Positions 1-64,000 of a stretch of 64,000 nucleotides of DNA are shown here, piece by piece (the stretch's first letter is position 1; every line of letters begins with the position of its first letter). The translations under genes were made by a program, and so were the position numbers. This DNA comes from an uncultured Acidobacteriaceae bacterium. Its GTDB lineage: Bacteria > Acidobacteriota > Terriglobia > Terriglobales > Acidobacteriaceae. The notes below the pieces were generated by a model that ran no database searches, had not been told where the DNA came from, and saw only the letters and a program-made list of their open reading frames with translations. The stretch is from assembly GCA_963762465.1 (NCBI GenBank), contig CAVXKS010000011.1, positions 370,356 through 434,355 on the forward strand, in the 5' to 3' direction.

Positions 1-1
1 T

Positions 2-1384
2 TACGCATCAGGCAAGTCGATCACCTTATCGCTTCCAGCGGATCTCGACATCAACATCGCAGCCAGCGGGTTGCGGCGCGTGCGTTTCATGGCCCAGTCG
101 CCGGATGGCCGGATCTTCGCCACGGGCATGTACAACCTGGCGGACAACACCCGCGGCAGCGTCTTCATCCTCGACGGCTGGGACGCGAAGACCCACGCCT
201 TCACGAAGATCACTCACTACCTCGACCACCTCCGCAATCCCAACAATCTCGCCTTCTGGACCGACGCAGAAAGCCACCAGAGCTGGCTTTACCTGCCGCT
301 AACGGACAAGCTCGTCCGCTACAAATACAACCCCGGCGACCTGCATCCCACCTCTGCGCCGCAGACGCTCATTCGTTTCCCAGACTACGGCCTCAACTAC
401 AAGTACGGCGGCTGGCACCTGACCCGCACGGTCGCCGTCGCCAATCTGCACGGTCAAACCCGCGTTTACGTCGCGGCCGGCTCCTCCTGCAACTATTGTC
501 AGGAGCGCGAGGTTCTGCGAGCAGCAGTGGTCAGCATCAATCCGGACGGAACCGATCAGCGGCTCGTCGCGCAAGGACTTCGCAATGCCGTCGATCTGCG
601 CTTCATCCCGGATCTCGACGGAGGCGCTCTCTTCGCCACCAACATGGGTGACGACCATCTCGGCGACAAGCTGCCCGAGGACACATTCTTCGAGCTCGAC
701 TCGGCGATGCACCCCGGGCCGATTACAAATTCACCTCCGCCAAACTACGGCTGGCCGACGTGTTACTTCGCAAACGGCAAGCCTGCCCACGACACAACAC
801 TGCTGCCCGAGATGCCGCCGCCCGGCGACCTCTCTACGGAATCCGAGCGCCCACCCAACGCCGGCGTTCCCTCCCACGGCGTTAACACGACGCAACCCAA
901 GCTCAGCGCCAGCAACAACAGCGGCGACTCTGTGTACGGCGAGCAATCCTCCGGCATCGCCGCCGCGGGCACCAACCTCGCCGCGCAGAACCGGGGCGCC
1001 GACCCCAACGCGAACCTCGGCGTCCCGCCCAAACCTCTCTCCAAGTGCAGCTCCGTCCCGCCGGCCTACAGCACCTTCGCGGCGCACAGCTCTCCGCTCG
1101 GTATGGCTTATTTCGGCCCAGACAATCCGCTGCTCGGCTCGAGCTTCCTGGTCGCGCTGCATGGCGCAGGCCACCCGCGCATCGGCACCGGGTACCGCAT
1201 TGTCCGCTTCACACCCGCAGACCGCATTCCGCAGCGTTTCATCACCGGCTTCCTCACCAACGTCGCAGGCAAACCCGTCGTTCACGGTCGGCCCTGCGGC
1301 ATCCTCCGCCTCGGCCCTGACACTTTCCTCCTCACCGATGACTTCCTCGGCCTCGTCTACTACGTGCACCCGAAACCCAAGTGA
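2..1384 (+). CDS. PQQ-dependent glucose/sorbosone dehydrogenase-family beta-propeller (5' end outside window)
   Basis: Frame is open from base 2. Motifs GLRNAVDLRF, NYGWPTCY, HSSPLGMAY, GRPCGI are typical of the family. About 90 aa low-complexity insertion in the middle. Confidence 0.8.
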   Translation, partial: YASGKSITLSLPADLDINIAASGLRRVRFMAQSPDGRIFATGMYNLADNTRGSVFILDGWDAKTHAFTKITHYLDHLRNPNNLAFWTDAESHQSWLYLPLTDKLVRYKYNPGDLHPTSAPQTLIRFPDYGLNYKYGGWHLTRTVAVANLHGQTRVYVAAGSSCNYCQEREVLRAAVVSINPDGTDQRLVAQGLRNAVDLRFIPDLDGGALFATNMGDDHLGDKLPEDTFFELDSAMHPGPITNSPPPNYGWPTCYFANGKPAHDTTLLPEMPPPGDLSTESERPPNAGVPSHGVNTTQPKLSASNNSGDSVYGEQSSGIAAAGTNLAAQNRGADPNANLGVPPKPLSKCSSVPPAYSTFAAHSSPLGMAYFGPDNPLLGSSFLVALHGAGHPRIGTGYRIVRFTPADRIPQRFITGFLTNVAGKPVVHGRPCGILRLGPDTFLLTDDFLGLVYYVHPKPK

Positions 1385-1434
1385 ATAGTGAACGAACGCC
1401 ATAGAGCCGGCTTTGGCCTCTTCACTATTCACTT
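1379..1434. repeat. 14-bp perfect inverted repeat built from heptamer units
   Basis: AAGTGAATAGTGAA (1379-1392) is the reverse complement of TTCACTATTCACTT (1421-1434); further TTCACTA units run to about 1447. Confidence 0.8.
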
Positions 1435-1471
1435 TTCACTATTCACTGCCGCCCCGCTACACTTGAACGCG

Positions 1472-1816
1472 ATGGCCATGCTTGACGAACCCACCTTTCG
1501 CCGCGAATCCGACGCCGCCCTCGAAGCGCTAAAGCAATCGCTCATCCGTGCCGAAGAAGTAGTTGGAGGCTTTGAGACCGAGGAAAAGAACGGCGTCCTC
1601 AACGTGCTCTTCGATGACAACTCCGCCAAATTCGTCTTCACCCCAAACACCCCCGTTCGGCAGGTCTGGATCTCTGCCCAGTCCACCTCCTTCAAGCTTG
1701 AATGGAACGACTCCGCCCACGCCTTCACCCTCCCCCGTACCGGCGAAGAACTCCGCTCCCTCACTGAGCGCCTCCTCCGTGAACAGCTCAACGAACCCTC
1801 CCTCAAGCTGGACTAA
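1472..1816 (+). CDS. cyaY: iron donor protein CyaY/frataxin family
   Basis: MAMLDEPTFRRESDAAL...GVLNVLF...TPVRQVWISA..SFKLEW. Start set at ATG 1472; the upstream extension is repeat DNA. Confidence 0.8.
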   Translation: MAMLDEPTFRRESDAALEALKQSLIRAEEVVGGFETEEKNGVLNVLFDDNSAKFVFTPNTPVRQVWISAQSTSFKLEWNDSAHAFTLPRTGEELRSLTERLLREQLNEPSLKLD

Positions 1817-1898
1817 TCCCGTGCTTCGCGAATCTAATAGTTCGGCCGTGCTTACAGATACAGCACCAACGTACTATCGCTTCACCAGCACCCCGAAG

Positions 1899-2681
1899 AT
1901 GCCGCTGCTCTCTGTCGCGATCATCACGCTCAACGAGGAGGCCAACCTCGCTCGCACTCTCGAGAGTGTCTCGTGGGCCGACGAGATCATCGTCGTCGAC
2001 TCCGGCTCGACCGACCGAACCGCCGAAATCGCCCGTAACTTCAACGCACGGGTAATCGAGCACCTCTGGACTGGCTTCGCCGCTCAGAAGAACTTCGCGC
2101 TCTCCCAGTGCATGGGTGACTGGATTCTCTCGCTCGACGCGGACGAGGAACTCTCCACCGAACTCCAGTTCCAGATGCAATCGCTGCTGATGACGAAGCC
2201 GACCGCCGACGCCTTCTTCCTCAAGCGCCGCAACCTCTTCCTCGGCCGGTGGATCAAGCACGGTGGCTTCTACCCGGATCCCAAGCTTCGCCTCTTCCGC
2301 CGCTCCGCCGCCAATTTCGTCCAGACGCCGCAGTTTGAAGAGCGCCCGGTTCACGAGACCATCGTCTTCAACGGCATCTCCCGCACGCTCGACTACGACC
2401 TCATCCACCACGCTTATCCGACGCTCTCGACCTACATCGAGCACATGGACCGCTACAGCTCGCTAGGGGCCGAACTGCTGATTGCGAAAGGCCGCACCAG
2501 CCGCTCCGCACTCAGCTTCGCCTTCAACGTCTGGTTGATCCCGCAGCTCACCTTCATCTGGAACTACATCTTCCGGCTCGGTTTCCTCGACGGCCGCGAG
2601 GGCCTGCTGCTGCACCTCTACCACGCCATCTACACCAGCTGGAAGTACGCAAAGGCTTGGGAGCGAGCAAGGAAGAGTTAG
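1899..2681 (+). CDS. glycosyltransferase family 2 (WaaE/KdtX-like)
   Basis: LSVAIITLNEE, VVDSGSTD, LSLDADE, GFLDGREG motifs. Confidence 0.9.
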   Translation: MPLLSVAIITLNEEANLARTLESVSWADEIIVVDSGSTDRTAEIARNFNARVIEHLWTGFAAQKNFALSQCMGDWILSLDADEELSTELQFQMQSLLMTKPTADAFFLKRRNLFLGRWIKHGGFYPDPKLRLFRRSAANFVQTPQFEERPVHETIVFNGISRTLDYDLIHHAYPTLSTYIEHMDRYSSLGAELLIAKGRTSRSALSFAFNVWLIPQLTFIWNYIFRLGFLDGREGLLLHLYHAIYTSWKYAKAWERARKS

Positions 2682-2760
2682 GAACTTAGGAGCCAGGGTC
2701 AGGACGGACTCCACCCTTTCAACCTAACTCGCTAACTTCCTCACTCCCTAGCTCCTCCCT
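2678..2760. repeat. convergent 8-mer tandem repeats between converging genes
   Basis: TTAGGAAC/TTAGGAGC after the GT2 stop, and CTAACTCG CTAACTTC CTCACTCC CTAGCTCC after the SDR stop on the other strand. Confidence 0.65.
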
Positions 2761-3500
2761 TACCAAGGAATCATCTCCGCCCCATGAAAATACCCGCCGG
2801 TGGGCCCATCGTCCGGCAGCGTCGCCAGTTCCACAATGGTCTTCGCTCCATCCTCCACGGTCAGCGGAGCCGCGCTCCCGCCCATATCCGTCTTCGCCCA
2901 CCCAGGATGCGCCGAGTTCACCTTGATCTTCGTCCCGCGCAGCTCGTGCGCCAGATGAATCGTCAGCATATTCAGCGCCGCCTTGGACGAGTTATACGCA
3001 AACAGCTTCGTCGTATACGTCGGCGATCCCTTCGTCCCCTGCAGCGTCACCGATCCCAGAATGCTCGACACATTCACGATCCGCCCCGCCTTGGCCCTCT
3101 TCAGCGCCGGCAGCAGCGCCTTCGTCAGCGCAAACGGTGCCAGCACATTCGTCTCATAAGTCGAGCGAACATCCTCGACCTTGATCTCGCTGGTAATGTT
3201 GCTCGTCCAGCTCTTCTCCACCATCTGACCGGCGTTGTTTACCAGCACATCCAGCACGCCGCCGAACTCCTCGTCGATCAGCCGCGCCACCGCGTCGATG
3301 TCCGCCTGTGAGTTCACGTCCAGCTTCACCGCGATAACGTCCAGACCTTCGCCACGCAGCTTCTCCGCAGCGGCCTTGCCCTTGTCCACGTCGCGCGCGC
3401 CCAGTAGCACCTTGTAACCCATTTTGCCGAGCTGCCGCGCCGTCTCGAACCCCAGCCCCTTGTTCGCTCCGCTGATCAGCACCACGCCCATGTCATCCAT
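2760..3500 (-). CDS. SDR family oxidoreductase (carbonyl reductase-like)
   Basis: SGANKGLG, LVNNAG, YNSSKAA, VNSAHPGWAKTDMGG. Confidence 0.92.
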   Translation of the reverse strand: MDDMGVVLISGANKGLGFETARQLGKMGYKVLLGARDVDKGKAAAEKLRGEGLDVIAVKLDVNSQADIDAVARLIDEEFGGVLDVLVNNAGQMVEKSWTSNITSEIKVEDVRSTYETNVLAPFALTKALLPALKRAKAGRIVNVSSILGSVTLQGTKGSPTYTTKLFAYNSSKAALNMLTIHLAHELRGTKIKVNSAHPGWAKTDMGGSAAPLTVEDGAKTIVELATLPDDGPTGGYFHGAEMIPW

Positions 3501-3505
3501 CCGCC

Positions 3506-3943
3506 TTATCCCTCGCTCCCGTCATTTGCGCCCGATCGGTGTACCAGCGCCTGAAACTGTTTTGCATACCGCTCCGGCATGTCACGTTTCTTCATATCGC
3601 GCCCAACCACCAGGTGAACCGTTTCTCCCTCGCAGAGCAACTGCTCGTCCGTGGCGCGCACCACAGCATACCTGAAGCGCACAATCGATCCGCGAACACC
3701 CGCCAGCGTCGTCCGCACGATCAGCTCGTCGTCATACCGCGCCGGAGCCTTGTACCGCGCCGTGGCCTCCACCACCGCAATCATCGCGTTCTCTTCCTTC
3801 TCCATCGTGCGGTAGTCCATCCCCATCTGCCGGATGAACTCCACCCTGCCCACCTCGAACCACACCAGATAGTTCGCGTGATACACCACGCCCATCTGGT
3901 CGGTCTCCGCGTAGCGCACGCGCACCCGGGTCTCTGCCGTCAT
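3506..3943 (-). CDS. acyl-CoA thioesterase, YbgC/FadM (4HBT) family
   Basis: RVRYAETDQMGVVYHANYLVWFEVGR. ATG at 3943 overlaps the stop of the M23 gene. Confidence 0.9.
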   Translation of the reverse strand: MTAETRVRVRYAETDQMGVVYHANYLVWFEVGRVEFIRQMGMDYRTMEKEENAMIAVVEATARYKAPARYDDELIVRTTLAGVRGSIVRFRYAVVRATDEQLLCEGETVHLVVGRDMKKRDMPERYAKQFQALVHRSGANDGSEG

Positions 3944-4980
3944 CGTCTCTCCACCACATCGCCGCGTACCGGCTCGGCGTTCTTCCTGTGTTTGCCGTTC
4001 ACCTTCACGCGGTCGAACGCAGCCGGCAGGCCCTCGGCGTCGTTCAGATCTTTCGTCGTTTGCAGGTTGTACTCCAGTCGCGCAAACTGCGAATCCCCAC
4101 TGTTGCCAACCTCCGCGATTTGTTGCCCGCCCTTCACCTGGTCTCCGCGGTTCACCGTCACGCTTCCCTGCTTCAGATGCGAGTACACGCTGAACTCGCC
4201 GTTCCCATGATCGATTACCACGACGTTGCCGTGCTTTACGTCGGCATTCGGATGGTACGGGGAGCTGTCCGCGCAATCGTCAACCACGGCGACCACCGTT
4301 CCATTCGCGTCTGCGAGCACCGGCTGCCCGTAGGCGAACCACTCCTCATTCGTCATTCCATCGTGAGAAAACAGTTGCCCGCCATTCAGCAACACGATCT
4401 CGTCCGCAAAACGCTCGTTCGTCGTGACCGCATGCTCGTTCTCCGATACCATCCGCCCGCCCTGGTAGATCATCCATTCGCCCTTGAGCGGGAAGGTCAG
4501 CTTTGTCTTGTCACGGTAGTTCAGGTATTTCGACTCCGCCGGCCTCGCCTCCTCCGTGATGTGAAACTCCTCAATCGTTCCGCTGCCGCTGAACGTGAAG
4601 CTGACCACCATCGGGTAATCCGCATCGTGATACATCACAATCCTGCGGTACTGCATCGCCGCCGGTGGCAGCGGCACCGCACTCTGATGCAGCACCTTGG
4701 TTTCTTTGCCAAAGTATTTCGCCATGTGCTCCGTGAACGCCTTCAGCACACTCTGGTCTTTGACTGCGCCTTGCATCGCCGCCGACATCTGCGTCCACAG
4801 CGCGACGTCATCACCGGCGTAGAAGCGCTGCATGTCCTCGTCTCCGACCTCGACGGCTCGCTCCGGCGTGAGCGTCAGAAACGCCGCTCCACCGCCATGC
4901 ATCTCCGAGCCGGCCGGCATCTGCTGCGCGCCCGCACATCCCGCCACTGCAACCATCACCGCCAGGCACACGAGCTTCAT
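3940..4980 (-). CDS. secreted/lipoprotein M23 (LytM)-domain protein with degenerate Zn site
   Basis: Signal/lipobox-like N-terminus. GNVVVIDHG..YSHLKQGSV..G..V..GQQIAEVGNSG is the M23 core, but ARLEY stands where PHLHF is expected. Confidence 0.85.
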   Translation of the reverse strand: MKLVCLAVMVAVAGCAGAQQMPAGSEMHGGGAAFLTLTPERAVEVGDEDMQRFYAGDDVALWTQMSAAMQGAVKDQSVLKAFTEHMAKYFGKETKVLHQSAVPLPPAAMQYRRIVMYHDADYPMVVSFTFSGSGTIEEFHITEEARPAESKYLNYRDKTKLTFPLKGEWMIYQGGRMVSENEHAVTTNERFADEIVLLNGGQLFSHDGMTNEEWFAYGQPVLADANGTVVAVVDDCADSSPYHPNADVKHGNVVVIDHGNGEFSVYSHLKQGSVTVNRGDQVKGGQQIAEVGNSGDSQFARLEYNLQTTKDLNDAEGLPAAFDRVKVNGKHRKNAEPVRGDVVERR

Positions 4981-5036
4981 GCGAGCAGCTTACCAGCGGA
5001 AGCAATCTCCTTTGGCTCTCGCTGTCCGTGCATTTC

Positions 5037-5837
5037 CTAATCCCTGATCCCTGACCCGTGATCCCTGTCTTTCCACACCGGCTTCCGCTTCTCCAGAAAC
5101 GAAGCCACGCCTTCCCGAAAATTCGCCGTCTGCCTGCCTTCGGCATTCGCTTCCATGGCCAGCTCCAGCGCGGTTTCCATCCACTCGCGCTGCTGCCCGC
5201 GCAACAGCCGCTTCGTCGCCCGCATCCCTTGCGGCGAGTTCCGCATCAGCTCGCCGGCAAGCTCCGCCGCCCGCGCCTGGAGCGCCTCTCGGGCCACAAC
5301 CTCCGTCACCAGCCCCAGCCGCCGCGCCTCGTCCGCGTCGAAGATCCGCGCGCTCAGCAGCAACTCCCGCGCGACCTTCGCTCCCACCTGCAGCGACAGG
5401 TACGCGCTCACCAGCGCGGGCACAAACCCGATCCGAACCTCGGTATACCCAAAGCGCGCCTCCGGCGCCGCGAGCGTGAAATCGCACATCGTTGCCAGTC
5501 CGGTTCCACCCGCGATGGCCGGACCCTGCACGACTGCAATGGTCGGCAGATCGCACTCCCACACCGCGCGAAACATCCGCGCCACGCGCGCAGCTTCAAT
5601 CCGATGCTGCTCCGCGCTCAATCCCGTAATCGCCCGCAGCACGCCCAGATCAAGCCCCGCGCAGAACGCCTCTCCCTCACCTGCGAGCACCACGACGCGC
5701 GCCCCTGCATCCTCCGCGCCCTCAATCGCCACAGTCAGCTCTTCCTGCAGCTCCGGCGTCAGCGCATTCCGCTTCTCCGGACGATTCAGGCGAATCGTCC
5801 GAACCCCACCATCATCCTCCACCCGCACCAAACTCAT
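5037..5837 (-). CDS. enoyl-CoA hydratase family, probable methylglutaconyl-CoA hydratase
   Basis: LNRPEKRNAL, FCAGLDL, IAGGTGL, FGYTEVRIG. Clustered with HMG-CoA lyase and MCC beta. Confidence 0.85.
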   Translation of the reverse strand: MSLVRVEDDGGVRTIRLNRPEKRNALTPELQEELTVAIEGAEDAGARVVVLAGEGEAFCAGLDLGVLRAITGLSAEQHRIEAARVARMFRAVWECDLPTIAVVQGPAIAGGTGLATMCDFTLAAPEARFGYTEVRIGFVPALVSAYLSLQVGAKVARELLLSARIFDADEARRLGLVTEVVAREALQARAAELAGELMRNSPQGMRATKRLLRGQQREWMETALELAMEANAEGRQTANFREGVASFLEKRKPVWKDRDHGSGIRD

Positions 5838-5875
5838 TTTTTCCTAACTCCCTAACCGCTCACTCCTAGTTCTGT

Positions 5876-6739
5876 CTACTGCACCGCCTGCCCATACCTC
5901 TTCCCAATCTCCACGCTGCGCTGCATCAGCACATCCAGCGGTTCAATCTCCGGCACGTCCGCCCCCATGTCGCGCAATGCCGCCAGCAGCACCTCCGTCG
6001 CCAGGTTCCCGACCAGCGCATCCTGAGCGAACGGACATCCGCCCAGCCCTGCAATCGCTCCATCAAACCGCCGGCAGCCCGCCTCGAACGCCGCCACCAC
6101 CTTCGCCGCGGCCTCATCCGGACGCGTGTGCATGTGCACGCCCACCTCCAGGCCGTCGTGGACATCCAGCACGAGCCGCATGACATCGTGGATCAAGTCT
6201 GCGCTCGCCACACCCGCGGTGTCTGCGAGCGACACCTGCGCCACTCCCGCATCCACCAGCAGATCCACCGCGCTCACCACCTCATCGATGTCCCACGTGT
6301 CACCATAAGGATTCCCGAACGCCATGGAGAGATAGGCGACCATGTCTAACCCCGCCTTGTATGCAATCTCGCCAATCTGCTCCAACTGATCCAGCGCGTC
6401 CTCCGGCGACTGCCGCTGGTTACGCTCCAGAAATGTCGGCGAGATCGAGTACGGAAACCCCAGGGTCGTGACGCGCCCCGTCTTCACCGCTCGGTCAGCC
6501 CCCTTCGCATTCACCACGATCCCGATGATCTCCACATCGTCCGGCGGGTCTACAAGCTCCAGAACGGCTTCCGAGTCGGCCATCTGCGGCACGGCCTTCT
6601 CACTCACAAAGCTCGCCGCGTCGATCTGCCGAAATCCCGCCGCGATCAGCGTCCGCAGATAGTCCGCCTTCACTTCCGCAGGAATGAGCTTCGGCAGGCC
6701 CTGCCACGCATCTCGCGGACACTCGACAATCTTTACCAA
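5876..6739 (-). CDS. hydroxymethylglutaryl-CoA lyase
   Basis: ECPRDAWQG, SLADTAG, GVHMH, GLGGCPFA. TTG start preceded by GAGGAG. Confidence 0.9.
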   Translation of the reverse strand: MVKIVECPRDAWQGLPKLIPAEVKADYLRTLIAAGFRQIDAASFVSEKAVPQMADSEAVLELVDPPDDVEIIGIVVNAKGADRAVKTGRVTTLGFPYSISPTFLERNQRQSPEDALDQLEQIGEIAYKAGLDMVAYLSMAFGNPYGDTWDIDEVVSAVDLLVDAGVAQVSLADTAGVASADLIHDVMRLVLDVHDGLEVGVHMHTRPDEAAAKVVAAFEAGCRRFDGAIAGLGGCPFAQDALVGNLATEVLLAALRDMGADVPEIEPLDVLMQRSVEIGKRYGQAVQ

Positions 6740-6786
6740 GCAAAGCTCCTCGCTAATCGAGTCACACTCTTGAAGGCCACGTCTTG

Positions 6787-7239
6787 TTAGTGGGTGTCCT
6801 TGGAGTCTAACGGAACCAGCACCACCGTAGACTTGACGCTTGCTGGCGAGCCCTCCCAGATCGGATTGCCCCCATTAAGAATCGCCATGTTCGATTCCCT
6901 GCCGAGAAACACCACCACATAGGCCTTTGGCCCCGAGGAAACGAAAGGAGTCTGCGAAGAGAGCGTTCCGATAATTCGCCCGATCCACGAAGCGCTCGTG
7001 GTCAGGCTCGCGAAATGCGCCCGGCCATACGCATCCGATTCCATGTCGACAATATGATCCTGCGAATCCGCCGAGTAGTTACGATAAATCTCGCGAACCA
7101 GCGCGCCCTTAATCGGAGCTCCGGAAGGATCAACAACGTCCAGCGTCCAATCAGGTGCCGTCATCGTGCCGTAGGGAATTGAGCCCACAACCAGGAAAAT
7201 GCCCAGCGCCACTATCGTGAGTAATCGAGCCATATTCAC
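6787..7239 (-). CDS. hypothetical secreted/membrane-anchored protein (lower GC)
   Basis: N-terminal hydrophobic helix; VVDPSGAPIKGALV resembles a prealbumin-like/carboxypeptidase-regulatory start. Confidence 0.55.
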   Translation of the reverse strand: MNMARLLTIVALGIFLVVGSIPYGTMTAPDWTLDVVDPSGAPIKGALVREIYRNYSADSQDHIVDMESDAYGRAHFASLTTSASWIGRIIGTLSSQTPFVSSGPKAYVVVFLGRESNMAILNGGNPIWEGSPASVKSTVVLVPLDSKDTH

Positions 7240-7263
7240 GCCTGGGTCACCCAGTTTTATCCT

Positions 7264-7542
7264 TTAATCGATTGTTCTCTTTCTACTGCGCCCAAAAGCC
7301 CATGCACTCACGCAACACACTACAACGCCACTCACAATACTCCAACGCATCCACGGCAACATGCCAAAATCCATTGCCGTACACAAATCGAGCGGCACAC
7401 CGGAAGCATTAGCTTGCACTGTACTGCAGGAATGCAGCCCATGCTCCGATCGGCATTCGTATGTCTCTCCAGCGCCGAACGAGCCTGGCACCACAATCAG
7501 AAGAACCGCGACAAAGAAGCTCCAGACCGCGAACCGCCTCAC
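7264..7542 (-). CDS. hypothetical small membrane protein (lower GC)
   Basis: 92 aa, two hydrophobic segments around a Cys-containing loop. Start overlaps the MCC stop. Confidence 0.5.
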   Translation of the reverse strand: MRRFAVWSFFVAVLLIVVPGSFGAGETYECRSEHGLHSCSTVQANASGVPLDLCTAMDFGMLPWMRWSIVSGVVVCCVSAWAFGRSRKRTID

Positions 7543-9263
7543 GTCTGAATCACCCCCGGATTAAACCTCGCGACCTCCGGATTCAGCGCACACGCCTCGA
7601 GCGCCGTCATCAGCACCTCGCGCGTCTCCGCCGGGTCAATGATCGCATCCACCCACAGCCGCGCCGCGCCGTACCGCGGGTCCGCCTGCGCATCATACGT
7701 CGCCTTGATCTCGTCGTAGAGCGCCTTCTTCTCATCATCGCCCAAATGCTTCCCTCCGCGCTCCATCTGCTTCACCCGAACCTCAACAAGAGTATTCGCC
7801 GCGCTCGCTCCGCTCATCACCGCATACCGCGCCGTCGGCCACGCGAAGACAAACCGCGGATCGTACGCCTTGCCGCACATCGCGTAGTGCCCCGCGCCAA
7901 AGCTCCCACCGATGATGACCGTAATCTTCGGCACCACGCTCGTGCTTACCGCGCTCACCATCTTCGCGCCTGCGCGAATGATTCCCGACCACTCCGCATC
8001 CTTTCCCACCATGAACCCATTCACATCATGCAGAAACACCAGCGGCACAAGCTGCTGATTGCAGTCCATGATGAACCGCGCCGCCTTCTGCGCACTCTCG
8101 GTGTAGATCACGCCGCCAAACTCCGTGCGCTTCTCGCCCTGCTGCGGCCCCATCGCCACCGTCATCTGCTGATGCATCTTCTGGTTCGCGACAATCCCCA
8201 CCGCGCGCCCGCCAATCCGCGCATAGCCACACACCACCGTTCGCCCAAACTCCGCCTTGTACTCATCGAACTCGCTGCGGTCCACCAGCCGCGCAATCAC
8301 ATCGCGAACGTCATACGCATTCGTCGCCGCCTTCGCCGGATCAGGATCCATCAGCCCGTACAGATCCTGCTGCGCATACAGCGGCTTATCCCGCTCTGCA
8401 TCAAACTCCACCCGCGAAAACGGCGCACTCGTCCTCTCGCCAATCTTCCCCACCAAACTCCTCAACCTCTCAATACACGCCTCATCATCCTTCTCCTTGA
8501 AATCAACCGTCCCCGACACCTCCGCATGCATCGCAGCGCCGCCCAGCTCCTCCGCCGGCGTCTTCTGCCCGATCGCCGCCTGCACCAGCGCCGGCCCCGC
8601 CAAAAATAATCCAGATCCCTCCGTCATCAGCACCGTGTCTGTCATAACCGGCAGGTACGCTCCGCCCGCCACACACATCCCCATGATGGCCGTAATCTGC
8701 GGCACGCCCAGCGAGCTCATCACCGCGTTGTTGCGAAACACCCGCCCGAAGTCGTCCTGGTCCGGAAACACATCCTCCTGCAGCGGCAGAAACACCCCTG
8801 ACGAGTCCACCAGGTACAGCGTTGGAATCCGATTCTCCAGCGCAATTGTCTGCGCCCGAATCACCTTCTTCGCGGTCATCGGGAAGAACGCGCCCGCCTT
8901 CACCGTCGCGTCATTCGCCACCACAAGGCACAGCTTGCCAGCTACACGCCCCAGCCCGGCCACGGCTCCCGCGCCCGGAGCCCCACCCCACTCGCCGTAC
9001 ATCCCATACGCCGCCCACAACCCGAGCTCGGTCCAGTCAGAGCCCTTATCCAGCAGCAACCCCAGCCGTTCCCGCGCGGTCAGCCGCCCCTTGGCATGCT
9101 GGGCCTCTACCGCCTTCGCGCCGCCACCCTCGCGAATTCGCGCCTCCTCGGCCCGAACCTCCTCGAGCAGCCGAAGCGTCGCCTCCCGATTCCTCTCAAA
9201 CTTTGCCGCCGTCGTGTCCAGCCGCGACTCAAGCCGGTTCCCTGCCTTCGCGCCTCCAGCCAT
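7539..9263 (-). CDS. acyl-CoA carboxylase carboxyltransferase (methylcrotonyl-CoA carboxylase beta-like)
   Basis: GRLTARERL, ANDATVKAG, DSSGVFLP, GMCVAGGAY, GGSFGAGHYAMCG. Confidence 0.92.
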   Translation of the reverse strand: MAGGAKAGNRLESRLDTTAAKFERNREATLRLLEEVRAEEARIREGGGAKAVEAQHAKGRLTARERLGLLLDKGSDWTELGLWAAYGMYGEWGGAPGAGAVAGLGRVAGKLCLVVANDATVKAGAFFPMTAKKVIRAQTIALENRIPTLYLVDSSGVFLPLQEDVFPDQDDFGRVFRNNAVMSSLGVPQITAIMGMCVAGGAYLPVMTDTVLMTEGSGLFLAGPALVQAAIGQKTPAEELGGAAMHAEVSGTVDFKEKDDEACIERLRSLVGKIGERTSAPFSRVEFDAERDKPLYAQQDLYGLMDPDPAKAATNAYDVRDVIARLVDRSEFDEYKAEFGRTVVCGYARIGGRAVGIVANQKMHQQMTVAMGPQQGEKRTEFGGVIYTESAQKAARFIMDCNQQLVPLVFLHDVNGFMVGKDAEWSGIIRAGAKMVSAVSTSVVPKITVIIGGSFGAGHYAMCGKAYDPRFVFAWPTARYAVMSGASAANTLVEVRVKQMERGGKHLGDDEKKALYDEIKATYDAQADPRYGAARLWVDAIIDPAETREVLMTALEACALNPEVARFNPGVIQT

Positions 9264-9343
9264 GCATCCCCGATCCACAAACACTAGAAAACTCGCGAAG
9301 GATAGCATGCCAATGTCATACTGTCCCGCGCGGGAGATGCATC

Positions 9344-9691
9344 ATGGCCACACTCACCAAAACGACAACCTGGCCCCAGACCGAAGCCACCGTCGAGTCC
9401 TCCACCCAGCACCACTGCGACTTTGCCAGTGCCGGCGGCCACGTCGGCCAGGAGTACTCCATCATCTTCCGGTATCAGGTCAACGGCCGCCCCTACACCG
9501 GCGAGTTCGAATGCAGCCGGCCCTGGGAGGTCGGCTCCAGATTCTGCATCAGCTACGACCCCCACGACCCCGAAACCAACACCATGTGCGATCACAAAGG
9601 CGAGCGCTGGGTCTACTACATCCTGGCCGTCGTCGCCGTGCTCGCCTTCATCGCCTACTTCTGGATTCGCCACGAGCGCATCGGGTATTAG
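9344..9691 (+). CDS. DUF3592-like membrane-anchored protein (paralog 1)
   Basis: WPQTEATV...YSIIFRYQVNGRPYTG...ISYDPHDP plus C-terminal TM helix; GGGAG SD. Confidence 0.7.
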   Translation: MATLTKTTTWPQTEATVESSTQHHCDFASAGGHVGQEYSIIFRYQVNGRPYTGEFECSRPWEVGSRFCISYDPHDPETNTMCDHKGERWVYYILAVVAVLAFIAYFWIRHERIGY

Positions 9692-9697
9692 ACGGAA

Positions 9698-10570
9698 TCA
9701 GAACGGCACTCTGACCGTAATCACCGTCGCGTGGTTGTAGGTCCTGAAATGCGTCAGCGCGATCTGCTCACCCGCGCCGAACGTCAGCCCCAACCGCCCC
9801 GGTATCCCCCTCGCATCATGCGTCAGCGGAATTCTGCCGATAACCATCCCCGGTGTCGCAAACGTCTGCGCCTTCCTGTCATTCGACCCGCCTTTGAAGA
9901 ACGACGAGTTGAACTCGGTTTCAGGCCACAACCACCTGCCGACACCCGTCTTCATCGCTCGAAACTGAATCGCGTTGTTCCATGCGATCGTGTGCCCCAA
10001 CCCCTTCGCATTCGTCACCGGCAACGACCCGCCCGCAGTCGACTCCAGAGCCAGCCGCCCAAAGCCCTTCCCCACTGCCAGCGTCGGGGTCACTATCGCG
10101 CAGCAGCTTCCGTTGCCGTTCTTCCCGGTTGGTACCGTCCCTGCAAAGAAGAACGTCACAATCGCATTCCCGGCCTCCTCGTTCCGTGAGAACAGGCGCT
10201 CCTTCATCACGAACGACAGATCCCCAAACCCATCCTTAGCTCCGTTCCCGTGATCGACGAACGCCGGCAGATTCACCAGGATCTCGGTGTGCCGCTCCGG
10301 AATCAGCTCCAGCCCTTTGCCGTTGTCATAGGTCCACTGGTACTGCCCTTTGGTGTTGTACTGGTGCACGAAATCCGCGCGAAACTCCTGCTCCAGACGC
10401 GGCGTGACCAGCACCAGCGGCGTAATCCAGTGCGGCTGCGCGGCTTGCGTCGCCGATGCCCTCGCCTGCCACCTTCCCCAGAACGAATCTGGCTGCTGAC
10501 CCTTAGCGATCAGTGCGCCCGTCAATATCACACACAACACCAGCCACCAACCAGCTCTTCTCTTCATCAT
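9698..10570 (-). CDS. putative outer-membrane beta-barrel (transporter/porin-like)
   Basis: Signal peptide, alternating hydrophobic strands, C-terminal ITVRVPF ending in Phe. Confidence 0.6.
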   Translation of the reverse strand: MMKRRAGWWLVLCVILTGALIAKGQQPDSFWGRWQARASATQAAQPHWITPLVLVTPRLEQEFRADFVHQYNTKGQYQWTYDNGKGLELIPERHTEILVNLPAFVDHGNGAKDGFGDLSFVMKERLFSRNEEAGNAIVTFFFAGTVPTGKNGNGSCCAIVTPTLAVGKGFGRLALESTAGGSLPVTNAKGLGHTIAWNNAIQFRAMKTGVGRWLWPETEFNSSFFKGGSNDRKAQTFATPGMVIGRIPLTHDARGIPGRLGLTFGAGEQIALTHFRTYNHATVITVRVPF

Positions 10571-10573
10571 CTG

Positions 10574-10620
10574 CGTATCGACTCAATACGATTCTATGTG
10601 TCGATTTTTTGAATATGCAA
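10574..10620 (-). promoter_or_regulatory. sigma70-like promoter of the barrel gene overlapped by palindromic operator(s)
   Basis: Minus strand TTGCAT-18nt-TAGAAT. 29-bp dyad ATCGACTCAAT-N7-TATGTGTCGAT (10577-10605) and 17-bp dyad CGTATCGACTCAATACG (10574-10590). Confidence 0.6.
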
Positions 10621-10712
10621 ACTGCCGCACCGCCCAGCGCCGCCCCAACTCACCTCTCGCTTCTCACATCTCGCATCTGCGCGCCCCGCGTATACTTCTC
10701 TCCCGAGGTCCC

Positions 10713-11126
10713 ATGCCCAGCGCCGACATCCTCCTTAAGCCCCGCGAAGCCGCAGCCGCCCTTGGCGTCAGCTATCCCACGCTCAAGCAATGGATCCTCG
10801 CCGGCACCATCCGCACGATCAAGACGCCCGGCGGCCACCACCGCATCCCGGAGTCCTCACTCAAGCCGCTGATGAAGTCCCGTCCCGCCGGCAATCCCAA
10901 AACCTCGCGCGATCGCTTCCGCACCGTCTCCGGCCGCAATCAGCTCGTCGGCCGCATCCTCGACGTCAAAATCTCCGGGCTGCTCGCCAAAGTCGTCCTC
11001 GAAATCGCCGACCAACGCATTACCTCGATCATCACCTCCGACGCCGCTCGCGAGATGCAGCTCCGCAAAGGCCAGACGGCCGCCGCCCTCATCAAATCCA
11101 CAGAGGTTATGATCGTCCGCGTGTAG
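10713..11126 (+). CDS. MerR/excisionase-like HTH plus TOBE domain regulator (molybdate-responsive, ModE-like)
   Basis: LLKPREAAAALGVSYPTLKQWI..G.I...KTPGGHHRIP, then SGRNQLVG...ITSIITSDAAREMQL..G..A.ALIKSTEV (TOBE/Mop). Confidence 0.85.
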   Translation: MPSADILLKPREAAAALGVSYPTLKQWILAGTIRTIKTPGGHHRIPESSLKPLMKSRPAGNPKTSRDRFRTVSGRNQLVGRILDVKISGLLAKVVLEIADQRITSIITSDAAREMQLRKGQTAAALIKSTEVMIVRV

Positions 11127-11135
11127 GTAGGCCCC

Positions 11136-11480
11136 ATGCGCTACAGCATCGCGAGAAGATGGAAGCGAGCCAAAGCAACCGTCGAACTCTGCGAGCGCCG
11201 CCATCAGCACCGCGACGGCACACCGATCAGCCCGCGCGACCGCTTCCGCTACGCGATCACCATCAGCTATCCCGTCGACGGCGACCTCTATCTCACCGAT
11301 GTCGTCAGCAACAAGCCGCTCAGAAAAGGCTCGTTCGTCACGGTCCGGTACGATCCACTCGACCCACGCCTCAACAGCCTCAACCACCCGCGCCGCGAGC
11401 GCAAAGCCTTCGCGATCGCGCTGGCCGTCGTCGCTCCGATTGTTCTGATCCTGCTTGTGATTGCGGTCTTTGGGCTGTAG
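11136..11480 (+). CDS. DUF3592-like membrane-anchored protein (paralog 2)
   Basis: WKRAKATV...YAITISYPVDGDLY...VTVRYDPLDP plus C-terminal TM. Confidence 0.65.
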   Translation: MRYSIARRWKRAKATVELCERRHQHRDGTPISPRDRFRYAITISYPVDGDLYLTDVVSNKPLRKGSFVTVRYDPLDPRLNSLNHPRRERKAFAIALAVVAPIVLILLVIAVFGL

Positions 11481-11485
11481 CCGAA

Positions 11486-12508
11486 CTACTCGCCCACCAT
11501 CTCGCGCCCGCGCGACGGGGTCATCCTGCGCAGCACGAACTCCTGCATCACGTTCGCAAATCCATCGAACGCCAGCGCACTCAGCCCGTTTTCCACCACA
11601 AGCATTCCGCCGCGCTCGCCGCCCGGATAGTACAGCCCACTCACCGCACCCGAACCAAAGCTCCCGAGCACGTTCGCGTACGCCGGCTGCCAATGGCCGT
11701 TGTCGCCCCTGCAGATCACCGTCGTCTTCAGCGCGTACCACGTCCGGCTCACCGTGCTTCCTGTGCCCTTGTAGAAATACCGCGGGTCCTGCCGGAAAAC
11801 CATCGGCAGCACCGATCCGGTCAGCAGCGTTCCCACCGTCGCGTCTGCCATGCCCGCGCCAAACCGTCGAGCATACCCCTTCATTCCCTGCTGATACTCC
11901 GGAAACGAATCCGTCGCCTGCTGTCCCGCCGCAACCACGCCGACAAATATCACATTCGCCGGATCGAAGACGGACCTCCACCCGAGCTCAAACTTCAGCT
12001 TCTTCGTGAGCGGCTGCGGATTGGAGTCGTACACCACGTAATAGTTGGGCAGAATTCCGCCGATCCGCTGCGTCTCTTCCTGCCGGACCTGGATCGACGC
12101 CATCTGCTCCTGGGTCACCGCGTTCACCGAAATCACGGCGCCGGCGCGCAGCATCATCGGCTCCAGCTCCACCTGCTGAGCCGGCTCCACGCTGCCCTCT
12201 TTCACGCCGTCCAGCATTCCGTCTTCGCTCGCCGTCACCCTGAACGAGCCCGCCGGCACATCCTCAAAACAGAACCGCCCATCGCTTCCGCTCGCCAGCT
12301 TGTGGGCCGCGCCGTCCGCAAGCAGCACCACCTGCGCTCCCGGAATCAGCGCGCCCTGCTCATCCTCGATCACACCACTTACGCGAGCCGCGCTCGGAGA
12401 CGACATCGCCGACGGCCCCTGCGCGACCGCGCACACCGTCGCCAGGATCAGCCCGACCATCACGCCAACCCGTGCTCCCGCCCTCGCCACCAGCCGTGCC
12501 CGATTCAC
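11486..12508 (-). CDS. carboxypeptidase-like regulatory domain protein (acidobacterial secreted family)
   Basis: VSGVIEDEQGALIPGAQV; QRIGGILPNYY; FRQDPRYF. Confidence 0.75.
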   Translation of the reverse strand: MNRARLVARAGARVGVMVGLILATVCAVAQGPSAMSSPSAARVSGVIEDEQGALIPGAQVVLLADGAAHKLASGSDGRFCFEDVPAGSFRVTASEDGMLDGVKEGSVEPAQQVELEPMMLRAGAVISVNAVTQEQMASIQVRQEETQRIGGILPNYYVVYDSNPQPLTKKLKFELGWRSVFDPANVIFVGVVAAGQQATDSFPEYQQGMKGYARRFGAGMADATVGTLLTGSVLPMVFRQDPRYFYKGTGSTVSRTWYALKTTVICRGDNGHWQPAYANVLGSFGSGAVSGLYYPGGERGGMLVVENGLSALAFDGFANVMQEFVLRRMTPSRGREMVGE

Positions 12509-12566
12509 CCGCCCAGCCTAGCCGCGCCCACCCACCAAAGCCATAACCCCTCCGTACAATCAGGTA

Positions 12567-13199
12567 ATGACGCTTCGGCTCGCCCCCACAGACGCGCTTC
12601 TGGTCATCGACATGCAATGCGACTTCCTCCCCGGCGGCTCTTTAGCTGTCCCCGACGGGGACAAGATCATCCCCAGCATCAACCGCATCGCGACCAAATT
12701 CCACCACGTGATCCTCACTCAGGACTGGCACCCCCTCGGCCACATCTCCTTTGCCAGCTCCCACCCCGGCAAGCAGCCCTTCACCGATACCGTCCAAACC
12801 CCGTACGGAACCCAGACCCTCTGGCCCGACCACTGCGTCCAGGGAACCCCGGGCGCCGACATCGACCCCCGCGTCCAAATCCCCCACGGCGAGCTTATCC
12901 TCCGCAAAGGCTTCCGCCGCGACATCGACAGCTACTCGGCTTTTCTCGAGGATGATCACCAGACACCTACCGGCCTCGCCGGCTACCTTCGCGAGCGCAA
13001 CCTGCACCGCCTCTTTCTCTGCGGCCTGGCCTACGACTTCTGCGTCGGCTTCTCCGCGATCGACGGCGCCCGCCTCGGCTTCACCTGCCTCGTCCTCGAA
13101 GACCTCTCCCGCGCCGTAGCCCTGCCCGGCACTGTCGAAAAAGCCAACGCCTGCTTTGCGGAGTGGGACGTGAAACGAATCGCCAGTCACAATATCTAA
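12567..13199 (+). CDS. pncA: nicotinamidase/pyrazinamidase
   Basis: VIDMQCDFLPGGSLAV, QDWHP, WPDHCVQGT, GLAYDFCV. Confidence 0.93.
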   Translation: MTLRLAPTDALLVIDMQCDFLPGGSLAVPDGDKIIPSINRIATKFHHVILTQDWHPLGHISFASSHPGKQPFTDTVQTPYGTQTLWPDHCVQGTPGADIDPRVQIPHGELILRKGFRRDIDSYSAFLEDDHQTPTGLAGYLRERNLHRLFLCGLAYDFCVGFSAIDGARLGFTCLVLEDLSRAVALPGTVEKANACFAEWDVKRIASHNI

Positions 13200-13207
13200 G
13201 GGGAGAC

Positions 13208-13543
13208 GTGGAAACAAAGGGCCAGTGGAGGACAGCAACCGCGACCATCTACTCTGCAGATTGGATTCCTCCGGAGGGAAGGCAGCGAGGTTGCTGGAAG
13301 GTCTCGTATAGTTACTGGGTCGACGGTGAGGTCTATAGCGGTTTCATGACCGACTTCGCTACGGATAGCGAGGTGGCATATCAGAAAGACGACACATTTC
13401 CAATCGAATACTCATTGCAGAAACCCGAAGAAAGCCGAGTTCCAGGCTTAGTCTCCTACTGGCAAAAGGTACGACTCCCATTCGCGATCGGAATTGCCCT
13501 GGGGCTGGTTGCAATAGTCCTCTACTTGGTCAGGCACCTCTGA
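13208..13543 (+). CDS. DUF3592-like membrane-anchored protein (paralog 3, lower GC)
   Basis: WRTATATI...VSYSYWVDGEVYSG...FPIEYS..KP plus TM. GTG start after GGAG. Confidence 0.65.
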   Translation: METKGQWRTATATIYSADWIPPEGRQRGCWKVSYSYWVDGEVYSGFMTDFATDSEVAYQKDDTFPIEYSLQKPEESRVPGLVSYWQKVRLPFAIGIALGLVAIVLYLVRHL

Positions 13544-13917
13544 TGGAGGTAAACCCGCTCAGCACACGTGACGCCTGGCCCGAAGCCATAGCCACCGTAA
13601 CGTCCTGCAAATACGAGTTCGGCGCCGGCCGCGCGCTCGCCTTCGGCCTGCCCTCCGCACGCCACTTCCGCATCACCTACAACTACTGGGCGCGCAACGC
13701 CGACAACGTCGACGAGCTCCACACCGCTGAACTCACCTCAGAAAAAGCAATGCACGTCGGCACACTCTTCCCCATCCGCTTTAACCCCGACGCTGCCCAC
13801 GAAACCACCCACTTCTCCGCAGCGCCCGAGCCCACCCGCAACCCACTCCTCGTCATTGCCATCGTCGGCTCCATCGTCCTCTCGCTCGCCTGGCTCCTGA
13901 TCCTCCGCGGCTGCTGA
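13543..13917 (+). CDS. DUF3592-like membrane-anchored protein (paralog 4)
   Basis: WPEAIATV...FRITYNYW...FPIRFNPDAA plus TM. TGATG overlap with paralog 3. Confidence 0.65.
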   Translation: MEVNPLSTRDAWPEAIATVTSCKYEFGAGRALAFGLPSARHFRITYNYWARNADNVDELHTAELTSEKAMHVGTLFPIRFNPDAAHETTHFSAAPEPTRNPLLVIAIVGSIVLSLAWLLILRGC

Positions 13918-13940
13918 TCGTTCAATCTGCCACTATCCGC

Positions 13941-14022
13941 CTTGGCGCGCCTTTGCGAACCTTCGCGCTCTTTGCGTCAAAGCCTTTGCCTTGCTTTCAC
14001 TAACCACTAACAACTAACCACT
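13941..14022. repeat. composite short tandem repeats (CTT[GTC]GCG 9-10-mers, GCCTTTGCC, then CACTAAC/CAACTAAC heptamers)
   Basis: Read directly between convergent genes. Confidence 0.65.
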
Positions 14023-14026
14023 CGCC

Positions 14027-14623
14027 TCACAACCCCAACTCCTCCGCCCTCGCCTGCATCGCCGCTAAACAATTCCCGACATGCTCGTCCAGACTCAACC
14101 CCAACAACTCCGCGCCATGCGTAATATCCTCGCGCTTCACCGCCCGCGCGAACGCCTTGTCCTTCATCTTCTTCTTCACGCCCGCAACCTCCACCTCCGC
14201 AATCTTTTTCGAAGGCTTCACCAGCGCACACGCCGTCAGGAAGCCCGCCAGCTCATCGCACGCAAACAGCGCGCGGTCCAGATGCGTCTCCGGCTTCACG
14301 CCCGAATAATCCGCATGCGCGAGGATCGCATGCAGAATCTCCTCCGGCCATCTGTTCTCCCTCAAACACGCGACGCCCACAAACGGATGCTCCGCCGGCG
14401 TCGGATGCTTCTCATAGTCGAAGTCGTGCAGCAGCCCCGCACACCTGTACGTCTCCGCAAACGTCGCCGCATCATCCCAGCTGAGCCCCTGCCGCGCCGC
14501 CTCGCGCACACCATAGCTCTCCGTGCACGCCGCCACTGCCAGGCAGTGCTTCACCAGCGACTCACTCTTCGTCCACTCCCGCAACAACTCTTCCGCCTCC
14601 GCCGCACTACACCCCTTCGCCAT
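14027..14623 (-). CDS. HD-domain phosphohydrolase (HDIG-type)
   Basis: KHCLAVA, GLLHDFDYE, ILAHA, FACDELAGF. Confidence 0.85.
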   Translation of the reverse strand: MAKGCSAAEAEELLREWTKSESLVKHCLAVAACTESYGVREAARQGLSWDDAATFAETYRCAGLLHDFDYEKHPTPAEHPFVGVACLRENRWPEEILHAILAHADYSGVKPETHLDRALFACDELAGFLTACALVKPSKKIAEVEVAGVKKKMKDKAFARAVKREDITHGAELLGLSLDEHVGNCLAAMQARAEELGL

Positions 14624-14882
14624 CCTCGCCTCACAATCTGTAGTGTCTACTCTCTCGCACTTCCTAACTCCTCACCCCTCACTCCCTAACTCAGCGCGCT
14701 GACCGCGCTATTTACCACCCTGATTCCCTCTTCGGTTTTTTCCGGTTTTTCTGCCAGCATCTTCTGCGATACCTCTTGACTCTTCCGGCACCGGGTGTCA
14801 CAGTAGGCACATCGCTCACCCCCTTATCGGACGTGACGCGCTGCGGTGCCCCGCTCTGGCAGCCGCCCGCAACAACAAAAAC

Positions 14883-15455
14883 ATGGCTACAGGACTGGCT
14901 CCAATCGCCGTACCAACGCCCCCGACCCAACCAGTGGTCAGCGCTGAACGCGAGGTCCTCCGGTGCGACCACTGCAAGCTCGTGCAGTTCCGCACCGCGA
15001 ACGACGTCTGCCGAAAGTGCAAAAAGTCTCTGCTCCCGGACGTTCCAAAAGTTCAACTCATCGCTGTCGCCTCTGAACCCGAAGGCGCTCCTCAGGCCGA
15101 GGGCATCCAGGTCGCCGCGGCCGTGCGCGATCTCCGCCACGTCCGCAATCTTTCGCAGCGGCAACTCGCCACGCGCATGAACGTCCCGCGCACCTACATC
15201 TCCAAGATCGAGAACGGCAAAGCCATGCCGACGCTCTCGTCCCTTGACCGCCTCGCACGCGCCCTCCAGGTCGACATCTCCGCCCTGCTCCGCGACGCGC
15301 CCACGCGCCACAAGGACGAGACCGCCGTGCTCATGACCGACCCCTTCCTCGCCGAGATCGCGAAGTACACCGCGCATCTCACCGCGACGCAGAAGTCGAT
15401 CTTCCTCAACCACGTCCGCGAGATCGCGCAAGGGCGTGCCCGCAAGCTGGCCTAA
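14883..15455 (+). CDS. XRE-family HTH regulator with N-terminal Zn ribbon
   Basis: CDHC...CRKC, then LSQRQLA.RMNVPRTYISKIENGKAMPTLSSL. Confidence 0.85.
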   Translation: MATGLAPIAVPTPPTQPVVSAEREVLRCDHCKLVQFRTANDVCRKCKKSLLPDVPKVQLIAVASEPEGAPQAEGIQVAAAVRDLRHVRNLSQRQLATRMNVPRTYISKIENGKAMPTLSSLDRLARALQVDISALLRDAPTRHKDETAVLMTDPFLAEIAKYTAHLTATQKSIFLNHVREIAQGRARKLA

Positions 15456-15487
15456 ACTCCCGGCTTCGCTCCACCGTCAGACCTCCA

Positions 15488-15530
15488 GGCGTCGCGCATT
15501 AGCCCGCACCGCGGGCAACGTAGCGACGCC
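15488..15530. repeat. nested hairpin / REP-like palindrome between convergent genes
   Basis: GGCGTCGC...GCGACGCC outer stem enclosing GCCCGC-ACC-GCGGGC. Confidence 0.55.
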
Positions 15531-15539
15531 TCTCCGTTT

Positions 15540-15869
15540 TCATGGCGAGGTTGTCACATCTCGGCCGACTAGCCGCCCGTTCTCATCGAATCGGAACACC
15601 CAGTAAGCTGGCAACGCACGCGCAACCGATGACGGATAGATCATCAGGTGTGAACAACCAGATTGATCTGCGAAAGTCGCAATACATGCCGACCTGTCCA
15701 AGGGCTTACCGAGTCTCCGGCTCACATCCGATCGAGTTGCACCGGCAGGCAATTCCTCGAACGCCCTTTCGATCCTGTGATTTCGATGAACACTCCATGA
15801 CAACCATCCGGCACTCGCGATAACAAAGCCTGCGACTCCGGTGACACCGAATCGCGCAAACCGTCTCAT
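15540..15869 (-). CDS. hypothetical membrane-anchored protein, BamE/SmpA-like pattern (lower GC)
   Basis: N-terminal TM; GATRSDVSRRLGKP...VFRFDENGRLV. Confidence 0.5.
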   Translation of the reverse strand: MRRFARFGVTGVAGFVIASAGWLSWSVHRNHRIERAFEELPAGATRSDVSRRLGKPLDRSACIATFADQSGCSHLMIYPSSVARALPAYWVFRFDENGRLVGRDVTTSP

Positions 15870-15993
15870 AGTTGGTTGAATCCTGAGCTTACATCCGTCT
15901 GGCCCGCGGTCCCCGCCAAATTTCAGCTTTCCTGATCCCTGGTCCCTGTTCCCTGATCCCTCGCATCAGCTATCCTCAAATCAGCGAGTCGCC

Positions 15994-16932
15994 GTGCCCC
16001 ACCCCTCCTCCAGCCGCGCCTATCAGCGTTCTAATCGCGCGCACGAGCTCTCCCCCGAGGAGCGCGCCATCTACGACACGCTCGACCTCACACGTCTCCC
16101 GCAGCACGTCGCCATCATCATGGACGGCAACGGCCGCTGGGCCGGCAAGCGCGCTCTCAAGCGCTTCCTCGGCCACCAGCAGGGCGCCGAATCCGTCCAG
16201 TACGTCGTTGAAACCGCCTCGCGGATCGACGTCCCCTGGATCACCCTCTACGCCTTCTCGCTCGAAAACAACCTGCGCCGCCCCGCGACCGAGGTCAGCT
16301 TCCTGATGAAGCTGCTCCGCAACTATCTCGTCTCCAACGTCGAACGCATGAACGCCAACAACATCCGCATGACATACATCGGCCGCACGCATGAGCTCCC
16401 CTCCGAGGTGCAGGACACCATGCATTGGGCTGAGGAGCAGACCGCCAAAAACACCGGCACAACTCTCACCCTCGCGCTCAACTACGGCTCGCGTTCTGAA
16501 ATCACCGACGCCGTCCGCCGCATCCTCACCGACCTCACCACCGAGGCCCACACCCGCGGCTGCTCTGTCGAAGACATTCTCGGCGCCGGCGCGCTCGACT
16601 CCCTCGACGAGTCCACCATCGCCGGCGCGCTCTACACCGCCGGCATGCCCGACCCCGACCTCGTCATCCGCACCTCCGGCGAGCAGCGCATCTCCAACTT
16701 CCTTCTCTGGCAGATCGCCTACGCCGAGATCTTCATCACCGACCGCCTCTGGCCCGACTTCCGCGGCCTCCATCTCATCGAGGCCATCGCCGACTACCAG
16801 CGCCGCGACCGCCGCTTCGGGGGCCTCAGCGAAAACTCAGACGAGAAGATCGAGACCCTGCAACCCGTCTCCGAGCTCGAATCCGAGATTGCCAAAGAGC
16901 TGCAACCCCCACCCGCCCTCACCCGCCGGTAA
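15994..16932 (+). CDS. uppS: undecaprenyl diphosphate synthase (isoprenyl transferase)
   Basis: HVAIIMDGNGRWA, YAFSLEN, ALNYGSR, DPDLVIRTSGEQRISNFLLWQ. Confidence 0.95.
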   Translation: MPHPSSSRAYQRSNRAHELSPEERAIYDTLDLTRLPQHVAIIMDGNGRWAGKRALKRFLGHQQGAESVQYVVETASRIDVPWITLYAFSLENNLRRPATEVSFLMKLLRNYLVSNVERMNANNIRMTYIGRTHELPSEVQDTMHWAEEQTAKNTGTTLTLALNYGSRSEITDAVRRILTDLTTEAHTRGCSVEDILGAGALDSLDESTIAGALYTAGMPDPDLVIRTSGEQRISNFLLWQIAYAEIFITDRLWPDFRGLHLIEAIADYQRRDRRFGGLSENSDEKIETLQPVSELESEIAKELQPPPALTRR

Positions 16933-16977
16933 ACAAGCGGCGCAGCCTCGCCTACTGCTGTTCTGGTTGGTAGGCAC

Positions 16978-17339
16978 GCGAAGCGTGAAGGCACTCTCAA
17001 GCTGCACACGGCGTTCAGTCACTGGGGATTTCACGCGATCAGTCTTGACTACGAGAACAACGTGCTCACGGTCATTTGTGCACAGAGTGAGGACGCCAGC
17101 TGCTGAGTCTCAAGGACGAGTTCAATAAGCAGCATCAGATTGCAAACTGTTCAGTGTTGATGAACCTCTCGCCGGAGCAGGCGAAGCAGGAGACGCCGAT
17201 GCTCGAGCCTGGCGAAACGATTCAGGGCCGCCCGCGAATTCTCGTCAACGATATAGCGACGAAAGATCATCACAGCTCGACTCTCCTGCCGGAATTCGAG
17301 AACGTGTGGAGGTACATGGCCGCGACGAACGCGTACTAA
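16978..17339 (+). CDS. hypothetical protein of about 120 aa, apparently broken by a 1-nt deletion near 17096
   Basis: Frame KREGTLKLHTAFSHWGFHAISLDYENNVLTVICAQSEDA joins QLLSLKDEFNKQHQIANCSVLMNLSPEQAK...WRYMAATNAY. No canonical start codon is visible. Confidence 0.4.
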
Positions 17340-17448
17340 GCGTCGGTAACTGCTGTCATGGGCCTCGGTTGCCGGAGGCTGAGAAGCGATAACCGAGGCA
17401 CGAACGGGGTATCCGCTTACCCAACCCTGGATGGTAGTCTCATAATCA

Positions 17449-18135
17449 GTGCTCCCCGGCCGGCTCCAATGTGCCCTGATCATTGCGGTTGTCGCGTTCG
17501 TGTGTGCTACGGCGCATGCGTTTGATCGCGTGACGCTGCGGAACGGTTTCAGCTACGACTGCAATCACCGGGAGCCGCTCGCCGATGGACGCGTGAGGTT
17601 GTTTCTGAGCAGCGGGGTGGATGCGAGCTATATCGATCTGCCCGCCGCGGAGATTGAATCCGTGGCGACGCTGCCGGACGAGCCTCCTGTTGTGGCGCCT
17701 AAGACGACAGTCCCTTCCAACGCTGACATGCGAAGTCTTTTGAGCGACGCGGGCGCGCAGCATGATATCGATGTGGAACTGCTGGCGAGCGTCGTGCATG
17801 CGGAGAGCGATGGACGGGCCAATGCTGTCTCGCGAACCGGAGCACAGGGCCTGATGCAGCTCATGCCGGGCACGGCTCACAATCTCGGCGTCAAAGATAG
17901 ATTTGAGCCCGCGCAGAACATCAATGGCGGCACGGCGTACCTGGACGAACTGCTGACGCGCTACCACGACAATCTGGCGCTGGCACTAGCTGCGTACAAC
18001 GCTGGACCAGCGGCGGTTGATAAGTATCACGGGATTCCGCCGTATCGCGAGACGCGGGCGTATGTAGCGCGCGTCATGAATGAATTCAAGCGGCGCAAGC
18101 TCGCGGCAGAACGCGCGGCGATTGCCAGCAGGTAA
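17449..18135 (+). CDS. lytic transglycosylase (SLT domain)
   Basis: VVHAES, AVSRTGAQGLMQLMP, LAAYNAGP, PYRETRAYV. Confidence 0.92.
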   Translation: MLPGRLQCALIIAVVAFVCATAHAFDRVTLRNGFSYDCNHREPLADGRVRLFLSSGVDASYIDLPAAEIESVATLPDEPPVVAPKTTVPSNADMRSLLSDAGAQHDIDVELLASVVHAESDGRANAVSRTGAQGLMQLMPGTAHNLGVKDRFEPAQNINGGTAYLDELLTRYHDNLALALAAYNAGPAAVDKYHGIPPYRETRAYVARVMNEFKRRKLAAERAAIASR

Positions 18136-18168
18136 ATACCTTTCCGAACAAGCAGGAGCCCAGGGCTG

Positions 18169-19206
18169 ATGAGCAAGTCTGCCAGAAATGCTGTGATCGC
18201 TGTTGTGCTCCTTGCCATTATCGCGGGCTGCACATGGTTCGCGCGCGGGCGTGTGCACTTCGATTTTGCAAACCTGAAGGTGCAATTACGGGCAGTCTCA
18301 TGGGCGCGCGTCGCTGCGGGTGTCGCGTTGATCTGGCTTTCGGTCGCGATCCGCGCGCCGCGCTGGCACGTGCTGCTCGGCTCCGCGAACACAACCGGCG
18401 CGGCCAAACTCGTCGGCCCACAGTTTGTCGGCTTCACGGTAGTTGCGCTGTTCGGAAGAGCGGCCGACCTCGCGCGACCGTACCTGACTGCACGGCGCAC
18501 GGGAACACCGATCGCCACGCAGTTGGCGGTGTACTTCATCGAGCGGGCGCTTGATCTCGGATCCGCGGCAATTCTCTTCGCCATCACGCTTGCTCTGGCA
18601 CCAAAAAACATGCCTCACCATGAAGAGTTCAAGAAGGCCGGCCAGGGTGCTCTCGTTCTGATGGCAGCCATCGTGGTATTCCTGCTAGCTGTTCGTTTCG
18701 CGGGAGGCGCAGTCGCCGGGTTCGCCAGCAAAACGGTGGGAGTGGGCTCGAAGAAGCTGGCGGAATCAGTTGCCGTTAAGATTCTCGAATTTCGCGAAGG
18801 GCTGCGCACGATCAAGACGTTCGGACAGTTTGGCGCGGCACTCGTGCTCTCCCTGCTCATTTGGGCAATGATCGCCGGATCGTACTTCGAAACGACCCGG
18901 GCATTCCGTGACTCTGCGCAGCTGGCGTTCTTCTCTGTACCGCAAACGATGCTTTTGTTGGCGTCCAGCATGGCGGGGTCGCTGATCCAGTTGCCGGTGA
19001 TTGGGTGGTTCTCGCAGATCGGCGTGTTGACAGGGGCGTATATCGCGTTCTTCTCCGTACCGTTCGAAATCGCGTCAGCCGCGGGCGCGATTCTGATGGC
19101 GGTGACGACGCTCGGAATCGTGCCTGCGGGGCTGATTGCAGCGCGCATTGAAGGCGTGAGCCTGCGTGATGCGGCGCGCAGCAGCGAAGCTGTTGGCACG
19201 GCTTGA
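18169..19206 (+). CDS. lysylphosphatidylglycerol synthase TM-domain / flippase-like membrane protein (UPF0104)
   Basis: Multi-TM; RAPRWHVLL, LFGRAADLARPY, IERALD pattern. Confidence 0.75.
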   Translation: MSKSARNAVIAVVLLAIIAGCTWFARGRVHFDFANLKVQLRAVSWARVAAGVALIWLSVAIRAPRWHVLLGSANTTGAAKLVGPQFVGFTVVALFGRAADLARPYLTARRTGTPIATQLAVYFIERALDLGSAAILFAITLALAPKNMPHHEEFKKAGQGALVLMAAIVVFLLAVRFAGGAVAGFASKTVGVGSKKLAESVAVKILEFREGLRTIKTFGQFGAALVLSLLIWAMIAGSYFETTRAFRDSAQLAFFSVPQTMLLLASSMAGSLIQLPVIGWFSQIGVLTGAYIAFFSVPFEIASAAGAILMAVTTLGIVPAGLIAARIEGVSLRDAARSSEAVGTA

Positions 19207-19221
19207 TAAGATTGAAGTTGC

Positions 19222-19707
19222 ATGAAGTGTCCTTACTGCGGCTTTACTCAGGACAAGGTGATCGACTCCCGCGAGAGCAAGGACGCCGACTCCATCCGCC
19301 GACGCCGCGAGTGCGAGCGCTGCACCAAGCGCTTCACCACGTATGAGCGGCTCGACGAAATTCCTTACATGGTAGTGAAGAAGGACGGCCGGCGCGAGAA
19401 GTTCGATCGCCAGAAGTTGCTCGCCGGACTGCTGCATTCGTGCCAGAAGCGCAAGGTTTCGGTGGCGCAGATGCAGTCGATTGTGGATGCGGCGGAGGCG
19501 TTTGTGGTTGATTCGCCGGAGCGCGAGCGACCGACCACGGACATCGGCGAGCTGATTATGCAGCGGCTGAAGGAGATCGATACTGTGGCGTACATTCGAT
19601 TTGCGAGCGTCTATCGCGACTTCAAGGACGTCAACGAGTTCAAGGAAGAGCTCGAAGGGCTGCTTGGCGGCAAGGACAGCAAACCCCGACGGGCCCACCC
19701 GCGCTAA
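19222..19707 (+). CDS. nrdR: transcriptional repressor NrdR
   Basis: MKCPYCG...RRRRECERC..RFTTYE; ATP cone; AYIRFASVYRDF. Confidence 0.97.
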   Translation: MKCPYCGFTQDKVIDSRESKDADSIRRRRECERCTKRFTTYERLDEIPYMVVKKDGRREKFDRQKLLAGLLHSCQKRKVSVAQMQSIVDAAEAFVVDSPERERPTTDIGELIMQRLKEIDTVAYIRFASVYRDFKDVNEFKEELEGLLGGKDSKPRRAHPR

Positions 19708-19738
19708 GCATCCGAAAAGTAGACAAGGAAGTTTCGCA

Positions 19739-20764
19739 ATGAAGGCAGCAACACGCACGCACAACATCACGTTAATTCCGGGTGACGGTATCGGGCCGGA
19801 GGTTACGGCAGCGACCGTCAGCATCCTGGAGGCCGCGGGGCGCGCGACCGGATGCAGCTTCAAGTGGGAGCGGCATGACGCGGGCGCGGATGCGTTTGCG
19901 ATGACCGGCGAGTACATTCCGCAGGCGCTGTATGACTCGGTGACGCAGAACAAGGTGGCACTGAAGGGACCGGTGACGACGCCGATCGGGCAGGGGTTTT
20001 CGTCGATTAACGTCACGCTGCGGAAGAGGTTCGACCTGTATGCGAACTTCCGTCCGGTCAAGTCGCTGCCCGGGCTGAAGACGAACTATCCGAAGATCGA
20101 TCTCGTGATCTTCCGGGAAAACACAGAGGATTTGTACGCCGGGCTCGAGGTGATGGTGCAGCCGGATGTGGCGCAGTCCCTTAAGATCATCACCACCAAG
20201 GGCTCTACGCGGATCGCGCGCGCGGCGTTTGAACATGCGCGCAAGCAAGGGCGCAAGAAGGTGCACGCCATTCACAAGGCCAACATCATGAAGCTGACGG
20301 ATGGGCTCTTTTTGCGCTGCTGCAAGGCGGTCGCGGCTGAGTTTCCGGAGATCCAGTATCTGGAGCACATCGTCGACAACGCGTGCATGCAGCTGGTGCT
20401 GAACCCGTATCAGTACGACATCATCCTGACGGAGAATCTGTACGGCGATATTCTGTCGGACCTGTGCTCGGCGTTTGTCGGCGGGCTGGGGCTGGTGCCG
20501 GGAGCGAACATCGGCGCGGACGCGGCGATCTTCGAGGCGGTGCACGGCTCGGCGCCGGATATTGCCGGGCAGGACAAGGCGAACCCGACGGCCCTGCTGC
20601 AGTCCGCGGTGCTGATGCTGCACCATATTGGCGAGCCGGAGACTGCAGGGCGCATCCAGAAGGCGCTGAACCATGTGTACGCCGAGGGCAAGACGCTGAC
20701 GCGCGATGTGGGCGGCACAGCAGGCACGAAGGCGTTCACCGAGGCGGTGCTGGACGAGTTGTAG
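19739..20764 (+). CDS. isocitrate/isopropylmalate dehydrogenase family (NAD-IDH-like)
   Basis: LIPGDGIGPEV, FRENTEDLY, HKANIMK, NLYGDILSDL, FEAVHGSAPDIAG. Confidence 0.9.
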   Translation: MKAATRTHNITLIPGDGIGPEVTAATVSILEAAGRATGCSFKWERHDAGADAFAMTGEYIPQALYDSVTQNKVALKGPVTTPIGQGFSSINVTLRKRFDLYANFRPVKSLPGLKTNYPKIDLVIFRENTEDLYAGLEVMVQPDVAQSLKIITTKGSTRIARAAFEHARKQGRKKVHAIHKANIMKLTDGLFLRCCKAVAAEFPEIQYLEHIVDNACMQLVLNPYQYDIILTENLYGDILSDLCSAFVGGLGLVPGANIGADAAIFEAVHGSAPDIAGQDKANPTALLQSAVLMLHHIGEPETAGRIQKALNHVYAEGKTLTRDVGGTAGTKAFTEAVLDEL

Positions 20765-20817
20765 TTCTTAAGCGCATGTGTCGCCAAGACGCGAGTTTGC
20801 GCATCCAAAGGAGCACC

Positions 20818-21624
20818 GTGAGGATCGGACGAGCCGTTGTTGTTTCCACACTCGCAGCCGCTGTACTACTGGGCGGCTGCAGACGCAATGCTGCCAATCC
20901 TGGACCTGCCAATGCACCGGCTGGATCTGCGCCGGTTGCGAATGCCACTCCACCGGCGATCGATCCAGCGACGGCTGGGAATATTTCAGGAGTGGTGCAC
21001 TTCAGCGGAAAGGCTCCGGAGCGGATCAAGATCGACATGTCGGCTGATCCCGCGTGCGCCATGGCGGCTTTCGGGCCCGGTGGGCAGAACCTCACGGAGC
21101 AATACGTCGTGAACAACGGCCAGCTGGCGAACGTGTTTGTTTATGTGAAGAGCGGGATTCGGCCGTGGTCGGCGGCCGCGAACGCCCCGCCGGTAGTGCT
21201 GGACCAGAAGGGCTGTCGATATGTGCCGCACGTGATTGCCGTGCAGCAGGGGGGCAGGGTGGAGTACAGGAACTCCGACCCGGCCACGCATAACGTGCAT
21301 ACGTTGCCGCAGGAGCCGGCGAACCACTCCCTGGATGTGTCCGAAATGCCGGGTGGTCAGCCGCAGACGGAGACATTCCATTCGCCGGAGTTGATGATTC
21401 CGGTGCGTTGCAACAATCATCCGTGGATGCAGGCGTTCATCAACGTGGCGCCGAATGGATTTTTTTCGGTGACCGGCCCGGACGGCAGCTTTACACTTCA
21501 CGACTTGCCTCCGGGAACCTATACTGTGGCGGCCGTGCACGAGAAGCTCGGCGAGCACGACATTCAGGTGACTGTTCCGGAAAAATCAACAGCAAAGGCG
21601 GACTTCACCTACTCTGCGAAGTGA
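20818..21624 (+). CDS. lipoprotein with cupredoxin-like and carboxypeptidase-regulatory-like domains
   Basis: Lipobox LGGC; DQKGCRYVPHV, HNVH, CNNHPWM. GTG start after AAGGAG. Confidence 0.7.
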   Translation: MRIGRAVVVSTLAAAVLLGGCRRNAANPGPANAPAGSAPVANATPPAIDPATAGNISGVVHFSGKAPERIKIDMSADPACAMAAFGPGGQNLTEQYVVNNGQLANVFVYVKSGIRPWSAAANAPPVVLDQKGCRYVPHVIAVQQGGRVEYRNSDPATHNVHTLPQEPANHSLDVSEMPGGQPQTETFHSPELMIPVRCNNHPWMQAFINVAPNGFFSVTGPDGSFTLHDLPPGTYTVAAVHEKLGEHDIQVTVPEKSTAKADFTYSAK

Positions 21625-21716
21625 ATCAAAGCTGGTTGAACACGTCTGGCCCGCAGTTCTGCTATAGCTACAGTTCCCATAGAGCTGCATGCACATCTTC
21701 GATGGAAAGGTTGCCG

Positions 21717-22034
21717 ATGCACTTCTCTCTTACGTTTCCGGTCCACCAGATTCCTCTCTGGTTTCTTGTGCTGTCGCTTTTTTTGCCCCGCATCTGCATC
21801 GTTGTCGCCTGGCTGCAGCACAGTCTGCCGGCGGCGTTTATTCCGGCGTCCGTCAATATCATTCAGATCATCGTTGCGATCCTGATCCCGCGGATTCTGA
21901 TTCTCTTCTGGATTTACCAGGACCAGGGCATCACGATTTGGTTTCTGCTGCACGTGATCGCATTGATTATCGCGTGGGGCGGAGGCTCCAGACGCGTGAT
22001 CACACGCCGCCGCGTCGTCGAGGTGGATGGCTAG
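21717..22034 (+). CDS. small hydrophobic membrane protein
   Basis: 105 aa, three to four hydrophobic segments, duplicated L/I-x-P-R-I motif. Confidence 0.6.
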   Translation: MHFSLTFPVHQIPLWFLVLSLFLPRICIVVAWLQHSLPAAFIPASVNIIQIIVAILIPRILILFWIYQDQGITIWFLLHVIALIIAWGGGSRRVITRRRVVEVDG

Positions 22035-22093
22035 AGACGCGGGCCACGCCGAAGTCGTCCCGCTCCATGGAATGGCTGCGATAAACTTGCTAG

Positions 22094-23251
22094 ATGGAAC
22101 GGCGTAATGTAGGCATCCTGGGGGCAACTGGAGCTGTCGGACAACGATTTATCCAGTTGCTCGCCCATCATCCCTGGTTCAACATCACCTGGCTGGCGGC
22201 AAGCGACCGCAGTGCGGGCAAGACCTACGCGGAAGCGTGCGCCTGGCGGCTGGACACGCCGTTGCCGAAGCGCATCGCCGAGATGGTGCTGCAGCCGAAT
22301 ACGCCGGAGGGGTCTACGGCCAATGCAAAATCAACCCTGCCGCGGATTATCTTCTCCTCCGTGGACGCCCCGGTGGCGCGTGAGCTGGAGCCGAAGTTCG
22401 CTGTCGCCGGTTGCGCAGTGATCTCGAACAGCTCGGCGTTCCGCATGGGCACGGATGTTCCGCTGGTCGTGCCCGAGGTGAACGAAGCTCACCTGGATGT
22501 AATCGAGGCCCAGGCGACGCGTAAGACTTCCGGCGGGTATCTGGTTACGAATCCGAACTGCTGTGCCATAGGCTTGGTGTTGCCCCTGGCTGCGCTGCAC
22601 CAGCGCTTCGGGATCGAGAAGCTGTTTGTCTCGACGATGCAGGCGGTCTCCGGTGCGGGATATCCCGGCGTTGCGTCGCTGGACATTCTCGGCAACGTGA
22701 TTCCCTACATTAAGAACGAGGAAGAGAAGCTGCAGGAGGAGGTCGCGAAGCTGCTTGGCGGGTTGCGTGTGGAGGGTGATGAGGCGCGCGGGTTCCAATT
22801 CGCGGACCTGACCGTTTCGGCAATGTGCAATCGCGTGCCGGTGCTCGAAGGCCACACAGAGTGCGTGAGCGTGAAGCTGCGGAAACCCACCACACGCGAA
22901 GAGATTCTGGACGCGTGGCAGAGCTTCCAGCCTCTAAGCGGGAAGGGACATGAGGGACTCCATCTGCCGTCCGCGCCGTTGCACCCGGTGGTCTACATGG
23001 ATGGCGACGCGCGGCCACAGCCGAAGCTCGATCTCGACCGCGGCAACGGCATGACCACGACCGTCGGCCGGCTGCGCCCGTGCTCGATCTTTGACTGGAA
23101 GTTCACGCTGCTCTCGCACAACACTGTGCGCGGCGCGGCGGGTGCAGCGATCCTGAACGCGGAAATCCTTGCGGTGCTGGGCAAGTTTGATTTTCGGCGC
23201 TTCCCTGCCATCGGCTCGGCCGCGCTGGAAGAGAGCGCGGTGCCCGCATGA
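22094..23251 (+). CDS. asd: aspartate-semialdehyde dehydrogenase
   Basis: VGILGATGAVGQ, TNPNCC, STMQAVSGAG, HNTVRGAAG. Confidence 0.95.
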   Translation: MERRNVGILGATGAVGQRFIQLLAHHPWFNITWLAASDRSAGKTYAEACAWRLDTPLPKRIAEMVLQPNTPEGSTANAKSTLPRIIFSSVDAPVARELEPKFAVAGCAVISNSSAFRMGTDVPLVVPEVNEAHLDVIEAQATRKTSGGYLVTNPNCCAIGLVLPLAALHQRFGIEKLFVSTMQAVSGAGYPGVASLDILGNVIPYIKNEEEKLQEEVAKLLGGLRVEGDEARGFQFADLTVSAMCNRVPVLEGHTECVSVKLRKPTTREEILDAWQSFQPLSGKGHEGLHLPSAPLHPVVYMDGDARPQPKLDLDRGNGMTTTVGRLRPCSIFDWKFTLLSHNTVRGAAGAAILNAEILAVLGKFDFRRFPAIGSAALEESAVPA

Positions 23252-24699
23252 GTTCGAAGGCACGCGCCGCAGCTGCGCATCCTGAAATTGTTGTGATGAA
23301 GTTTGGTGGCACGTCCGTTGAGGACGCCACCGCCATTCTGCGTACGGCGAGCATCGTCGAGGGTCGCGTGAAGAAAGGATTGCGACCGGTCGTCGTTGTC
23401 TCGGCCATGGCAAAGGTTACGGACCAACTGCTTGCCTGCGCGGCGGCGGCTCTGGGCGGCCGCGGCGATCGGGAAGGTGCGCTGGAGATTGCCCGAAGGC
23501 TGCGCGCGCGCCATCTGCAGGTTGCGGGCGAACTTGTGAAGGCCGACCGGCTTACGTCGCTCGAGCTCGATATCAACCGTGCGTTCGATGGCCTGGAAGA
23601 ACTGGTTCGCGGGATTGCGGTTGTGGGCGAGCTGACCGCGCGGACCTCGGATCTGATCGTGAGCTTCGGCGAGCGGCTCTCGAGCGTCATAGTCACGGCG
23701 GCGTTTGCCGAGCGCGGACTGAACTCCGTGCACGTCGATGCGCGCGAGGTGATCCTGACGGACGATCATTACGGCAAGGCTGCCCCGGACGAGCCGGCGA
23801 TTGAGCGTGCGCTCCGGACGAAAGTGCTTCCGCTTGTGAGCGCAGAGCGTGTGCCGGTGATGGGCGGGTTCATCGGTTCCTGCAACGGAGTCACCACGAC
23901 ACTGGGTCGCGGAGGATCGGACTACACAGCCGCGCTGGTTGGCGGCGGACTACACGGCGGTGCGATCGAGATCTGGACGGACGTCGACGGCATTATGACC
24001 ACCGATCCGCGCATCTGCCCGGATGCCCTGCGGGTGCGCACCATCAGCTTTGAAGAGGCTGCCGAGCTCGCCTACTTCGGCGCAAAGGTGCTGCATCCGG
24101 CGACCATTCTGCCCGCGGTACAGAAGAACATTCCGGTTTTCGTGCTGAACAGCCGCAACCCGGCGAACGAAGGTACGCGCATCACGGCAACGCCGCCGTC
24201 ATGCGCGAGTCCGTTCAAGTCGATTGCGGCGAAGAAGAAGCTGACGATCATAGACATTGTGGCGAGCCGGATGCTGCTGGCGCATGGCTTCTTGAAGATG
24301 GTGTTCGACATTTTCGACAAGCACAGATGCGCGATCGATATGGTTTCGACGTCGGAGGTTTCAATCTCCGTGACAGTCGACTCGCGGGAGTCGCTGCCGG
24401 CCATCTGTGAGGAGCTGGGACGCATCGCCGATGTGAAGTATGAGAGCGACAAGGCGCTGATCTGCCTGGTCGGCGAGGACATCCGCGGGCAGAGCGGCAT
24501 TGCGGCGCAGGTCTTTGCGGCGGTCTCGCACGTCAATATCCGTATGATCTCGCAAGGCGCCAGCGAAATTAATATGAGCTTCATGATCAACGAAGAGGAC
24601 GTGGAGGAGGCGGTGCGATCACTGCACAAGAAGTTCTTCGCAGCCGCTGATCCGGCGATCTTCGACGTGGAAGCACGGCCCGTTATCTCCAATGCTTAG
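23248..24699 (+). CDS. lysC: aspartokinase
   Basis: VMKFGGTSV, TLGRGGSDYTA, IWTDVDG, C-terminal ACT domains. Confidence 0.95.
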   Translation: MSSKARAAAAHPEIVVMKFGGTSVEDATAILRTASIVEGRVKKGLRPVVVVSAMAKVTDQLLACAAAALGGRGDREGALEIARRLRARHLQVAGELVKADRLTSLELDINRAFDGLEELVRGIAVVGELTARTSDLIVSFGERLSSVIVTAAFAERGLNSVHVDAREVILTDDHYGKAAPDEPAIERALRTKVLPLVSAERVPVMGGFIGSCNGVTTTLGRGGSDYTAALVGGGLHGGAIEIWTDVDGIMTTDPRICPDALRVRTISFEEAAELAYFGAKVLHPATILPAVQKNIPVFVLNSRNPANEGTRITATPPSCASPFKSIAAKKKLTIIDIVASRMLLAHGFLKMVFDIFDKHRCAIDMVSTSEVSISVTVDSRESLPAICEELGRIADVKYESDKALICLVGEDIRGQSGIAAQVFAAVSHVNIRMISQGASEINMSFMINEEDVEEAVRSLHKKFFAAADPAIFDVEARPVISNA

Positions 24700-24713
24700 G
24701 AGCACCATCCCTC

Positions 24714-25403
24714 ATGCGCATTCTCGTTCTCGGTGTGGGCAAGACCGGTAAGCTTGTTGCGGAAGTCGCGGCGGAACACGGCCATAGCGTTCACGTGCTC
24801 GATGCGAAGGAGAACAAGGAAGCGGCCGCGCTGACGCCGCCCTTCGTCGCGGGGTTCGATGTCGTTATCGACTTCACCACACCGCAGGCGGTGATCGCGA
24901 ATATGCGAGCGGTCTTCGCGAATGGCGGAAAGATGGTGGTAGGCACGACTGGATGGTATGACCGTTTGCCGCGTGCGAAAGAAGCCGCCGAACGCAAGGG
25001 AGCCAGCCTGCTCTACGGTACGAACTTCTCCGTCGGCGTCCAGATGATGATGAAGCTCGCGGAGATGATGACGAAGGAGCTCGCGGGCATGAATTACCAG
25101 CTTTCGATCTCCGAGACACACCATCTCACGAAGCTCGACGCACCGAGCGGAACAGCGCTGACGTTGCGTGATGTCGTGAAGCGAGCGTGCAATATGGGCG
25201 ATATCCCGATCAATTCCATTCGCCACGGCGAAGCGGTTGGGCTGCACGTGCTGGAGGCGGAAAGCAACGGCGATCGCATCCTGCTGACGCATGAGTCGCA
25301 CTCGCGCCTACCCTTTGCCGAGGGCGCCGTGCGCGCAGCGGAGTGGCTCGTCGCGGCGAAGCCTGGCGTCTATGACTTCCGGGACGTCTTCGACAGGTTC
25401 TGA
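24714..25403 (+). CDS. dapB: 4-hydroxy-tetrahydrodipicolinate reductase
   Basis: IDFTTP, VGTTGW, GTNFSVGV, ETHHLTKLDAPSGTA. Confidence 0.93.
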   Translation: MRILVLGVGKTGKLVAEVAAEHGHSVHVLDAKENKEAAALTPPFVAGFDVVIDFTTPQAVIANMRAVFANGGKMVVGTTGWYDRLPRAKEAAERKGASLLYGTNFSVGVQMMMKLAEMMTKELAGMNYQLSISETHHLTKLDAPSGTALTLRDVVKRACNMGDIPINSIRHGEAVGLHVLEAESNGDRILLTHESHSRLPFAEGAVRAAEWLVAAKPGVYDFRDVFDRF

Positions 25404-25463
25404 ATTGTGCTGCATCCGTCGGCCGGAGTTGCGCGAACTTGCGCGGCCTCCTAGGCTAACGGT

Positions 25464-26735
25464 ATGAGCTCTGCCACACTCGCCGCGCCAACCTTCGCCT
25501 CCCTCAGCTTTGAGCAGAAACTGGACCGCCTTGCAGAGGTGGCGATTCGCGTCGGCCTGAACCTGCGCGAAGGTCAGGAACTGGTGCTCACCGCCCCGAC
25601 GGATGCGTTGCCGCTCGTGCGGCGCGTTGTAGAACACGCGTATAAAGCTGGCGCGAAGTTCGTGACGACGCTGATCAGCGATGACGAACTCGCGCTCGCG
25701 CGCTACCGGCATGCAGCAGAGTCCACCTTCGACTACGCGCCGGAGTGGTTTTACGACGGCATCGCAAACGCGTTCCGCTCCGGAGCCGCGCGCATGGCGA
25801 TCACCGGCGCGAATCCGGCGCTGCTCTCCGGGCAGGATCCGCAGAAGGTTTCGCGCGCAAACATTGCTGTGTCCAAGGCGTATAAGCCGGCGATGGAGCT
25901 CATTACGCGCCATGAGATCAACTGGACGATCGTCGCTGCCGCGACTCCGGCGTGGGCAGCGCTTGTGTTTCCGGGCGAGCCTCAAGAGCTGGCGATGGGT
26001 AAGCTGTGGGATGCGATCTTCCGCACCTCGCGCATCTCCGGAGACGATCCGGTTGGCGATTGGAAGCGGCACGGCGAGAATTTGAAGCAACGCGTCGATC
26101 TGCTGAACGCGAAGCGGTATCGTTCGATCCGCTTCTTCACGCCGAACGGCGCAACGGATCTGACCGTCGGGCTCGCCGACCAGCACCTGTGGGCAGGAGG
26201 CGGCACAACCGCTGCCAACGGTGTTTACTGCCAACCCAACATCCCTACGGAGGAGTGCTTTACGACGCCTCACAAGGATCGGGTGCACGGCGTGGTCTCC
26301 GCCTCGAAGCCACTGTCGCATCAAGGCACGCTGATCGAAAACATCCGCTGCCGATTTGAAGGCGGACGCATCGTGGAAGTGACCGCCACAAAAGGCCAGG
26401 ACGCGATTCAGAAGCTGATCGCAACCGACGACGGGGCGCGGCGGTTAGGCGAGGTCGCACTTGTTCCGCACAACTCGCCGATCGCACAATCGGGCATTCT
26501 CTTCTGGAACACGCTGTTTGACGAGAACGCGGCGAGCCATATCGCGCTCGGTCAGGCGTATTCGACGTGCCTCATCAACGGCGAGACGATGTCGAACGAG
26601 GAGCTGGCGAAACTGGGCGCGAATGAGAGCCTCATTCACGTGGACTGGATGATCGGTGGATCGACGATGAACATCGACGGAGTGAGTTCCAGTGGCTCGG
26701 CTGAGCCGCTGATGCGCGATGGTGACTGGGTTTAG
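25464..26735 (+). CDS. aminopeptidase, M29 (AmpS/PepS) family
   Basis: PNIPTEECFTTP, LGEVALV, LFDENAASHIALG, HVDWMIG. Confidence 0.92.
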   Translation: MSSATLAAPTFASLSFEQKLDRLAEVAIRVGLNLREGQELVLTAPTDALPLVRRVVEHAYKAGAKFVTTLISDDELALARYRHAAESTFDYAPEWFYDGIANAFRSGAARMAITGANPALLSGQDPQKVSRANIAVSKAYKPAMELITRHEINWTIVAAATPAWAALVFPGEPQELAMGKLWDAIFRTSRISGDDPVGDWKRHGENLKQRVDLLNAKRYRSIRFFTPNGATDLTVGLADQHLWAGGGTTAANGVYCQPNIPTEECFTTPHKDRVHGVVSASKPLSHQGTLIENIRCRFEGGRIVEVTATKGQDAIQKLIATDDGARRLGEVALVPHNSPIAQSGILFWNTLFDENAASHIALGQAYSTCLINGETMSNEELAKLGANESLIHVDWMIGGSTMNIDGVSSSGSAEPLMRDGDWV

Positions 26736-27201
26736 CTCGCCGCGGCAGTTGAACATCCGGCGTGCCACACGAGATGATCTGCCGCAACTAACCGCGCTCC
26801 TCGAGCTGTATTACGTTGAGTGGAACGTGATACAGCGGGATGCGCCCGGAAGCATCGGGGAGTACATCGAGCAGGCTGATCCGTTTGGCTTTGCGGTGGT
26901 GGAACAAAATGGCGTTCTCGTGGGCTGCGTCCTTCTGCGGTGCTTACCGTCCATCGAATCGGCAGCCGAGTGCAAACGACTCTACGTCGCGCCGCATCAT
27001 CGTGGAGCCGGGCTCGCATCGCGCTTGATGGATTTTGTGGAGCGCGCCGCCACGTCGAAACTTGACTGGATCTATCTCGACACCGGTGCGAATTTCACCG
27101 CCGCACAGGCCTTGTACCACGCGCGCGGATACGACGCTTGCGAGCGCTACAACGATAATCCGCAGGCCACATGTTTCTTTCGCAAGAGGCTGCCCGGCTG
27201 A
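26719..27201 (+). CDS. GNAT N-acetyltransferase
   Basis: AECKRLYVAPHHRGAGLASRL, AQALYHARGY. Exact start uncertain. Confidence 0.85.
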   Translation: MVTGFSSPRQLNIRRATRDDLPQLTALLELYYVEWNVIQRDAPGSIGEYIEQADPFGFAVVEQNGVLVGCVLLRCLPSIESAAECKRLYVAPHHRGAGLASRLMDFVERAATSKLDWIYLDTGANFTAAQALYHARGYDACERYNDNPQATCFFRKRLPG

Positions 27202-27216
27202 GATAGCATCAATCGC

Positions 27217-28833
27217 GTGCTCGCTCGCGTCCGTACGATCTCCATTGCTCTGTTCGTCGGGCTCGCGCTGGCTGCGCAGTTGCCCCAGCCAGTCAAGCAG
27301 CCGGATATAGAAACCTACATTCATCAGTCGTGGGATAAGCTGCAGCGATCCATGACGGACTGCAGTTCGCTTGTCGACCCGAAGCTCACGACAGATCCCG
27401 TGCTCTATCTGCCGGCGGGTGAGGCTATCCCATCGGAAGTCGAAGCGATGCGAAGCAAGTGCCGCGTCGATGTGCGCTCGCTTCGGCGCGTGATTCACCA
27501 CGAAGGTGAGCTCCTACCGGATGTGATCTCTACGCCCGGGCTGCTGTATCTGCCGCATCGGTACGTCGTGCCCGGCGGCCGTTTCAACGAGATGTACGGC
27601 TGGGACAGTTACTTCATCATTCTTGGTGAACTGGCGGATGGCCGCATTGATCTCGCGCGTGGCACCGTTGAAAATTTTTTCTACGAGATCGATCACTACG
27701 GCTCTGTTCTTAACGCGAACCGTACGTACTACCTCACGCGATCACAGCCGCCGTTCCTCAGTTCCATGGTCATTGCGGTTTATCAGGCGGAACGCGGAGA
27801 AAACCCGTCCGGAGCGCAAACGTGGTTGCGCGAGTCGCTTCCCTATCTCATCCGCGATCACGCGCTCTGGACCTCACCCCCACATCTCGCCGGCACCACC
27901 GCGTTATCGCGCTATTTCGACCTCGGGCATGGTCCAGTGCCTGAAATGGCCGATGACAGCACGTATTACGTCGATGTCATCCGTTGGCTGAGAGCACATC
28001 CGCAACAAACGCCAGCCGGATATCTCGAGCCGGCTACCCCAACCCCAGGCGCACGTTGCGCGGATAAGGCGAACTGTCTGCAAACCCGTCTGGATGGCGT
28101 GGAACTTACGCCCCAGTTCTACAAAGGCGATCGTGCGATGCGTGAGTCCGGGTTCGACACCAGTTCGCGCTTCGGCCCGTTCAGTGGATCCACGGAGGAG
28201 TATGCGCCAATCTGCCTGAACTCGCTTCTCTACAAATACGAGAACGATATCGCGAGCATCGAGTCGACACTGGGTGATCGCTCTTCCGCCGCACACTGGA
28301 GGCAAGTTGCAGCGATGCGGAGGCAACAGGTCAATTCGCTGCTTTGGGATGATTCGTCCGGTCTGTTTGTCGACTACGATTCACGCACGCAGAAACGATC
28401 CAGCTACGGCTACGTGACTACCTACTACGCCTTGTGGGCGGGCCTTGCAAGTCCCTCGCAGGCGAAACGACTTGTTGCCAACCTGCCGCTGTTCGAGCGC
28501 GCGGGAGGTCTGCAGATGAGCACTGAAGATACCGGAGAGCAGTGGGATGCTCCCTTCGGCTGGGCGCCGACTAACTGGCTTGCTGTCGAAGGTCTTGCCC
28601 GCTACGGTTATACGCAGGACGCCGACCGCATCGCCGGCAAGTTCATGGGGACTGTGCAGAACGGCTATGAGAATGACGGCACGATCCGCGAGAAGTACAA
28701 CATGAACTCTGGCTCGTCGAATGTGGAAGTGACGACCGGCTACAAGACGAACGTCGTGGGTTTCGGATGGACGAACGGCGTCTATCTCGAGATGAAGCAC
28801 CTTCTGGCGAAGAATCCTGCTGGAACGTATTGA
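27217..28833 (+). CDS. secreted alpha,alpha-trehalase (GH37)
   Basis: Signal peptide; VPGGRFNEMYGWDSYF, RSQPPFL, RESGFDTSSRF, QWDAPFGWAP, FGWTNGV. Confidence 0.93.
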   Translation: MLARVRTISIALFVGLALAAQLPQPVKQPDIETYIHQSWDKLQRSMTDCSSLVDPKLTTDPVLYLPAGEAIPSEVEAMRSKCRVDVRSLRRVIHHEGELLPDVISTPGLLYLPHRYVVPGGRFNEMYGWDSYFIILGELADGRIDLARGTVENFFYEIDHYGSVLNANRTYYLTRSQPPFLSSMVIAVYQAERGENPSGAQTWLRESLPYLIRDHALWTSPPHLAGTTALSRYFDLGHGPVPEMADDSTYYVDVIRWLRAHPQQTPAGYLEPATPTPGARCADKANCLQTRLDGVELTPQFYKGDRAMRESGFDTSSRFGPFSGSTEEYAPICLNSLLYKYENDIASIESTLGDRSSAAHWRQVAAMRRQQVNSLLWDDSSGLFVDYDSRTQKRSSYGYVTTYYALWAGLASPSQAKRLVANLPLFERAGGLQMSTEDTGEQWDAPFGWAPTNWLAVEGLARYGYTQDADRIAGKFMGTVQNGYENDGTIREKYNMNSGSSNVEVTTGYKTNVVGFGWTNGVYLEMKHLLAKNPAGTY

Positions 28834-28860
28834 GGCAGGTATACTCTGCCGAAAACCTCT

Positions 28861-29475
28861 ATGCCTCGCGAACTGAACTCCACGCGCCTCGAAGCGTTTT
28901 CCGACGGTGTCATCGCGGTGATCATCACCATCATGGTGCTCGAGCTGCGTGTGCCCTCCACACGTGAACTCGGCGACTGGGCCGCCCTGCGCATGGACCT
29001 CAAGCTGATCGTCGTCTATTTCCTGAGCTTCGTTCAGACCGGGATTTATTGGGTGAATCATCATTATCTGCTGGATGACCTCGAGCAGGTTACGCACGCC
29101 ATTCTGTGGTCAAACCTGGCGCTCCTCTTCTGCCTTTCGCTCATTCCATTCGGCACTGAATGGATCGCCGTGCGTGGTGTGGAGCCCGTGCCGACCATGG
29201 TTTACGTGCTCTGCTTTCTCGCACCCGCGGCGGCATGGGCGATATTGTCGAACAACATCTGCAGCCGGACCGGCATTCGGCCTGCCGCTGGTCTCGGCAA
29301 GCAGCTCTTTTCGCTCACCATGAACCTAGGAGCGATTGCGGTCGCATTCGCTTCTCCTTGGAGCGCGCTGGGCATGATTGCGATCGTGTCATTTGCCTGG
29401 CTGCTGCCGCCACGCCGCATCGCGGAAAAGACCCGCAGCCGGCCCGCATCAGCGCCGTCGGCGGATTCGCGCTAA
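28861..29475 (+). CDS. TMEM175-family potassium channel
   Basis: RLEAFSDGVIAVIITIMVLEL signature; YWVNHH. Confidence 0.92.
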   Translation: MPRELNSTRLEAFSDGVIAVIITIMVLELRVPSTRELGDWAALRMDLKLIVVYFLSFVQTGIYWVNHHYLLDDLEQVTHAILWSNLALLFCLSLIPFGTEWIAVRGVEPVPTMVYVLCFLAPAAAWAILSNNICSRTGIRPAAGLGKQLFSLTMNLGAIAVAFASPWSALGMIAIVSFAWLLPPRRIAEKTRSRPASAPSADSR

Positions 29476-29488
29476 ACTCGACTTCGAA

Positions 29489-30403
29489 ATGAATTTGCAA
29501 GGCTGCGGTACCGCCCTCGTCACTCCTTTTCGTTCGGACGGCACTCTCGATGAGCCCGCGCTTCGCGCGCACATTCACTGGCAGATCGCCTGCGGTGTCT
29601 CGCTGCTGGTTCCCTGTGGAACCACCGGCGAAGCCGCCACCCTGACCGACCCTGAGTGGCTGCGTGTCGTGGAGATCACGGTGGAGGCGGCCAACGGTCG
29701 TGTACCGGTTTTTGCGGGCGCCACGCACAATTCGACACGCGAGGCGATCCATCGCGCCAAGCAGCTCGGACGGATTCATGGCCTGACCGGCATCCTGACA
29801 GCGAACCCCTATTACAACAAGCCCGGACAGGAAGGCCAGTACCAACACTTTCGCGCGATCGCTGAATCCGTGCACCTGCCGGTTCTGCTTTACAACATTC
29901 CCGGCCGCACCGGCGCAAATCTCGAACCGGCCACGGTGCTCCGCCTCGCGGATATCCCGAACATCATTGGGGTCAAGGAGTCCAGCGGCAGCATGGTACA
30001 GATTACCGAGCTGCTGACCCAGGCGCCACGGTCGTTTCAGGTGCTCGCCGGCGACGACGCACTGGCGCTGCCGACGCTGGCTGTCGGCGGCTGCGGGCTA
30101 GTGTCCGTCGCGTCGAACGCAATTCCGCAGCAGATGTCGCAGATGATCAATGCCGCGCTGAACGACAACTGGATCTCTGCACGGCGGATCAATCGCCATT
30201 ATTTCCATCTGTTTCAGGCCAACTTCTGCGAGCCCAGCCCTGCCCCGATCAAGGCCGTGATGGCGCTGCTCGGACGGGGGAACGAGGAGCTCCGGCTGCC
30301 GATGGTGCCCGTAACGGCTCAGACGCGCCGCAAGCTGGAGCGCATTCTCGGCGAGCTCGGCCTGCTGAGCAACTCGCCGCACGAAAATCTGCGTGTCTTC
30401 TAG
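29489..30403 (+). CDS. dapA: 4-hydroxy-tetrahydrodipicolinate synthase
   Basis: TALVTPF, CGTTGEA, PYYNKP, LYNIPGRT, GVKESSG. Confidence 0.96.
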   Translation: MNLQGCGTALVTPFRSDGTLDEPALRAHIHWQIACGVSLLVPCGTTGEAATLTDPEWLRVVEITVEAANGRVPVFAGATHNSTREAIHRAKQLGRIHGLTGILTANPYYNKPGQEGQYQHFRAIAESVHLPVLLYNIPGRTGANLEPATVLRLADIPNIIGVKESSGSMVQITELLTQAPRSFQVLAGDDALALPTLAVGGCGLVSVASNAIPQQMSQMINAALNDNWISARRINRHYFHLFQANFCEPSPAPIKAVMALLGRGNEELRLPMVPVTAQTRRKLERILGELGLLSNSPHENLRVF

Positions 30404-30439
30404 AGCGCAGGCGAAGGATATTCTCTAGTCTGGTTCACT

Positions 30440-31012
30440 ATGAGCAGCTATTCCAGCGCCCTGATGTGGATGACGCTCGCGGCACAGGTTGTCGCGTGGC
30501 CCGCTGTGAAACTACACGACGCCAACGGCGCTCTCACGCGGCTGCCCGCAAACGACCGCATTGTCGTGGAACACCTCCTTCGCTCGCAACTTGGACCTAT
30601 GGCCCAGGGTGAAGATGCGGGCCAAATGAACAGAGCGATTGAATCTTTCCGCGTGGAGCGGGTGATTCTCGCTGGTGCACCCGGATTGGCCGTTCAGGCG
30701 AACGGAGAGAACTTTTGTGGAGCGAGCGGCAATTGCTCGTTCTGGATCGTCGATCTGCGCCAACACCGAGTCGTGCTTCGCGCCGATGCAGTCCAACAGT
30801 TCGCGATGGAGCAGCATTCGAAGAGTGGCTTTCCTGACGTGATCACCTGGACCCACGAATCGGCTACTGAGCATGAGCTGATCCGCTGGCAGTTCATCGG
30901 AGGAAAATACGAGAGAACGGCCTGCGCGACGCACGACTGGAGCGACACTGAGGGGAACCCATTGCCGCAACCAAAGACGACGCCCCATCCGTGCGACCCG
31001 GAAGGAAACTGA
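30440..31012 (+). CDS. hypothetical secreted protein with CGASGNC motif
   Basis: Signal-like N-terminus, four Cys, TAGTCT element 8 nt upstream of ATG. Confidence 0.6.
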   Translation: MSSYSSALMWMTLAAQVVAWPAVKLHDANGALTRLPANDRIVVEHLLRSQLGPMAQGEDAGQMNRAIESFRVERVILAGAPGLAVQANGENFCGASGNCSFWIVDLRQHRVVLRADAVQQFAMEQHSKSGFPDVITWTHESATEHELIRWQFIGGKYERTACATHDWSDTEGNPLPQPKTTPHPCDPEGN

Positions 31013-31018
31013 CGCAGC

Positions 31019-31894
31019 ATGAGCACGCCGCAATTCGACAAGCTTCACCACTTTATTGACCACTGGTTCTCGCTCGGCGCCGAGGCGGCGGGCAACCCTG
31101 ATGCTCTTGCTGCTTTCCTCACTCTGCGCGAGGCGCTTGAAGTGGGCACGCTTCGCTCGGCCGAGCCAGATCCAGCTCAGCCGACCGGCTGGCGTGTAAA
31201 CGCCTGGGTCAAGCGAGGCATTCTGCTCGGCTTCCGCCTGGGAGCGCTCGAGTCGATGAATGGCTGCGAGGCCGCCGGCAATTCCATCCTGAGCTTCGTT
31301 GACAAGGGCACTTACCCTGCGCGGCGCTTTGCCGCCAAGGACGGCATCCGCATCGTCCCTGGCGGCAGCTCTGTGCGTTCGGGCGCGTTCCTCGCTGCCG
31401 GTGTAGTGATGATGCCGCCGGCATACGTCAACGTCGGCGCCTATGTCGATGAAGGCACAATGATCGACTCTCACGCGCTGGTCGGCTCGTGCGCGCAGAT
31501 CGGCAAACGCGTGCACCTGTCCGCCGCGGCTCAGATCGGCGGCGTGCTGGAGCCCGTGAACGCCTCGCCGGTAATCATTGAGGATGACGTTCTCGTCGGC
31601 GGCAACACCGGCGTGTACGAGGGCACCATCGTCCGCAGCAAAGCCGTGCTCGCCGCGGGCACCATCCTCACCCGCGGCACTCCGGTCTACGACCTGCCCA
31701 ACAATACCGTGATGCGCGCCACGACGGACACGCCGCTCATCATCCCGTCGGGAGCGGTCGTCGTTCCCGGCTCGCGGGCCGTCCAGCAGGGCGCCGGAAA
31801 AGACCTCGGCCTCTCCGTTTACACGCCAATCTTAGTCAAATACCGTGATGAAAAGACTGAACTCTCGACAGCTCTCGAAGATATTCTGAGGTGA
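31019..31894 (+). CDS. dapD: tetrahydrodipicolinate N-succinyltransferase
   Basis: WRVNAWVKRGILLGF, RIVPGG, VGSCAQIGKRVHLSA..IGGVLEP. Confidence 0.95.
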   Translation: MSTPQFDKLHHFIDHWFSLGAEAAGNPDALAAFLTLREALEVGTLRSAEPDPAQPTGWRVNAWVKRGILLGFRLGALESMNGCEAAGNSILSFVDKGTYPARRFAAKDGIRIVPGGSSVRSGAFLAAGVVMMPPAYVNVGAYVDEGTMIDSHALVGSCAQIGKRVHLSAAAQIGGVLEPVNASPVIIEDDVLVGGNTGVYEGTIVRSKAVLAAGTILTRGTPVYDLPNNTVMRATTDTPLIIPSGAVVVPGSRAVQQGAGKDLGLSVYTPILVKYRDEKTELSTALEDILR

Positions 31895-31953
31895 ACCGAG
31901 ACTCACGGAACCGGATGACTTCCGCAGCCGTACCTCTGTTGGAGGCAAATTAA

Positions 31954-32145
31954 GTGCTCAAGCTGCTCCTCTTCTGCATTCTCCTGGTGGTCTGCTGGCC
32001 TGCGGCAATTGTGGCGCTCGTGCTGTATCCGATCGTCTGGCTGCTGCTGCTTCCCTTCCGGCTGGTCGGCATCGCCGTCCACAGTGTCTTTGCCCTGATC
32101 GCGGCCCTGTTCACGCTTCCCGCGCGTGTCCTCCGCGCCATCTAA
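31954..32145 (+). CDS. small hydrophobic membrane protein (63 aa)
   Basis: GGAGG SD; almost entirely hydrophobic; LPFR/LPAR repeats. Confidence 0.65.
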   Translation: MLKLLLFCILLVVCWPAAIVALVLYPIVWLLLLPFRLVGIAVHSVFALIAALFTLPARVLRAI

Positions 32146-32170
32146 GCAGAGACCGCAGGACGCTGCGCCT

Positions 32171-32282
32171 GAGCAGTTCTCCTGAAGGTGTAGTCCGAAG
32201 CGACGCGTGCCTGCGTCGTTTTCTCTCGATGAAATCGACCCGCATAGCCGTTTGGAAGGCCACATCATCAGGAGAACTGCTC
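32171..32282. mobile_element. 112-bp MITE-like element with perfect 15-bp terminal inverted repeats
   Basis: GAGCAGTTCTCCTGA (32171-32185) and TCAGGAGAACTGCTC (32268-32282), internal hairpins, no ORF. No clear target-site duplication. Confidence 0.55.
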
Positions 32283-32296
32283 TAAACTGAAGATTC

Positions 32297-33958
32297 ATGG
32301 CTTCAGACAAGCTGCAAATTATCCCTCTCGGCGGGCTCGGCGAGTTCGGCATGAACTGCCTCGCTCTCCGCTTCGGCGACGACATCATCGTCATCGACGC
32401 TGGCCTCATGTTCCCGGAAGAAGAGCTGCTCGGCGTCGACATCGTCGTCCCCGACATCAGCTACCTCGTTGAAAACCGCGCGCTCGTTCGCGGCATCGTA
32501 CTCACGCATGGGCATGAGGATCACATCGGCGGGCTGCCGTGGATCCTCTCCGAGCTGAACGTTCCCGTCCACGGGACCGAGTTCACGCTCGCCTACGTAG
32601 AAGGCAAGCTCGACGAGCATCGCCTGCTCGATGACGCGGAGCTCATCGAAATGCTGCCCGGCCGCCGATTCAATCTCGGCGTGTTCAGCATCATCCCCAT
32701 CCGCGTCACGCATTCGCTGGTTGATTGCGTCTCGCTCGCGATTCATACCCCGGCAGGGATCGTCCTCCACACCGGCGACTTCAAGATCGACCTCTCTTCG
32801 CCGGACGGCCACCCGTTCGACCTCCAGGCCTTCGCCGATCTCGGCAAGCAGAACGTGCTCTGCCTCCTGCAGGACTCCACCAATGTTGATCGCCCCGGCT
32901 TCACGCCGGGCGAGCAAGCAGTCCGTCCACGCCTCGACGACATCTTCTCCGCCACAAAGAAAAAGCTGTTCTTCTCCTGCTTTTCATCGTCCATCCACCG
33001 CATCCGCATCGCCATGGAGCTCGCGGACAAGCACAACCGCAAGGTCGCTCTCATCGGCCGCTCCATCGACAACTCCTCCGAAATCGCGCAGGACCTCGGC
33101 TACCTCGATCCGCCGCAGGGCCTGCTCATTCATCCGGGACAGATCAAGGAATACCCCGACCACGAGCTGTGCATCCTGATCTCTGGCACGCAGGGTGAGC
33201 CCATGAGTTCGCTCTCGCGCGCGGCCGTAGACAACCACAAGTTCGCCAAAATCAACGCCGGCGACACAGTCGTCCTCAGCTCGCGCATCATCCCCGGCAA
33301 CGAAAAGGCGATCTACCGCGTTATCGACCACCTCGAGCGCCGCGACGCGCGCGTCATCCACGACGATGGCACCCACGGTCTCATCCACGTGTCCGGACAC
33401 GGCTCGCAGGAAGAGCTGCGCATGATGATCAACCTCGTGCGTCCGAAATTCTTCGTGCCCATCCACGGCGACTATCGCCATCTGAAGCGTCACGCAGAAC
33501 TCGCCGCCGCCACCGGCATCCCCGAAAAGATTCTTCTGCTCGAAGATGGCGACGTGCTGGAGCTCGACCGTGATGGCGCCGAGAAGACCGGAAAGATCAC
33601 CACGGGCCGGATCTGCATAGACAACAACTCCACGGCCGACGTCGTCGAAGACACCGTGATTCGCGACCGCAAGCAGCTCGGCGGTGATGGTCTCTTCCTT
33701 CCCATCATCGCCATCAACAAGCGCACCGGCCAGGTCGAAGGCCTGCCTGAAATCTCAACACGCGGGTTCGCCGCCGACGACCCGGAGCTGCTCCGCAATG
33801 CGCGCGACATCGTCGCGCGCACGCTCGAGCAATCCAGTGAAGAGGAGCGCCGCGACTACGGTGTGATGAAGGACAAGATTCGCGGCGACCTGAAGCGCTT
33901 CATCCAGAAGAACGCGAACCGGCGCCCGTTGATCATGCCCATCATTCTGGAGCTCTAA
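32297..33958 (+). CDS. rnj: ribonuclease J
   Basis: IIPLGGLGEFGMN, LTHGHEDHIG, HTGDFK, GTQGEP, IHVSGH, PIHGDY. Confidence 0.96.
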   Translation: MASDKLQIIPLGGLGEFGMNCLALRFGDDIIVIDAGLMFPEEELLGVDIVVPDISYLVENRALVRGIVLTHGHEDHIGGLPWILSELNVPVHGTEFTLAYVEGKLDEHRLLDDAELIEMLPGRRFNLGVFSIIPIRVTHSLVDCVSLAIHTPAGIVLHTGDFKIDLSSPDGHPFDLQAFADLGKQNVLCLLQDSTNVDRPGFTPGEQAVRPRLDDIFSATKKKLFFSCFSSSIHRIRIAMELADKHNRKVALIGRSIDNSSEIAQDLGYLDPPQGLLIHPGQIKEYPDHELCILISGTQGEPMSSLSRAAVDNHKFAKINAGDTVVLSSRIIPGNEKAIYRVIDHLERRDARVIHDDGTHGLIHVSGHGSQEELRMMINLVRPKFFVPIHGDYRHLKRHAELAAATGIPEKILLLEDGDVLELDRDGAEKTGKITTGRICIDNNSTADVVEDTVIRDRKQLGGDGLFLPIIAINKRTGQVEGLPEISTRGFAADDPELLRNARDIVARTLEQSSEEERRDYGVMKDKIRGDLKRFIQKNANRRPLIMPIILEL

Positions 33959-33970
33959 CGAGGGTGCCGA

Positions 33971-34829
33971 TCAATTGTCAGAAGGCCGGTCAATGTGATC
34001 GATGACGATTACCTCGACCGGCCCCGTCGCTGGCACCAGCCTCAAGCCCAACTGTTGTTGAAGGGCCGCGAATAAACCCGACGCATCGCTGGTCGATTCC
34101 ACGCCCGGCGATCCCTCGCGGGCCCACTTGAGGGTAAAGCTGTATTTGCCCTTTAGATCGGTCCGGTTCTGAATAGTACGCTCGTCGATTCTCAGGAATG
34201 GAGAGCGTACGAACTCATCCAGCGTGATTGCCTTCGCGGTCAGATCCAACTCCGGTCCTCGATCGATCAAAGAGAGTTGAGTCGTATCACTATCGTCCGA
34301 GCCAACCAGCTTCGCCCCACCCTTCCCAACGACAAGCGCGTAGAAAGGCATCTCTCGGGTCTCAAAGTGCACCTTCAGCTTGAACCGATCCGCCAGAAGA
34401 GCCTGCTCCATTGAAGTGCACCTGTTCCTGTTGCCGCGCTGGAGTGAGCTTCTGCATGGCAGCGAACCGGGAATCCTCGATCTTGGCCACCATCTCATAC
34501 CGATCCGACTCACTTCGCACCCACTCCGGGCCGCCCAGAATCCGGTTGCCCGAAGAAAGTGGGAGTCCATACGCCGACTCGATCAGCAGCTGAACCTGGC
34601 CAATGAAGTCCAGACGATCCGTGACCGGTCTGCTCGCGCCGACTGGTGCGATCTTCGTTACTTTCCGCGGAGCACCCGAACCGTCAGACTCTGCCGAGGC
34701 CATCGGCCTCCATGGCTTGACGCTTGCAACTTCAAACGTCGGCAACGGTTGGTTCGAATGCAGAATCTGCCCACCGGCTAAGGCCGCGATGAAAACCAGA
34801 ATGCTAACTGCTGCAGCCCTCTTTGCCAT
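33971..34829 (-). CDS. TIGR03435-like (acidobacterial) protein, with a 1-nt insertion near 34410
   Basis: PTFEVASVKP, GGPEWV..DRYEMVAK, then in the next frame MEQALLADRFKLKVHFETRE...LQQQLGLRL..VIVIDHIDRPSDN. Confidence 0.85.
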
Positions 34830-34892
34830 CAAAAACGCCCTCAACAAATCGGTACGTCCAGCCCCATGTGGAATCGAGCTCAACCTCCTCGC

Positions 34893-35447
34893 CTAGGGAC
34901 CGTTCTTGGCTGGCGGTGCACTCTGCGCCGGCGCGGGCTTTCCCACGCTCGCGGCAATCGACTTCATAAAGTCCTGCACCATCTGGTTGAGCTCCGGTTG
35001 CACCTCGCGCATTCTCTGCTGCGTGATCTCCGTGCTCTTGGCCATCAGCTCCGGTGTCTTTTCGAGCATCTTCTGTCCCACCGGCGATTTATAGAACCCG
35101 ATGATTCCATCAAGCTCCTCTTCCGTGTAGGTGCTCGCGTAGAGATTGATAAAGTCGGGCTCCAGCGCCTTCCATCCAAGCTTGTTGGTCACCAAAGCGA
35201 GAACGCGTTGCTGGAAATCCGCGATCTGCTTCTTCTGCTCCGGAGTAGCCTGATCGGCGCCGGGCATGGTCTGCGTTATCTGCTGCACCTGTTTTTCGAT
35301 CCCGCTCATCAGCTGGTCCATCATCTGGTCCATGCGGAGCAGCGTAAAAAGCTGCTCGGCCTTGGCCCGCTTGCTTGCCTCGTCGGCTCGCGCGCTCGAG
35401 CATCCCAGCGTCACCGCGATCAGCACTACCGCAACATATCGGCTCAT
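34893..35447 (-). CDS. DUF2059-like periplasmic protein
   Basis: Signal peptide; YASTYTEEELDGIIGFYKSPVGQK motif. Confidence 0.8.
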   Translation of the reverse strand: MSRYVAVVLIAVTLGCSSARADEASKRAKAEQLFTLLRMDQMMDQLMSGIEKQVQQITQTMPGADQATPEQKKQIADFQQRVLALVTNKLGWKALEPDFINLYASTYTEEELDGIIGFYKSPVGQKMLEKTPELMAKSTEITQQRMREVQPELNQMVQDFMKSIAASVGKPAPAQSAPPAKNGP

Positions 35448-35471
35448 CTGAGGCTCCTTTCACTGCGCGGC

Positions 35472-37730
35472 CTATTCTTCGCGTTCAACCTGTTCCAGGA
35501 CCGCCTCACCCGACAGCGGCTTGCGGGCAAAGTAATACAAGCTGAACCCGAGCATCGCAAAGCAAAGAACGCTCACTGCATCGTGGTGCAGCAGATTGTC
35601 CGCCGAAAAGTGCGGGAAGGTCTTATCAAATGCCTGGAATGCCACGCCGACGAGCCCCATGATGCCGCCCGAGGCAATCAGGCCCGAGGCAAACAGGCTG
35701 CCCGGCGAAACCTCGCTCTCCGCTTCGGTGGTCGGCGCCCGGCCAGCGCGAGCAATTGCCCTGTCGGCGAGCCAGCGCACCACACCGCCGCAGAAGATCG
35801 CGAGCGTCGTACCAATCGAAAGGTACGCTCCGACCGCAAACGTCAGCGAACGCACACCCAGCAACTCCACGCCGATCACCAGGGCGACTCCGAGCAATAC
35901 CAACCCCCACGGAAGCTTGCGGCTCAGAATCCCGTTGATCACCGTCGCCATCAGCCGGCCCTGCGGAGCCGCAGCCTTTTCGCTGCCAATTCCCTGTGTC
36001 CACTGCACCTCAACCTGGTGCGTCGCCGGGTTATAGAGATATTTCCCGTCCTCCAGCACCGCTGATCCAATCGCGTTTAGCAGAATGTAGCTATGCGGGT
36101 TCGCAAGCGTGCCCACCACCGGCGCACCCGACGACGCACTAGCGCGCAATCTCACGTCATCGCGCGTGAAGTAGCCCTGTTGCTGCACGCCTTCCGGCAG
36201 CGCACTGAGCGATAGCTGCTTCGGCTGCGGGATCCTCGTGAAGCTCTCAAACCCTTTGTTCACAAGGTTCAGCGTCAGGCCGATCACTAGGGTCGACACA
36301 ATCACGCCAATCATCACCGCGAGTTGCTGCTTCCATGGCGTCGCTCCAATCAAAAACCCGGTCTTCAGATCCTGTGACGTGTCGCCCGCATTCGAGGCCG
36401 CAATACAGACCACACCGCCAATTGTGATCGCCAGCGCGCCAAAGGCCGGTGCCGTCCATCCCTTCACCAGGAAGATCGCCGCCGTCGCCATCAGCGTCGC
36501 AATCGTCATGCCGCTCACCGGACTCGCGCTCGAGCCCACGATGCCCACGATTCGCGCACTCACCGTCACAAAGAGGAACCCGAAGATTACCACCAGGATC
36601 GCCGCGGCAAAGTTCGCCAGCACACCCACCTGCGCGCCCGGCACCGGCCTGAATACCAGGAACGCGAACATCATCAGAACCAGCAGAACGCTTCCCCCGA
36701 TCACGACGCTCATCGGCAAGTCATGCTCAATCCGCGAAGGCCTGCGCGACGCGGCTTCCGTACCCGTCACGCCGGATTTGCTGCGCATCTGGGCAACGCC
36801 TGCCGTGAGCGCGCTAATAATCGTCGGCGCCGTCCGCAGCAGCGTGATCAGCCCACTTGCCGCGACCGCGCCTGCCCCCATCGGCCGTACATAGGTGCGC
36901 CATAGCGCGCTCGGATCCATCATGCTGATGGGCACGGTGCCCGGGTAAAGCGGCGCCGTCATATGTTTGCCGAAGAACACAATCGTCGGCATCAATACAA
37001 GCCACGAGACCACGCCGCCCGCGAGCATGATCGCGGATACCCGGATGCCGATGATGTACCCGACGCCCAGGTACTCCGGCGTCACGTCCGCCCGGATCGA
37101 AGCCCCCTTCATCAGCTGCTGGCCGCCCGGGTCGAAGTTGAAGTCCTTCTTGGGCGTAGCCGGAAACAGCGCTGCCAGCCCCTCATTCTGGAATAGCGCA
37201 TACAGCGCGCCGAACCCCAGCCCCAGGAACACACGACTTGCAAACGAGCCGCCGCGTTCACCCGCTGTCAGCACCTCAGCGCACGCGGTCCCCTCCGGGT
37301 AGGTGAGCGCTCCGTGCTCTTCAACGATCAGTTGCCGCCGGAGCGGAATCATGAACAGCACACCGAGCCAGCCGCCGAACAGGGCCAACGCAAAGATCCG
37401 GAACCCCTCGAGGTCAAAGCCCAGAAACACAAGCGCCGGCAGCGTGAAGATCACGCCCGAAGCAATCGATTGGCCCGCGTTGCCGGTCGTCTGAACGATG
37501 TTGTTCTCGAGGATCGATGCCCGCCCAAACACCCTCAGGATAGAGATCGACAGCACCGAGATCGGAATCGAGGCCGCTACCGTGAGCCCAGCCTTCAACC
37601 CCACGTACACAGTCACCGCGCCGAAGATGATCCCGAAGATCGACCCTAGGATCAGCGCCCGGGCGGTCAGCTCTCTCGGGCTCTCCTGGGCGGACACAAA
37701 CGGGCGGAAGGTCGTGGTGGTGGTTGCCAT
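35472..37730 (-). CDS. OPT-family oligopeptide transporter
   Basis: ELTARAL, ENNIVQTTG, YPEGTACAEVL, QDLKTGFLIGATP.KQQ, APQG.LMA. Confidence 0.93.
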   Translation of the reverse strand: MATTTTTFRPFVSAQESPRELTARALILGSIFGIIFGAVTVYVGLKAGLTVAASIPISVLSISILRVFGRASILENNIVQTTGNAGQSIASGVIFTLPALVFLGFDLEGFRIFALALFGGWLGVLFMIPLRRQLIVEEHGALTYPEGTACAEVLTAGERGGSFASRVFLGLGFGALYALFQNEGLAALFPATPKKDFNFDPGGQQLMKGASIRADVTPEYLGVGYIIGIRVSAIMLAGGVVSWLVLMPTIVFFGKHMTAPLYPGTVPISMMDPSALWRTYVRPMGAGAVAASGLITLLRTAPTIISALTAGVAQMRSKSGVTGTEAASRRPSRIEHDLPMSVVIGGSVLLVLMMFAFLVFRPVPGAQVGVLANFAAAILVVIFGFLFVTVSARIVGIVGSSASPVSGMTIATLMATAAIFLVKGWTAPAFGALAITIGGVVCIAASNAGDTSQDLKTGFLIGATPWKQQLAVMIGVIVSTLVIGLTLNLVNKGFESFTRIPQPKQLSLSALPEGVQQQGYFTRDDVRLRASASSGAPVVGTLANPHSYILLNAIGSAVLEDGKYLYNPATHQVEVQWTQGIGSEKAAAPQGRLMATVINGILSRKLPWGLVLLGVALVIGVELLGVRSLTFAVGAYLSIGTTLAIFCGGVVRWLADRAIARAGRAPTTEAESEVSPGSLFASGLIASGGIMGLVGVAFQAFDKTFPHFSADNLLHHDAVSVLCFAMLGFSLYYFARKPLSGEAVLEQVEREE

Positions 37731-37863
37731 CAGGCGTCATCTCCTCACGAAGTAGTTCAGCTAGCAAACCCAAAAGCTGCACCGGAGTGTACCAGCGCAG
37801 CCTCTTCGGACGCCTCCGCATCCTTCCTCGTCTATTTTCCTGAGTCGCTAGCCGCCCGGAGCG

Positions 37864-38763
37864 CTACTGCATCGTGCGTGCGTGCCTGCTCACAATCACC
37901 AGCCGCTCGCCTGCGAGAATCCGCTTGGCCTGTGCCTTGGCATGACTCGCCCACGGCCCGCTTGGGTCCAGCTGGATGTACCGGGTCCAGTGCCGCAGTG
38001 CCCGCCGCGGCTCCTGCATGCGCTCATAGGCCAGCGCCAGATTGTAATGCGCGTCCGCGTACTGCGGAACGAGTCTCAGCGCCCGATCGTACGCGGAGAT
38101 CGCGTCGGGAAGCCGCTGCAACTCGTCAAGTACGTTACCCAGGTCGAAGAATGCCAGCGCGTACTCCGGGTCGGCCTCGGTCGCTCGCCGATACAACGCC
38201 TCCGCACCGTAGAAATCGCGCTCGTTGTAGCGGATCGTACCCAGGTTGATAGCCGCCGCGGCATGGTCCGGCTGCATCTCCAGGATTTCACCGTACAGCG
38301 ACTTCGCCTCCGGCAGCGTCGTCGCATTCTCCTCCAGGCGTACGGCCCGGAGAAACATGTCCTGCACCTCCGCGGCTAGAGAGTACGGATCCGCCCCGCT
38401 GCGCCGCACGACGGCCAGCCCAGCGCACGGAGCCAGTTCAAAATCGAACGCCATCTGGCGGGTCATAGGATCGACGAGTGCCCGGCCCTGCCGAAAGGCC
38501 AGCCGCGATCCGCGCGGCACTACTGCCAGCTCCACCAGCGGATTGCTCAGCCCGGCCACCTTCTGCATCGCAGCAACCGACTGCCGGATGCTCTTCACGG
38601 AAATCCGGGTCTCGGCCAGCTCTCGAAGTTTCCGGAGCTGAACGAGTTCGTCGAACGAATAGTGTTCCGAGGCGGAGATCAAACCCGCCCGCTCCCATGC
38701 ATTCAACTGTCGATGAGGGAGGCGAAGGATGCGCAGAACGTCTTCTCGGCGGTACTGGCTCAC
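37864..38763 (-). CDS. MerR-like HTH plus tetratricopeptide repeat protein
   Basis: MSQYRREDVLRIL...QLNAWERAGLI...YSFDELVQLR, then about four TPRs (AAINLG, AFFDLG, AHYNLA). Confidence 0.85.
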   Translation of the reverse strand: MSQYRREDVLRILRLPHRQLNAWERAGLISASEHYSFDELVQLRKLRELAETRISVKSIRQSVAAMQKVAGLSNPLVELAVVPRGSRLAFRQGRALVDPMTRQMAFDFELAPCAGLAVVRRSGADPYSLAAEVQDMFLRAVRLEENATTLPEAKSLYGEILEMQPDHAAAAINLGTIRYNERDFYGAEALYRRATEADPEYALAFFDLGNVLDELQRLPDAISAYDRALRLVPQYADAHYNLALAYERMQEPRRALRHWTRYIQLDPSGPWASHAKAQAKRILAGERLVIVSRHARTMQ

Positions 38764-38817
38764 GGCGCTCGTCTCTCGGTTCTGGAAGCGGCCGCCCCAC
38801 GCGACCGGCTCTGCTCC

Positions 38818-38848
38818 AGAGTATGCGGTGCACACGCATCCGCAGCAA
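38818..38848 (-). promoter_or_regulatory. candidate MerR-type promoter (19-bp spacer with dyad)
   Basis: TTGCTG-19nt-TACTCT, with imperfect palindrome TGCGGATGCGTGTGCACCGCA over the spacer. Confidence 0.4.
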
Positions 38849-39021
38849 GCGGAGAATGGCTAAGACGTATCTTTTCAGTGGATAACTGGAATCAAATCAG
38901 GTTCAGCGACGGCCGAAGCCCGAACCAGAGCTCACGCCGCGGCCGGTCTACCCGGCAGCAAAGTCATCGTCGCTCCGCTAGGCGGATGCGAAATCAGGAA
39001 TGTGAGGGGATAACAGAGAAA

Positions 39022-39097
39022 TGGAGCCGACGAACGGACTTGAACCGTTGACCTGCTGATTACGAATCAGCTGCTCTACCAACTGAGCTACGTCGGC
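39022..39097 (-). tRNA. tRNA-Thr(CGT)
   Basis: GCCGACGTAGCTCAGTTGGTAGAGCAGCTGATTCGTAATCAGCAGGTCAACGGTTCAAGTCCGTTCGTCGGCTCCA: 76-nt cloverleaf with encoded CCA. Upstream TTGGCG-17-TAGAAT. Confidence 0.97.
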
Positions 39098-39173
39098 CTG
39101 CTTTCCTCATTCTAGCGGCAAAGCGAGGAGACGCCAAACCCGCGCAGCTCTGTTGAATTTCGACACTCACGCG

Positions 39174-39272
39174 CTACTCCAGCTCGTCGCGCTCCATGCG
39201 ATCGCCCAGTGCGACAAGTGCGAGCACCGCGATCATCACCGCCGTCGTCAGCCAAACTGCGATCGTAGGCAT
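39174..39272 (-). CDS. small single-TM protein (32 aa), not in the ORF track
   Basis: MPTIAVWLTTAVMIAVLALVALGDRMERDELE*, with AAGGGA 7 nt upstream. Confidence 0.5.
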   Translation of the reverse strand: MPTIAVWLTTAVMIAVLALVALGDRMERDELE

Positions 39273-39476
39273 CGGCAATCCCTTCGGGCCAGTTTCCAGG
39301 CCAGCATTGCCTTCCCACTATCGCCTCTGTGCTACGGTGCAGAAATCCCCCGCCGCCAACTCAGCCGAATCTCCGCTGTTACGTCCTCTGCAACAAAAGG
39401 GCTACGACGTCGGGTCTCCGCCGCTCACACGATCCTCTTCGTCGCAAACCCCGCTCAGCGAAATACTCTTAACGGC

Positions 39477-39555
39477 AAAAGGGCCGCCCGGCAACAGGGC
39501 GACCCTTTCTCTATGGGAGGCAGCTCCAACGGAGGCAAAGCCATCGGAACGCTCT
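39477..39555 (-). ncRNA. candidate sRNA (about 80 nt) with two GCCUCC anti-SD motifs
   Basis: TTGACA-17-TACTCT promoter (39562-39590), no ORF, GC hairpin AAAGGGUCGCCC/GGGCGGCCCUUUU terminator. Confidence 0.6.
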
Positions 39556-39561
39556 GGTGCA

Positions 39562-39590
39562 AGAGTATGTTCGCCCCCGGGTGGTGTCAA
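39562..39590 (-). promoter_or_regulatory. near-consensus sigma70 promoter
   Basis: TTGACA at 39585-39590, 17-nt spacer, TACTCT at 39562-39567. Confidence 0.7.
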
Positions 39591-39710
39591 GACTCAATTC
39601 CCATAAATCGTAAGCTACTGCATGCAAAGGACTTACCGGAAATTATGTGACTTTTCGGTGTTTTCCCCTGTGATCCGTGCGGAAAGCCTTCTGGAATCCC
39701 GTTACTTCGG

Positions 39711-40850
39711 TCAGGAATGAGCATTAGGACCCGGTGCCTCCCAATTGGGCACCGGGTTTTGCGACGACAGGTGAAGACTGAGAAACTCTGGTTCACTCGC
39801 TGCCGGCTTGCCCTGCAACACCCGAATCAGTGCCCGCCCGCCACCGAGGAAGAGTCCCAGCAGCACAGCGGCCGTCATCAGCACGCCCGACAGGATCGCA
39901 ATGCTGGTCAGCAGGCTGAACGCCTTTTGGACCTCGGTATGGAAGACCGGCGGCATGTACTGATCCACGGCGACGATCTGCTTCATGTGCACGTTCTCGA
40001 GAATCGCGCTCGCCTGGTTGCCGGGCAGTGCACCCGAGGCCACCATCACCAGCTCCTGGTCACGCCGAACCCGGGCGTTGGCAAAGCTTGGCCCCAATCC
40101 CTTCACGCCGGTAGAAAACCTCTTCTCAAACGCCTGCGCGATCTGCGGAGTCGGATAGATCAGCATCGTGAGCGTCTCGCGTCCATGCTTCTCGTCGTAG
40201 TTCGCTGTCACAGCCTCGGCGCTCTTGTCCCATCCCAACGCGTTCGCCGGCAGCACGCCGCCCTCTGCCGCGTAGCTCTCCGGTCCCAGCGCGTAACGCA
40301 TGCCGGAAGGCACCAGGTGATCCGCCGGAACGAAACTCGGCAGCAACGGCGCCACACCGGCGCTACCCGTCGTCTTGGGCAGCACCTTCGCAAGCTGATT
40401 CAGAGCCGGCGCATCCGCCGCGCTCGCCGGCGACGCCAGCACCAGCGTGTCGCCATTTGTGAACAGCACCGCACCATCTCCCACCGCATCCGACGAGCCG
40501 ACATCCTTCCCGACGCGCATCTCCGGCCGGACCGCCAGCGTGAACGCGCTGTAAGCCCCCGTGCGGTCACCAAACTCAACCGCCTCCACCCGCATCGTCT
40601 TTCCGCCGCGCGTGTAGGTGTTCACCTCCGACCGCAGAGGTCCAGCCTCCTGCAGTGCAGCCTTGTTGACCGTCGTGAGCGATATCGTTCCCGGCTCCGA
40701 ACTCCCACCCTGCTGCCATCCGCCGAAGTTCTGCGGCAGCAGCTGAACCGGCGGCTCCGTCAGCGTTACACTCTGTGCCCCAGCCTGCGCTACGCCCAGC
40801 GCAAACGAGCACGCCACAAGACCAATTGCAGCTCTATTCCCCGCGCCCAT
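39711..40850 (-). CDS. conserved hypothetical secreted/membrane protein
   Basis: Signal peptide, C-terminal TM, normal codon usage, directly downstream of the amidase. Confidence 0.7.
   Translation of the reverse strand: MGAGNRAAIGLVACSFALGVAQAGAQSVTLTEPPVQLLPQNFGGWQQGGSSEPGTISLTTVNKAALQEAGPLRSEVNTYTRGGKTMRVEAVEFGDRTGAYSAFTLAVRPEMRVGKDVGSSDAVGDGAVLFTNGDTLVLASPASAADAPALNQLAKVLPKTTGSAGVAPLLPSFVPADHLVPSGMRYALGPESYAAEGGVLPANALGWDKSAEAVTANYDEKHGRETLTMLIYPTPQIAQAFEKRFSTGVKGLGPSFANARVRRDQELVMVASGALPGNQASAILENVHMKQIVAVDQYMPPVFHTEVQKAFSLLTSIAILSGVLMTAAVLLGLFLGGGRALIRVLQGKPAASEPEFLSLHLSSQNPVPNWEAPGPNAHS
39729..39760 (+). terminator. plus-strand intrinsic-terminator-like hairpin inside the 3' end of a minus-strand gene
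   Basis: ACCCGGTGCC/GGCACCGGGT perfect 10-bp stem followed by TTT. Confidence 0.45.
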
Positions 40851-40901
40851 AATGGTTCAGACTACACCCGCAGGCGAAGTGTTAGCGAACCCGCGCCACC
40901 C

Positions 40902-43190
40902 TCACCGCCCGATGGCAGCCCGCTCCGTCGCGACCGGCTTCTTCACCCCGTTGATCGTCTTCGCGTACCGCGCCACACCGGCGTACAGGCTCTCCGCCAC
41001 ACGCTCGCGATACTCCGGGCGCCGCAGCTCGTCCGCATCAGTCGGGTTCGTAACAAAGCTGATCTCCGCCAGGATCGACGGCATGTTCGCGCCAATCAGC
41101 ACCACAAACGGCGCCTTCTTCACCCCGCGGTTCTTCAGCCCGTCATTGACCTTCGCCAGCCCGCCATACAGCGATTGGTCCACATCCTCCGCCAGTTCGC
41201 GCGACTCATCGATCTTGTCCTTCAGCGCAATCTTCTTGACCAGGTCGCTTAACTCATGCACGCTCTGCGTCGACACCGCGTTCTCGCGGCTGGCCACCTG
41301 CATCGCCTCCGGATCGCTCGTGAAGTTCAGGTAGTAGACCTCGACACCCCGCGCGCTCTCATCCTGCGAGCTGTTCGCATGCACGCTGATGAACAAATCT
41401 GCCTGCGCCTTGTTCGCAATCGCCGTCCGCGTCTCCAGTGGAATAAACGTGTCGTCCGCACGCGTATAAACAATCTCCGCGCCTAACCGGTCGTGCAGCA
41501 GCTTGCCCAGCCGCAGCGCCACGTCCAGCACAACGTCCTTCTCCTCAATCCCCCCCGCGCCCAGCGTGCCCGAATCATGCCCGCCGTGCCCCGCATCGAT
41601 GACAATCCGGCCGATCTTCAAGCCCAGCGCCCGCATCAGCGTCGCCTCACCGTCCGTCGTCGGTGGAGGCGGCTCAGCTGGCTCGCCGGTTACATGGCTC
41701 TTGCTGCGCGACCCCCTCTTCGCACCCGTGCCCGCCGCGCGGTCGACAATCGGCTGCGACGTCGGCCTTCTCGTCGCCTCAATCTTTCCCGGCTGATCGC
41801 TCACCGCCGCAATCTCTACCCCGTCATCAGATGTCTTCGTCGTCACCGAGTTCGGCACCGGCTTCGAGGTCGTCGGCTTCGACGGAATGATCACCCGCGG
41901 CCGCGCCACCGCCTGCTTCGCCCCTCCACCCCCATCCCGCGACGCCAAGCCAAACACCGCGCTCCCATCCGTCACCGGCATCGGCGGCAGGCTCGACACC
42001 TCCGTCGCCCCTCCATGCGACTCACCTGCGTTGGTTGGTTGGTCCGCACCCGGTTCCGTTCCGCCGGCCTGCTGCTCTGCCGCCTGGCTCTTCGTCGTCG
42101 CCTGATCTCTGATCTCTGATCCCTGGTCTCTCTGCTTCCCATGGATATCAATAATCAGCCGGTAAGGATTTGGCAGTAGAAACGCCGAGTACTCCCCAAC
42201 CTGGTGCACATCCAGCACCACGCGCGTCACATCGCCCGAGAATTGCGCCGCCCGGATCCTTGTCAGAAATCCATCATCCGTCACCGCAAAGCTCTTGCCC
42301 ACCAACTGCTGCGCCAGCCGCGCATGGTGCAGGTCAAAGAAGATGCGATCCGGATTCTCGACCCGCGCGGCCTGATACTCCACCGCATCGCCAAGATCAA
42401 TCGCCACCCGCGTATAGCTGGGCGTTGACCAGTGCCGTATCCCCGTGACCGTCGCCATCTTGCGCGGCCGCTCATAATCCGCATCATGGGCCGCGCTCGA
42501 TGGATGCTCCGCATCCACCTCCGCCCCCGGCTCGGGCTTCGCCTCCCCATGTTCGACCGGCGCCTCATCCATCTTCGCCGCCGAAGCCTTCCGATAATGC
42601 TCGCCCTCGCCCCGCCCCGAAGCACCCGGCGTAACCGCCGCTTCCTCTGATCCCTGTTCCCTGATCCCTGATGCCTGCTTTGCCTCGCGCGCCTCTGGGC
42701 TCCGCGGATACTCCCCCTCCAGCAGTCCGCGAACCTTCTTCGCCTCTCCCGAATCATCCGCCGCATCCGGCCCCAGCAGCTCCAGCGCGTGCGCCAGCGC
42801 CCGCGGAGCGATCGATCCGCCTGGATACGCCTTCGCTAAAAACTCATACTGCCCTGCCGCATCTCGCAGTGCCTTGCGATCACTGAACTCGCGCCCTTCT
42901 TCCCCCAGCAGCTCCGCAACCTGCTCCACCGCGCGCGCCGCATGTGCATCGCCGGGATTGCCGTGGTAGATAGCGCGAAACTCATCCATCACATGCGCGT
43001 ACTCAATCTTTGTGTGCGTTCCCTGCGGCTTCGCCTCGAACACCTGCCGGGCCAGCACCGCAGCGTCCCACGCGCTCCCCTCGCTGCGTGCCGCAAACGC
43101 CACCTGCACACCCAGCAACACAAAGGCGCTCGCGGCTAAGCACCTCCAGCCACGGCCGCATCCTCTCCCGCTCTGCCGAGATACACGCAT
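40902..43190 (-). CDS. N-acetylmuramoyl-L-alanine amidase (Amidase_3) with AMIN and TPR-like domains
   Basis: IVIDAGHGGHDSG, IEEKDVVL, FISVHAN, PSILAEISF; AMIN region TRVAIDL..RIFFDL. Confidence 0.92.
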   Translation of the reverse strand: MRVSRQSGRGCGRGWRCLAASAFVLLGVQVAFAARSEGSAWDAAVLARQVFEAKPQGTHTKIEYAHVMDEFRAIYHGNPGDAHAARAVEQVAELLGEEGREFSDRKALRDAAGQYEFLAKAYPGGSIAPRALAHALELLGPDAADDSGEAKKVRGLLEGEYPRSPEAREAKQASGIREQGSEEAAVTPGASGRGEGEHYRKASAAKMDEAPVEHGEAKPEPGAEVDAEHPSSAAHDADYERPRKMATVTGIRHWSTPSYTRVAIDLGDAVEYQAARVENPDRIFFDLHHARLAQQLVGKSFAVTDDGFLTRIRAAQFSGDVTRVVLDVHQVGEYSAFLLPNPYRLIIDIHGKQRDQGSEIRDQATTKSQAAEQQAGGTEPGADQPTNAGESHGGATEVSSLPPMPVTDGSAVFGLASRDGGGGAKQAVARPRVIIPSKPTTSKPVPNSVTTKTSDDGVEIAAVSDQPGKIEATRRPTSQPIVDRAAGTGAKRGSRSKSHVTGEPAEPPPPTTDGEATLMRALGLKIGRIVIDAGHGGHDSGTLGAGGIEEKDVVLDVALRLGKLLHDRLGAEIVYTRADDTFIPLETRTAIANKAQADLFISVHANSSQDESARGVEVYYLNFTSDPEAMQVASRENAVSTQSVHELSDLVKKIALKDKIDESRELAEDVDQSLYGGLAKVNDGLKNRGVKKAPFVVLIGANMPSILAEISFVTNPTDADELRRPEYRERVAESLYAGVARYAKTINGVKKPVATERAAIGR
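42102..42129. repeat. in-frame heptamer repeats (CTGATCT/CTGATCC) inside the amidase CDS
   Basis: Encodes QRDQGSEIRDQ; a second run at 42647-42674 encodes ASGIREQGS. Confidence 0.75.
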
Positions 43191-43361
43191 AGCCCATCCT
43201 CAGTTTAGGTTCGCCGCGCCCACCTCACGCCGCGAATCAACCGCAGGTATTCGCCCATGTACCTGTTACTGATGTGCTGTTGAAAACGCGGCGCAGCCCC
43301 CTCACTCCGAGCACACGTCTCCGAACTCCCTAACTCATTGATTCCCTGACTTGCTGATCCG

Positions 43362-46179
<2,818 letters not shown>

Positions 46180-46205
46180 TCAGTTTACCAGCGCAGAACG
46201 TCGTC

Positions 46206-47125
46206 TCACGCGCTCACTCCCGGCCGCCACGTCAGCCCCTCGCGGCGCAGCTCCGGATCGCGCGTCGCCTTCAGCTTCGCGAAACTCATCCGCATACCGC
46301 GCCATCTCCATCACGCTCACCAGCGCATCGAACGCATCTTCGCTCGACCTCGCCTTCGTCATCACCGCCCGGCCGACCGGCTTGTACACAGCGATCCGTC
46401 TTGCACTTCGCCGCGAGATATCTGCTCCGCGCCTCCGCATTCGACTTCGCGACCGCTCCCGTCATCAGCCGCGTGTACATCTCCACCAGCAGCGGCTTCG
46501 GCCTCTTCGCATCAATCGCCGAGCCTTCGAGTGGCCACACGCGAAAGCCGACATCATGCAGTCGCTCGAGCATCTGCATCGCCCGCAGCGAGCCCGTACC
46601 CACGCTCCCCGACCCGCCAATCTGAAACGGCGACTTCGGCGTAATGCCGCGCATCTTCGCCGCGCGCTCCGCATCTCCACCCGGCAACGCCTGCGCAATC
46701 TTGTTGTCGTAGTCCGCAAACCGAAACATCCTGCGATATCCCGGACCGCAGAACTGCGCCGGCCGCTTATGCGGCTTGCCCCAGAAGCGTTCATCGCGCG
46801 CAATCTCATCGCACTCACGTGCAAGCCACTGCTCGGCAAGACCCGCGTTCGCCTTCCGCCAGAACGCGAACATATCCTCGCAGCCATGTTCCGCGAGAAA
46901 CCAGCCCGGAAAGCTGAAGCAGCAATCGATACTCACCACCAGCCGCGGCATCTCTCGCGCCAGCTCAATCAGCCACTCCGTAATCTCATCGCGCGTGCGC
47001 CCCGCCTCAAGCTGAACCTTGATCCCGCTCTCGCTCCGCGTCCACACCGCCGCCCAGATATGCCGCCGCTGCCCGGCCACATCAATCCGCCCCGACCAGT
47101 CGATCGCAATCAGCCGCAGCGGCAT
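46206..47125 (-). CDS. DUF429-like RNase H-fold putative nuclease (apparent indels near 46385 and 46280)
   Basis: LIAIDWSG, VVSIDCCFSFP, LLVEMYT, EDAFDALVS acidic motifs. The C-terminus rejoins as AKLKATRDPELRREGLTWRPGVSA*. Confidence 0.6.
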
Positions 47126-47132
47126 TGATCCG

Positions 47133-47178
47133 GCCTTTGCCCTATTCACTATTCACTACTCACTGTTCACTGGCTACT
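47133..47178. repeat. GCCTTTGCC plus CTATTCA-type heptamer run at the recX/DUF429 junction
   Basis: Similar composites at 13982-14022 and 59344-59376. Confidence 0.7.
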
Positions 47179-47728
47179 CTTCGACATCCACCTCTTCGAT
47201 GTCCGTACCACCCCAATCGCGCAACACCGCCCAGACCGCCCTGCGACGAAAATCCCGCTGCCACCAGCCGCCGCATGATCTTCGCCGTCTCCTTCTGCTT
47301 CTGCTCGCGATCTCCACTCGGCTGCTTCAGACGCTTGCGCTCTATATATTGCCGCGCCAGCGCCGACCTCATCCACATCCTCATACTGCTTCCCCACCGC
47401 CTCGTTCACCAGCGACGACGGAACGCCCTTCTGCATCAGTCCCTGCTGCACCCTGCGCTGCGCCAAGCTTCTCGTTCTCCTGCCGCAGCCGCGCAAAGTC
47501 CGCCGCAAACCTGGCGTCACTCAGGTAGCCCAAGCTCCTTCAGCTTCGCAATCACCTTGTCCACCTCCGCGCGTCCGCTCTCATCCGGATCACCGAAGCA
47601 CGCTCGTTCAGCCGCCGCCGCAGGTCGCGCTCGCTCTTCATCTTCGCGCCCAGCGACTTCACCGCGTAGTCCAGCAACTCCATATACTCCAGCGGCTTCC
47701 GCGGTTTCTTTGCCCGCCCGAATGCCAC
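47174..47728 (-). CDS. recX: regulatory protein RecX (several apparent indels)
   Basis: Pieces join as LLDYAVKSLGAKMKSERDLRRRL...VIAKLKELGYLSDARFA...KLGQRRVQQGLMQKGV...RRLVAAGFS. Confidence 0.8.
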
Positions 47729-47731
47729 GGA

Positions 47732-50056
47732 TTAATGCTCCTTCTTCGCGGCAGCGGGATTGCGCTCGGGCCCTGCGCTCGCATACTTGTTCATGCCGAG
47801 CCACTGGTCGCACCAGTCGTCCACCGTCTCATACCAGAGCTGCGAGTTCTGCGGCTTCAGCACCCAGTGCCCCTCGTCCGGAAAATACAGCATCTTGCTC
47901 GGCACGCCGAGCAGTTGCAGCGCCGTGAAAAGCTCGAGCCCCTGCGACACATCCAGCCGGTAGTCGCGCTGCGAGTGCACGATCAGCGTCGGCGTGTGCG
48001 CGTCCTTGATGTACCGCATCGGCGACCACTTGATGAATGGATTCTCCATATCCGGCTTGCCGTAGAAGTCCCACGGATGCGCCGGCTTCGTCTGCTCGAC
48101 CACAGCATCCGGCCCATTGCCCGCCAACGGCCGGAACTCCCACTCGTTGAACCACAGCTCCTCGGTATCGCCGAACGCCGCCGCCGCATCGCTCATGCCC
48201 GTCATGCGTCACGATGCACTTGAAGCGGTTGGTGTGCGTCAGCACCCAGTCGGCCATGTACCCGCCATAGCTCGCGCCCAGCGCGCACTCGCGGTTCTTA
48301 TCGATGAAGCTGTAATGCTGCTCCGCGTAATCGAGCCCCTTCATCAGGTCGACATAGGCCCGGCCACCCCAGTCGCCCGAAACCTCTTCAACAAACTTCT
48401 GCCCGTAGCCGGTTGAGCCGCGGCGGTTGATGCCGATGACCACATATCCGTTCGCGGCGAAGAGCTCCCAGTTCCAGCGGTAGGACCAGGCGTCTCCCCA
48501 TGCGGTCTGCGGGCCGCCGTGCATGAGGAATTTGACCGGATATTTTTTGGACGGGTCGAAGTTGGGTGGCTTGATGAGGAAGCCCTGCGACCTTGCGTGC
48601 CGTTCGCGCCGGGGAACCAGAAGGATTCGAGCGGACCGAAGAGTCACTTGAGAGAGCAGAGCATCATTGAGGTGCGTGAGTTGCGTGGCGACTTCAGGCT
48701 CGTTCGCGCAACTTGAAACCGCCGGACGGGTCGCTATTGTCTACCGTGTTTGGGCCTGATAGTTTTCGGTGAGCATCGAGGACGACAATATCGCTGGGAC
48801 GGTCTACACGCATTTCCGATGCAACCACCCGCGCTCCGTTGGGGCTTGGTGCGAGGCTTGAGAACTCGCCACAGGCGGCCACTCGCTGCTCGAAGAGTCG
48901 CTTGCCAGGTACGGAGATCTCTCTACCGGGGAGAGCGGTACGGTAGACAGGCTCTTCGCCATGAAAACGCACTCGCGAATAAACGGACGCCGAATCTGGA
49001 GCCCACGCGAATTCGTCGACCCAATTGTCGAAGTTGGTCGTCAGGTTTTCGAATCGGAGCGTGTACTGCGGTCCATCACCACCAAATCGAATTTGTCCGA
49101 CTCATAGCCATTGCGAGCCTGCGAGCGCCACGCGAGCATTTGCCGTCGGGCGCAGTATTGCGGGCCGTCGTCGCTGCCGGGCGAGGTGGAGACCTTCACG
49201 GCTTTCGCGCTGGGCTCGTCGAGCTTGAGGGTGAAGATGTCGTTGTTGGTGGACTCGCCGGGCTGCGGGAAGACGCCGGGTTTGGCGAAGCCGACCTCGA
49301 GGTTGGTTTCGTAGGCGATCTCGTGCGAGTCGGGAGCCCAGGCGTAACCGAGCGGGCCGCCGAGGGAGAAGGTTGGTGTCTCGGCATCACCTACCGCCGA
49401 GCGCGGGGTGAGGTCGCGGAGGTTGTGGCCGTCGGCGTCGACGACGGCGATGTGGCTGCGCCGCTCGCCGAGATAGCGGTCCCAATGGCGATAGAGGAGG
49501 TGCGTCCAGATCTGCGCTTTGACGGGCGAGGCGTCGGCGGCCTTCTGCTTGCGACGTCGCAGGCGTCCTCTTTGGCCCAGTCGCCGAGGTCGGAACATTC
49601 CGGATAGACGTCCACGACGAAGAGCAGCCGCTTGGAATCCGGCGACCAGATCGCGCCGTCGGCGCCGCCATTCACGTTCGTCACCTGGATGGGCTCGCCG
49701 ACCTTACCGCCGCATCGTCCCACGGCATCTCGTAGATCTGGTCCTTCATCGTCAGCGAGATGGTCTTGCCATCTGGAGCGAATCGGCCGTTCGATTCGCC
49801 ATCGCCGAAGGTGACCTGGTGCTCCTTCGCCGCTGCCGTCGAGCGGCACCACCCACAGATGATTCGTCTTCGTGTTCTTCTCGAGCGACACATCCGTCAC
49901 CGAAAACAGCACCCATTTTCCGTTCGGCGAGATCTGCGGGTCGGAGACGCGCTTCATCGCCATCAGGTCGGCGAAGGTCATCGGGCGCTTTTGCTGGGCG
50001 GCGGAGGTGAGCGGCCCAATGAGGGTTGCGGCAAGCAAACAGGTAAGGAGGCGCAT
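47732..50056 (-). CDS. S9-family (prolyl oligopeptidase/dipeptidyl peptidase) serine peptidase, heavily frameshifted in this sequence
   Basis: Signal peptide, KRVSDPQISPNG, MHGGPQTAW, GASYGGY, DYRLD, PDEGHWV spread over many frames. Confidence 0.85.
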
Positions 50057-50178
50057 CGGACGACAGTGTAGCGCGTTGATTTGCACGAATTCTCAGATCC
50101 GTGCCGACTGTGCGAGAATTCATCACGTCTCCCCGCAGGGCCCTGGAGACACGTCGCGGGGAGTCCGGAGAGACACCC

Positions 50179-50523
50179 ATGCCTGATGAAGACCACTCCT
50201 TAACCTTCGAGATTGAGAGCAACGGTGAGTCCGCCGTAGTGAGGTGCCATGGCCGTATGGTGGCGTGGGGCACTGATGATTTCCATCAAGCGGTCAAGTC
50301 GCTGCTGCCCGGAGCCAAGGTGATCGTCATCGACCTGGCGGATCTGAGATTTGTGGACAGCATGGGGCTGGGAACGCTCGTGCGGCTGTACGTTTCGGCG
50401 CGACAGGCAGGCAGCGGATTGGTTGTGGAGCATTTGGGCAAGCAGGTGCGCAACGTGCTGAGCCTGACGAATCTGCTCCCGGTGCTGGCCCAGGCTGAGG
50501 CGCGCAATAGTACGGCCGCCTGA
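50179..50523 (+). CDS. STAS-domain anti-sigma factor antagonist
   Basis: VIVIDLADLRFVDSMGLGTLV with the phospho-acceptor Ser. Confidence 0.88.
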   Translation: MPDEDHSLTFEIESNGESAVVRCHGRMVAWGTDDFHQAVKSLLPGAKVIVIDLADLRFVDSMGLGTLVRLYVSARQAGSGLVVEHLGKQVRNVLSLTNLLPVLAQAEARNSTAA

Positions 50524-50585
50524 AGGGCGCGCTTGCAGAACCTTTTCCGTCGGCCTACCGTCTACTTCAGTAGGGATTCAGGCCA

Positions 50586-51479
50586 ATGTTTCGGAAAATG
50601 CTCGCTCTCGCCCTTGCCGTCGGTGTCTCCACCATAGCTGCGCCCAGCTTCGCGCAGTCGAACCCCTCGCAAGGCTTCGGCCCCCTCGACCCCTCACAGC
50701 CGGCCGGCGTCACCATCGAACAGATCATCCAGAAGATGGGCGAGCGTGAGGCGCAGTTTGAGCAGGCGCGCAACCAGTACGAGTTTCGCCAGACCGTGAA
50801 GATCGACACCATCAATGACGACAACGGCCGCCCCGACGGGGAGTACCAGCAGGTCACCGACATCACCTTCGATCCCACCGGCAAGCGCATGGAGCACGTC
50901 GTCTTCGCTCCACAGAACACGATCGAGCGCGTGATCCTGACGGAGAACGACATGCGCGATATCGCCGAGCGCATCCCATTCATCCTGACGACCGCGCAGC
51001 TACCCGACTACAACCTGACCTACCTGGGCAAGCAGCATGTCGACGAGCTGAACACCTACGTCTTCGACTGCGCGCCGAAGGTCCTGGTGAAAGGACATCG
51101 CTATTTCCAGGGGAAGATCTGGGTGGACCAGCAGGACAACGAAATCGTTCTGGTCAATGGACTCAACGTGCCCCAGGACACCCGCAAGGGCCATGAAGAC
51201 CTGAGCCCGCCTTTCACGACCTACTACGAGCAGATCGATGGCGTGTACTGGTTCCCGGTCTACACGAAGGCCGAGGGCATCCTGCACTTTGCTGCGCAGA
51301 ACGGCGCGCTGAGCCAGGACGACCACATTCGCGCGATCGTCCGCTTTACAAACTACAAGAAATTCAACTTCCACTCCAACATCAAGATCACCTACGGCAA
51401 CGACACGATCGCGCCCGGCGCAAAGCAGCCCGCCGGCGATGGCTCTCCGCAGCAGCAGCCTGAATCGCAACCGAAGTAG
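50586..51479 (+). CDS. hypothetical secreted protein (LolA/MucB-like beta fold possible)
   Basis: Signal peptide; YFQGKIWVDQQD, YWFP motifs. Confidence 0.65.
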   Translation: MFRKMLALALAVGVSTIAAPSFAQSNPSQGFGPLDPSQPAGVTIEQIIQKMGEREAQFEQARNQYEFRQTVKIDTINDDNGRPDGEYQQVTDITFDPTGKRMEHVVFAPQNTIERVILTENDMRDIAERIPFILTTAQLPDYNLTYLGKQHVDELNTYVFDCAPKVLVKGHRYFQGKIWVDQQDNEIVLVNGLNVPQDTRKGHEDLSPPFTTYYEQIDGVYWFPVYTKAEGILHFAAQNGALSQDDHIRAIVRFTNYKKFNFHSNIKITYGNDTIAPGAKQPAGDGSPQQQPESQPK

Positions 51480-53906
51480 CTAATCGCTCAGCACATCCTC
51501 GTTGTAGTTGATCAGCAGCTTCTTGGCCGGCGAAGGCAGCTTGCCAAGCTTCACCGTCTGGTCAAACGTATTCACGCCGCGCATCTTCACCGTGGCGAGC
51601 CGGATCGTGTTTCCGTTCGCCATCTGCAAATACACCGGGACGAGCATGAGGAAGTTGTTCGAGACGCCGGTCTGCGAGATCTTGACGTGCACCGACGTAA
51701 CGCCGTCTTCGGCCGTGCTGAACTCCGAGCTGATGTCGTAGTGCGGAACCTCGGTGCCATAGACGTACTCGTTGAAGAACCAGTCGAGCTTGCCGTCGCC
51801 CGCTGCGTCGAGCCACTTGGGCATGGTCTTTTCGAGTGAGTGCTGGAAGTCTTCGGTGGACGCTGATTTACCTGCGTATTGCTGCACGAATGCCTGCATG
51901 GATTTCTTGAATGGCTCGTCGTGATACTGCGGCGTCCAATACATCATCTCGATCATGTGCAGGATGTACGCCCCCTTGGCGTAGATGACGGCGCGGTAGA
52001 CGTCCTCACCGCTCTTGCTGCTGTTCACGCGATAGCCCATCGTGACGGGGCCGACGTCGACGGGCCGCTTGCCGTAGGCGTTCTTCTCCAACAGCAAACG
52101 GCGCTGATCGTTCCAGTATTTATGGTAGTCGTCCATCTTGACGGAGGTCTGCATTAGGAACAGGCTGGCGGAAAACGTCGCGAACCCCTCGCCCATCCAC
52201 TGGTCGCGATAGCTGGACCATCCGATCAGATCGCCCCACCACTGATGCGCGACCTCGTGCGGCGTGACGGATTGCCAGAACGACGGCATGTCGAACTCGC
52301 GGAGCCCGAAGGCGTGTTGCTCGGTGGTGTCCCAGAAGGCGCAGATGGGAAGGTAGACCATGGTGGGCCAGCCCTGGCCGTCGAGGCAAGTGGTTTGTTG
52401 GGTGAGCGAGACGTGATCGTAAGGCAGCTTGCCGAAGTAATCCGTGTAGATCTGGATCGCCGCATTTCCCTGCGAGACCTGGTTCTTCAGCCCGGGCGGC
52501 GTGGCCAGGCTGCCCATTCCGTTGTTCGCGAAGTTCACGACTGAATCAGGCAGATTGACGTTCGCGAAGCCGTCCACGGCGAAGCCCTGCGGGGTTTTGA
52601 TCTCCTCCTGCTTGAAGTCGCCGATGTTGAAGCCGGCGACGGGAATCGGCGCGCGCGTCTGCCAGACGTAGCGCTCAACCGGGCCATCGTGGTCGTGCGC
52701 GACGAGGTCGCCGGTGGCTACCGCCTGCAGGCCCTTGGGCAGATGAAACGTCAGGCGGTAGTTCGCGAAGTCGCCGAAGACGGCATGCGGGGCGGGATAC
52801 CACGATTCGCGCGCCGCGTGCAGAAGTTCGTAGACACCCTCGCCTTCGTGCTGAACGGCGTCAGGGCCGGAGTATTTGATGAGCAGGCGCACCGGACGAT
52901 CTGTCGGCGCGTCATGCTGCAGCTCGACCGCGAACCCCGGGTCAGCCTTCTTGTCCTCCTGGATGAACTCCAGCGGAGCGCCGCTCTCGAAGTAGACGCC
53001 GCTGACCCGCAGCGTGGGAAAGAGATCAAACTGCACAACCCGCAGCCCGGGGCGATTCGCGTTCAGTGTTACGGTCGCGGCGCAGGTGAGCTTGCCGGAC
53101 TTGTCCATCGTGACGTCGACCGCTTCATCGGTGACATGCATGGGAAGCGCGGCGGAATCTGCTCCCTGCATCCGGTAGGCAGTCCAGCCGTGAAAGTCAT
53201 CGGTTCCCCAGGTCGCGAGCTCGACCTGATCGCCGTCGGCGAACGGCGCACCTTCGGGGTCGACGACGAACAGCAGGTTCTTGCCCGCGAAGAATCCGCC
53301 GGCGCGGAAGGACGCGAGGAAGAAGCTGCCGCGTGCGTCAGCGGGATCATCGGCGAGAACGTCTTCGAGAACGCGTGCGTCAAGATTCCAGTGCAGGGTC
53401 AGGCGCAGGTTCTTCGCGAGCTCGGCAGCGGCCCTGCAGGCTTCCGTCGCATCACCGCTCGCCGCGCCGGCCGAGGCCTTGCGGATTTCGTCGGCTGTCG
53501 TGTCAGTGAATCGCAGCACAACATTGGTGAAGTCCTGCGACATCTCCGGCGTCTTGGTCAGCAGCGCGAGCGAACGGCGCTCGTTGGGATCGGTGGGCGC
53601 GAGTTTGAAGCGCCCCTTGCCCTGGAACACCGCGCCCGTAACGTGGCCGCTCACCGGGCCGTAGAAGAAGATGACACCCTCGTCGAAGTGGAAGGTGCCG
53701 CCCTGCCGCTCAATCGTGAGGCCCTTCACCCCAAAGCCGGGGCCTGCAGGAAGATTGGAGCGCATCGCCTCGTAGGTCGCTTCGGAGTTCGGCGGCCGGG
53801 CAGAGCCGTTCGCTTCAATCACAGGAGCCGAGAGCTGCGCGAGGCACATGGCGGGCACACACGCCGTCGCCAGGATGAGCGAAACAGGCCGGACTGCAGA
53901 GAACAT
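51480..53906 (-). CDS. M1-family zinc metallopeptidase-domain protein
   Basis: PHEVAHQWWG...EGFATF, YAKGAYILHM. Confidence 0.85.
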   Translation of the reverse strand: MFSAVRPVSLILATACVPAMCLAQLSAPVIEANGSARPPNSEATYEAMRSNLPAGPGFGVKGLTIERQGGTFHFDEGVIFFYGPVSGHVTGAVFQGKGRFKLAPTDPNERRSLALLTKTPEMSQDFTNVVLRFTDTTADEIRKASAGAASGDATEACRAAAELAKNLRLTLHWNLDARVLEDVLADDPADARGSFFLASFRAGGFFAGKNLLFVVDPEGAPFADGDQVELATWGTDDFHGWTAYRMQGADSAALPMHVTDEAVDVTMDKSGKLTCAATVTLNANRPGLRVVQFDLFPTLRVSGVYFESGAPLEFIQEDKKADPGFAVELQHDAPTDRPVRLLIKYSGPDAVQHEGEGVYELLHAARESWYPAPHAVFGDFANYRLTFHLPKGLQAVATGDLVAHDHDGPVERYVWQTRAPIPVAGFNIGDFKQEEIKTPQGFAVDGFANVNLPDSVVNFANNGMGSLATPPGLKNQVSQGNAAIQIYTDYFGKLPYDHVSLTQQTTCLDGQGWPTMVYLPICAFWDTTEQHAFGLREFDMPSFWQSVTPHEVAHQWWGDLIGWSSYRDQWMGEGFATFSASLFLMQTSVKMDDYHKYWNDQRRLLLEKNAYGKRPVDVGPVTMGYRVNSSKSGEDVYRAVIYAKGAYILHMIEMMYWTPQYHDEPFKKSMQAFVQQYAGKSASTEDFQHSLEKTMPKWLDAAGDGKLDWFFNEYVYGTEVPHYDISSEFSTAEDGVTSVHVKISQTGVSNNFLMLVPVYLQMANGNTIRLATVKMRGVNTFDQTVKLGKLPSPAKKLLINYNEDVLSD

Positions 53907-53977
53907 GGCAGCCACTATAGCGCCGACTGGAGGCGGTTCGCCGCAAAATTTTGTGCACCAAGGTACTGCGTTGGTCG

Positions 53978-55156
53978 CTAGGCGCGCTCCAGCGCCATGG
54001 CCACCGAATTGCCACCGCCAAGACACAGCGCGGCCACACCCTTGTGCGCGTCGCGCCGCTGCATCTCGTGCAGCAACGTGACGAGCACGCGCGCTCCGCT
54101 GGCCCCGATCGGATGGCCAATCGCAACCGCGCCTCCATTGACGTTAACGCGGTCGAGCCCAAGGCCAAGCTCCTTCGTGACGCCCAGCGCCTGCACGGCG
54201 AACGCCTCGTTGAGCTCAAACAGATCAACGTCCGAGAGCGCCCAGCCCGCGCGATCGAGAACCTTGCGCACACCCGTGACAGGCGCGAGCATCACCCAAC
54301 GCGGCGCCACGCCGCTCGTCGCCTGCGCGCGGATCGTCGCCAAAGGCTTCAGGTTCAACTCGCGTGCCTTCTCCGCCGACATGACCACAACCGCCGCTGC
54401 GGCATCATTCACGCCGGGCGCGTTGCCAGCCGTGACGGTGCCCTGCTTGCGGAACGCCGGCTTCAGCGCGGCGAGCGCCTCGAGGCTCGCATCCTCCCGC
54501 ACGCTCTCGTCACGCGTGACCGTGGTGCTTCCCTTCTTGCCCGCAATCTCGACGCCCACGATCTCGGCTTCGAAGCGGCCTTCCTTCCATGCGGCGGCAG
54601 CCTTGCGATGCGATTCGAGCGCGTACTGGTCCTGCTGCTCGCGCGTAAAGCCGTGCTTGTCGGCGACGAGCTCCGCCGTTTCGCCCATGTGGAAGTCCTC
54701 ACACGCGCACCACAGGCCATCGCGCACCATCGAGTCGACCGCGGTGCTGTCGCCCATGCGCATGCCCTTGCGCGCGCCGGGCAGAAGATAGGGGGCGTTG
54801 GACATCGACTCCGTGCCGCCGGCCACGGCGATCTCGCTGTCTCCCTGCGCGATCGAATGCGCAGCGAGGCCAACGGCGCGCAGCCCGGAGCCGCAAACCA
54901 TGTTGATCGTGAGCGCGCTCACCGAATCCGGAATGCCGCCGCGCAACGCCGCCTGCCGCGCAGGATTCTGCCCAAGACCGGCGGGAAGAACGCAACCCAT
55001 GATGCACTCGTCGACCCGCGCAGAGTCAATGCCGGCGCGGTCAATCGCTGCACGCACGGCGATGGCGCCGAGTTCTATCGCGCTCAGCGAAGACAGTGCG
55101 CCGAGAAATTTCCCGACCGGTGTGCGAACCGCGCTGACGATAACAACTTCACGCAT
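53978..55156 (-). CDS. acetyl-CoA C-acetyltransferase (thiolase)
   Basis: [38 protein letters not shown]. Confidence 0.95.
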
Positions 55157-55341
55157 GCGATGAATCTCCTCAACCGAACTTCGCGACGAAGTATACGTGT
55201 GGTTTGGATGCGCTGGCCCTCGGGCGCGGTGCGCGAGTGAACGCGAGCAGCGGCGATGTGAGCGCAAGTTGAAGACCGTCAGAGCGGCTGTGAGGCTGTG
55301 CAAAGCAGGTCAGAAATTCCTTCCAAATTTTCTTTTTTCTC

Positions 55342-55370
55342 TTGACTCTAACGCGCAAGAAATCTATACC
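55342..55370 (+). promoter_or_regulatory. sigma70-like promoter with AT-rich upstream element
   Basis: TTGACT-17nt-TATACC preceded by AAATTTTCTTTTTTCTC. Confidence 0.55.
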
Positions 55371-55376
55371 TTCGTT

Positions 55377-55502
55377 AGCTGCATTGCAGCGTCGATGATG
55401 TTCATCGATTGGGAGCGCAGGCAAACGCAACCAAGGCAAAGCATCAAACCAAGGCAACACACTCGGGGGACGCCAATAGAGAGCGTCCCCCGAGGTGTTT
55501 TT
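55377..55502 (+). ncRNA. candidate sRNA (about 126 nt) with three AGGCAA motifs
   Basis: Promoter upstream; hairpins GCUGC/GCAGC and UCGAUGA/UCAUCGA; AACCAAGGCAA twice; 12-bp perfect terminator stem plus U-tract. Confidence 0.6.
55456..55502 (+). terminator. intrinsic terminator
   Basis: CTCGGGGGACGC/GCGTCCCCCGAG stem, extended by AACAC/GTGTT, followed by TTTTT. Confidence 0.8.
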
Positions 55503-55568
55503 CGGCCTGTATTCATGCGCCTTTCGCGTGCCCTCACAGATCTTCGCTTCGCAGTATCCTGAGAGGCG

Positions 55569-56309
55569 ATGACACGCCGCCGCTGGATCGCCGACAAGTT
55601 TACCGACACAACCGCATCCCTCACCGGAGATCAGGCGCTGCACCTTGCGCGCGTTCTGCGAGCCACGCCGGGACAAATTTTCGACGTGGTGGCGAACGGA
55701 TTCCTTCGCCGTGCCACCGTCGTCAATGTCTCCGAGCAGGAGGTGACGTTCGCGCTGGGGGAGGAATTGGAGACCGAAGCAGCACTTCCGGTGCACTTGC
55801 TGCTTGCAGTGATTAAGTTCGATCACTATGAGTGGGGACTCGAGAAACTGACAGAGCTTGGCGCCGCAAGAATTACGCCTGTGATTGCGCGACGCACGGA
55901 GAAGCATCTCGCGCAGGCTGCCGGGAAACGTGTCGAACGTTGGCGCAGGATTGGGCTGGAGGCAGCAAAGCAATCGCGCCGCAGCGACCTTCCGCAGATC
56001 GATGATCCGCTCCCGCTGAACCAGGCGCTTGCGCAGATCGCCGCGCAAACAAAGCTGCTGCTGGCCGAGACCGAGCAGGAGAATTCGCTGATATCAGCGG
56101 TAGGTCCGGGCTTCAGCCCGGACTCAGCGAGTCAGCGAATCAGCGAGTCAGGAATCGCGCTGGCAGTTGGGCCGGAAGGCGGATGGACCCCCGAGGAGAT
56201 GACGCTGTTCAGCGAGAAGGGATGGCGCCACGTAACTCTCGGACCGCGGATTCTGCGGGCGGAAACCGCCGCAATCGCCGCCCTCAGCATCTGCTCTGCA
56301 CTCCTCTAA
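55569..56309 (+). CDS. rsmE: 16S rRNA m3U1498 methyltransferase
   Basis: HLARVLR, EKLTELGA..I.P, EAAKQSRR, AVGPEGG, LGPRILRAETA. Contains a (TCAGCGAR)3 insertion at about 56124-56150. Confidence 0.93.
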   Translation: MTRRRWIADKFTDTTASLTGDQALHLARVLRATPGQIFDVVANGFLRRATVVNVSEQEVTFALGEELETEAALPVHLLLAVIKFDHYEWGLEKLTELGAARITPVIARRTEKHLAQAAGKRVERWRRIGLEAAKQSRRSDLPQIDDPLPLNQALAQIAAQTKLLLAETEQENSLISAVGPGFSPDSASQRISESGIALAVGPEGGWTPEEMTLFSEKGWRHVTLGPRILRAETAAIAALSICSALL

Positions 56310-56367
56310 ACAAAAAATCAGCGGAAGGCTTTCACGCCCGCCGCCGACTTGCTGACCCGCTGACTCG

Positions 56368-57507
56368 CTAGCTGAACATCTCCTTCACCTTGTCGAAGAT
56401 CCCGCGTGACTGCGGCACGTTGTCCACCTTCATCGACTCGCCGAGCTGCCGCATAAGCTCCTTCTGCTGCCTGGTCAGCTTCGCCGGCGTTTGCACGCGG
56501 ACTTCCACGATGAGGTCGCCGCGTCCGTGCGCGTTCAGGTGCGGAACGCCCTTGCCGCGCAGGCGGAACTCCTTCCCGCTTTGCGTACCCTCCGGAACCT
56601 TCATGGTCTCGGGGCCATGCAGCGTTTCAATCTCGAGTTCCGTACCGAGCGCCGCCTGTGGGAAGCTGATCGGCATCACGCAGTGCAGGTCGTCGCCGTC
56701 GCGTTCGAAGAACTTGTGCGGACGCACTTCCAGCACGACGTAGAGATCGCCCGACGGTCCGCCCCACTTGCCGGCGTCGCCTTCGCCGCCGTAGCGAATG
56801 CGTGTCTCGTTCTCCACGCCCGCGGGAACCTTGACCAGGATCTTGTGCTCGCGAGGAACCCGGCCATCGCCCCGGCAGGTCTTGCACGGGTGGCGCACAA
56901 CCGAGCCCGTGCCGGAACACACCGGGCATGTGCGCGCGACAGAGAAGAACCCCTGCTGCGTGCGAATCTGCCCGCGCCCGCCGCACTGCTGGCAGGTCTC
57001 GGGCTGGCGTCCACCTTCCGAGCCTGTGCCGCTGCAGTCGTTGCAGGCCTCTGCGCGGCGGATGTTGATCTCGCGCTCGATGCCGAAGACAGCCTCCTCG
57101 AACTCAAGCCGCATGTCGAACTTCATGTCGCGTCCGCGCTGCGCTCGCGATGCACGGCCGCCGCGCGCGCCCATGTTGAACATTTCGCCGAACAGATCGC
57201 CGAAGATGTCCCCGATATCTCCCTGCGCAAACCCTCCGCCGGCAAACGGATTGCCCGCGGCACCTGCGGCGCCCACGCCGGCGTGACCGAAGCGGTCATA
57301 CGCGGCGCGCTTGTCCGGGTCGCTGAGCACCTGGTAGGCCTCACTGCAGGCCTTGAATTTCTCCTCCGCGTCCGGATTATTCGGATTGCGGTCGGGGTGG
57401 TACTGCATCGCCAGCTTGCGATACGCGGCCTTCAGCTCCGCGTCCGTCGCCGTGCGCTCCACCTGCAAAACCTCGTAATAGTCCATCTTCATCGTTGCGG
57501 TCGCCAT
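56368..57507 (-). CDS. dnaJ: molecular chaperone DnaJ
   Basis: J domain HPD, G/F region, four CxxCxGxG repeats. Confidence 0.97.
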
Positions 57508-57566
57508 CTACACACTTCCCATCATCGCTCGCGAGCCTGCTTCGGCGCGCGCCTTGTTGATCTTCT

Positions 57567-58139
57567 TTAGTCAGAAACCTGCTTCGCGTTCGTCGCAATC
57601 TTCACCAGTGCAGGCCGCAGAAGCTTGTCGCGCAGCTTGTACCCGCGGCGGATCTCCTCAATCACCTGGTGGTCAGGCACATCGTCGCGCTCCTCGCTAC
57701 TGAGCGCCTCATGCACGCGCGGATCGAACTGCGCACTGACAGCCTCGACGGGCTGCACATTCAATCCGCGCAGCGCCTCCTCCATCTGCTTCACAATCAG
57801 CTCGACGCCCGCGCGAAGCTGCTCCACAGACCCCTCCGCCTTTAGCGCCAACCCGAAATTATCCATCACGCCAAGGAACGGCTCGACCGCAGACTGCACC
57901 GCGTAATCGCGCGCGTCCTGGCGCTCCTTCACCTCACGCTTCCGGGCGTTGTCGAACTCCGCCTGCAGCCGAGCGAGACGATCCTTCAGCGCGTCCCGCT
58001 CCTCGCGCAGCGCATTGATCTCCGCAGTCTGCTGGTCCTGCTGCTGCGCCTGCTCGGCTGCTGACTCACCCTGCGCATCCGGCGCTGCTGTGCCGTCCTG
58101 CGCCTCTTCCGCCCGCTGCATCTCTTCTGTGTCCGTCAT
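57567..58139 (-). CDS. grpE: nucleotide exchange factor GrpE
   Basis: RLQAEFDNARKR, FDPRVHEA, GYKLRDKLLRPALV. Confidence 0.95.
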   Translation of the reverse strand: MTDTEEMQRAEEAQDGTAAPDAQGESAAEQAQQQDQQTAEINALREERDALKDRLARLQAEFDNARKREVKERQDARDYAVQSAVEPFLGVMDNFGLALKAEGSVEQLRAGVELIVKQMEEALRGLNVQPVEAVSAQFDPRVHEALSSEERDDVPDHQVIEEIRRGYKLRDKLLRPALVKIATNAKQVSD

Positions 58140-58256
58140 ACGTCTGTCCTTTCCAAAAACTCCCGGCCGCCCCCACCGCGCAGCGCGATCTCGAATATTG
58201 CTCATAGCCAGCCTCTATTTCTTCATCGGGCAATTTCTCACTATCTACTGATGCGC

Positions 58257-59324
58257 CTACGAGCTTCGCGGCATCAACCCACGCTCCAGCATCTGCGCCA
58301 CGTACGCTACCGCACTCATATTGCTGGGGTAGTTCATCCGTTTGGGCCCGATCACCGCAACCGACCCAACGTTTTCCCCGGCAACGCGCGTCGGCGCGGC
58401 GATGAGCACCAGGCCGGCCATCTCCGGCGCCTGCTGCTCCAAATCAAACACAACCCGCACGGACTCCTGCCGCGCATCCACGTAAGCGTTCAGCAGCTCA
58501 ATCAGCCGCTCCTTCGTCTCCAGCGCCGTCAGCATCTCGCGCAGCCGCTCGCGATCTTCCGGCAACCCCAGCAGATTCGCGACGCCGTCGACAAACACCG
58601 CCTGGCCGCCTGCAGCGGCGCCAACCGTCTGGTTCCAGAGCTGCTGCGCGGCCTCCATCATCTGCTGGTACGCGCTGCGCTCGGTCTCGATCAGTCGCGC
58701 CAGCTCCGCCCGAATCCTTTCCATGCTCCATCCGCGGAAGTTCTCATTCAGGAACCGCGCCGCCGTCTCCAGCTCCAGCATCGTGAGGTCGCGATCGAGC
58801 GCCAGCACGCGATCCCGCACCATGCCGCTGCGCGTCACCACGACGGCCAGAACGCGCTGCTCGGCCAGCCGGCTGAAATGCACATGCTCCAGCGTATCCA
58901 GCGAGCTCGCCGTCGACATCGCAATCCCCACCCCGCTCGAGAGCACCGCAAGCACATGCGACGTCCGCTCCAGCAGCGCCTCGGCGCCCGCAATCCCCGC
59001 CAGGCTGTTGTCGATCCGCAACTGCACTTCAGCAGCGGATGGTCCAGTCAGCCGCGCAACATCGTCTTTGCTCAGCTGCTCTACATACAGCCGAAACGCA
59101 CGTGCCGACGGCACGCGCCCCGCCGACGTGTGCGGCTGCTCCAGCAGTCCCTGCTCGGCGAGCTCCGCCATCTCATTGCGAATCGTCGCCGAGCTGGCCG
59201 GACCTGAAGCGAGGTTCTCCAAACGCGCAATAGCGCCCGAGCTCACCGGCTCGCCCGTCGCAATATATTGCTCGACGATCGCCGTAAGGATCTCGCGCTG
59301 CCGGTTTGTAATCTCGGTCCGCAT
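58257..59324 (-). CDS. hrcA: heat-inducible transcription repressor HrcA
   Basis: RQREILTAIVEQYIATGEPVSS, SSATIRNEMAEL, HTSAGRVPS, IGPKRMNY. Confidence 0.95.
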   Translation of the reverse strand: MRTEITNRQREILTAIVEQYIATGEPVSSGAIARLENLASGPASSATIRNEMAELAEQGLLEQPHTSAGRVPSARAFRLYVEQLSKDDVARLTGPSAAEVQLRIDNSLAGIAGAEALLERTSHVLAVLSSGVGIAMSTASSLDTLEHVHFSRLAEQRVLAVVVTRSGMVRDRVLALDRDLTMLELETAARFLNENFRGWSMERIRAELARLIETERSAYQQMMEAAQQLWNQTVGAAAGGQAVFVDGVANLLGLPEDRERLREMLTALETKERLIELLNAYVDARQESVRVVFDLEQQAPEMAGLVLIAAPTRVAGENVGSVAVIGPKRMNYPSNMSAVAYVAQMLERGLMPRSS

Positions 59325-59378
59325 GTTGAGCTTTTAGTTCCCCGCCTTTGCCTTGTTCACTACTCACCATTCACTTCT

Positions 59379-60209
59379 CTACGAAATCTCCAGCACGTTC
59401 TCATTCTGCGCCGCCACCTGCTCGGCGCGTTCCTTCACCTTCTGCGCAATCGCTGCAAACTCCCGTCCGCGCGCCGACTGATCTCCTGCCAACGATGCCG
59501 GCATCCCGCGATCGCCGCCTTCACGCACCTGCGGGTCGAGATCCACCGAACCAAGGAACGCGATACTAAACTGTTTTGCCGTCTGCTCGGTCGCACCCGC
59601 ACCGAACACGTCGATGACGCTTCCATCCGGCAGGGTCATCTGGCTCATGTTCTCCACCATGCCCAGCACCTCGACGTTCACCTGGTGGAACATCTCCAAC
59701 GCCTTGCGCGCATCCTGCAGCGCCACGCTCGATCCCGTGGAGACCACGACCGCTCCCGTCAGCGGCACCGTCTGCACCAGCGAAATCACCACATCGCCCG
59801 TGCCCGGCGGCAAGTCCACAATCAGAAAATCGAGCTCGCCCCACGCCACCTGCTGCAGAAACTGCTTGATGATGCCGTGCAGCATCGGCCCGCGCATCAC
59901 CATCGGCTTATCGCCCGGCGAGATCAGCCCTACGGACATGAACTTCACGCCATGCGCCGTCAGCGGCTCGATCATGTTGCCCGGCCCCACCGATGGCTGC
60001 CGCGTCACGCCGAGCATCGTCGGCACATTCGGGCCATAAATATCGGCATCGAGCAAACCGACCTTGTGTCCCTGCTTCGCCAGCGTCACAGCGAGATTCA
60101 CCGCAACCGTGGTCTTGCCGACGCCGCCCTTGCCCGAACCCACCGCCACTACATACTGCACGCCCGGCAGCGGCTGCGGTCCCATCGGCTGTTGTCCTGT
60201 GTGTGCCAT
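59379..60209 (-). CDS. Mrp/NBP35 (ApbC) Fe-S cluster carrier ATPase
   Basis: GSGKGGVGKTT, DADIYGPNVP, VDLPPGTGD, VENMS. Confidence 0.93.
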   Translation of the reverse strand: MAHTGQQPMGPQPLPGVQYVVAVGSGKGGVGKTTVAVNLAVTLAKQGHKVGLLDADIYGPNVPTMLGVTRQPSVGPGNMIEPLTAHGVKFMSVGLISPGDKPMVMRGPMLHGIIKQFLQQVAWGELDFLIVDLPPGTGDVVISLVQTVPLTGAVVVSTGSSVALQDARKALEMFHQVNVEVLGMVENMSQMTLPDGSVIDVFGAGATEQTAKQFSIAFLGSVDLDPQVREGGDRGMPASLAGDQSARGREFAAIAQKVKERAEQVAAQNENVLEIS

Positions 60210-60256
60210 CAGATCCTGCTCTCTACTCTCTACTGTCTACCCTCTACTGACTGCCT

Positions 60257-60778
60257 CTAGACATGCCACTCCGGCGGCAACGCCGCGCGCAGTTCTCTCC
60301 GCCGAGCCACTTCTCCGCTGCGCATCTCGCGCCTGCGTCCCGCGTCCTCAAACCGCCGCCTCTGGTGTTCGGTCTCGGCAATCACCTGCGGCACCTCGAT
60401 TCTCTTTCCGGTCGCATCCACTGCGACAAACGTCAGGTACGCCGAGGCCACCTGCCGGAAACGACCCTCCCGAACGTCCTCCACCATCGCTTTGACGCCG
60501 ACCTCCATGGAGGTGCGGAACGCGCGGTTCACACTGGACTTCAAAATGAGCAGGTCGCCAACCTTGACCGGCGCCACAAAATCCAGGTGGTCCATGGACG
60601 CCGTCACCGTGAACGCCCGCGCATGCCGGCTCGCGGCCATCGCGCCCACCAGGTCGATGAACTGCATCAGCCGCCCGCCGAACAGGTTCCCAATCGCGTT
60701 CGCGTCGCTGGGAAAGATAATCTCGCTGCGTTCGGATTGGGACTCGGAGACCGGCCGCGCGGCCACACCTTCGCTCAT
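60257..60778 (-). CDS. acyl-CoA thioesterase (YciA-like hotdog)
   Basis: FPSDANAIGNLFGG.LM, PVKVGD, RTSMEV, AYLTFVA. Confidence 0.9.
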   Translation of the reverse strand: MSEGVAARPVSESQSERSEIIFPSDANAIGNLFGGRLMQFIDLVGAMAASRHARAFTVTASMDHLDFVAPVKVGDLLILKSSVNRAFRTSMEVGVKAMVEDVREGRFRQVASAYLTFVAVDATGKRIEVPQVIAETEHQRRRFEDAGRRREMRSGEVARRRELRAALPPEWHV

Positions 60779-60943
60779 CCTGCTTGCCAACCCTCCACTC
60801 AAGTTCCGGGAGAAATCTCCCTCTCTATATTCTAAATCTCCCGCTGAATCTTCGCGTCCGGCCTCACCCGCGCGCATCTCATTGCCAGAACGCCCCTCTT
60901 CCAACAATTACCCACGTTTGCCTGATCGTTACAGGAGCCGCCG

Positions 60944-61905
60944 ATGAACGCCGCCCTGGTCGAATCCTTCCAGTCACCGCCGCGCTACACACAGTTCGAC
61001 GACCCCGCACCCCAACCCGGCGAGTCGGCGATCCGCGTCCTCGCCGCCGGCCTGCACCCCATCGTCAAGGCGCTCGCCAAAGGCTCCCACTACGGCAGCA
61101 CCGGCAACCTGCCGTTCGTTCCCGGGATCGACGGCGTAGGCCGGCTCGACGACGCGCCGCCGCGTCTTCTTCGGCGTCTCCCGCCCGCCCTTCGGCTCCA
61201 TGGCCGAGCGCACCATCGCCAACCCGCCGTTCCTGATCCCGCTCGACGACGCCATCCCCGACGCCACAGCCGCCGCGCTCGGCAATCCGGGCATGTCCTC
61301 CTGGGCGGCGCTCTCGTATCGCGCCAAGTTCGTCTCCGGCGAAAGCATCCTGATCCTCGGCGCGACCGGCGTCGCGGGCCAGCTCGCGGTTCAGATCGCA
61401 AAACGCCGCGGCGCGCGCCGCGTCATCGCCTGCGGCCGCAATCCCGAAGCCCTCGCCAAAACCCAATCCCTCGGCGCCGATGCGACCATCTCCCTCGAGC
61501 TCCCCCACGACGAGCTCGTCGCCGCGCTCCGCCGCGAGATCGACAACGGCATCGACATCGTCCTCGACTATCTCTGGGGCGCGCCCGCCGAAGCCACACT
61601 CGAAGCCATCGCCAAGAAGGGCCTCAGCCACCAGACCGCGCGCATCCGCTACATCCAGATCGGCAACAGCGCCGGCGCGAAGATCCCACTCGAAGCCGTC
61701 CACGCTGCGCAGCTCCGGCCTCGAGCTCCTCGGCAGCGGCTTCGGCAGCGCCTCCATGCAGGACCTCGCCGCCTCCATCGCCGACTTCTTCGCCGAAGCC
61801 GCGCGCCAGCCGTTCGAGATCGCCGTCCGCACCTTCCCTCTGCGCGACGTCGCCTCCGTCTGGAACCAACCCGATGGCGAGGGCCGCTTCGTCTTCGTCC
61901 CGTAA
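60944..61905 (+). CDS. zinc-binding alcohol dehydrogenase/quinone oxidoreductase family (apparent indels near 61160 and 61700)
   Basis: PFVPGIDGVG, ILILGATGVAG, DIVLDYLWG and LELLGSGFG lie in three successive frames. Confidence 0.85.
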
Positions 61906-61907
61906 TC

Positions 61908-61945
61908 GGGTGCCCCATTCATCGCGCGCTATCGCGATCGAAGGG
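61908..61945. repeat. REP-like hairpin
   Basis: GGGTGCCCC leader, then ATCGCG-CGCTAT-CGCGAT stem. Confidence 0.45.
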
Positions 61946-61978
61946 TTGCCATCTCACACTCACCGCATCCTTAAATCC

Positions 61979-62287
61979 ATGGACAAGATCGCCATGCTCT
62001 CCGAGATCCTCGCGCAGCACCCCACCGACGCCTTCGCGCGCTACGGCCTCGCGATGGCCTACGCCTCCGAAGGTAAAAACGACGACGCCCTGCGCGAGTT
62101 CGCGACGACCATCCAGCACAACCCGGATTACGTGCCCGCCTTCCAGATGTGCGCGCAGACGCTGCTCAAACTCGGCCGCACCGACGAAGCCCGCCAGCGC
62201 CTCACCGAAGGTCTCGCCGCCGCGGCACGCAGCGGCAACGCGCACGCCGCAAGCGAGATGCAGGCGATGCTGGACGACCTCGGCTAA
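61979..62287 (+). CDS. small TPR protein
   Basis: FARYGLAMAY...PDYVPAFQMCAQ..EMQAML. Confidence 0.8.
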   Translation: MDKIAMLSEILAQHPTDAFARYGLAMAYASEGKNDDALREFATTIQHNPDYVPAFQMCAQTLLKLGRTDEARQRLTEGLAAAARSGNAHAASEMQAMLDDLG

Positions 62288-62307
62288 CTCATCGTTTACG
62301 ATGCTGC

Positions 62308-63084
62308 ATGCGAAATTTGCTTGCGGCAATTCCGTTCAGCCTCTGTGCGGTTCTTGGCTACGCCCAGGCGGCGGACAAAGACGCAGCGCTGCTCAGTCAG
62401 GCGCGTGCCGCGTACGACGCTCCCTTCGACCGAGGCCTCAAGTCCTTCGACTGCGCCGTGGACTTCAACTGGAAGCAGCATTGGGCGGATACCTATCGCG
62501 TCGGGGACGAAGGAACGGATGACGAAATCGAAACGTACATCCAGCCTATTCGCAACCGCGTTACCGTCACGCGCGAGGACGCCGTCGTGTCCTCCGGCAT
62601 GACGGAAGAGCAGGAGCACAAACTTCCTCGCGGAGGGATGGCCGAAGGTCTCCTCGAGCACGCAGTCCGATTCAGCCTCCGTACCTGGCTGGTCGCAAGC
62701 AACAACGCGTTGCTCCCGCCGACGGGCACACCTGTCCACTTCGAACCTTTGGCTTTCGGCTATAACCTCGAACTCAAGATCAAGACCTTCGACGTCGTGA
62801 TGATGCTCACGCGCGACATGAGCCTGCAGAGCATGGCAGTTAAAGGCTCCGATGCCGACCGCCAGGAGTTGGGCTTCCATCCGGGGCCGCAGGGACTTCT
62901 TTTGGGCTCGTGGACCATGGGTGAGGATGGAAATTTCAAGCCCGGCAATCGCCTCATCTTCACGTACACCTACCAGGTTGTCGACGGCTTCGAAATCCCT
63001 GCGCACATGGTCCTAACCCGGGAAAGTCACCATGAGGTCTGGCGCTACACGCTCACCGACTGCAAAGTGACGGCCGAAAAATAA
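62308..63084 (+). CDS. hypothetical secreted protein (lower GC)
   Basis: Signal peptide MRNLLAAIPFSLCAVLGYAQA; beta-rich remainder. Confidence 0.6.
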   Translation: MRNLLAAIPFSLCAVLGYAQAADKDAALLSQARAAYDAPFDRGLKSFDCAVDFNWKQHWADTYRVGDEGTDDEIETYIQPIRNRVTVTREDAVVSSGMTEEQEHKLPRGGMAEGLLEHAVRFSLRTWLVASNNALLPPTGTPVHFEPLAFGYNLELKIKTFDVVMMLTRDMSLQSMAVKGSDADRQELGFHPGPQGLLLGSWTMGEDGNFKPGNRLIFTYTYQVVDGFEIPAHMVLTRESHHEVWRYTLTDCKVTAEK

Positions 63085-63159
63085 ACTGCGGCGGCTCCCC
63101 CGACCGAGAGGGGCGCACGGCGAATCCCGGCTCCCCGCGCCACATCTATACTTGTATCT

Positions 63160-64000
63160 ATGCCGCAAAACGCGCTTCCGACCACACTGGGCCAGCTTCG
63201 CAAATCTCCTGACTTCACCCCCGAGCGCGTCTCGCGCTCCGTCAAGGACGAGCTCCGCGACAATCTCATCGCGCGTCTGCGGCAGATCGCGCCCGGCGGC
63301 CCACGCGAAGGCGAAAGCCTCTTCCCCGGCATCGTCGGCTACGACGACACGGTCATCCCGCAGGTCGTCAACGCCATCCTCTCGCGCCACAACTTCATCC
63401 TGCTCGGCCTGCGCGGCCAGGCCAAGTCCCGCATCCTGCGCGCGCTCACCACGCTGCTCGACCCCTACGCGCCCTACGTCGCCGGCTCCGAGCTCCGCGA
63501 CAACCCCTACGCTCCGCTGAGCAAATTTTCGCGCGACCTCATCGCCTCGCTCGGCGACGACACGCCCATCGCCTGGATGACGCCCATCGAGCGCTACGTC
63601 GAAAAGCTCGCCACGCCCGACGTCACCGTCGCCGACCTCATCGGCGATGTCGACCCCATCAAGGCCGCGCGCTCCGGCCACGAGCTCGGCTCCGAGCTCA
63701 CCATGCACTACGGCCTGCTGCCCCGCGCCAACCGCGGCATCTTCGCCATCAACGAGCTCCCCGATCTCGCGGGCAAAATCCAGGTCGCGCTCTTCAACAT
63801 CATGCAGGAAGGCGACGTCCAGATTAAGGGCTACCCCATCCGCCTCGAGCTCGACGTCGCCATCGTCTTCTCCGCCAACCCCGAGGACTACACGGCGCGC
63901 GGCAAAATCGTCACCCCGCTCAAAGACCGCATCGGCAGCGAGATTCGCACCCACTACCCCGAGTCGCTCGACGAAGCCATCACCATCACCGAGCAGGAAG
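63160..64000 (+). CDS. magnesium-chelatase-like/MoxR-like AAA+ ATPase (3' end outside window)
   Basis: [14 protein letters not shown]..., GLRGQAKSR Walker A variant, [24 protein letters not shown]. Open to the window end, so absent from the ORF track. Confidence 0.85.

Follow-up and report, generated by a model that had tools for sequence, protein, structure and literature searches.

How does molybdate cross the outer membrane, and could this step be under the control of a dedicated sensor? The question is raised by two divergently transcribed genes, one encoding a small regulator and the other a beta-barrel protein, in a 64,000-nucleotide stretch of DNA from an uncultured Acidobacteriaceae bacterium (hereafter, the window). 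Molybdenum is required by nitrate reductase, by enzymes of the xanthine dehydrogenase type and by nitrogenase, and its availability is low in acidic soils, which are dominated by Acidobacteriaceae. In a recent review of metal sensing, ModE is the sole molybdate sensor listed (PMC11672702), and the outer-membrane molybdenum route that we found cited is that of Pseudomonas, where secreted ModA docks on IcmP (PMC11734730). Our literature searches yielded no molybdate-specific outer-membrane channel, no characterised regulator combining HTH_17 and TOBE domains, and no characterised member of either of the two protein families described here.

The explanation that we propose, with a probability of roughly 0.6, is that an oxyanion sensor composed of a Mop domain and a helix-turn-helix (HTH) domain represses an outer-membrane barrel for molybdate uptake by way of an array of direct repeats. 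If so, a second, structurally different molybdate sensor would become available together with a defined candidate operator, the passage of molybdate across the outer membrane would become directly testable on named candidate entry proteins, and the annotation of thousands of “hypothetical” barrels and “molybdopterin-binding” regulators could be fixed. A dedicated outer-membrane step would count especially in acidic, molybdate-poor soils.

A regulator with a single Mop domain

The regulator gene (positions 10713..11126 of the window, plus strand) encodes a protein of 137 amino acids that consists of a BldC-like winged HTH (wHTH; residues about 7-53), a flexible linker (56-74) and a single Mop/TOBE domain (72-135). 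The initial annotation described a MerR/Xis-type HTH fused to TOBE and divergent from the barrel gene, and this description held: HTH_17 (PF12728, E 1e-9) and TOBE (PF03459, E 1e-12) were both detected, the N-terminus matched HTH_17, MerR and excisionase models exclusively, and 142 bp separate the two ORFs. The Mop model TIGR00638 was matched at 58.8 bits, above its cut-off of 55, and sequence matches in the PDB comprised the molbindin MopII (1GUG, E 3.4e-10, residues 71-135) and BldC (6AMA, E 5e-6). The AF2 model shows two confident domains joined by a low-confidence linker, and Foldseek returned target-normalised TM-scores of 0.77-0.79 for MopII and 0.79-0.82 for BldC.

Like the regulator, the molbindins MopII and Tub (9BEB) contain a single Mop domain of about 65 residues, 42-45% identical to the one studied here (45% for MopII and 42% for Tub, over 64 aligned columns), and they bind oxyanions at the subunit interfaces of a hexamer; unlike the regulator, they are storage proteins without a DNA-binding domain, the substrate stored by Tub being tungstate. 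The motifs SGRNQL, ITSIIT and K(S/A)TEVM are invariant across 30 regulator sequences, and in this protein, where the third of them reads KSTEVM, all three can be aligned with the sequences of MopII and ModG. The oxyanion ligands of ModE are S126/R128 and K183 (PMC11672702), to which SxRNQL, ITSIIT and K(S/A)T of the regulator correspond. Mop domains do not discriminate between Mo and W, and we infer from these conserved residues that the protein is a putative cytoplasmic sensor of molybdate/tungstate, of a type so far uncharacterised. Its TOBE domain is the only one in the genome, which encodes MoaA and at least three Moco enzymes.

ModE, which represses modABC on molybdate in E. coli, Azotobacter and Rhodobacter (MopA/MopB), has the Mop/TOBE motifs (SxRN, K-S/A-T) in common with the regulator; both families are genomically linked to modABC, and their feedback logic would be alike. 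The DNA-binding part of ModE, however, is a LysR-like winged helix, in contrast to the excisionase/BldC-like HTH_17 found here, and ModE carries two Mop domains in tandem (di-Mop) as opposed to one. The ModE model NF007957 covers the Mop part of the regulator alone, at 22 bits versus a cut-off of 369. The regulator is not a member of the ModE family: the ModE-type winged HTH and the di-Mop are both absent.

The closest solved relative of the HTH is BldC of Streptomyces (PDB 6AMA/6AMK; 35-39% identity, rmsd 1.3-3.4 Å on superposition), in which Trp31, Gly44, Gly45, His46 and Arg48 are the equivalents of W27, G40, G41, H42 and R44. In the regulator, Gln replaces the base-reading Arg30 of BldC and Pro replaces the interface Leu43, so that the two may bind DNA with different geometry, and BldC is devoid of a sensor domain, whereas the regulator has Mop/TOBE. 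Modelling predicts a BldC-like wHTH fold, complete with wing His and recognition-helix Trp, for a protein that falls below the BldC family cut-off (NCBIfam NF033787, 32.9 bits versus 77). According to PMC11980592, TaoR and TaoR-like W/Mo regulators (HTH_17 and PBP_like, with or without TOBE) also couple HTH_17 to a sensor of W/Mo oxyanions, as proposed for the regulator, and control Mo/W transport genes; the PBP_like domain (PF12727) ascribed there to TaoR is lacking in the regulator.

A direct-repeat array in the barrel promoter

According to the initial annotation, the barrel gene is transcribed from a promoter TTGCAT-18-TAGAAT that is covered by a ModE-like dyad. Both hexamers are found on the minus strand, separated by the 18-nt spacer: the -10 TAGAAT (10591..10596), which takes the form TA(G/A)AAT in relatives, and a -35-like TTGCAT (10615..10620). 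The latter is weak, agreeing with TTGACA at 3/6 positions, and it is not conserved, relatives having A-rich box sequence in its place; a promoter scan reported no sigma-70-type site.

The dyads are likewise real as strings. The 29-bp dyad ATCGACTCAAT-N7-TATGTGTCGAT occupies 10577..10605, with 9-nt arms that are 89% complementary and coincide with boxes 1 and 3 of the array described below, and the 17-bp dyad CGTAT-N7-ATACG was confirmed at 10574..10590. The pattern ATCGAC-N17-GTCGAT occurs just twice in the 4.63-Mb genome. The operator of ModE is a dyad with TATAT half-sites flanked by CG, located upstream of modA. Across 63 orthologous sites, however, the arms of the 29-bp dyad are complementary at a mean of 3.48/9 positions within a site versus 3.33/9 when arms are paired across sites. 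On the basis of this unconserved symmetry and of a genome scan that included looser forms, the ModE-like dyad was rejected as the operator; in this lineage, the TCGA cores of direct repeats resemble a palindrome by chance.

The element that is conserved, across 63 related promoters, is a set of direct ATCG(TATA) boxes at 10/13/10 bp spacing, which lies over the -10 and the mostly leaderless start, with the CG cores of three boxes retained in 46/63, 53/63 and 38/63 sites. In the window, the candidate operator comprises three direct ATCG boxes (10578..10609, minus strand) with TCG cores at 10602-10604, 10589-10591 and 10579-10581, that is, at spacings of 13 and 10 bp, and in the barrel promoter, spacer, -10 and start region are all covered by the array. 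With a position weight matrix (PWM) derived from 65 orthologous promoters, this site scores 35.6 bits compared with 18.0 bits for the runner-up, and it is the sole site of at least 20 bits on either strand of the genome. In 41/62 barrel loci an in-frame start codon follows the -10 by 6-9 nt, which implies a leaderless mRNA; at the locus studied here, the distance from the -10 to the ATG is 20 nt. The boxes overlap the conserved -10 and the leaderless start, and their conservation may in part reflect the promoter as opposed to an operator.

An array of direct repeats, in contrast to the dyad of ModE, fits expectation because the HTH is of the BldC/Xis type. The candidate operator resembles the BldC site AATTxxxxC in its direct repeats and in its A/T tracts with a C-G core, and differs from it in spacing (10/13 versus 9); BldC is described as occupying direct repeats head to tail (PMC5859096). 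In the mechanism that we propose, the regulator would play the role of ModE in Acidobacteriaceae: an oxyanion at Mop-Mop interfaces would drive or stabilise oligomers, as in molbindins, and the oligomers would line up several HTH domains for cooperative, head-to-tail binding to the direct ATCG(TATA) boxes. With the loaded form on boxes that overlie both the -10 and the point where transcription begins, uptake genes would then be kept off when Mo is sufficient, the sole target in this genome being the divergent barrel gene.

The sign of regulation could be the reverse, with the regulator activating the barrel promoter from boxes at -35/-45, where a -35 element is missing, and with either the apo form, under Mo limitation, or the loaded form being the active one. 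The conserved -10 without a -35 consensus and the position of boxes 0 and 1 at about -35 to -45 would suit such an activator, and BldC itself is presented as an activator as well as a repressor in PMC5859096 and PMC6428758. We nevertheless consider activation improbable, given that the -10 and the start site are overlain by boxes 2 and 3, an arrangement classically associated with repressors, and that the logic of ModE, whose loaded form represses uptake, suits an import regulon (PMC11672702).

On the opposite strand, the regulator gene has a -10 TATACT (10691..10696, plus strand), which belongs to a motif (A)GTATA(C/G) conserved beside the regulator start in many loci, followed by GAGG (10705-10708) and by the start codon ATG (10713). 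A repeat search showed that the region upstream of this promoter contains a direct repeat of 14 nt in tandem (CTCACCTCTCGCTT / CTCACATCTCGCAT; 10649..10676, plus strand), and close relatives carry other short tandem repeats at the same position.

Synteny of the regulator and barrel genes in related genomes

The regulator is divergent from the barrel in 45/80 barrel loci, and a family-wide sample contained adjacent pairs in both divergent and co-directional layouts. Among cultivated relatives, Acidisarcina polymorpha was confirmed to carry the pair. The barrel gene is followed by modA-modB(C) in 10/78 barrel loci, where the identity of modA and modB was verified (TIGR01256, 207-216 bits; TIGR02141, 246 bits). 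Among 20 regulators located away from a barrel, 11 head reg-modA-modB-modC operons and eight adjoin TonB-dependent-type receptors (CarboxypepD_reg/Plug/OMP_b-brl_4); the layout TCGTATAGAATCG-N4-6-ATG also precedes 7/11 of the reg-modABC operons. In a genome of the same genus, a TonB-dependent-type receptor fills the exact syntenic slot of the barrel, with the box motif retained. In four barrel loci the divergent position is taken by a regulator with an XRE HTH and a PBP_like domain (PF12727), a candidate for a second, independent type of Mo/W sensor. A Moco riboswitch was considered for 16 barrel loci without boxes and discarded, as the Rfam search gave tRNAs only.

These patterns support the original proposal that a Mo sensor distinct from ModE controls the barrel gene, through the linkage of the two genes, the barrel-modABC and box-bearing reg-modABC arrangements and the replacements of both sensor and barrel; the ModE-like operator is the part of that proposal that did not survive. 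Unlike those of ModE, the candidate targets of this regulator family include outer-membrane proteins. The reported absence of modABC from the window was confirmed, the genes lying on another contig (C8). A box site was not found upstream of the modA of this genome, where the best PWM score was -8.3 bits, nor was the dyad. The suggestion that the barrel is a separate member of the regulon, with modABC located elsewhere, is supported by the synteny of relatives. With modA lacking a site, co-regulation of the barrel and modABC by the boxes is not seen in this genome.

A far more sceptical account would hold that the pairing is a lineage-specific accident of gene order, that the regulator senses another TOBE ligand, such as sulfate or, as in MalK-type TOBE domains, a sugar, and that the boxes are merely a strong leaderless promoter. 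The TOBE superfamily does bind several ligands, and the missing motif at modABC of this genome would be explained. We regard this account as very improbable: the TOBE domain scores above the cut-off of a Mop-specific model and has its oxyanion residues preserved, the linkage is encountered repeatedly, in several gene layouts and also with modABC, an independent candidate Mo/W sensor occupies the same divergent position, and the box motif is unique in the genome, which is not the behaviour of a general promoter type.

The barrel homologue P0312 (33% identity) occurs as a tandem pair without mod genes, and P0261 lies on short contigs. In the neighbourhoods viewed, distant homologues had no adjoining mod genes, and the link to Mo therefore covers the barrel orthogroup, not the whole superfamily.

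Predicted structure of the barrel protein and its candidate substrate

The barrel gene (9698..10570, minus strand) encodes a protein of 290 amino acids that begins with a signal peptide (a hydrophobic segment), a conserved helix and a plug-like segment and ends in a C-terminal Phe (...RVPF). Sequence searches against Pfam, NCBIfam and the PDB gave zero matches, and more than 3600 homologues were found. Residues 150-161 form a motif with vicinal cysteines (Cys156/Cys157), KNGNGSCCAIVT, which is kept in 120/120 close homologues. The AF2 model (pLDDT 94.7, pTM 0.86) consists of 12 strands and a helix at residues 30-43, and all of its significant fold matches are outer-membrane barrels. On the strength of this high-confidence model, the protein is predicted to be an outer-membrane barrel, in agreement with its first description as an uncharacterised beta-barrel.

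The best Foldseek matches were FapF (5O65/5O68) and the COG4313 channel Pput2725 (4RL8), with TM-scores of 0.54-0.68 (0.54-0.60 for 4RL8) and a probability of 1.00; like the barrel, they are 12-stranded, of similar size and equipped with an N-terminal helix, yet their identity to it is just 11-14%. The protein is set apart from the COG4313 family by its lack of a match to PF13557 (Phenol_MetA_deg), and from FapF by the absence of a fap operon here. The contexts of the two relatives are aromatic degradation or amyloid export, as opposed to molybdate uptake, and the Cys-Cys motif is restricted to the barrel orthogroup. The COG4313 channel is thought to import hydrophobic molecules, a point that runs against the proposed explanation.

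In the explanation that we favour, the barrel would constitute the outer-membrane step of molybdate acquisition, co-transcribed in some relatives with modABC and swapped in others for a TonB-dependent-type receptor, and the ties of the pair to molybdate uptake in relatives make it a good candidate for a route dedicated to molybdate entry. Its repression and its selectivity as the “oxyanion porin” of the initial annotation are both putative. Alternatively, the sensor and the regulon could be as proposed and the barrel could import something else that is needed when Mo is scarce, or handle an organic ligand carrying Mo (a metallophore complex) or some other small molecule of hydrophobic or amphipathic character, as suggested for COG4313. 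Such a cargo would be consistent with the nearest folds and with the matches to PF13557 in 4/64 diverse distant relatives (best E 5.7e-6), and a rough, alternation-based estimate from the sequence places 5 K/R versus 10 D/E in the lumen, a mixed charge with no obvious anion filter or clear basic ladder. The invariant Cys-Cys pair hints at a specific ligand site, and TonB-dependent-type receptors, which can take over the slot, usually import chelates. Against this reading, the barrel is co-operonic in several lineages with ModA, a binder of the free oxyanion, and an unsystematic look at the loci examined revealed no metallophore biosynthesis genes beside them; we consider a cargo other than molybdate rather unlikely, with a chance that is nonetheless appreciable.

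A broader generalisation of the molybdate-uptake explanation is possible and is put forward tentatively. HTH_17-Mop proteins may be a widespread, unrecognised class of Mo/W sensors, in which oxyanion-dependent oligomers of the molbindin type build a head-to-tail, BldC-like HTH filament on direct repeats, a mechanism that would be new among metal sensors, and the crossing of the outer membrane may be a dedicated, regulated step of Mo acquisition that is carried out interchangeably by a 12-stranded channel with the Cys-Cys pair or by a TonB-dependent-type receptor.

General porins aligned poorly to the barrel model (TM 0.28-0.37). OprP, OprO and PhoE are 16-stranded trimers with a basic constriction, the barrel is of an unrelated fold class, and its regulator is unrelated to theirs as well. 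PhoE and OprP are anion-selective porins induced on phosphate starvation, and the proposed arrangement would resemble theirs in its logic, in that a channel is placed within the regulon of the scarce anion that it putatively admits.

A divergent regulator-barrel gene pair

The 4.63-Mb Acidobacteriaceae genome (61% G+C) carries single copies of two divergent genes with start codons 142 bp apart: a regulator gene at 10713-11126 (+; 137 aa, ATG at 10713) and a gene at 9698-10570 (-) for a 290-aa protein, the barrel, with a signal-like N-terminal segment and the C-terminus ...RVPF. The initial annotation had described an HTH-TOBE regulator divergent from a barrel gene, and the domain matches bear this out, with Pfam detecting HTH_17 (E 1e-9) and TOBE (E 1e-12), and NCBIfam the excisionase domain as well as Mop (TIGR00638, 58.8 bits; cut-off 55). 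No other TOBE domain occurs in the genome. Two members of a set of 114-126-aa paralogues, each with one C-terminal membrane helix (9345-9691, 11136-11480, 13163-13543 and 13543-13917, all +), flank the pair and are kept in the nearest relatives; one paralogue weakly matches DUF3592 (23 bits vs the cut-off of 25.3).

The regulator combines a Mop-type domain with a BldC-like HTH

Residues 71-135 of the regulator align with Clostridium pasteurianum MopII (E 3.4e-10), and this C-terminal domain also aligns with ModG and the Eubacterium limosum tungstate storage protein. The motifs SGRNQL, ITSIIT and K(S/A)TEVM do not vary among 30 regulators drawn from all genomic contexts and correspond to the SARN segment (S126, R128) and K183 through which ModE binds molybdate (PMC11672702). 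The AlphaFold2 model comprises two confident domains and a low-confidence linker at residues 56-74. Of solved proteins, BldC comes closest to the N-terminal domain in sequence (E 1e-6) and in fold (target-normalised TM 0.79-0.82, with an rmsd as low as 1.3 A). BldC forms head-to-tail oligomers on direct repeats AATTxxxxC via its wHTH alone (PMC5859096), which makes a direct-repeat operator a much better fit for the regulator than a dyad of the ModE or MerR kind. Counterparts of BldC W31, G44, G45, H46 and R48 are retained, but the position of the base-reading R30 is occupied by an invariant Gln, beside an invariant Lys, and that of L43, at the head-tail interface, by Pro; specificity, and perhaps geometry, therefore differ from those of BldC. 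Although its fold and type of DNA site are BldC-like, the regulator falls below the BldC model cut-off and possesses a sensor domain; it resembles TaoR in HTH type only. No characterised HTH_17+TOBE regulator was found in the literature searched, where absence is not proof.

The barrel protein resembles FapF and COG4313 channels

Searches of Pfam, NCBIfam and PDB sequences gave no match to the barrel; its more than 3600 homologues (60-90% identity) are nearly all unnamed, and PF13557 matches 4 of 64 diverse relatives. That the protein models as a barrel was set beforehand as a test of the initial annotation, and AlphaFold2, run on a 64-sequence alignment, agrees (pLDDT 94.7, pTM 0.86), predicting a helix (30-43) and a strongly conserved stretch, QPHWxTPLVxxTPRL, ahead of about 12 long strands. 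Foldseek ranks FapF (5O65/5O68) and the COG4313 channel Pput2725 (4RL8) highest, with TM 0.54-0.68; alignments to general porins are poor. Conserved residues assigned to the lumen by a rough estimate from strand alternation are R64, K123, R125 and R287, along with D66, E96, E217 and E219, from which no selectivity can be read. A molybdate-specific outer-membrane channel was not found in the literature searched, which does not prove that none is described.

A vicinal Cys-Cys pair lies within KN(G/A)NGSCCA(V/I)VT in all 120 close homologues and usually provides the sole cysteines of the mature protein; it recurs in 10 of 64 sequences of the diverse family alignment, at least 7 of these being the query and the close homologues added to it. 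Here the pair is C156-C157 (10099-10104, within KNGNGSCCAIVT), which strand counting places where extracellular loop 3 ends; it could form a vicinal disulfide or serve as a ligand site.

Direct-repeat boxes at the barrel promoter

The barrel promoter had been proposed as TTGCAT-18-TAGAAT: both hexamers (10615-10620 and 10591-10596) and the 18-nt spacer are present, but TTGCAT agrees with the -35 consensus in 3 of 6 positions, and a promoter scan called nothing there. The two dyads also described there exist (29 bp, 10577-10605; 17 bp, 10574-10590), and ATCGAC-N17-GTCGAT occurs just twice in the genome, but the 29-bp dyad does not hold up as the operator. Complementarity between its arms is 3.48/9 within sites and 3.33/9 between unrelated sites, and hence the symmetry is not under selection; the conserved element is instead an array of direct-repeat boxes. 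The arms of the 29-bp dyad are boxes 1 and 3, and it looks palindromic because of the TCGA cores in this lineage.

Alignment of upstream regions of 80 barrel loci from other genomes yielded the consensus a..cg...AAAATCGt.A.....AaTCGTATAgAATCGaa..ATG, with up to four CG-core boxes (A-rich tract plus TCG(TATA)) spaced by 10, 13 and 10 bp, the cores of successive boxes being found in 28, 46, 53 and 38 of 63 sites. Boxes 2 and 3 flank the -10, TA[G/A]AAT. In 41 of 62 loci, an in-frame start codon lies 6-9 nt beyond it (in 27, exactly 6 nt), which predicts leaderless transcripts for most orthologues; in the window the distance from -10 to ATG is 20 nt, and three boxes have TCG cores at 10602-10604, 10589-10591 and 10579-10581. 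The boxes overlap both the -10 and the start site. With a 32-column PWM scanned over both strands (9.3 Mb), the site scores 35.6 bits, the runner-up 18.0, and no other site reaches 20 bits; the motif is thus specific rather than a general promoter type.

Separately, a 14-nt tandem direct repeat (CTCACCTCTCGCTT / CTCACATCTCGCAT, 10649-10676) lies immediately 5' of the regulator's -10, and other short tandem repeats occupy the equivalent place in close relatives (e.g., AATAGTG/AACAGTG in loci L007 and L008).

Gene neighborhoods link the system to molybdate transport

The same regulator is directly divergent from the barrel gene in 45 of 80 loci. Inspection of barrel neighborhoods, as the initial annotation had proposed, showed that 10 of 78 loci continue on the same strand into modA plus modB or modBC (TIGR01256, 207-216 bits; TIGR02141, 246 bits), 7 of them also with the divergent regulator and box motif. 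Four loci (L011, L012, L025, L034) instead carry a divergent regulator in which an XRE HTH is joined to PBP_like (PF12727, E 3e-48), the type of sensor domain that PMC11980592 gives for the tungstate/molybdate regulator TaoR. These loci, where this regulator gene (2467-3600 (-) in L034) is divergent from barrel-modA, lack the ATCG box array and have other repeated AATG-type words upstream, probably the operator of the XRE-PBP_like regulator.

Among 151 sampled genomes of the family, 106 carry the regulator and 53 the barrel, with adjacent pairs both divergent and co-directional. Twenty regulators without an adjacent barrel were fetched: 11 are the first gene of a reg-modA-modB-modC operon, 8 adjoin 1065-1132-aa CarboxypepD_reg/Plug/OMP_b-brl_4 (TonB-dependent-type) receptors, and one has other neighbors. 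In 7 of the 11 operon loci, the top PWM match in 12 kb lies no more than 60 nt upstream of the operon start, in the shared layout TCGTATAGAATCG-N4-6-ATG. In a same-genus genome (G117:C10:831000-844000, locus L093), flanking synteny is identical and all flanking genes are conserved; a 1075-aa receptor of this type (CarboxypepD_reg + OMP_b-brl_4; L093 6891-10118) occupies the barrel's exact slot, and a 27-bit box site is kept in opposite orientation.

Of the 8 receptors, two (L094, L109) have ORFs that are truncated or broken up; at L094:3867-5688 (-), the receptor seems to be divided among several ORFs (322 aa, 307 aa and others), perhaps as a pseudogene or through a sequencing artefact. In the reg-modA locus L103, the top box-like match (~5777, +) falls between the regulator stop and modA rather than 5' of the regulator, which suggests an internal promoter or operator.

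Proposed mechanism and molybdenum use

The initial annotation is thus confirmed in part, for its features and the barrel but not for a conserved dyad, and its interpretation is partly supported. We assign a probability of roughly 0.6 to a mechanism comprising a Mop-type oxyanion sensor, the box array and the barrel as the molybdate entry. The Mop domain would bind molybdate or tungstate, promoting Mop-Mop oligomers as in molbindins, with sites at subunit interfaces; such oligomers would line up several BldC-like HTHs on the boxes, so that the oxyanion-loaded form would repress, and the barrel would let molybdate cross the outer membrane for ModA. The main rivals are that the regulator activates and that the barrel's substrate is not an oxyanion. 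The system would work like ModE-modABC, but of the features defining ModE membership only the Mop motifs were found.

The organism uses molybdenum, given its MoaA (345 bits) and at least 3 xanthine-dehydrogenase-family Moco enzymes. Its modABC genes are on contig C8, and its ModC is without a TOBE domain. The genome PWM scan found no box site at modABC. The signal peptide (MRRALLALLALTLLAPQAS...) and the mature domain of ModA are in different reading frames (C8:167020-167780). The shift lies near a C-run at ~167065-167075 and either marks modA as a frameshifted pseudogene or stems from an assembly error; if real, it would leave the organism's ModABC without a binding protein.

Follow-up and report, generated by a model that had tools for sequence, protein, structure and literature searches.

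AbcR1 and AbcR2 of the Rhizobiales (Agrobacterium, Sinorhizobium, Brucella) are short sRNAs that carry an exposed CUCCC-type anti-Shine-Dalgarno (anti-SD) motif and act on many ABC-transporter targets. The CcsR1-4 or 'cuckoo' RNAs of the Rhodobacterales, which are characterised by the CCUCCUCCC motif, consist of tandem hairpin repeats and are co-transcribed with an upstream DUF1127 gene, while RsaE/RoxS of the Firmicutes and other sRNAs with a C-rich seed have multiple metabolic targets. Also relevant here are the sRNA-sponge or decoy pairs, represented by ChiX with the chbBC intercistronic RNA and by GcvB with SroC. The Acidobacteriaceae are among the most abundant soil bacteria; to our knowledge, no sRNA regulon is known in their phylum, and neither an sRNA nor an sRNA-target pair of the family was found to be described in Rfam or in a full-text literature search, the latter returning nothing on acidobacterial sRNAs.

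We have analysed a locus within a 64,000-nt stretch of DNA from an uncultured member of the Acidobacteriaceae (the window), for which a preliminary description had proposed a stand-alone sRNA gene with anti-SD motifs that represses multiple targets. The first part of this proposal is borne out, as the locus has its own predicted promoter and terminator and a C-rich single-stranded linker complementary to Shine-Dalgarno (SD) sequences. In this it resembles AbcR1/AbcR2, which share its short length, its own promoter and terminator and an exposed CUCCC-type motif directed against ribosome-binding sites (RBSs), but it belongs to another phylum, it has no match in an Rfam cmscan at E<=10, and one co-evolving partner is supported here as opposed to the many targets of the AbcR sRNAs. 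A C-rich anti-SD motif in loops or linkers is likewise shared with the cuckoo RNAs, from which the acidobacterial sRNA differs in being single-copy, in having its own promoter, in carrying CUCCC in a linker and in lacking a match in Rfam. Wide conservation within a clade and a C-rich single-stranded motif that pairs with G-rich SD regions are reminiscent of RsaE/RoxS, but the fold is unrelated, there is no match to the model, and multiple metabolic targets are a feature of the RsaE/RoxS side. The likeness to the sponge pairs lies in the Granulicella partner of the sRNA, which appears to be noncoding, keeps the sRNA-binding site and could titrate the sRNA; here, however, the decoy would descend from the sRNA's own mRNA target, and most genera still encode the microprotein in question.

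Searching the whole window against Rfam 15 at gathering thresholds returned tRNA as the sole match and, when positions 39100-39850 were searched at E<=10, the sRNA matched no family, with Acido-1, Acido-Lenti-1, AbcR, cuckoo/CcsR, RsaE, 6S and SRP all included; the Rfam search that the preliminary description had suggested, with the Acido-1 and Acido-Lenti-1 models, is thus negative at this threshold. The best Rfam match, ftsZ-DE (RF02985), resembles the sRNA in its terminator hairpin only, and its 17.5 bits (E = 1.1) against a gathering score of 72.2 do not make the sRNA a member. The reading that we develop below, to which we assign a probability of about 0.72, is that the locus encodes a trans-acting, base-pairing sRNA of the Acidobacteriaceae, approximately 80 nt long, which pairs with the RBS of a microprotein mRNA and likely represses it by occlusion, the partner RNA having become noncoding in Granulicella.

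Results

The sRNA gene lies on the minus strand of the window. Its -35 hexamer, TTGACA (39585..39590), can be read directly from the sequence and is separated by a 17-nt spacer from a -10 hexamer, TACTCT (39562..39567), whose position is conserved; this promoter, an RNA of about 80 nt and a terminator hairpin of 12 bp that carries a U tail are all found where they had first been placed. CTTGACA is without variation in 54 distinct Granulicella copies and in 24 other genera, with the 17-nt spacer free to vary, and CTTGACAC of the -35 region is invariant family-wide. The -10 box reads TAGTAT, TAAGAT or TACTCT within the family, with T1, A2 and T6 kept in every copy. Because TACTCT agrees with TATAAT at three of six positions, a consensus promoter scan did not report the sRNA promoter.

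TGCACC separates the -10 box from AGAGCGUUCCGAUGG, with which the conserved RNA begins at A39555. The predicted transcript of approximately 79 nt (39477..39555), with both ends set by the promoter and terminator, runs in minus-strand order after TGCACC as AGAGCGUUCCGAUGG-CUUUGCCU-CCGUUGGAGC-UGCCUCCCAUAGAG and then AAAGGGUCGCCC-UGUUGCC-GGGCGGCCCUUU-UGC. Stem-loop 1 (39523..39550) is formed by a 5' arm GUUCCGAUGG (39550-39541), a loop CUUUGCCU (39540-39533) and a 3' arm CCGUUGGAGC (39532-39523). The putative seed, CUGCCUCCCAUAG (39511..39523), lies in the single-stranded linker, which has AGAGAAAG/AAAGAAAAG runs, and is unpaired in the minimum free energy (MFE) structure. The intrinsic terminator (39477..39508) has a 12-bp stem, one G.U pair included, made up of AAAGGGUCGCCC (39508-39497), the loop UGUUGCC (39496-39490) and GGGCGGCCCUUU (39489-39478), followed by U39477 and GC; its U tail is short (UUUU and then GC). 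The two copies of GCCUCC, which had been regarded as the anti-SD elements of the RNA, are both present (39536-39531 and 39521-39516), but they do not carry equal weight: the first is conserved, yet half of it is buried in stem 1, and the second reads UUCUCCC outside Granulicella, such that only CUCCC is retained as the family-invariant core of the linker seed. Other genera have CU[A/G]UUCUCCCU, the linker outside Granulicella being ACUAUUCUCCCU(U/A) as against GCUGCCUCCCAU in Granulicella, and the reverse complement of the linker outside Granulicella is AGGGAGAATAG.

Directly upstream of the sRNA and co-directional with it is a gene for a DUF6599 protein (39711..40850, minus strand; Pfam PF20244, E 6e-32), and the co-directional tRNA-Thr(CGT) gene (39022..39097, minus strand), identified by both ARAGORN and Rfam, lies downstream. 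The order of an AmiC-like amidase with an AMIN domain (40902-43190), DUF6599 and the sRNA, all on the minus strand, is found family-wide. The synteny with tRNA-Thr(CGT) suggested in the preliminary description applies to 26 of 57 loci, at distances of 53-1556 nt, and is missing from the rest; the constant neighbour is DUF6599, which lies upstream on the same strand in 53/53 loci where it was found and ends 136-386 nt before the sRNA. One might consider from this neighbourhood that the conserved RNA is a cis-acting element, either an element of the DUF6599 3'-UTR, given the invariable position of that gene, or a leader or attenuator of the tRNA-Thr transcript, given that the tRNA gene follows within 53-105 nt in some genera. 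We consider this highly improbable, as the -35 and -10 boxes of the sRNA are its own and invariant, the downstream gene is variable, with the tRNA up to 1.5 kb away, the tRNA gene is equipped with a promoter-like site of its own (TTGGCG-17-TAGAAT at 39137-39109), and the intermolecular covariation described below indicates a trans partner. No conservation is seen from the DUF6599 stop codon up to the -35 box which, taken together with the invariant promoter, favours an independent sRNA transcript. The association with DUF6599 would then be one of conserved synteny, and the sRNA locus, which has a promoter and an intrinsic terminator to itself, appears to be transcribed as an independent unit.

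Two other features were observed in this region. A 34-aa hydrophobic ORF, MPTIAVWLTTAVMIAVLALVALGDRMERDELE (39174-39278, minus strand), is situated between the sRNA and tRNA-Thr, and tblastn recovered it from its own genome alone among the fetched loci. In one Granulicella subclade (for example, loci L005, L007 and L013), a TGTGGA(A/T)AAC/G..GGGA(C/G)GAAA motif occurs 5-30 nt past the terminator; this motif is absent from the window's own clade.

When window positions 39440-39620 were used as a BLAST query against 24 same-genus genomes, 19 were matched, and the conserved block (query 29-146, window 39592-39475) extended exactly from the -35 box through the terminator. The Granulicella alignments show an invariant -35 box, a variable spacer, a -10 box kept in position and a nearly invariant RNA, set between unrelated flanks. 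A pattern scan of a species-representative genome collection returned 51 loci, mostly from Granulicella or the Acidobacteriaceae. The covariance model R1, derived from the Granulicella copies, detected a single strong copy in the window's own genome at 113 bits, with the runner-up at 25 bits or less, and across the order it matched 264 of 301 genomes and 54 of the 60 genera of Acidobacteriaceae (E 1e-10 to 1e-29), mostly as one copy per genome; in the sister family it gave marginal matches only. A second model (R3), built from a family-wide alignment (A4) and run on 401 genomes of the phylum, scored at least 57 bits in the Acidobacteriaceae only, in 31 of 33 sampled family genomes with one further at 37.9, and 35 bits or less outside the family. 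The concern raised at the outset that the locus might lack conservation has therefore not materialised. On these data the sRNA appears nearly universal in, and specific to, the Acidobacteriaceae, with nothing convincing elsewhere in the phylum, and would represent a genuine, previously uncatalogued RNA family of approximately 80 nt.

In the ViennaRNA fold of the sRNA, an unpaired linker joins a 5' stem-loop of 10 bp to the 12-bp terminator hairpin, and the dG is -41.5 kcal/mol (z = -3.65), a stability that none of 200 dinucleotide shuffles equalled. When 44 distinct Granulicella copies are aligned, pairing holds in 99.9% of base-pair cells and compensatory change is seen at 6 pairs (0/500 shuffles equal), and slid registers of the same alignment give just 37-63% pairing; the corresponding values for A4 are 99.1% and 8 compensatory pairs, again with 0/500 shuffles equal. 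Stem 1 changes from G-C to A-U and from C-G to U-A within Granulicella, and its cells are 99.7% paired family-wide. The terminator has compensatory changes at 7 of its 12 pairs family-wide, and its loop UGUUGCC is nearly invariant.

These helix-preserving substitutions bear on whether the locus might instead be a small protein-coding gene on either strand, or an RNA that sequesters a protein and has no base-pairing role. ORFs are present mechanically on both strands, and proteins might bind at UUUGCCU and UGUUGCC, the two invariant loops. However, indels of 1-3 nt between CCCAUAG and AAAGGG exclude a conserved reading frame on both strands. The transcript had been described as free of ORFs which, strictly, it is not: a 35-aa ORF with a TTG start exists on the same strand (39455-39562), but it is not conserved, is interrupted by indels and loses its start codon, and we rejected it. 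The opposite-strand peptide MGGSSNGG..., which the preliminary description had held up as the coding alternative, was likewise rejected, since there is no ATG outside Granulicella and the 1-3-nt indels break any frame. The sRNA locus would thus seem to possess neither the conserved frame nor the start codon of a small protein-coding gene. As for sequestration, tblastn detected neither a CsrA nor a ProQ homologue in the genome, and protein binding would leave the covariation between seed and RBS unexplained. We give hardly any credence to either form of this explanation.

The partner RNA gene is found on the plus strand of the same window (55342..55502), 16 kb from the sRNA. It has a TTGACT-17-TATACC promoter, 5' hairpins, a pairing site UGGGAGCGCAG (55410-55420), GGCAA motifs (55420-55426, 55434-55442 and 55453-55459) and a long terminator, the sequence between the 5' hairpins and this terminator reading UGGGAGCGCAGGCAAACGCAACCAAGGCAAAGCAUC...AAGGCAACACAC. 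Granulicella genomes with the sRNA also have the partner in conserved form, and by BLAST the same four Granulicella genomes are without both. Across the family, BLAST of the partner reached the terminator region only, and the microprotein/partner loci (L152-L192 and L211-L216) were recovered with a 3'-anchor covariance model (R2) and a pattern search. The homologues in other genera are genes for Lys/Ala-rich peptides of 13-39 aa, MATKKAAKK..., in which a 5' hairpin is followed by (A/U)AGGGAGAAUAG, 3-9 nt and the start codon. The coding sequence begins with AUG GCA ACC AAG AAG GCA GCC AAG (peptide MATKKAAKKPAKKAAKKTAKKK is one example; type MATKKAAKKPAKKAAKK), and the 3' UTR contains GGCAA[A/C] motifs and then the same long terminator as the Granulicella partner. 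Neither Pfam nor NCBIfam has a family for this microprotein, and a search of 11 sister-family genomes for its start pattern returned no match. The partner in the window appears to be a noncoding descendant of this Lys/Ala-rich microprotein gene. Loss of the ORF from the partner has occurred independently in Granulicella and in at least three other lineages, with G104 and G093 (both g13) and G090 (g18) as the cases seen; these ORF-less partners keep GGGAGAAUAG, or its Granulicella counterpart, and have gained GGCAAA motifs.

A small sRNA positioned across the RBS of a very small ORF, and an ORF that has repeatedly been lost, could also be seen as a type I toxin-antitoxin-like pair, in which the Lys/Ala-rich peptide is harmful and the sRNA is a trans-encoded antitoxin. 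Type I toxins are hydrophobic or membrane peptides, with the antitoxin RNA encoded at or beside the toxin locus; the peptide here, by its sequence, would be highly basic and hydrophilic with no membrane segment, and the two genes are unlinked, the distance reaching megabases in other genomes. Both genes are single-copy, vertically inherited and family-wide, and the sRNA is kept where the ORF is gone. An arrangement of this type therefore appears very unlikely, and we return to the sRNA as a base-pairing regulator of the microprotein mRNA.

The pairing was examined by matching the sRNA of each genome to the target of that genome, in a set of 41 genomes that lie outside Granulicella and represent 33 genera. 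In 41/41 of these the linker, CU[A/G]UUCUCCC[U/A][U/A], and the target, (U/A)(A)GGGAGAA[U/C]AG, form a perfect helix of 10-13 bp, with 3-9 nt between the target site and the AUG of the microprotein gene. A compensatory A-U to G-C change is seen in G233, G316 and G113 of g13 and in G323 of g64, whose sRNAs have CUGUU for CUAUU and whose targets have AACAG for AAUAG, and in G413 (g64) an sRNA G stands opposite a target U, a G.U intermediate. A second position covaries in the same manner, sRNAs ending in ..CCCUU occurring with AAGGG and those ending in ..CCCUA with UAGGG. The Granulicella duplex is formed by CUGCCUCCCA of the sRNA and UGGGAG(C)GCAG of the partner; it comprises 6+4 bp, one bulge interrupting the SD-site helix, and represents two further compensatory positions relative to the other genera. 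The compensatory events are independent in about 3-4 lineages only. Local duplex energies range from -18.5 to -22.9 kcal/mol for cognate pairs and from -10 to -12 for cross-genus pairs, and in G103, G192 and G361 the 10-mer GGGAGAATAG has just two locations, the antisense strand of the sRNA gene and the partner. With a conserved unpaired seed, a target encoded elsewhere and compensatory changes between the two, the locus has the features expected of a base-pairing sRNA and would most readily be placed among them.

No sRNA was detected in G284 or G058, both of which are fragmented assemblies where absence is uncertain. The microprotein gene of G284 (L301, G284:C294:52094) has a different RBS, GAGGAGGGAC, which would fit relaxed constraint. 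G058 keeps the target site, UAGGGAGAAUAG (L303, G058:C14:3520), and since this assembly comprises 210 contigs its sRNA may simply be missing.

We also considered whether the sRNA loops pair with the GGCAA motifs of the partner. Loop 1 (UUUGCCU) and the terminator loop (UGUUGCC) match GGCAA[A/C] no better than dinucleotide shuffles do (median p 0.44 and 0.16, respectively), and this idea was dropped. The ORF-less partners form an exception, with matches of 8-9 nt (p 0.01-0.08). UUUGAU with AUCAAA in G298 and UAGCC with GGCUA in G195 are individually suggestive but too short to count.

The proposal of the preliminary description that the sRNA acts on multiple targets is not supported in that form. 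On this reading, the sRNA would be a global anti-SD repressor whose CUCCC/CCUCC pairs with many GGAGG-type RBSs, the partner being mainly a dedicated sponge or decoy that determines the amount of free sRNA. The invariant CUCCC core is the complement of GGGAG, GCCUCCC as the Granulicella seed makes a better generic anti-SD sequence, and the genome encodes an Hfq homologue (C11:212900-213190, 43% identity, E 2e-21). Both RNAs and their pairing outlast the loss of the ORF in Granulicella, G104, G093 and G090, which points to a function beyond peptide repression, and candidate RBS sites do exist in the window's own genome: a GH32-like gene has CUCUAUGGGAGG 5 nt ahead of its AUG, and two genes have GGAGGCAGCUCAAUG. 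Against this, own-genome matches of at least 9 nt to the Granulicella seed are not enriched, with 337 found where approximately 530 were expected. Across 25 genomes GGGAGAATAG occurs 123 times, 25 of these at the sRNA gene (antisense strand), 25 at the partner and 73 elsewhere, and the 73 are near the background set by a reversed-pattern control (48 in the same 25 genomes); the other sites are mostly away from start codons and RBSs, and no gene family is recurrent among them. By the standard of the AbcR sRNAs, for which several conserved mRNA targets would be looked for, we found one: a single RBS is conserved across genera and covaries with the linker, and the flanks of the seed have shifted between genera in step with this one partner only. 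We therefore regard a global repressor as unlikely, and the microprotein mRNA as the target that the comparative data support.

Two individual matches were assessed and set aside as targets. The GH32-like gene (C10:360844-362474, plus strand) lies outside the window and has a twin-arginine-type signal, and CUCUAUGGGAGG is a 12-nt complement of the linker; although it is the best own-genome candidate, it is strain-specific, as none of 24 relatives has an orthologue. Within the DUF6599 ORF, at its 3' end, the plus strand has a 9-bp hairpin with a TTTT tail (39728-39770), the minus strand of which contains UGGGAGGCA, complementary over 9 nt to the linker of the sRNA. As close relatives share neither the hairpin nor the site, the match is probably due to chance. 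A seeded duplex-energy scan of the window's own genome was uninformative, placing the partner in about the top 1% of seed-bearing windows. As duplex energy without accessibility is a poor statistic here, we preferred covariation as the guide to the target.

Discussion

The mechanism that we propose is one in which a sigma-70-type promoter of its own would start the sRNA and an intrinsic terminator would end it, with the linker and its CUCCC core then pairing with the RBS of the mRNA for a microprotein of 13-39 aa. Since the 10-13-bp duplex would cover the GGGAG just before the AUG, binding of the 30S subunit would be blocked, and repression of the microprotein is most likely the primary action. 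It should be noted that repression is deduced here from the position of the duplex alone, which makes it the most likely outcome, and that activation or an effect on stability would also be possible. Transcription of the sRNA and its exact ends are similarly features that we infer from the sequence, as is any involvement of Hfq.

The genomes in which the partner no longer encodes a peptide add a second aspect to this mechanism. Because both RNAs persist after loss of the ORF, the duplex must matter at the RNA level too, and repression of the microprotein cannot be the whole function. In such genomes the noncoding partner may titrate the sRNA, or the sRNA may control the stability of the partner. 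A role of the duplex at the RNA level would also leave room for further targets of the sRNA. A more far-reaching version of this idea, which we offer tentatively and consider rather doubtful, is that of a family-wide RNA-RNA switch in which the microprotein mRNA is the dedicated antagonist of an anti-SD sRNA and has repeatedly turned into a pure decoy, namely in Granulicella and in three further species, two of g13 and one of g18. If this were true, the sRNA would have a second, global role, acting on SD-led mRNAs or on the ribosome itself.

For the Acidobacteriaceae, the reading that we prefer, that of a trans-acting sRNA directed at the RBS of the microprotein mRNA, would provide an sRNA that is present family-wide and for which covariation identifies the primary partner. 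A testable mechanism is offered as well, in which the RBS of a histone-tail-like Lys/Ala microprotein would be occluded by the sRNA. In addition, the family appears to present a natural series of several transitions from a target mRNA to a noncoding partner, and this could make the origin of sRNA sponges experimentally tractable.

What the first reader, a model, noticed from the sequence alone, without database searches (positions are those of the whole stretch)
55342..55502. Candidate protein- or RNA-titrating sRNA with repeated AGGCAA motifs
Seen: a stand-alone unit between the divergent thiolase and rsmE genes. It has TTGACT-17-TATACC, two small 5' hairpins, a single-stranded A-rich core and a strong intrinsic terminator that ends it before rsmE. 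The core holds AGGCAA three times: once in the loop of GCG-CAGGCAAA-CGC and twice as AACCAAGGCAA at an 18-nt period. Established: CsrB/RsmZ and CrcZ sRNAs use this layout (repeated short motifs in loops or single-stranded stretches) to sequester a protein. Inference: this is a decoy RNA with a different motif (GGCAA rather than GGA), so possibly a different partner.
Basis: partly seen in the sequence, partly recalled or inferred. Interest (0 to 1): 0.7.

Follow-up and report, generated by a model that had tools for sequence, protein, structure and literature searches.

The report
Noncoding decoy for a conserved sRNA
This ~125-nt Granulicella RNA is what remains of a tiny lysine-rich-peptide gene after it lost its reading frame, and its repeated GGCAA motifs and former ribosome-binding site have co-evolved with complementary sequences in a second small RNA 16 kb away, so it most likely acts as that RNA's decoy.

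Summary
A promoter-to-terminator unit sits at 55342-55502 (+) and carries three GGCAA motifs. It is conserved in 26 of 36 sister genomes and in 62 Granulicella/Bryocella species. Its core is about 96% identical between species, against 70% for the neighbouring rsmE gene. It is not coding here and has no Rfam match.

Two findings change the reading.
- **Origin:** In other Acidobacteriaceae genera the homologous unit holds an unannotated 12-39 aa ORF (MATKKAAKK...). Of 91 differences among DNAs encoding identical peptides, 90 fall at codon position 3. The Granulicella lineage lost this ORF once.
- **Partner:** The window's other orphan sRNA (39557->39477, minus strand) is present in 184 of 201 family genomes. 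Its linker CUAUUCUCCC is a perfect complement of the unit's GGGAGAAUAG box. Its two hairpin loops (CUUUGCCU, UGUUGCC) complement the GGCAA motifs.

The two loci show compensatory changes in several lineages, including this genus (UGGGAG(C)GCAG with CUGCCUCCCA). The ten sister genomes that lack the unit also lack this sRNA.

Best reading: an ORF-less target mimic or decoy that pairs with a family-wide anti-Shine-Dalgarno sRNA. The pairing is well supported. Transcription, and which RNA controls which, are inferred. CsrB-like protein titration is not supported, and no CsrA gene was found.

The parts
55330..55370 (+). Promoter: T-tract (55330-55339), -35 TTGACT (55342-55347), 17-nt spacer, -10 TATACC (55365-55370).
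   Evidence: Both hexamers and the T-tract are invariant or nearly so in 27 genus copies, while the spacer varies. The same T-tract plus TTGACA-17-TATACA arrangement occurs in more than 60 homologues in other genera. No transcript data were available.
55378..55390 (+). 5' hairpin 1 (GCUGC-AUU-GCAGC), probably 1-3 nt from the 5' end of the RNA.
   Evidence: Six of its 10 pairs change on both sides. Its length varies between species while the pairing is kept.
55392..55408 (+). 5' hairpin 2 (UCGAUGA-UGU-UCAUCGA).
Evidence: The stem is kept and the loop varies; 95.7% of cells are paired.
55410..55420 (+). Former ribosome-binding box UGGGAG(C)GCAG. It is complementary to sRNA-2 CUGCCUCCCA (39523-39514): 10 bp with one bulged C.
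   Evidence: It is homologous to GGGAGAAUAG in the ORF-bearing units. Both sides changed together in this genus.
55415..55428 (+). Small hairpin GCG-CAGGCAAA-CGC that presents GGCAA copy 1 (55420-55424). The ACG at 55425-55427 stands where the AUG start codon is in relatives.
   Evidence: Invariant in 27 genus copies. In a by-eye alignment against L056, GGGAGAAUAGGCAAAUGGCAACCAAG, the AUG is replaced by ACG and one G is deleted.
55428..55445 (+). CAAC-CA-AGGCAAAGC-AUC, including GGCAA copy 2 (55435-55439). It is complementary to the top of sRNA-2 hairpin 1, GAUG-G-CUUUGCCU-CC-GUUG.
   Evidence: The duplex is predicted. AGGCAAAG is invariant in 62 species. In G021 the unit has UAAC and sRNA-2 has GUUA, a C:G to U:A change.
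55453..55459 (+). GGCAA copy 3 (GGCAACA). It is complementary to the invariant terminator loop UGUUGCC of sRNA-2.
   Evidence: Kept in 62 of 62 species. Loop and motif co-vary in other genera: GGCAAAA with UUUUGCC, GGCAAUG with CAUUGCC, GGCAAAUG with AUUUGCC.
55456..55502 (+). Intrinsic terminator. Main stem 55462-55473 with 55483-55494; lower extension AACAC with GUGUU; U-rich tail to 55502.
   Evidence: Six of 17 pairs change on both sides and 98.3% of cells are paired. The tail is GUGUUUUU here and only GUGUUUAA in some species, so some read-through is possible.
55552..55571 (+). Conserved CAGTAT(G/C)CT box 6-8 nt before the rsmE ATG (55569). It is probably rsmE's own -10 for a leaderless or near-leaderless mRNA.
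   Evidence: Present in all 27 genus loci, although the spacer sequences differ.
39477..39593 (-). Partner sRNA-2.
- Promoter: TTGACA 39593-39588 and TACTCT 39567-39562.
- RNA: about 39557 to 39477.
- Hairpin 1 loop CUUUGCCU: 39540-39533.
- Linker CUGCCUCCCA: 39523-39514.
- Terminator stem 39505-39497 with 39489-39481; loop UGUUGCC 39496-39490.
   Evidence: 95% mean column identity across 25 genus copies. Fold energy -39.7 kcal/mol, z = -3.7. Found in 184 of 201 family genomes. The terminator stem covaries while the loop is invariant. No Rfam family matches.

Best explanation
The unit is an independently transcribed non-coding RNA of about 125-130 nt.

**Origin.** It descends from the mRNA of a tiny Lys/Ala-rich peptide (MATKKAAKK..., 12-39 aa). 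Most Acidobacteriaceae still encode this peptide, usually directly upstream of rsmE. In the common ancestor of Granulicella/Bryocella and one sister genus the ORF was lost. Read by eye, the start codon AUG became ACG, one base was deleted, and the body of the ORF was removed. The promoter, the two 5' hairpins, the former ribosome-binding box, the GGCAA motifs and the terminator were all kept.

**Partner.** These kept elements are docking sites for a second, trans-encoded sRNA (sRNA-2, window 39557->39477, minus strand). The single-stranded linker of sRNA-2 pairs with the ribosome-binding box. Its two hairpin loops (CUUUGCCU and UGUUGCC) pair with the GGCAA motifs.

**Function.** In ORF-bearing genera this pairing should block translation of the peptide. 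In Granulicella no ORF is left to control. The abundant ORF-less RNA therefore most likely works as a target mimic or decoy that binds sRNA-2 and sets how much of it is free. sRNA-2 carries CCUCC anti-Shine-Dalgarno motifs.

**Shown versus inferred.**
- Shown: conservation, non-coding status, descent from the peptide gene, complementarity, co-evolution of the two loci, and their joint absence.
- Inferred: transcription and RNA ends, repression of the peptide, the direction of control (decoy), and other targets of sRNA-2.
For: **Conserved non-coding unit**
- Present in 26 of 36 sister genomes and in 62 species.
- The core is 96% identical between species, against 70% for rsmE DNA and 56-68% for the hairpins.
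- The stems covary.
- One-nucleotide indels break every reading frame.

**Descent from a peptide gene**
- Homologues in at least 40 genera have the same promoter, hairpins and terminator plus an ORF placed after GGGAGAAUAG.
- 90 of 91 differences among DNAs encoding identical peptides are at codon position 3.
- On the RsmE tree the ORF-less and unit-less genomes form one clade (97% SH-aLRT) nested among ORF-bearing genomes.

**Pairing with sRNA-2**
- In 31 of 35 genomes from other genera, the unit's GGGAGAAUAG pairs 10/10 with sRNA-2's CUAUUCUCCC.
- Compensatory or wobble variants occur in several lineages:
  - G065: AACAG with CUGUU.
  - G189: AACAA with CUGUU.
  - G207 and G182: wobble intermediates.
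  - G163: GAGUAG with CUACUU.
  - This genus: (C)GCAG with CUGC.
- Loop and motif also co-vary:
  - CCUUGCCU with the unit's terminator loop AGGCAAG.
  - UUUGCUU with AAGCAAA.
  - UUUUGCC with GGCAAAA.
  - CAUUGCC with GGCAAUG.
- In units whose 3'UTR lacks GGCAA, the motif appears in the terminator loop instead.
- Two species gained a fourth copy in the variable linker.

**Joint distribution in the genus**
- 25 genomes have both, 10 have neither, 1 has the unit only, and none has sRNA-2 only.

**Window pair**
- Smith-Waterman complementarity scores 25, against 13.8 +/- 2.5 for shuffles; 4 of 2000 shuffles reach it.
Against: - The RNA, its ends and its abundance are therefore inferred.
- Plain hybridisation statistics are weak. 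RNAduplex gives -39.6 kcal/mol, against -34.3 +/- 4.1 for shuffles. Genome-wide, 221 of 185,340 windows reach the same complementarity score.
- The ten genomes that lack both RNAs may represent only one or two loss events.
- G032 keeps the unit but has only a diverged copy of sRNA-2. G002 has the unit and no sRNA-2.
- Some family genomes have an ORF-bearing unit but no detectable sRNA-2.
- GGGAG is also an ordinary Shine-Dalgarno sequence, so part of the box's conservation in ORF-bearing genera would exist anyway.
- No other target of sRNA-2 was identified, so the decoy direction is not demonstrated.
Confidence: 0.6

Rival explanations
1. A closed two-RNA remnant of a type-I-toxin-antitoxin-like pair. 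sRNA-2 exists only to silence the Lys-rich peptide mRNA. In Granulicella the pair persists for some other mutual reason, such as co-degradation, or with the unit regulating sRNA-2's neighbourhood. There is no wider regulon, so no decoy function.
For: - sRNA-2 pairs with the ribosome-binding site of both peptide-gene subfamilies.
- Both RNAs are missing together from ten genomes, as expected if neither has an independent role.
- No other sRNA-2 target was found.
Against: - Without an ORF there is nothing left to silence. Even so, both RNAs stay nearly invariant and co-evolve across more than 60 species.
- The peptides are polycationic, not hydrophobic like known type I toxins.
- Toxicity is untested.
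Confidence: 0.17
2. A cis-acting 5' leader or attenuator of rsmE. Transcription from the strong promoter reads through the hairpin into rsmE, and the conserved core, with or without sRNA-2, tunes that read-through.
For: - rsmE lies downstream on the same strand in 27 of 27 genus loci and in 26 of 28 loci from other genera, sometimes only 16-22 nt after the hairpin.
- In some species the U-tail is only GUGUUUAA.
- GGCAA copy 3 overlaps the lower terminator stem.
Against: - rsmE has its own conserved -10-like box 6-8 nt before the ATG.
- Six genus genomes express rsmE behind other genes and have no unit at all.
- The second peptide-gene subfamily has the same architecture but is not next to rsmE.
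- No alternative antiterminator fold was seen.
Confidence: 0.1
3. A protein-titrating sponge in the manner of CsrB/RsmZ or CrcZ, with GGCAA as the binding motif for an unknown RNA-binding protein. Hfq could assist.
For: - Short motifs are repeated in loops or single-stranded stretches with variable linkers.
- Hfq, KhpA and five cold-shock proteins are encoded in the genome.
Against: - No CsrA or ProQ was found.
- There are only three copies of the motif.
- The motif variants track the loop sequences of sRNA-2 base for base. An RNA partner predicts this; a protein partner does not.
Confidence: 0.06
4. A functionless decaying pseudogene, or a tiny protein still translated from the conserved [A/U]UG before GGGAG.
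For: - The core looks like a shrunken ORF (..ATKAK..).
- An in-frame UUG or AUG precedes it in all 27 copies.
Against: - The core is 96% identical while neighbouring sequence is 56-70% identical, so it is under selection.
- The predicted products range from 12 to more than 200 aa, and their frames diverge after about 8-13 residues.
Confidence: 0.03

Closest known systems
Bacterial sRNA sponges and target mimics: the chbBC intercistronic trap for ChiX, SroC for GcvB, and 3'ETS-leuZ for RyhB/RybB. Plant IPS1 for miR399 and pseudogene-derived competing RNAs in animals are further analogues (from my own knowledge).
   Same: - An RNA that carries target-like sites for a regulatory sRNA.
- The pairing covers the regulator's functional region, here the anti-Shine-Dalgarno linker and both loops.
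- The RNA is expressed from its own strong promoter.
   Different: - Here the mimic is a whole former target gene that lost its ORF and persisted as a dedicated RNA gene.
- Contact is made at three sites: one linear box and two loop-motif contacts.
- Titration itself has not been shown.
Type I toxin-antitoxin systems with a trans-encoded or multi-site antisense RNA: TisB/IstR-1, ShoB/OhsC, ZorO/OrzO, and the par locus RNA I/RNA II (Fst) of pAD1 (from my own knowledge).
   Same: - In ORF-bearing relatives, a very small ORF sits on a stable, structured mRNA.
- A small antisense RNA covers the ribosome-binding site.
- As in par, there are dispersed contact sites that include a terminator loop.
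   Different: - The peptides are polylysine/alanine, not hydrophobic.
- Toxicity is unknown.
- sRNA-2 is unlinked and single-copy.
- In this window the ORF, and so any toxin, is absent. The unit is therefore not a member of this class.
Dual-function sRNAs that lost their ORF in some lineages (SgrS with or without SgrT; from my own knowledge).
   Same: One RNA family in which some members encode a small protein and others have lost the ORF but keep a conserved RNA function.
   Different: SgrS is itself the base-pairing regulator of mRNAs. Here the ORF-less RNA looks like the former target of another sRNA.
CsrB/RsmZ and CrcZ protein-sequestering sRNAs
   Same: Repeated short motifs in loops and single-stranded stretches, variable linkers, and a stand-alone promoter-to-terminator unit.
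   Different: - The motif is GGCAA, not GGA or AAnAAnAA.
- There are only three copies.
- No CsrA gene was found.
- No Rfam match.
- The motifs covary with an RNA partner.

Membership tests
CsrB/RsmZ-type protein sponge | Many GGA motifs, mostly in hairpin loops. | tested here: not met
   The repeated motif is GGCAA, present three times. The only GGA is inside GGGAG.
CsrB/RsmZ-type protein sponge | A CsrA/RsmA protein is encoded in the genome. | tested here: not met
   tblastn with E. coli CsrA finds nothing at E <= 1e-3. The genome is 94% complete.
CsrB/RsmZ-type protein sponge | Match to the Rfam covariance models. | tested here: not met
   cmscan up to E = 10 gives only chance hits. The same holds for homologues in other genera.
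sRNA sponge / target mimic | The RNA is non-coding. | tested here: met
   One-nucleotide indels fall within the invariant core. ORFs from the conserved UUG/AUG range from 12 to more than 200 aa in different frames.
sRNA sponge / target mimic | Complementarity to the functional region of a regulatory sRNA, resembling a genuine target site. | tested here: met
   The box, helix II, copy 2 and copy 3 pair with the sRNA-2 linker, hairpin 1 and terminator loop. The box is homologous to the ribosome-binding site of the peptide mRNA, which pairs 10/10 in 31 of 35 genomes.
sRNA sponge / target mimic | The pairing is maintained in evolution (covariation between the two loci). | tested here: met
   Compensatory or wobble changes are seen in g1, G065, G189, G207, G182, G163, G085, G193, G246, G021, and in the clade with the AGGCAAG loop.
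sRNA sponge / target mimic | The RNA lowers the activity or level of the sRNA in vivo. | not testable with these tools
   This needs deletion or over-expression experiments.
Type I toxin-antitoxin | A small toxic peptide ORF on the target RNA. | tested here: not met
   The ORF is absent in this genus. Relatives have a 12-39 aa Lys/Ala ORF of unknown toxicity.
Type I toxin-antitoxin | The antisense RNA pairs with the translation-initiation region of the peptide mRNA. | tested here: met
   This holds for relatives only: GGGAGAAUAG pairs with CUAUUCUCCC.
Dual-function RNA family with ORF loss (SgrS-like pattern) | Homologous RNAs exist with and without the small ORF, and the RNA elements are conserved in both. 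| tested here: met
rsmE leader / transcription attenuator | An obligatory 5' position before the regulated gene, with no separate promoter. | tested here: inconclusive
   Synteny is strict: 27 of 27 and 26 of 28 loci. However, rsmE has its own conserved -10-like box, and six genomes lack the unit.
rsmE leader / transcription attenuator | Mutually exclusive terminator and antiterminator folds. | tested here: not met
   No competing helix appears in the single-sequence or consensus folds.

The most novel reading that the evidence does not exclude
This is a bacterial competing-endogenous RNA born from a pseudogenised target. On this reading, the ancestral pair is a new kind of module restricted to Acidobacteriaceae: a tiny polycationic peptide mRNA silenced by a three-site antisense sRNA. 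After the ORF was lost, the empty mRNA was retained for the whole radiation of Granulicella as a dedicated decoy. It sets the free level of a family-wide anti-Shine-Dalgarno sRNA and, through that sRNA, translation of a wider regulon.
Probability: 0.35. Interest if true: 0.85.

Novelty: new variant of a known kind. Interest (0 to 1): 0.74.

Why it matters
- **New genes in a poorly studied phylum.** No sRNA literature for Acidobacteriota turned up in two full-text searches. This analysis yields three linked, previously undescribed genes:
  - a near-universal ~85-nt sRNA of the Acidobacteriaceae;
  - a family of 12-39 aa polylysine peptides, ten of which were looked up in a 15-billion-protein collection and none found;
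  - an ORF-less derivative of the peptide mRNA that keeps co-evolving with the sRNA.
- **An evolutionary route for decoy RNAs.** If the decoy reading holds, this is a clear natural case of a target mRNA becoming a regulatory RNA by losing its ORF. That route is often proposed for sponges and competing RNAs but is rarely documented with compensatory evolution between two unlinked loci.
- **A ready experimental entry point.** The pairing sites are defined, natural compensatory variants exist, and cultured strains carry the element (Granulicella mallensis, G. paludicola, Bryocella elongata).
- **An open question.** It is unclear why the peptide gene is so tightly linked to the 16S rRNA methyltransferase gene rsmE.

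Tried and rejected
- **16S rRNA mimicry of the RsmE target site (UCGUAACAAGGUAACC).** The best local match of the core to the organism's own 16S lies elsewhere and is no better than shuffles. The site's 14-mer ranks only 39th of 1492 against the family 3'UTRs, and the idea was formed after seeing the similarity. Dropped.
- **Antisense targets in the genome.**
  - Complementary 12-mers occur at the shuffled expectation.
  - A 16-nt match in an ABC-F gene is in the sense orientation and reflects coding of ATKAK.
  - UUGCC-type words are not enriched near crude start-codon predictions.
- **A coverage score based on 6-mers.** It was dominated by the antisense strands of Lys/Ala-rich genes and was not used.
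- **Coding readings.**
  - The [A/U]UG-GGA-GCG ORF is inconsistent between species.
  - A minus-strand ORF through the unit is broken by the same indels.
- **Another peptide gene of this family in the genome.** None was found. The C7 locus is noted separately under things noticed in passing.
- **Database look-ups.** Rfam gave no match for the unit, its homologues or sRNA-2. Pfam and NCBIfam gave no match for the peptides.
- **Family-wide co-occurrence of the unit and sRNA-2.** It is imperfect or limited by detection, so it was not used as evidence.
- **Literature.** Nothing was found on these RNAs.

Full report
**1. Observation**

- TTGACT-17-TATACC behind a T-tract.
- Two small 5' hairpins (55378-55390 and 55392-55408).
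- An A/C-rich core with GGCAA at 55420, 55435 and 55453. The first copy sits in the loop of GCG-CAGGCAAA-CGC. The other two lie in AACCAAGGCAA repeats 18 nt apart.
- A 12-bp GC-rich stem followed by GUGUUUUU.

The RNA folds far better than shuffles, with z = -5.7. The simple consensus scanner missed both signals. The -10 ends in C and the loop is 9 nt. No Rfam family matches.

**2. Conservation**

- blastn finds the unit in 26 of 36 other genomes of the genus. It finds none in 24 genomes of another family in the same order.
- The exact core occurs in 62 species' genomes. Most records are titled Granulicella, Bryocella or unnamed Acidobacteriaceae; four carry other labels.
- Conservation begins at the T-tract and ends at GUGUUU. 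The rest of the 410-nt intergenic region is not conserved.
- On the 27-sequence alignment, hairpin 1 and the terminator covary. Thirteen pairs change on both sides and 97.4% of cells are paired, against 32-47% for slid controls.
- Mean pairwise identity by region:

| Region | Identity |
|---|---|
| Two core blocks | 96% |
| Linker between motif copies 2 and 3 | 64% |
| Hairpins | 56-68% |
| rsmE DNA | 70% |

- All 62 species keep three GGCAA copies. Two species gained a fourth copy in the variable linker.

**3. Not coding here, coding elsewhere**

- One-nucleotide indels inside the core (AACC-AAGG, AACC--AGG, AACCCAAGG) break every frame.
- The ORF that starts at the conserved [A/U]UG ranges from 12 to more than 200 aa between species.
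- A covariance model built from the genus alignment (R1) found homologues in 58 of 201 family genomes, covering 44 genera.
- These homologues have the same promoter, hairpins, GGGAG box and terminator. They are 175-200 nt long and hold an ORF after GGGAGAAUAG-N(5-8)-AUG: MATKKAAKKAAKK...KKK, 22-39 aa.
- A second subfamily encodes 12-17 aa peptides (MATKKKAKK..KKH) and is not next to rsmE.
- Among DNAs encoding identical peptides, 90 of 91 differences are at codon position 3, so the ORFs are real.
- The ten peptides looked up are absent from the 15-billion-protein collection, and three representative peptides match no Pfam or NCBIfam family.
- The pattern GGGAGARTAG..ATGGCA occurs in 26 of 29 family genomes outside the ORF-less genera. 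Elsewhere in the phylum it occurs at chance level: 6 of 367 genomes, with 4 hits for the reversed-pattern control.
- Aligning by eye, the window's GGGAG-CGC-AGGCAA-ACG-CAACCAAGGCAAAGCA corresponds to GGGAG-AAU-AGGCAA-AUG-GCAACCAAGAAGGCAGCA. The start codon is mutated, one G is lost and the ORF body is gone.
- On an RsmE tree, all ORF-less and unit-less genomes form one clade (97% SH-aLRT) nested among ORF-bearing lineages.
- The window's own genome has no ORF-bearing member of the family.

**4. Context**

- rsmE lies directly downstream on the same strand in 27 of 27 genus loci and in 26 of 28 loci from other genera. The upstream gene varies.
- rsmE carries its own conserved CAGTATGCT box 6-8 nt before the ATG, which suggests a leaderless mRNA.
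- Ten genus genomes have no unit at all. In the six checked, rsmE abuts other upstream genes.

**5. The partner**

The window's other orphan unit is on the minus strand, RNA about 39557->39477. An earlier first-reader note (e1-5225883) called it a candidate anti-Shine-Dalgarno sRNA. It carries UUGCC three times.

Its properties:
- 95% mean column identity within the genus.
- It folds as hairpin 1 with loop CUUUGCCU, then a linker, then a terminator with loop UGUUGCC.
- It matches no Rfam family.
- It is present in 184 of 201 family genomes, covering 135 of 142 genera.

The predicted duplex in the window pair has about 26 bp, arranged co-linearly:
- UGGGAG(C)GCAG with CUGCCUCCCA.
- CAAC with GUUG.
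- AGGCAAAG with CUUUGCCU.
- CAUC with GAUG.

In addition, GGCAACA is complementary to the terminator loop UGUUGCC.

On their own, the energy and alignment statistics are modest:
- RNAduplex z is about -1.3.
- 4 of 2000 shuffles reach the Smith-Waterman score.
- The pair falls in the top 0.12% of genome windows.

**6. Evidence for the pairing**

The case rests on evolution.

(a) *Ribosome-binding box.*
- In 31 of 35 genomes from other genera, the unit's GGGAGAAUAG is a perfect 10-nt complement of sRNA-2's CUAUUCUCCC.
- Where one side differs, the other follows or a wobble pair is formed:
  - G065: GGGAGAACAG with CUGUUCUCCC.
  - G189: AACAA with CUGUU.
  - G207 and G182: U:G and G:U intermediates.
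  - G163: GGGAGAGUAG with CUACUUUCCC.
  - The sister ORF-less genus: a G:U pair.
  - This genus: U:A changed to C:G and A:U changed to G:C, with one bulged base.

(b) *Loops and motifs co-vary.*
- Loop 1 CCUUGCCU occurs in the clade whose units carry AGGCAAG in their terminator loop.
- UUUGCUU pairs with AAGCAAA.
- UUUUGCC pairs with GGCAAAA.
- CAUUGCC pairs with a GGCAAUG terminator loop.
- AUUUGCC pairs with GGCAAAUG.
- In units whose 3'UTR lacks GGCAA, the motif appears in the terminator loop.

(c) *Joint distribution in the genus.*
- 25 genomes have both RNAs, 10 have neither, 1 (a fragmented assembly) has the unit only, and none has sRNA-2 only.
- The absentees may represent only one or two loss events.

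**7. Mechanism**

- *Shown:* a conserved non-coding unit; its descent from a peptide gene; and a co-evolving three-site complementarity to a conserved trans-encoded sRNA.
- *Inferred:* in ORF-bearing genera, sRNA-2 blocks the ribosome-binding site and contacts the GGCAA motifs at the start codon, the 3'UTR and the terminator loop, so repressing the peptide. In Granulicella the ORF-less RNA can only act at the RNA level. It most likely titrates sRNA-2 as a decoy or target mimic. Initial loop contacts would then spread into hairpin 1.
- *Open:* the direction of control and the other targets of sRNA-2.

**8. Rivals**

- *A closed toxin-antitoxin-like remnant.* Possible, but it does not explain why both RNAs remain under strong selection once the ORF is gone.
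- *An rsmE leader.* It fits the synteny. It does not fit rsmE's own promoter box, the genomes that lack the unit, or the subfamily that is not next to rsmE.
- *A protein sponge.* Disfavoured because the motif variants follow the loop sequences of an RNA and no CsrA gene was found.
- *A decaying pseudogene or a coding gene.* Rejected on the conservation data and the frameshifts.

**9. Limits**

- Some family genomes have an ORF-bearing unit but no detectable sRNA-2.
- G032 keeps the unit with only a diverged copy of sRNA-2.
- Other first-stage readers had independently flagged the same unit in two other genomes.

Noticed in passing
window 39477-39593 (-): An orphan sRNA of about 80 nt with two CCUCC motifs and two UUGCC loops. 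It is near-universal and single-copy in Acidobacteriaceae (184 of 201 genomes) and is absent from Rfam. It became the proposed partner of the finding, but its own regulon is unknown.
   Followed up: yes
loci L039-L066, L135-L154, L159-L184 (other genera; e.g. L039:1501-1697:-): An unannotated family of 12-39 aa Lys/Ala peptides (MATKKAAKK...KKK, and the shorter MATKKKAKK..KKH). Each gene has a strong promoter, 5' hairpins, the box GGGAGAAUAG and a terminator. Ten peptides were looked up in the 15-billion-protein collection and none was found. The function of the peptides is unknown.
   Followed up: partly
window 55552-55571 (+): A conserved CAGTAT(G/C)CT box 6-8 nt upstream of the rsmE ATG in all genus loci, with no conserved Shine-Dalgarno sequence. 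rsmE is probably translated from a leaderless or near-leaderless mRNA.
   Followed up: partly
window 55505-55525 (+): A conserved block CC(A/T)GT(G/A)TTCATGCG(G/C)(G/C)TTTTCG just after the terminator in most genus copies. It is too far from the rsmE -10-like box to be its -35. Unexplained.
   Followed up: no
G000 contig C7, reverse strand about 18036-18860 (outside the window): A roughly 240-aa acidic-then-Lys/Ala-rich protein whose C-terminus reads ..LATKKAAKKSGSKK...KKK*. It is followed by UAAGGCAACGCAACAGGCAAGC and a terminator, and preceded by GAGAGG-N7-UUG. It looks like a peptide gene of the same kind fused in frame to, or lying directly behind, a larger gene.
   Followed up: no
L210 / L267 (G032:C7:35189-35269): One sister genome keeps an intact unit but has only a strongly diverged sRNA-2-like copy (30 bits; linker CUGCCGCCAG, loop UGUACUCC). 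Another fragmented genome (G002) has the unit and no sRNA-2. Both are exceptions to the co-occurrence.
   Followed up: partly
L073 and L126 (MAG CAWHBA01, two contigs): The exact core occurs on two contigs of one metagenome-assembled genome. This could be a duplication of the unit or a mixed bin.
   Followed up: no
L056, L066 (genus g66): In one genus the ORF-bearing unit is not followed by rsmE, and its terminator tail differs (..CCCCCGUUUUGCG). This is the only break of the unit-rsmE linkage within the rsmE-linked subfamily.
   Followed up: no
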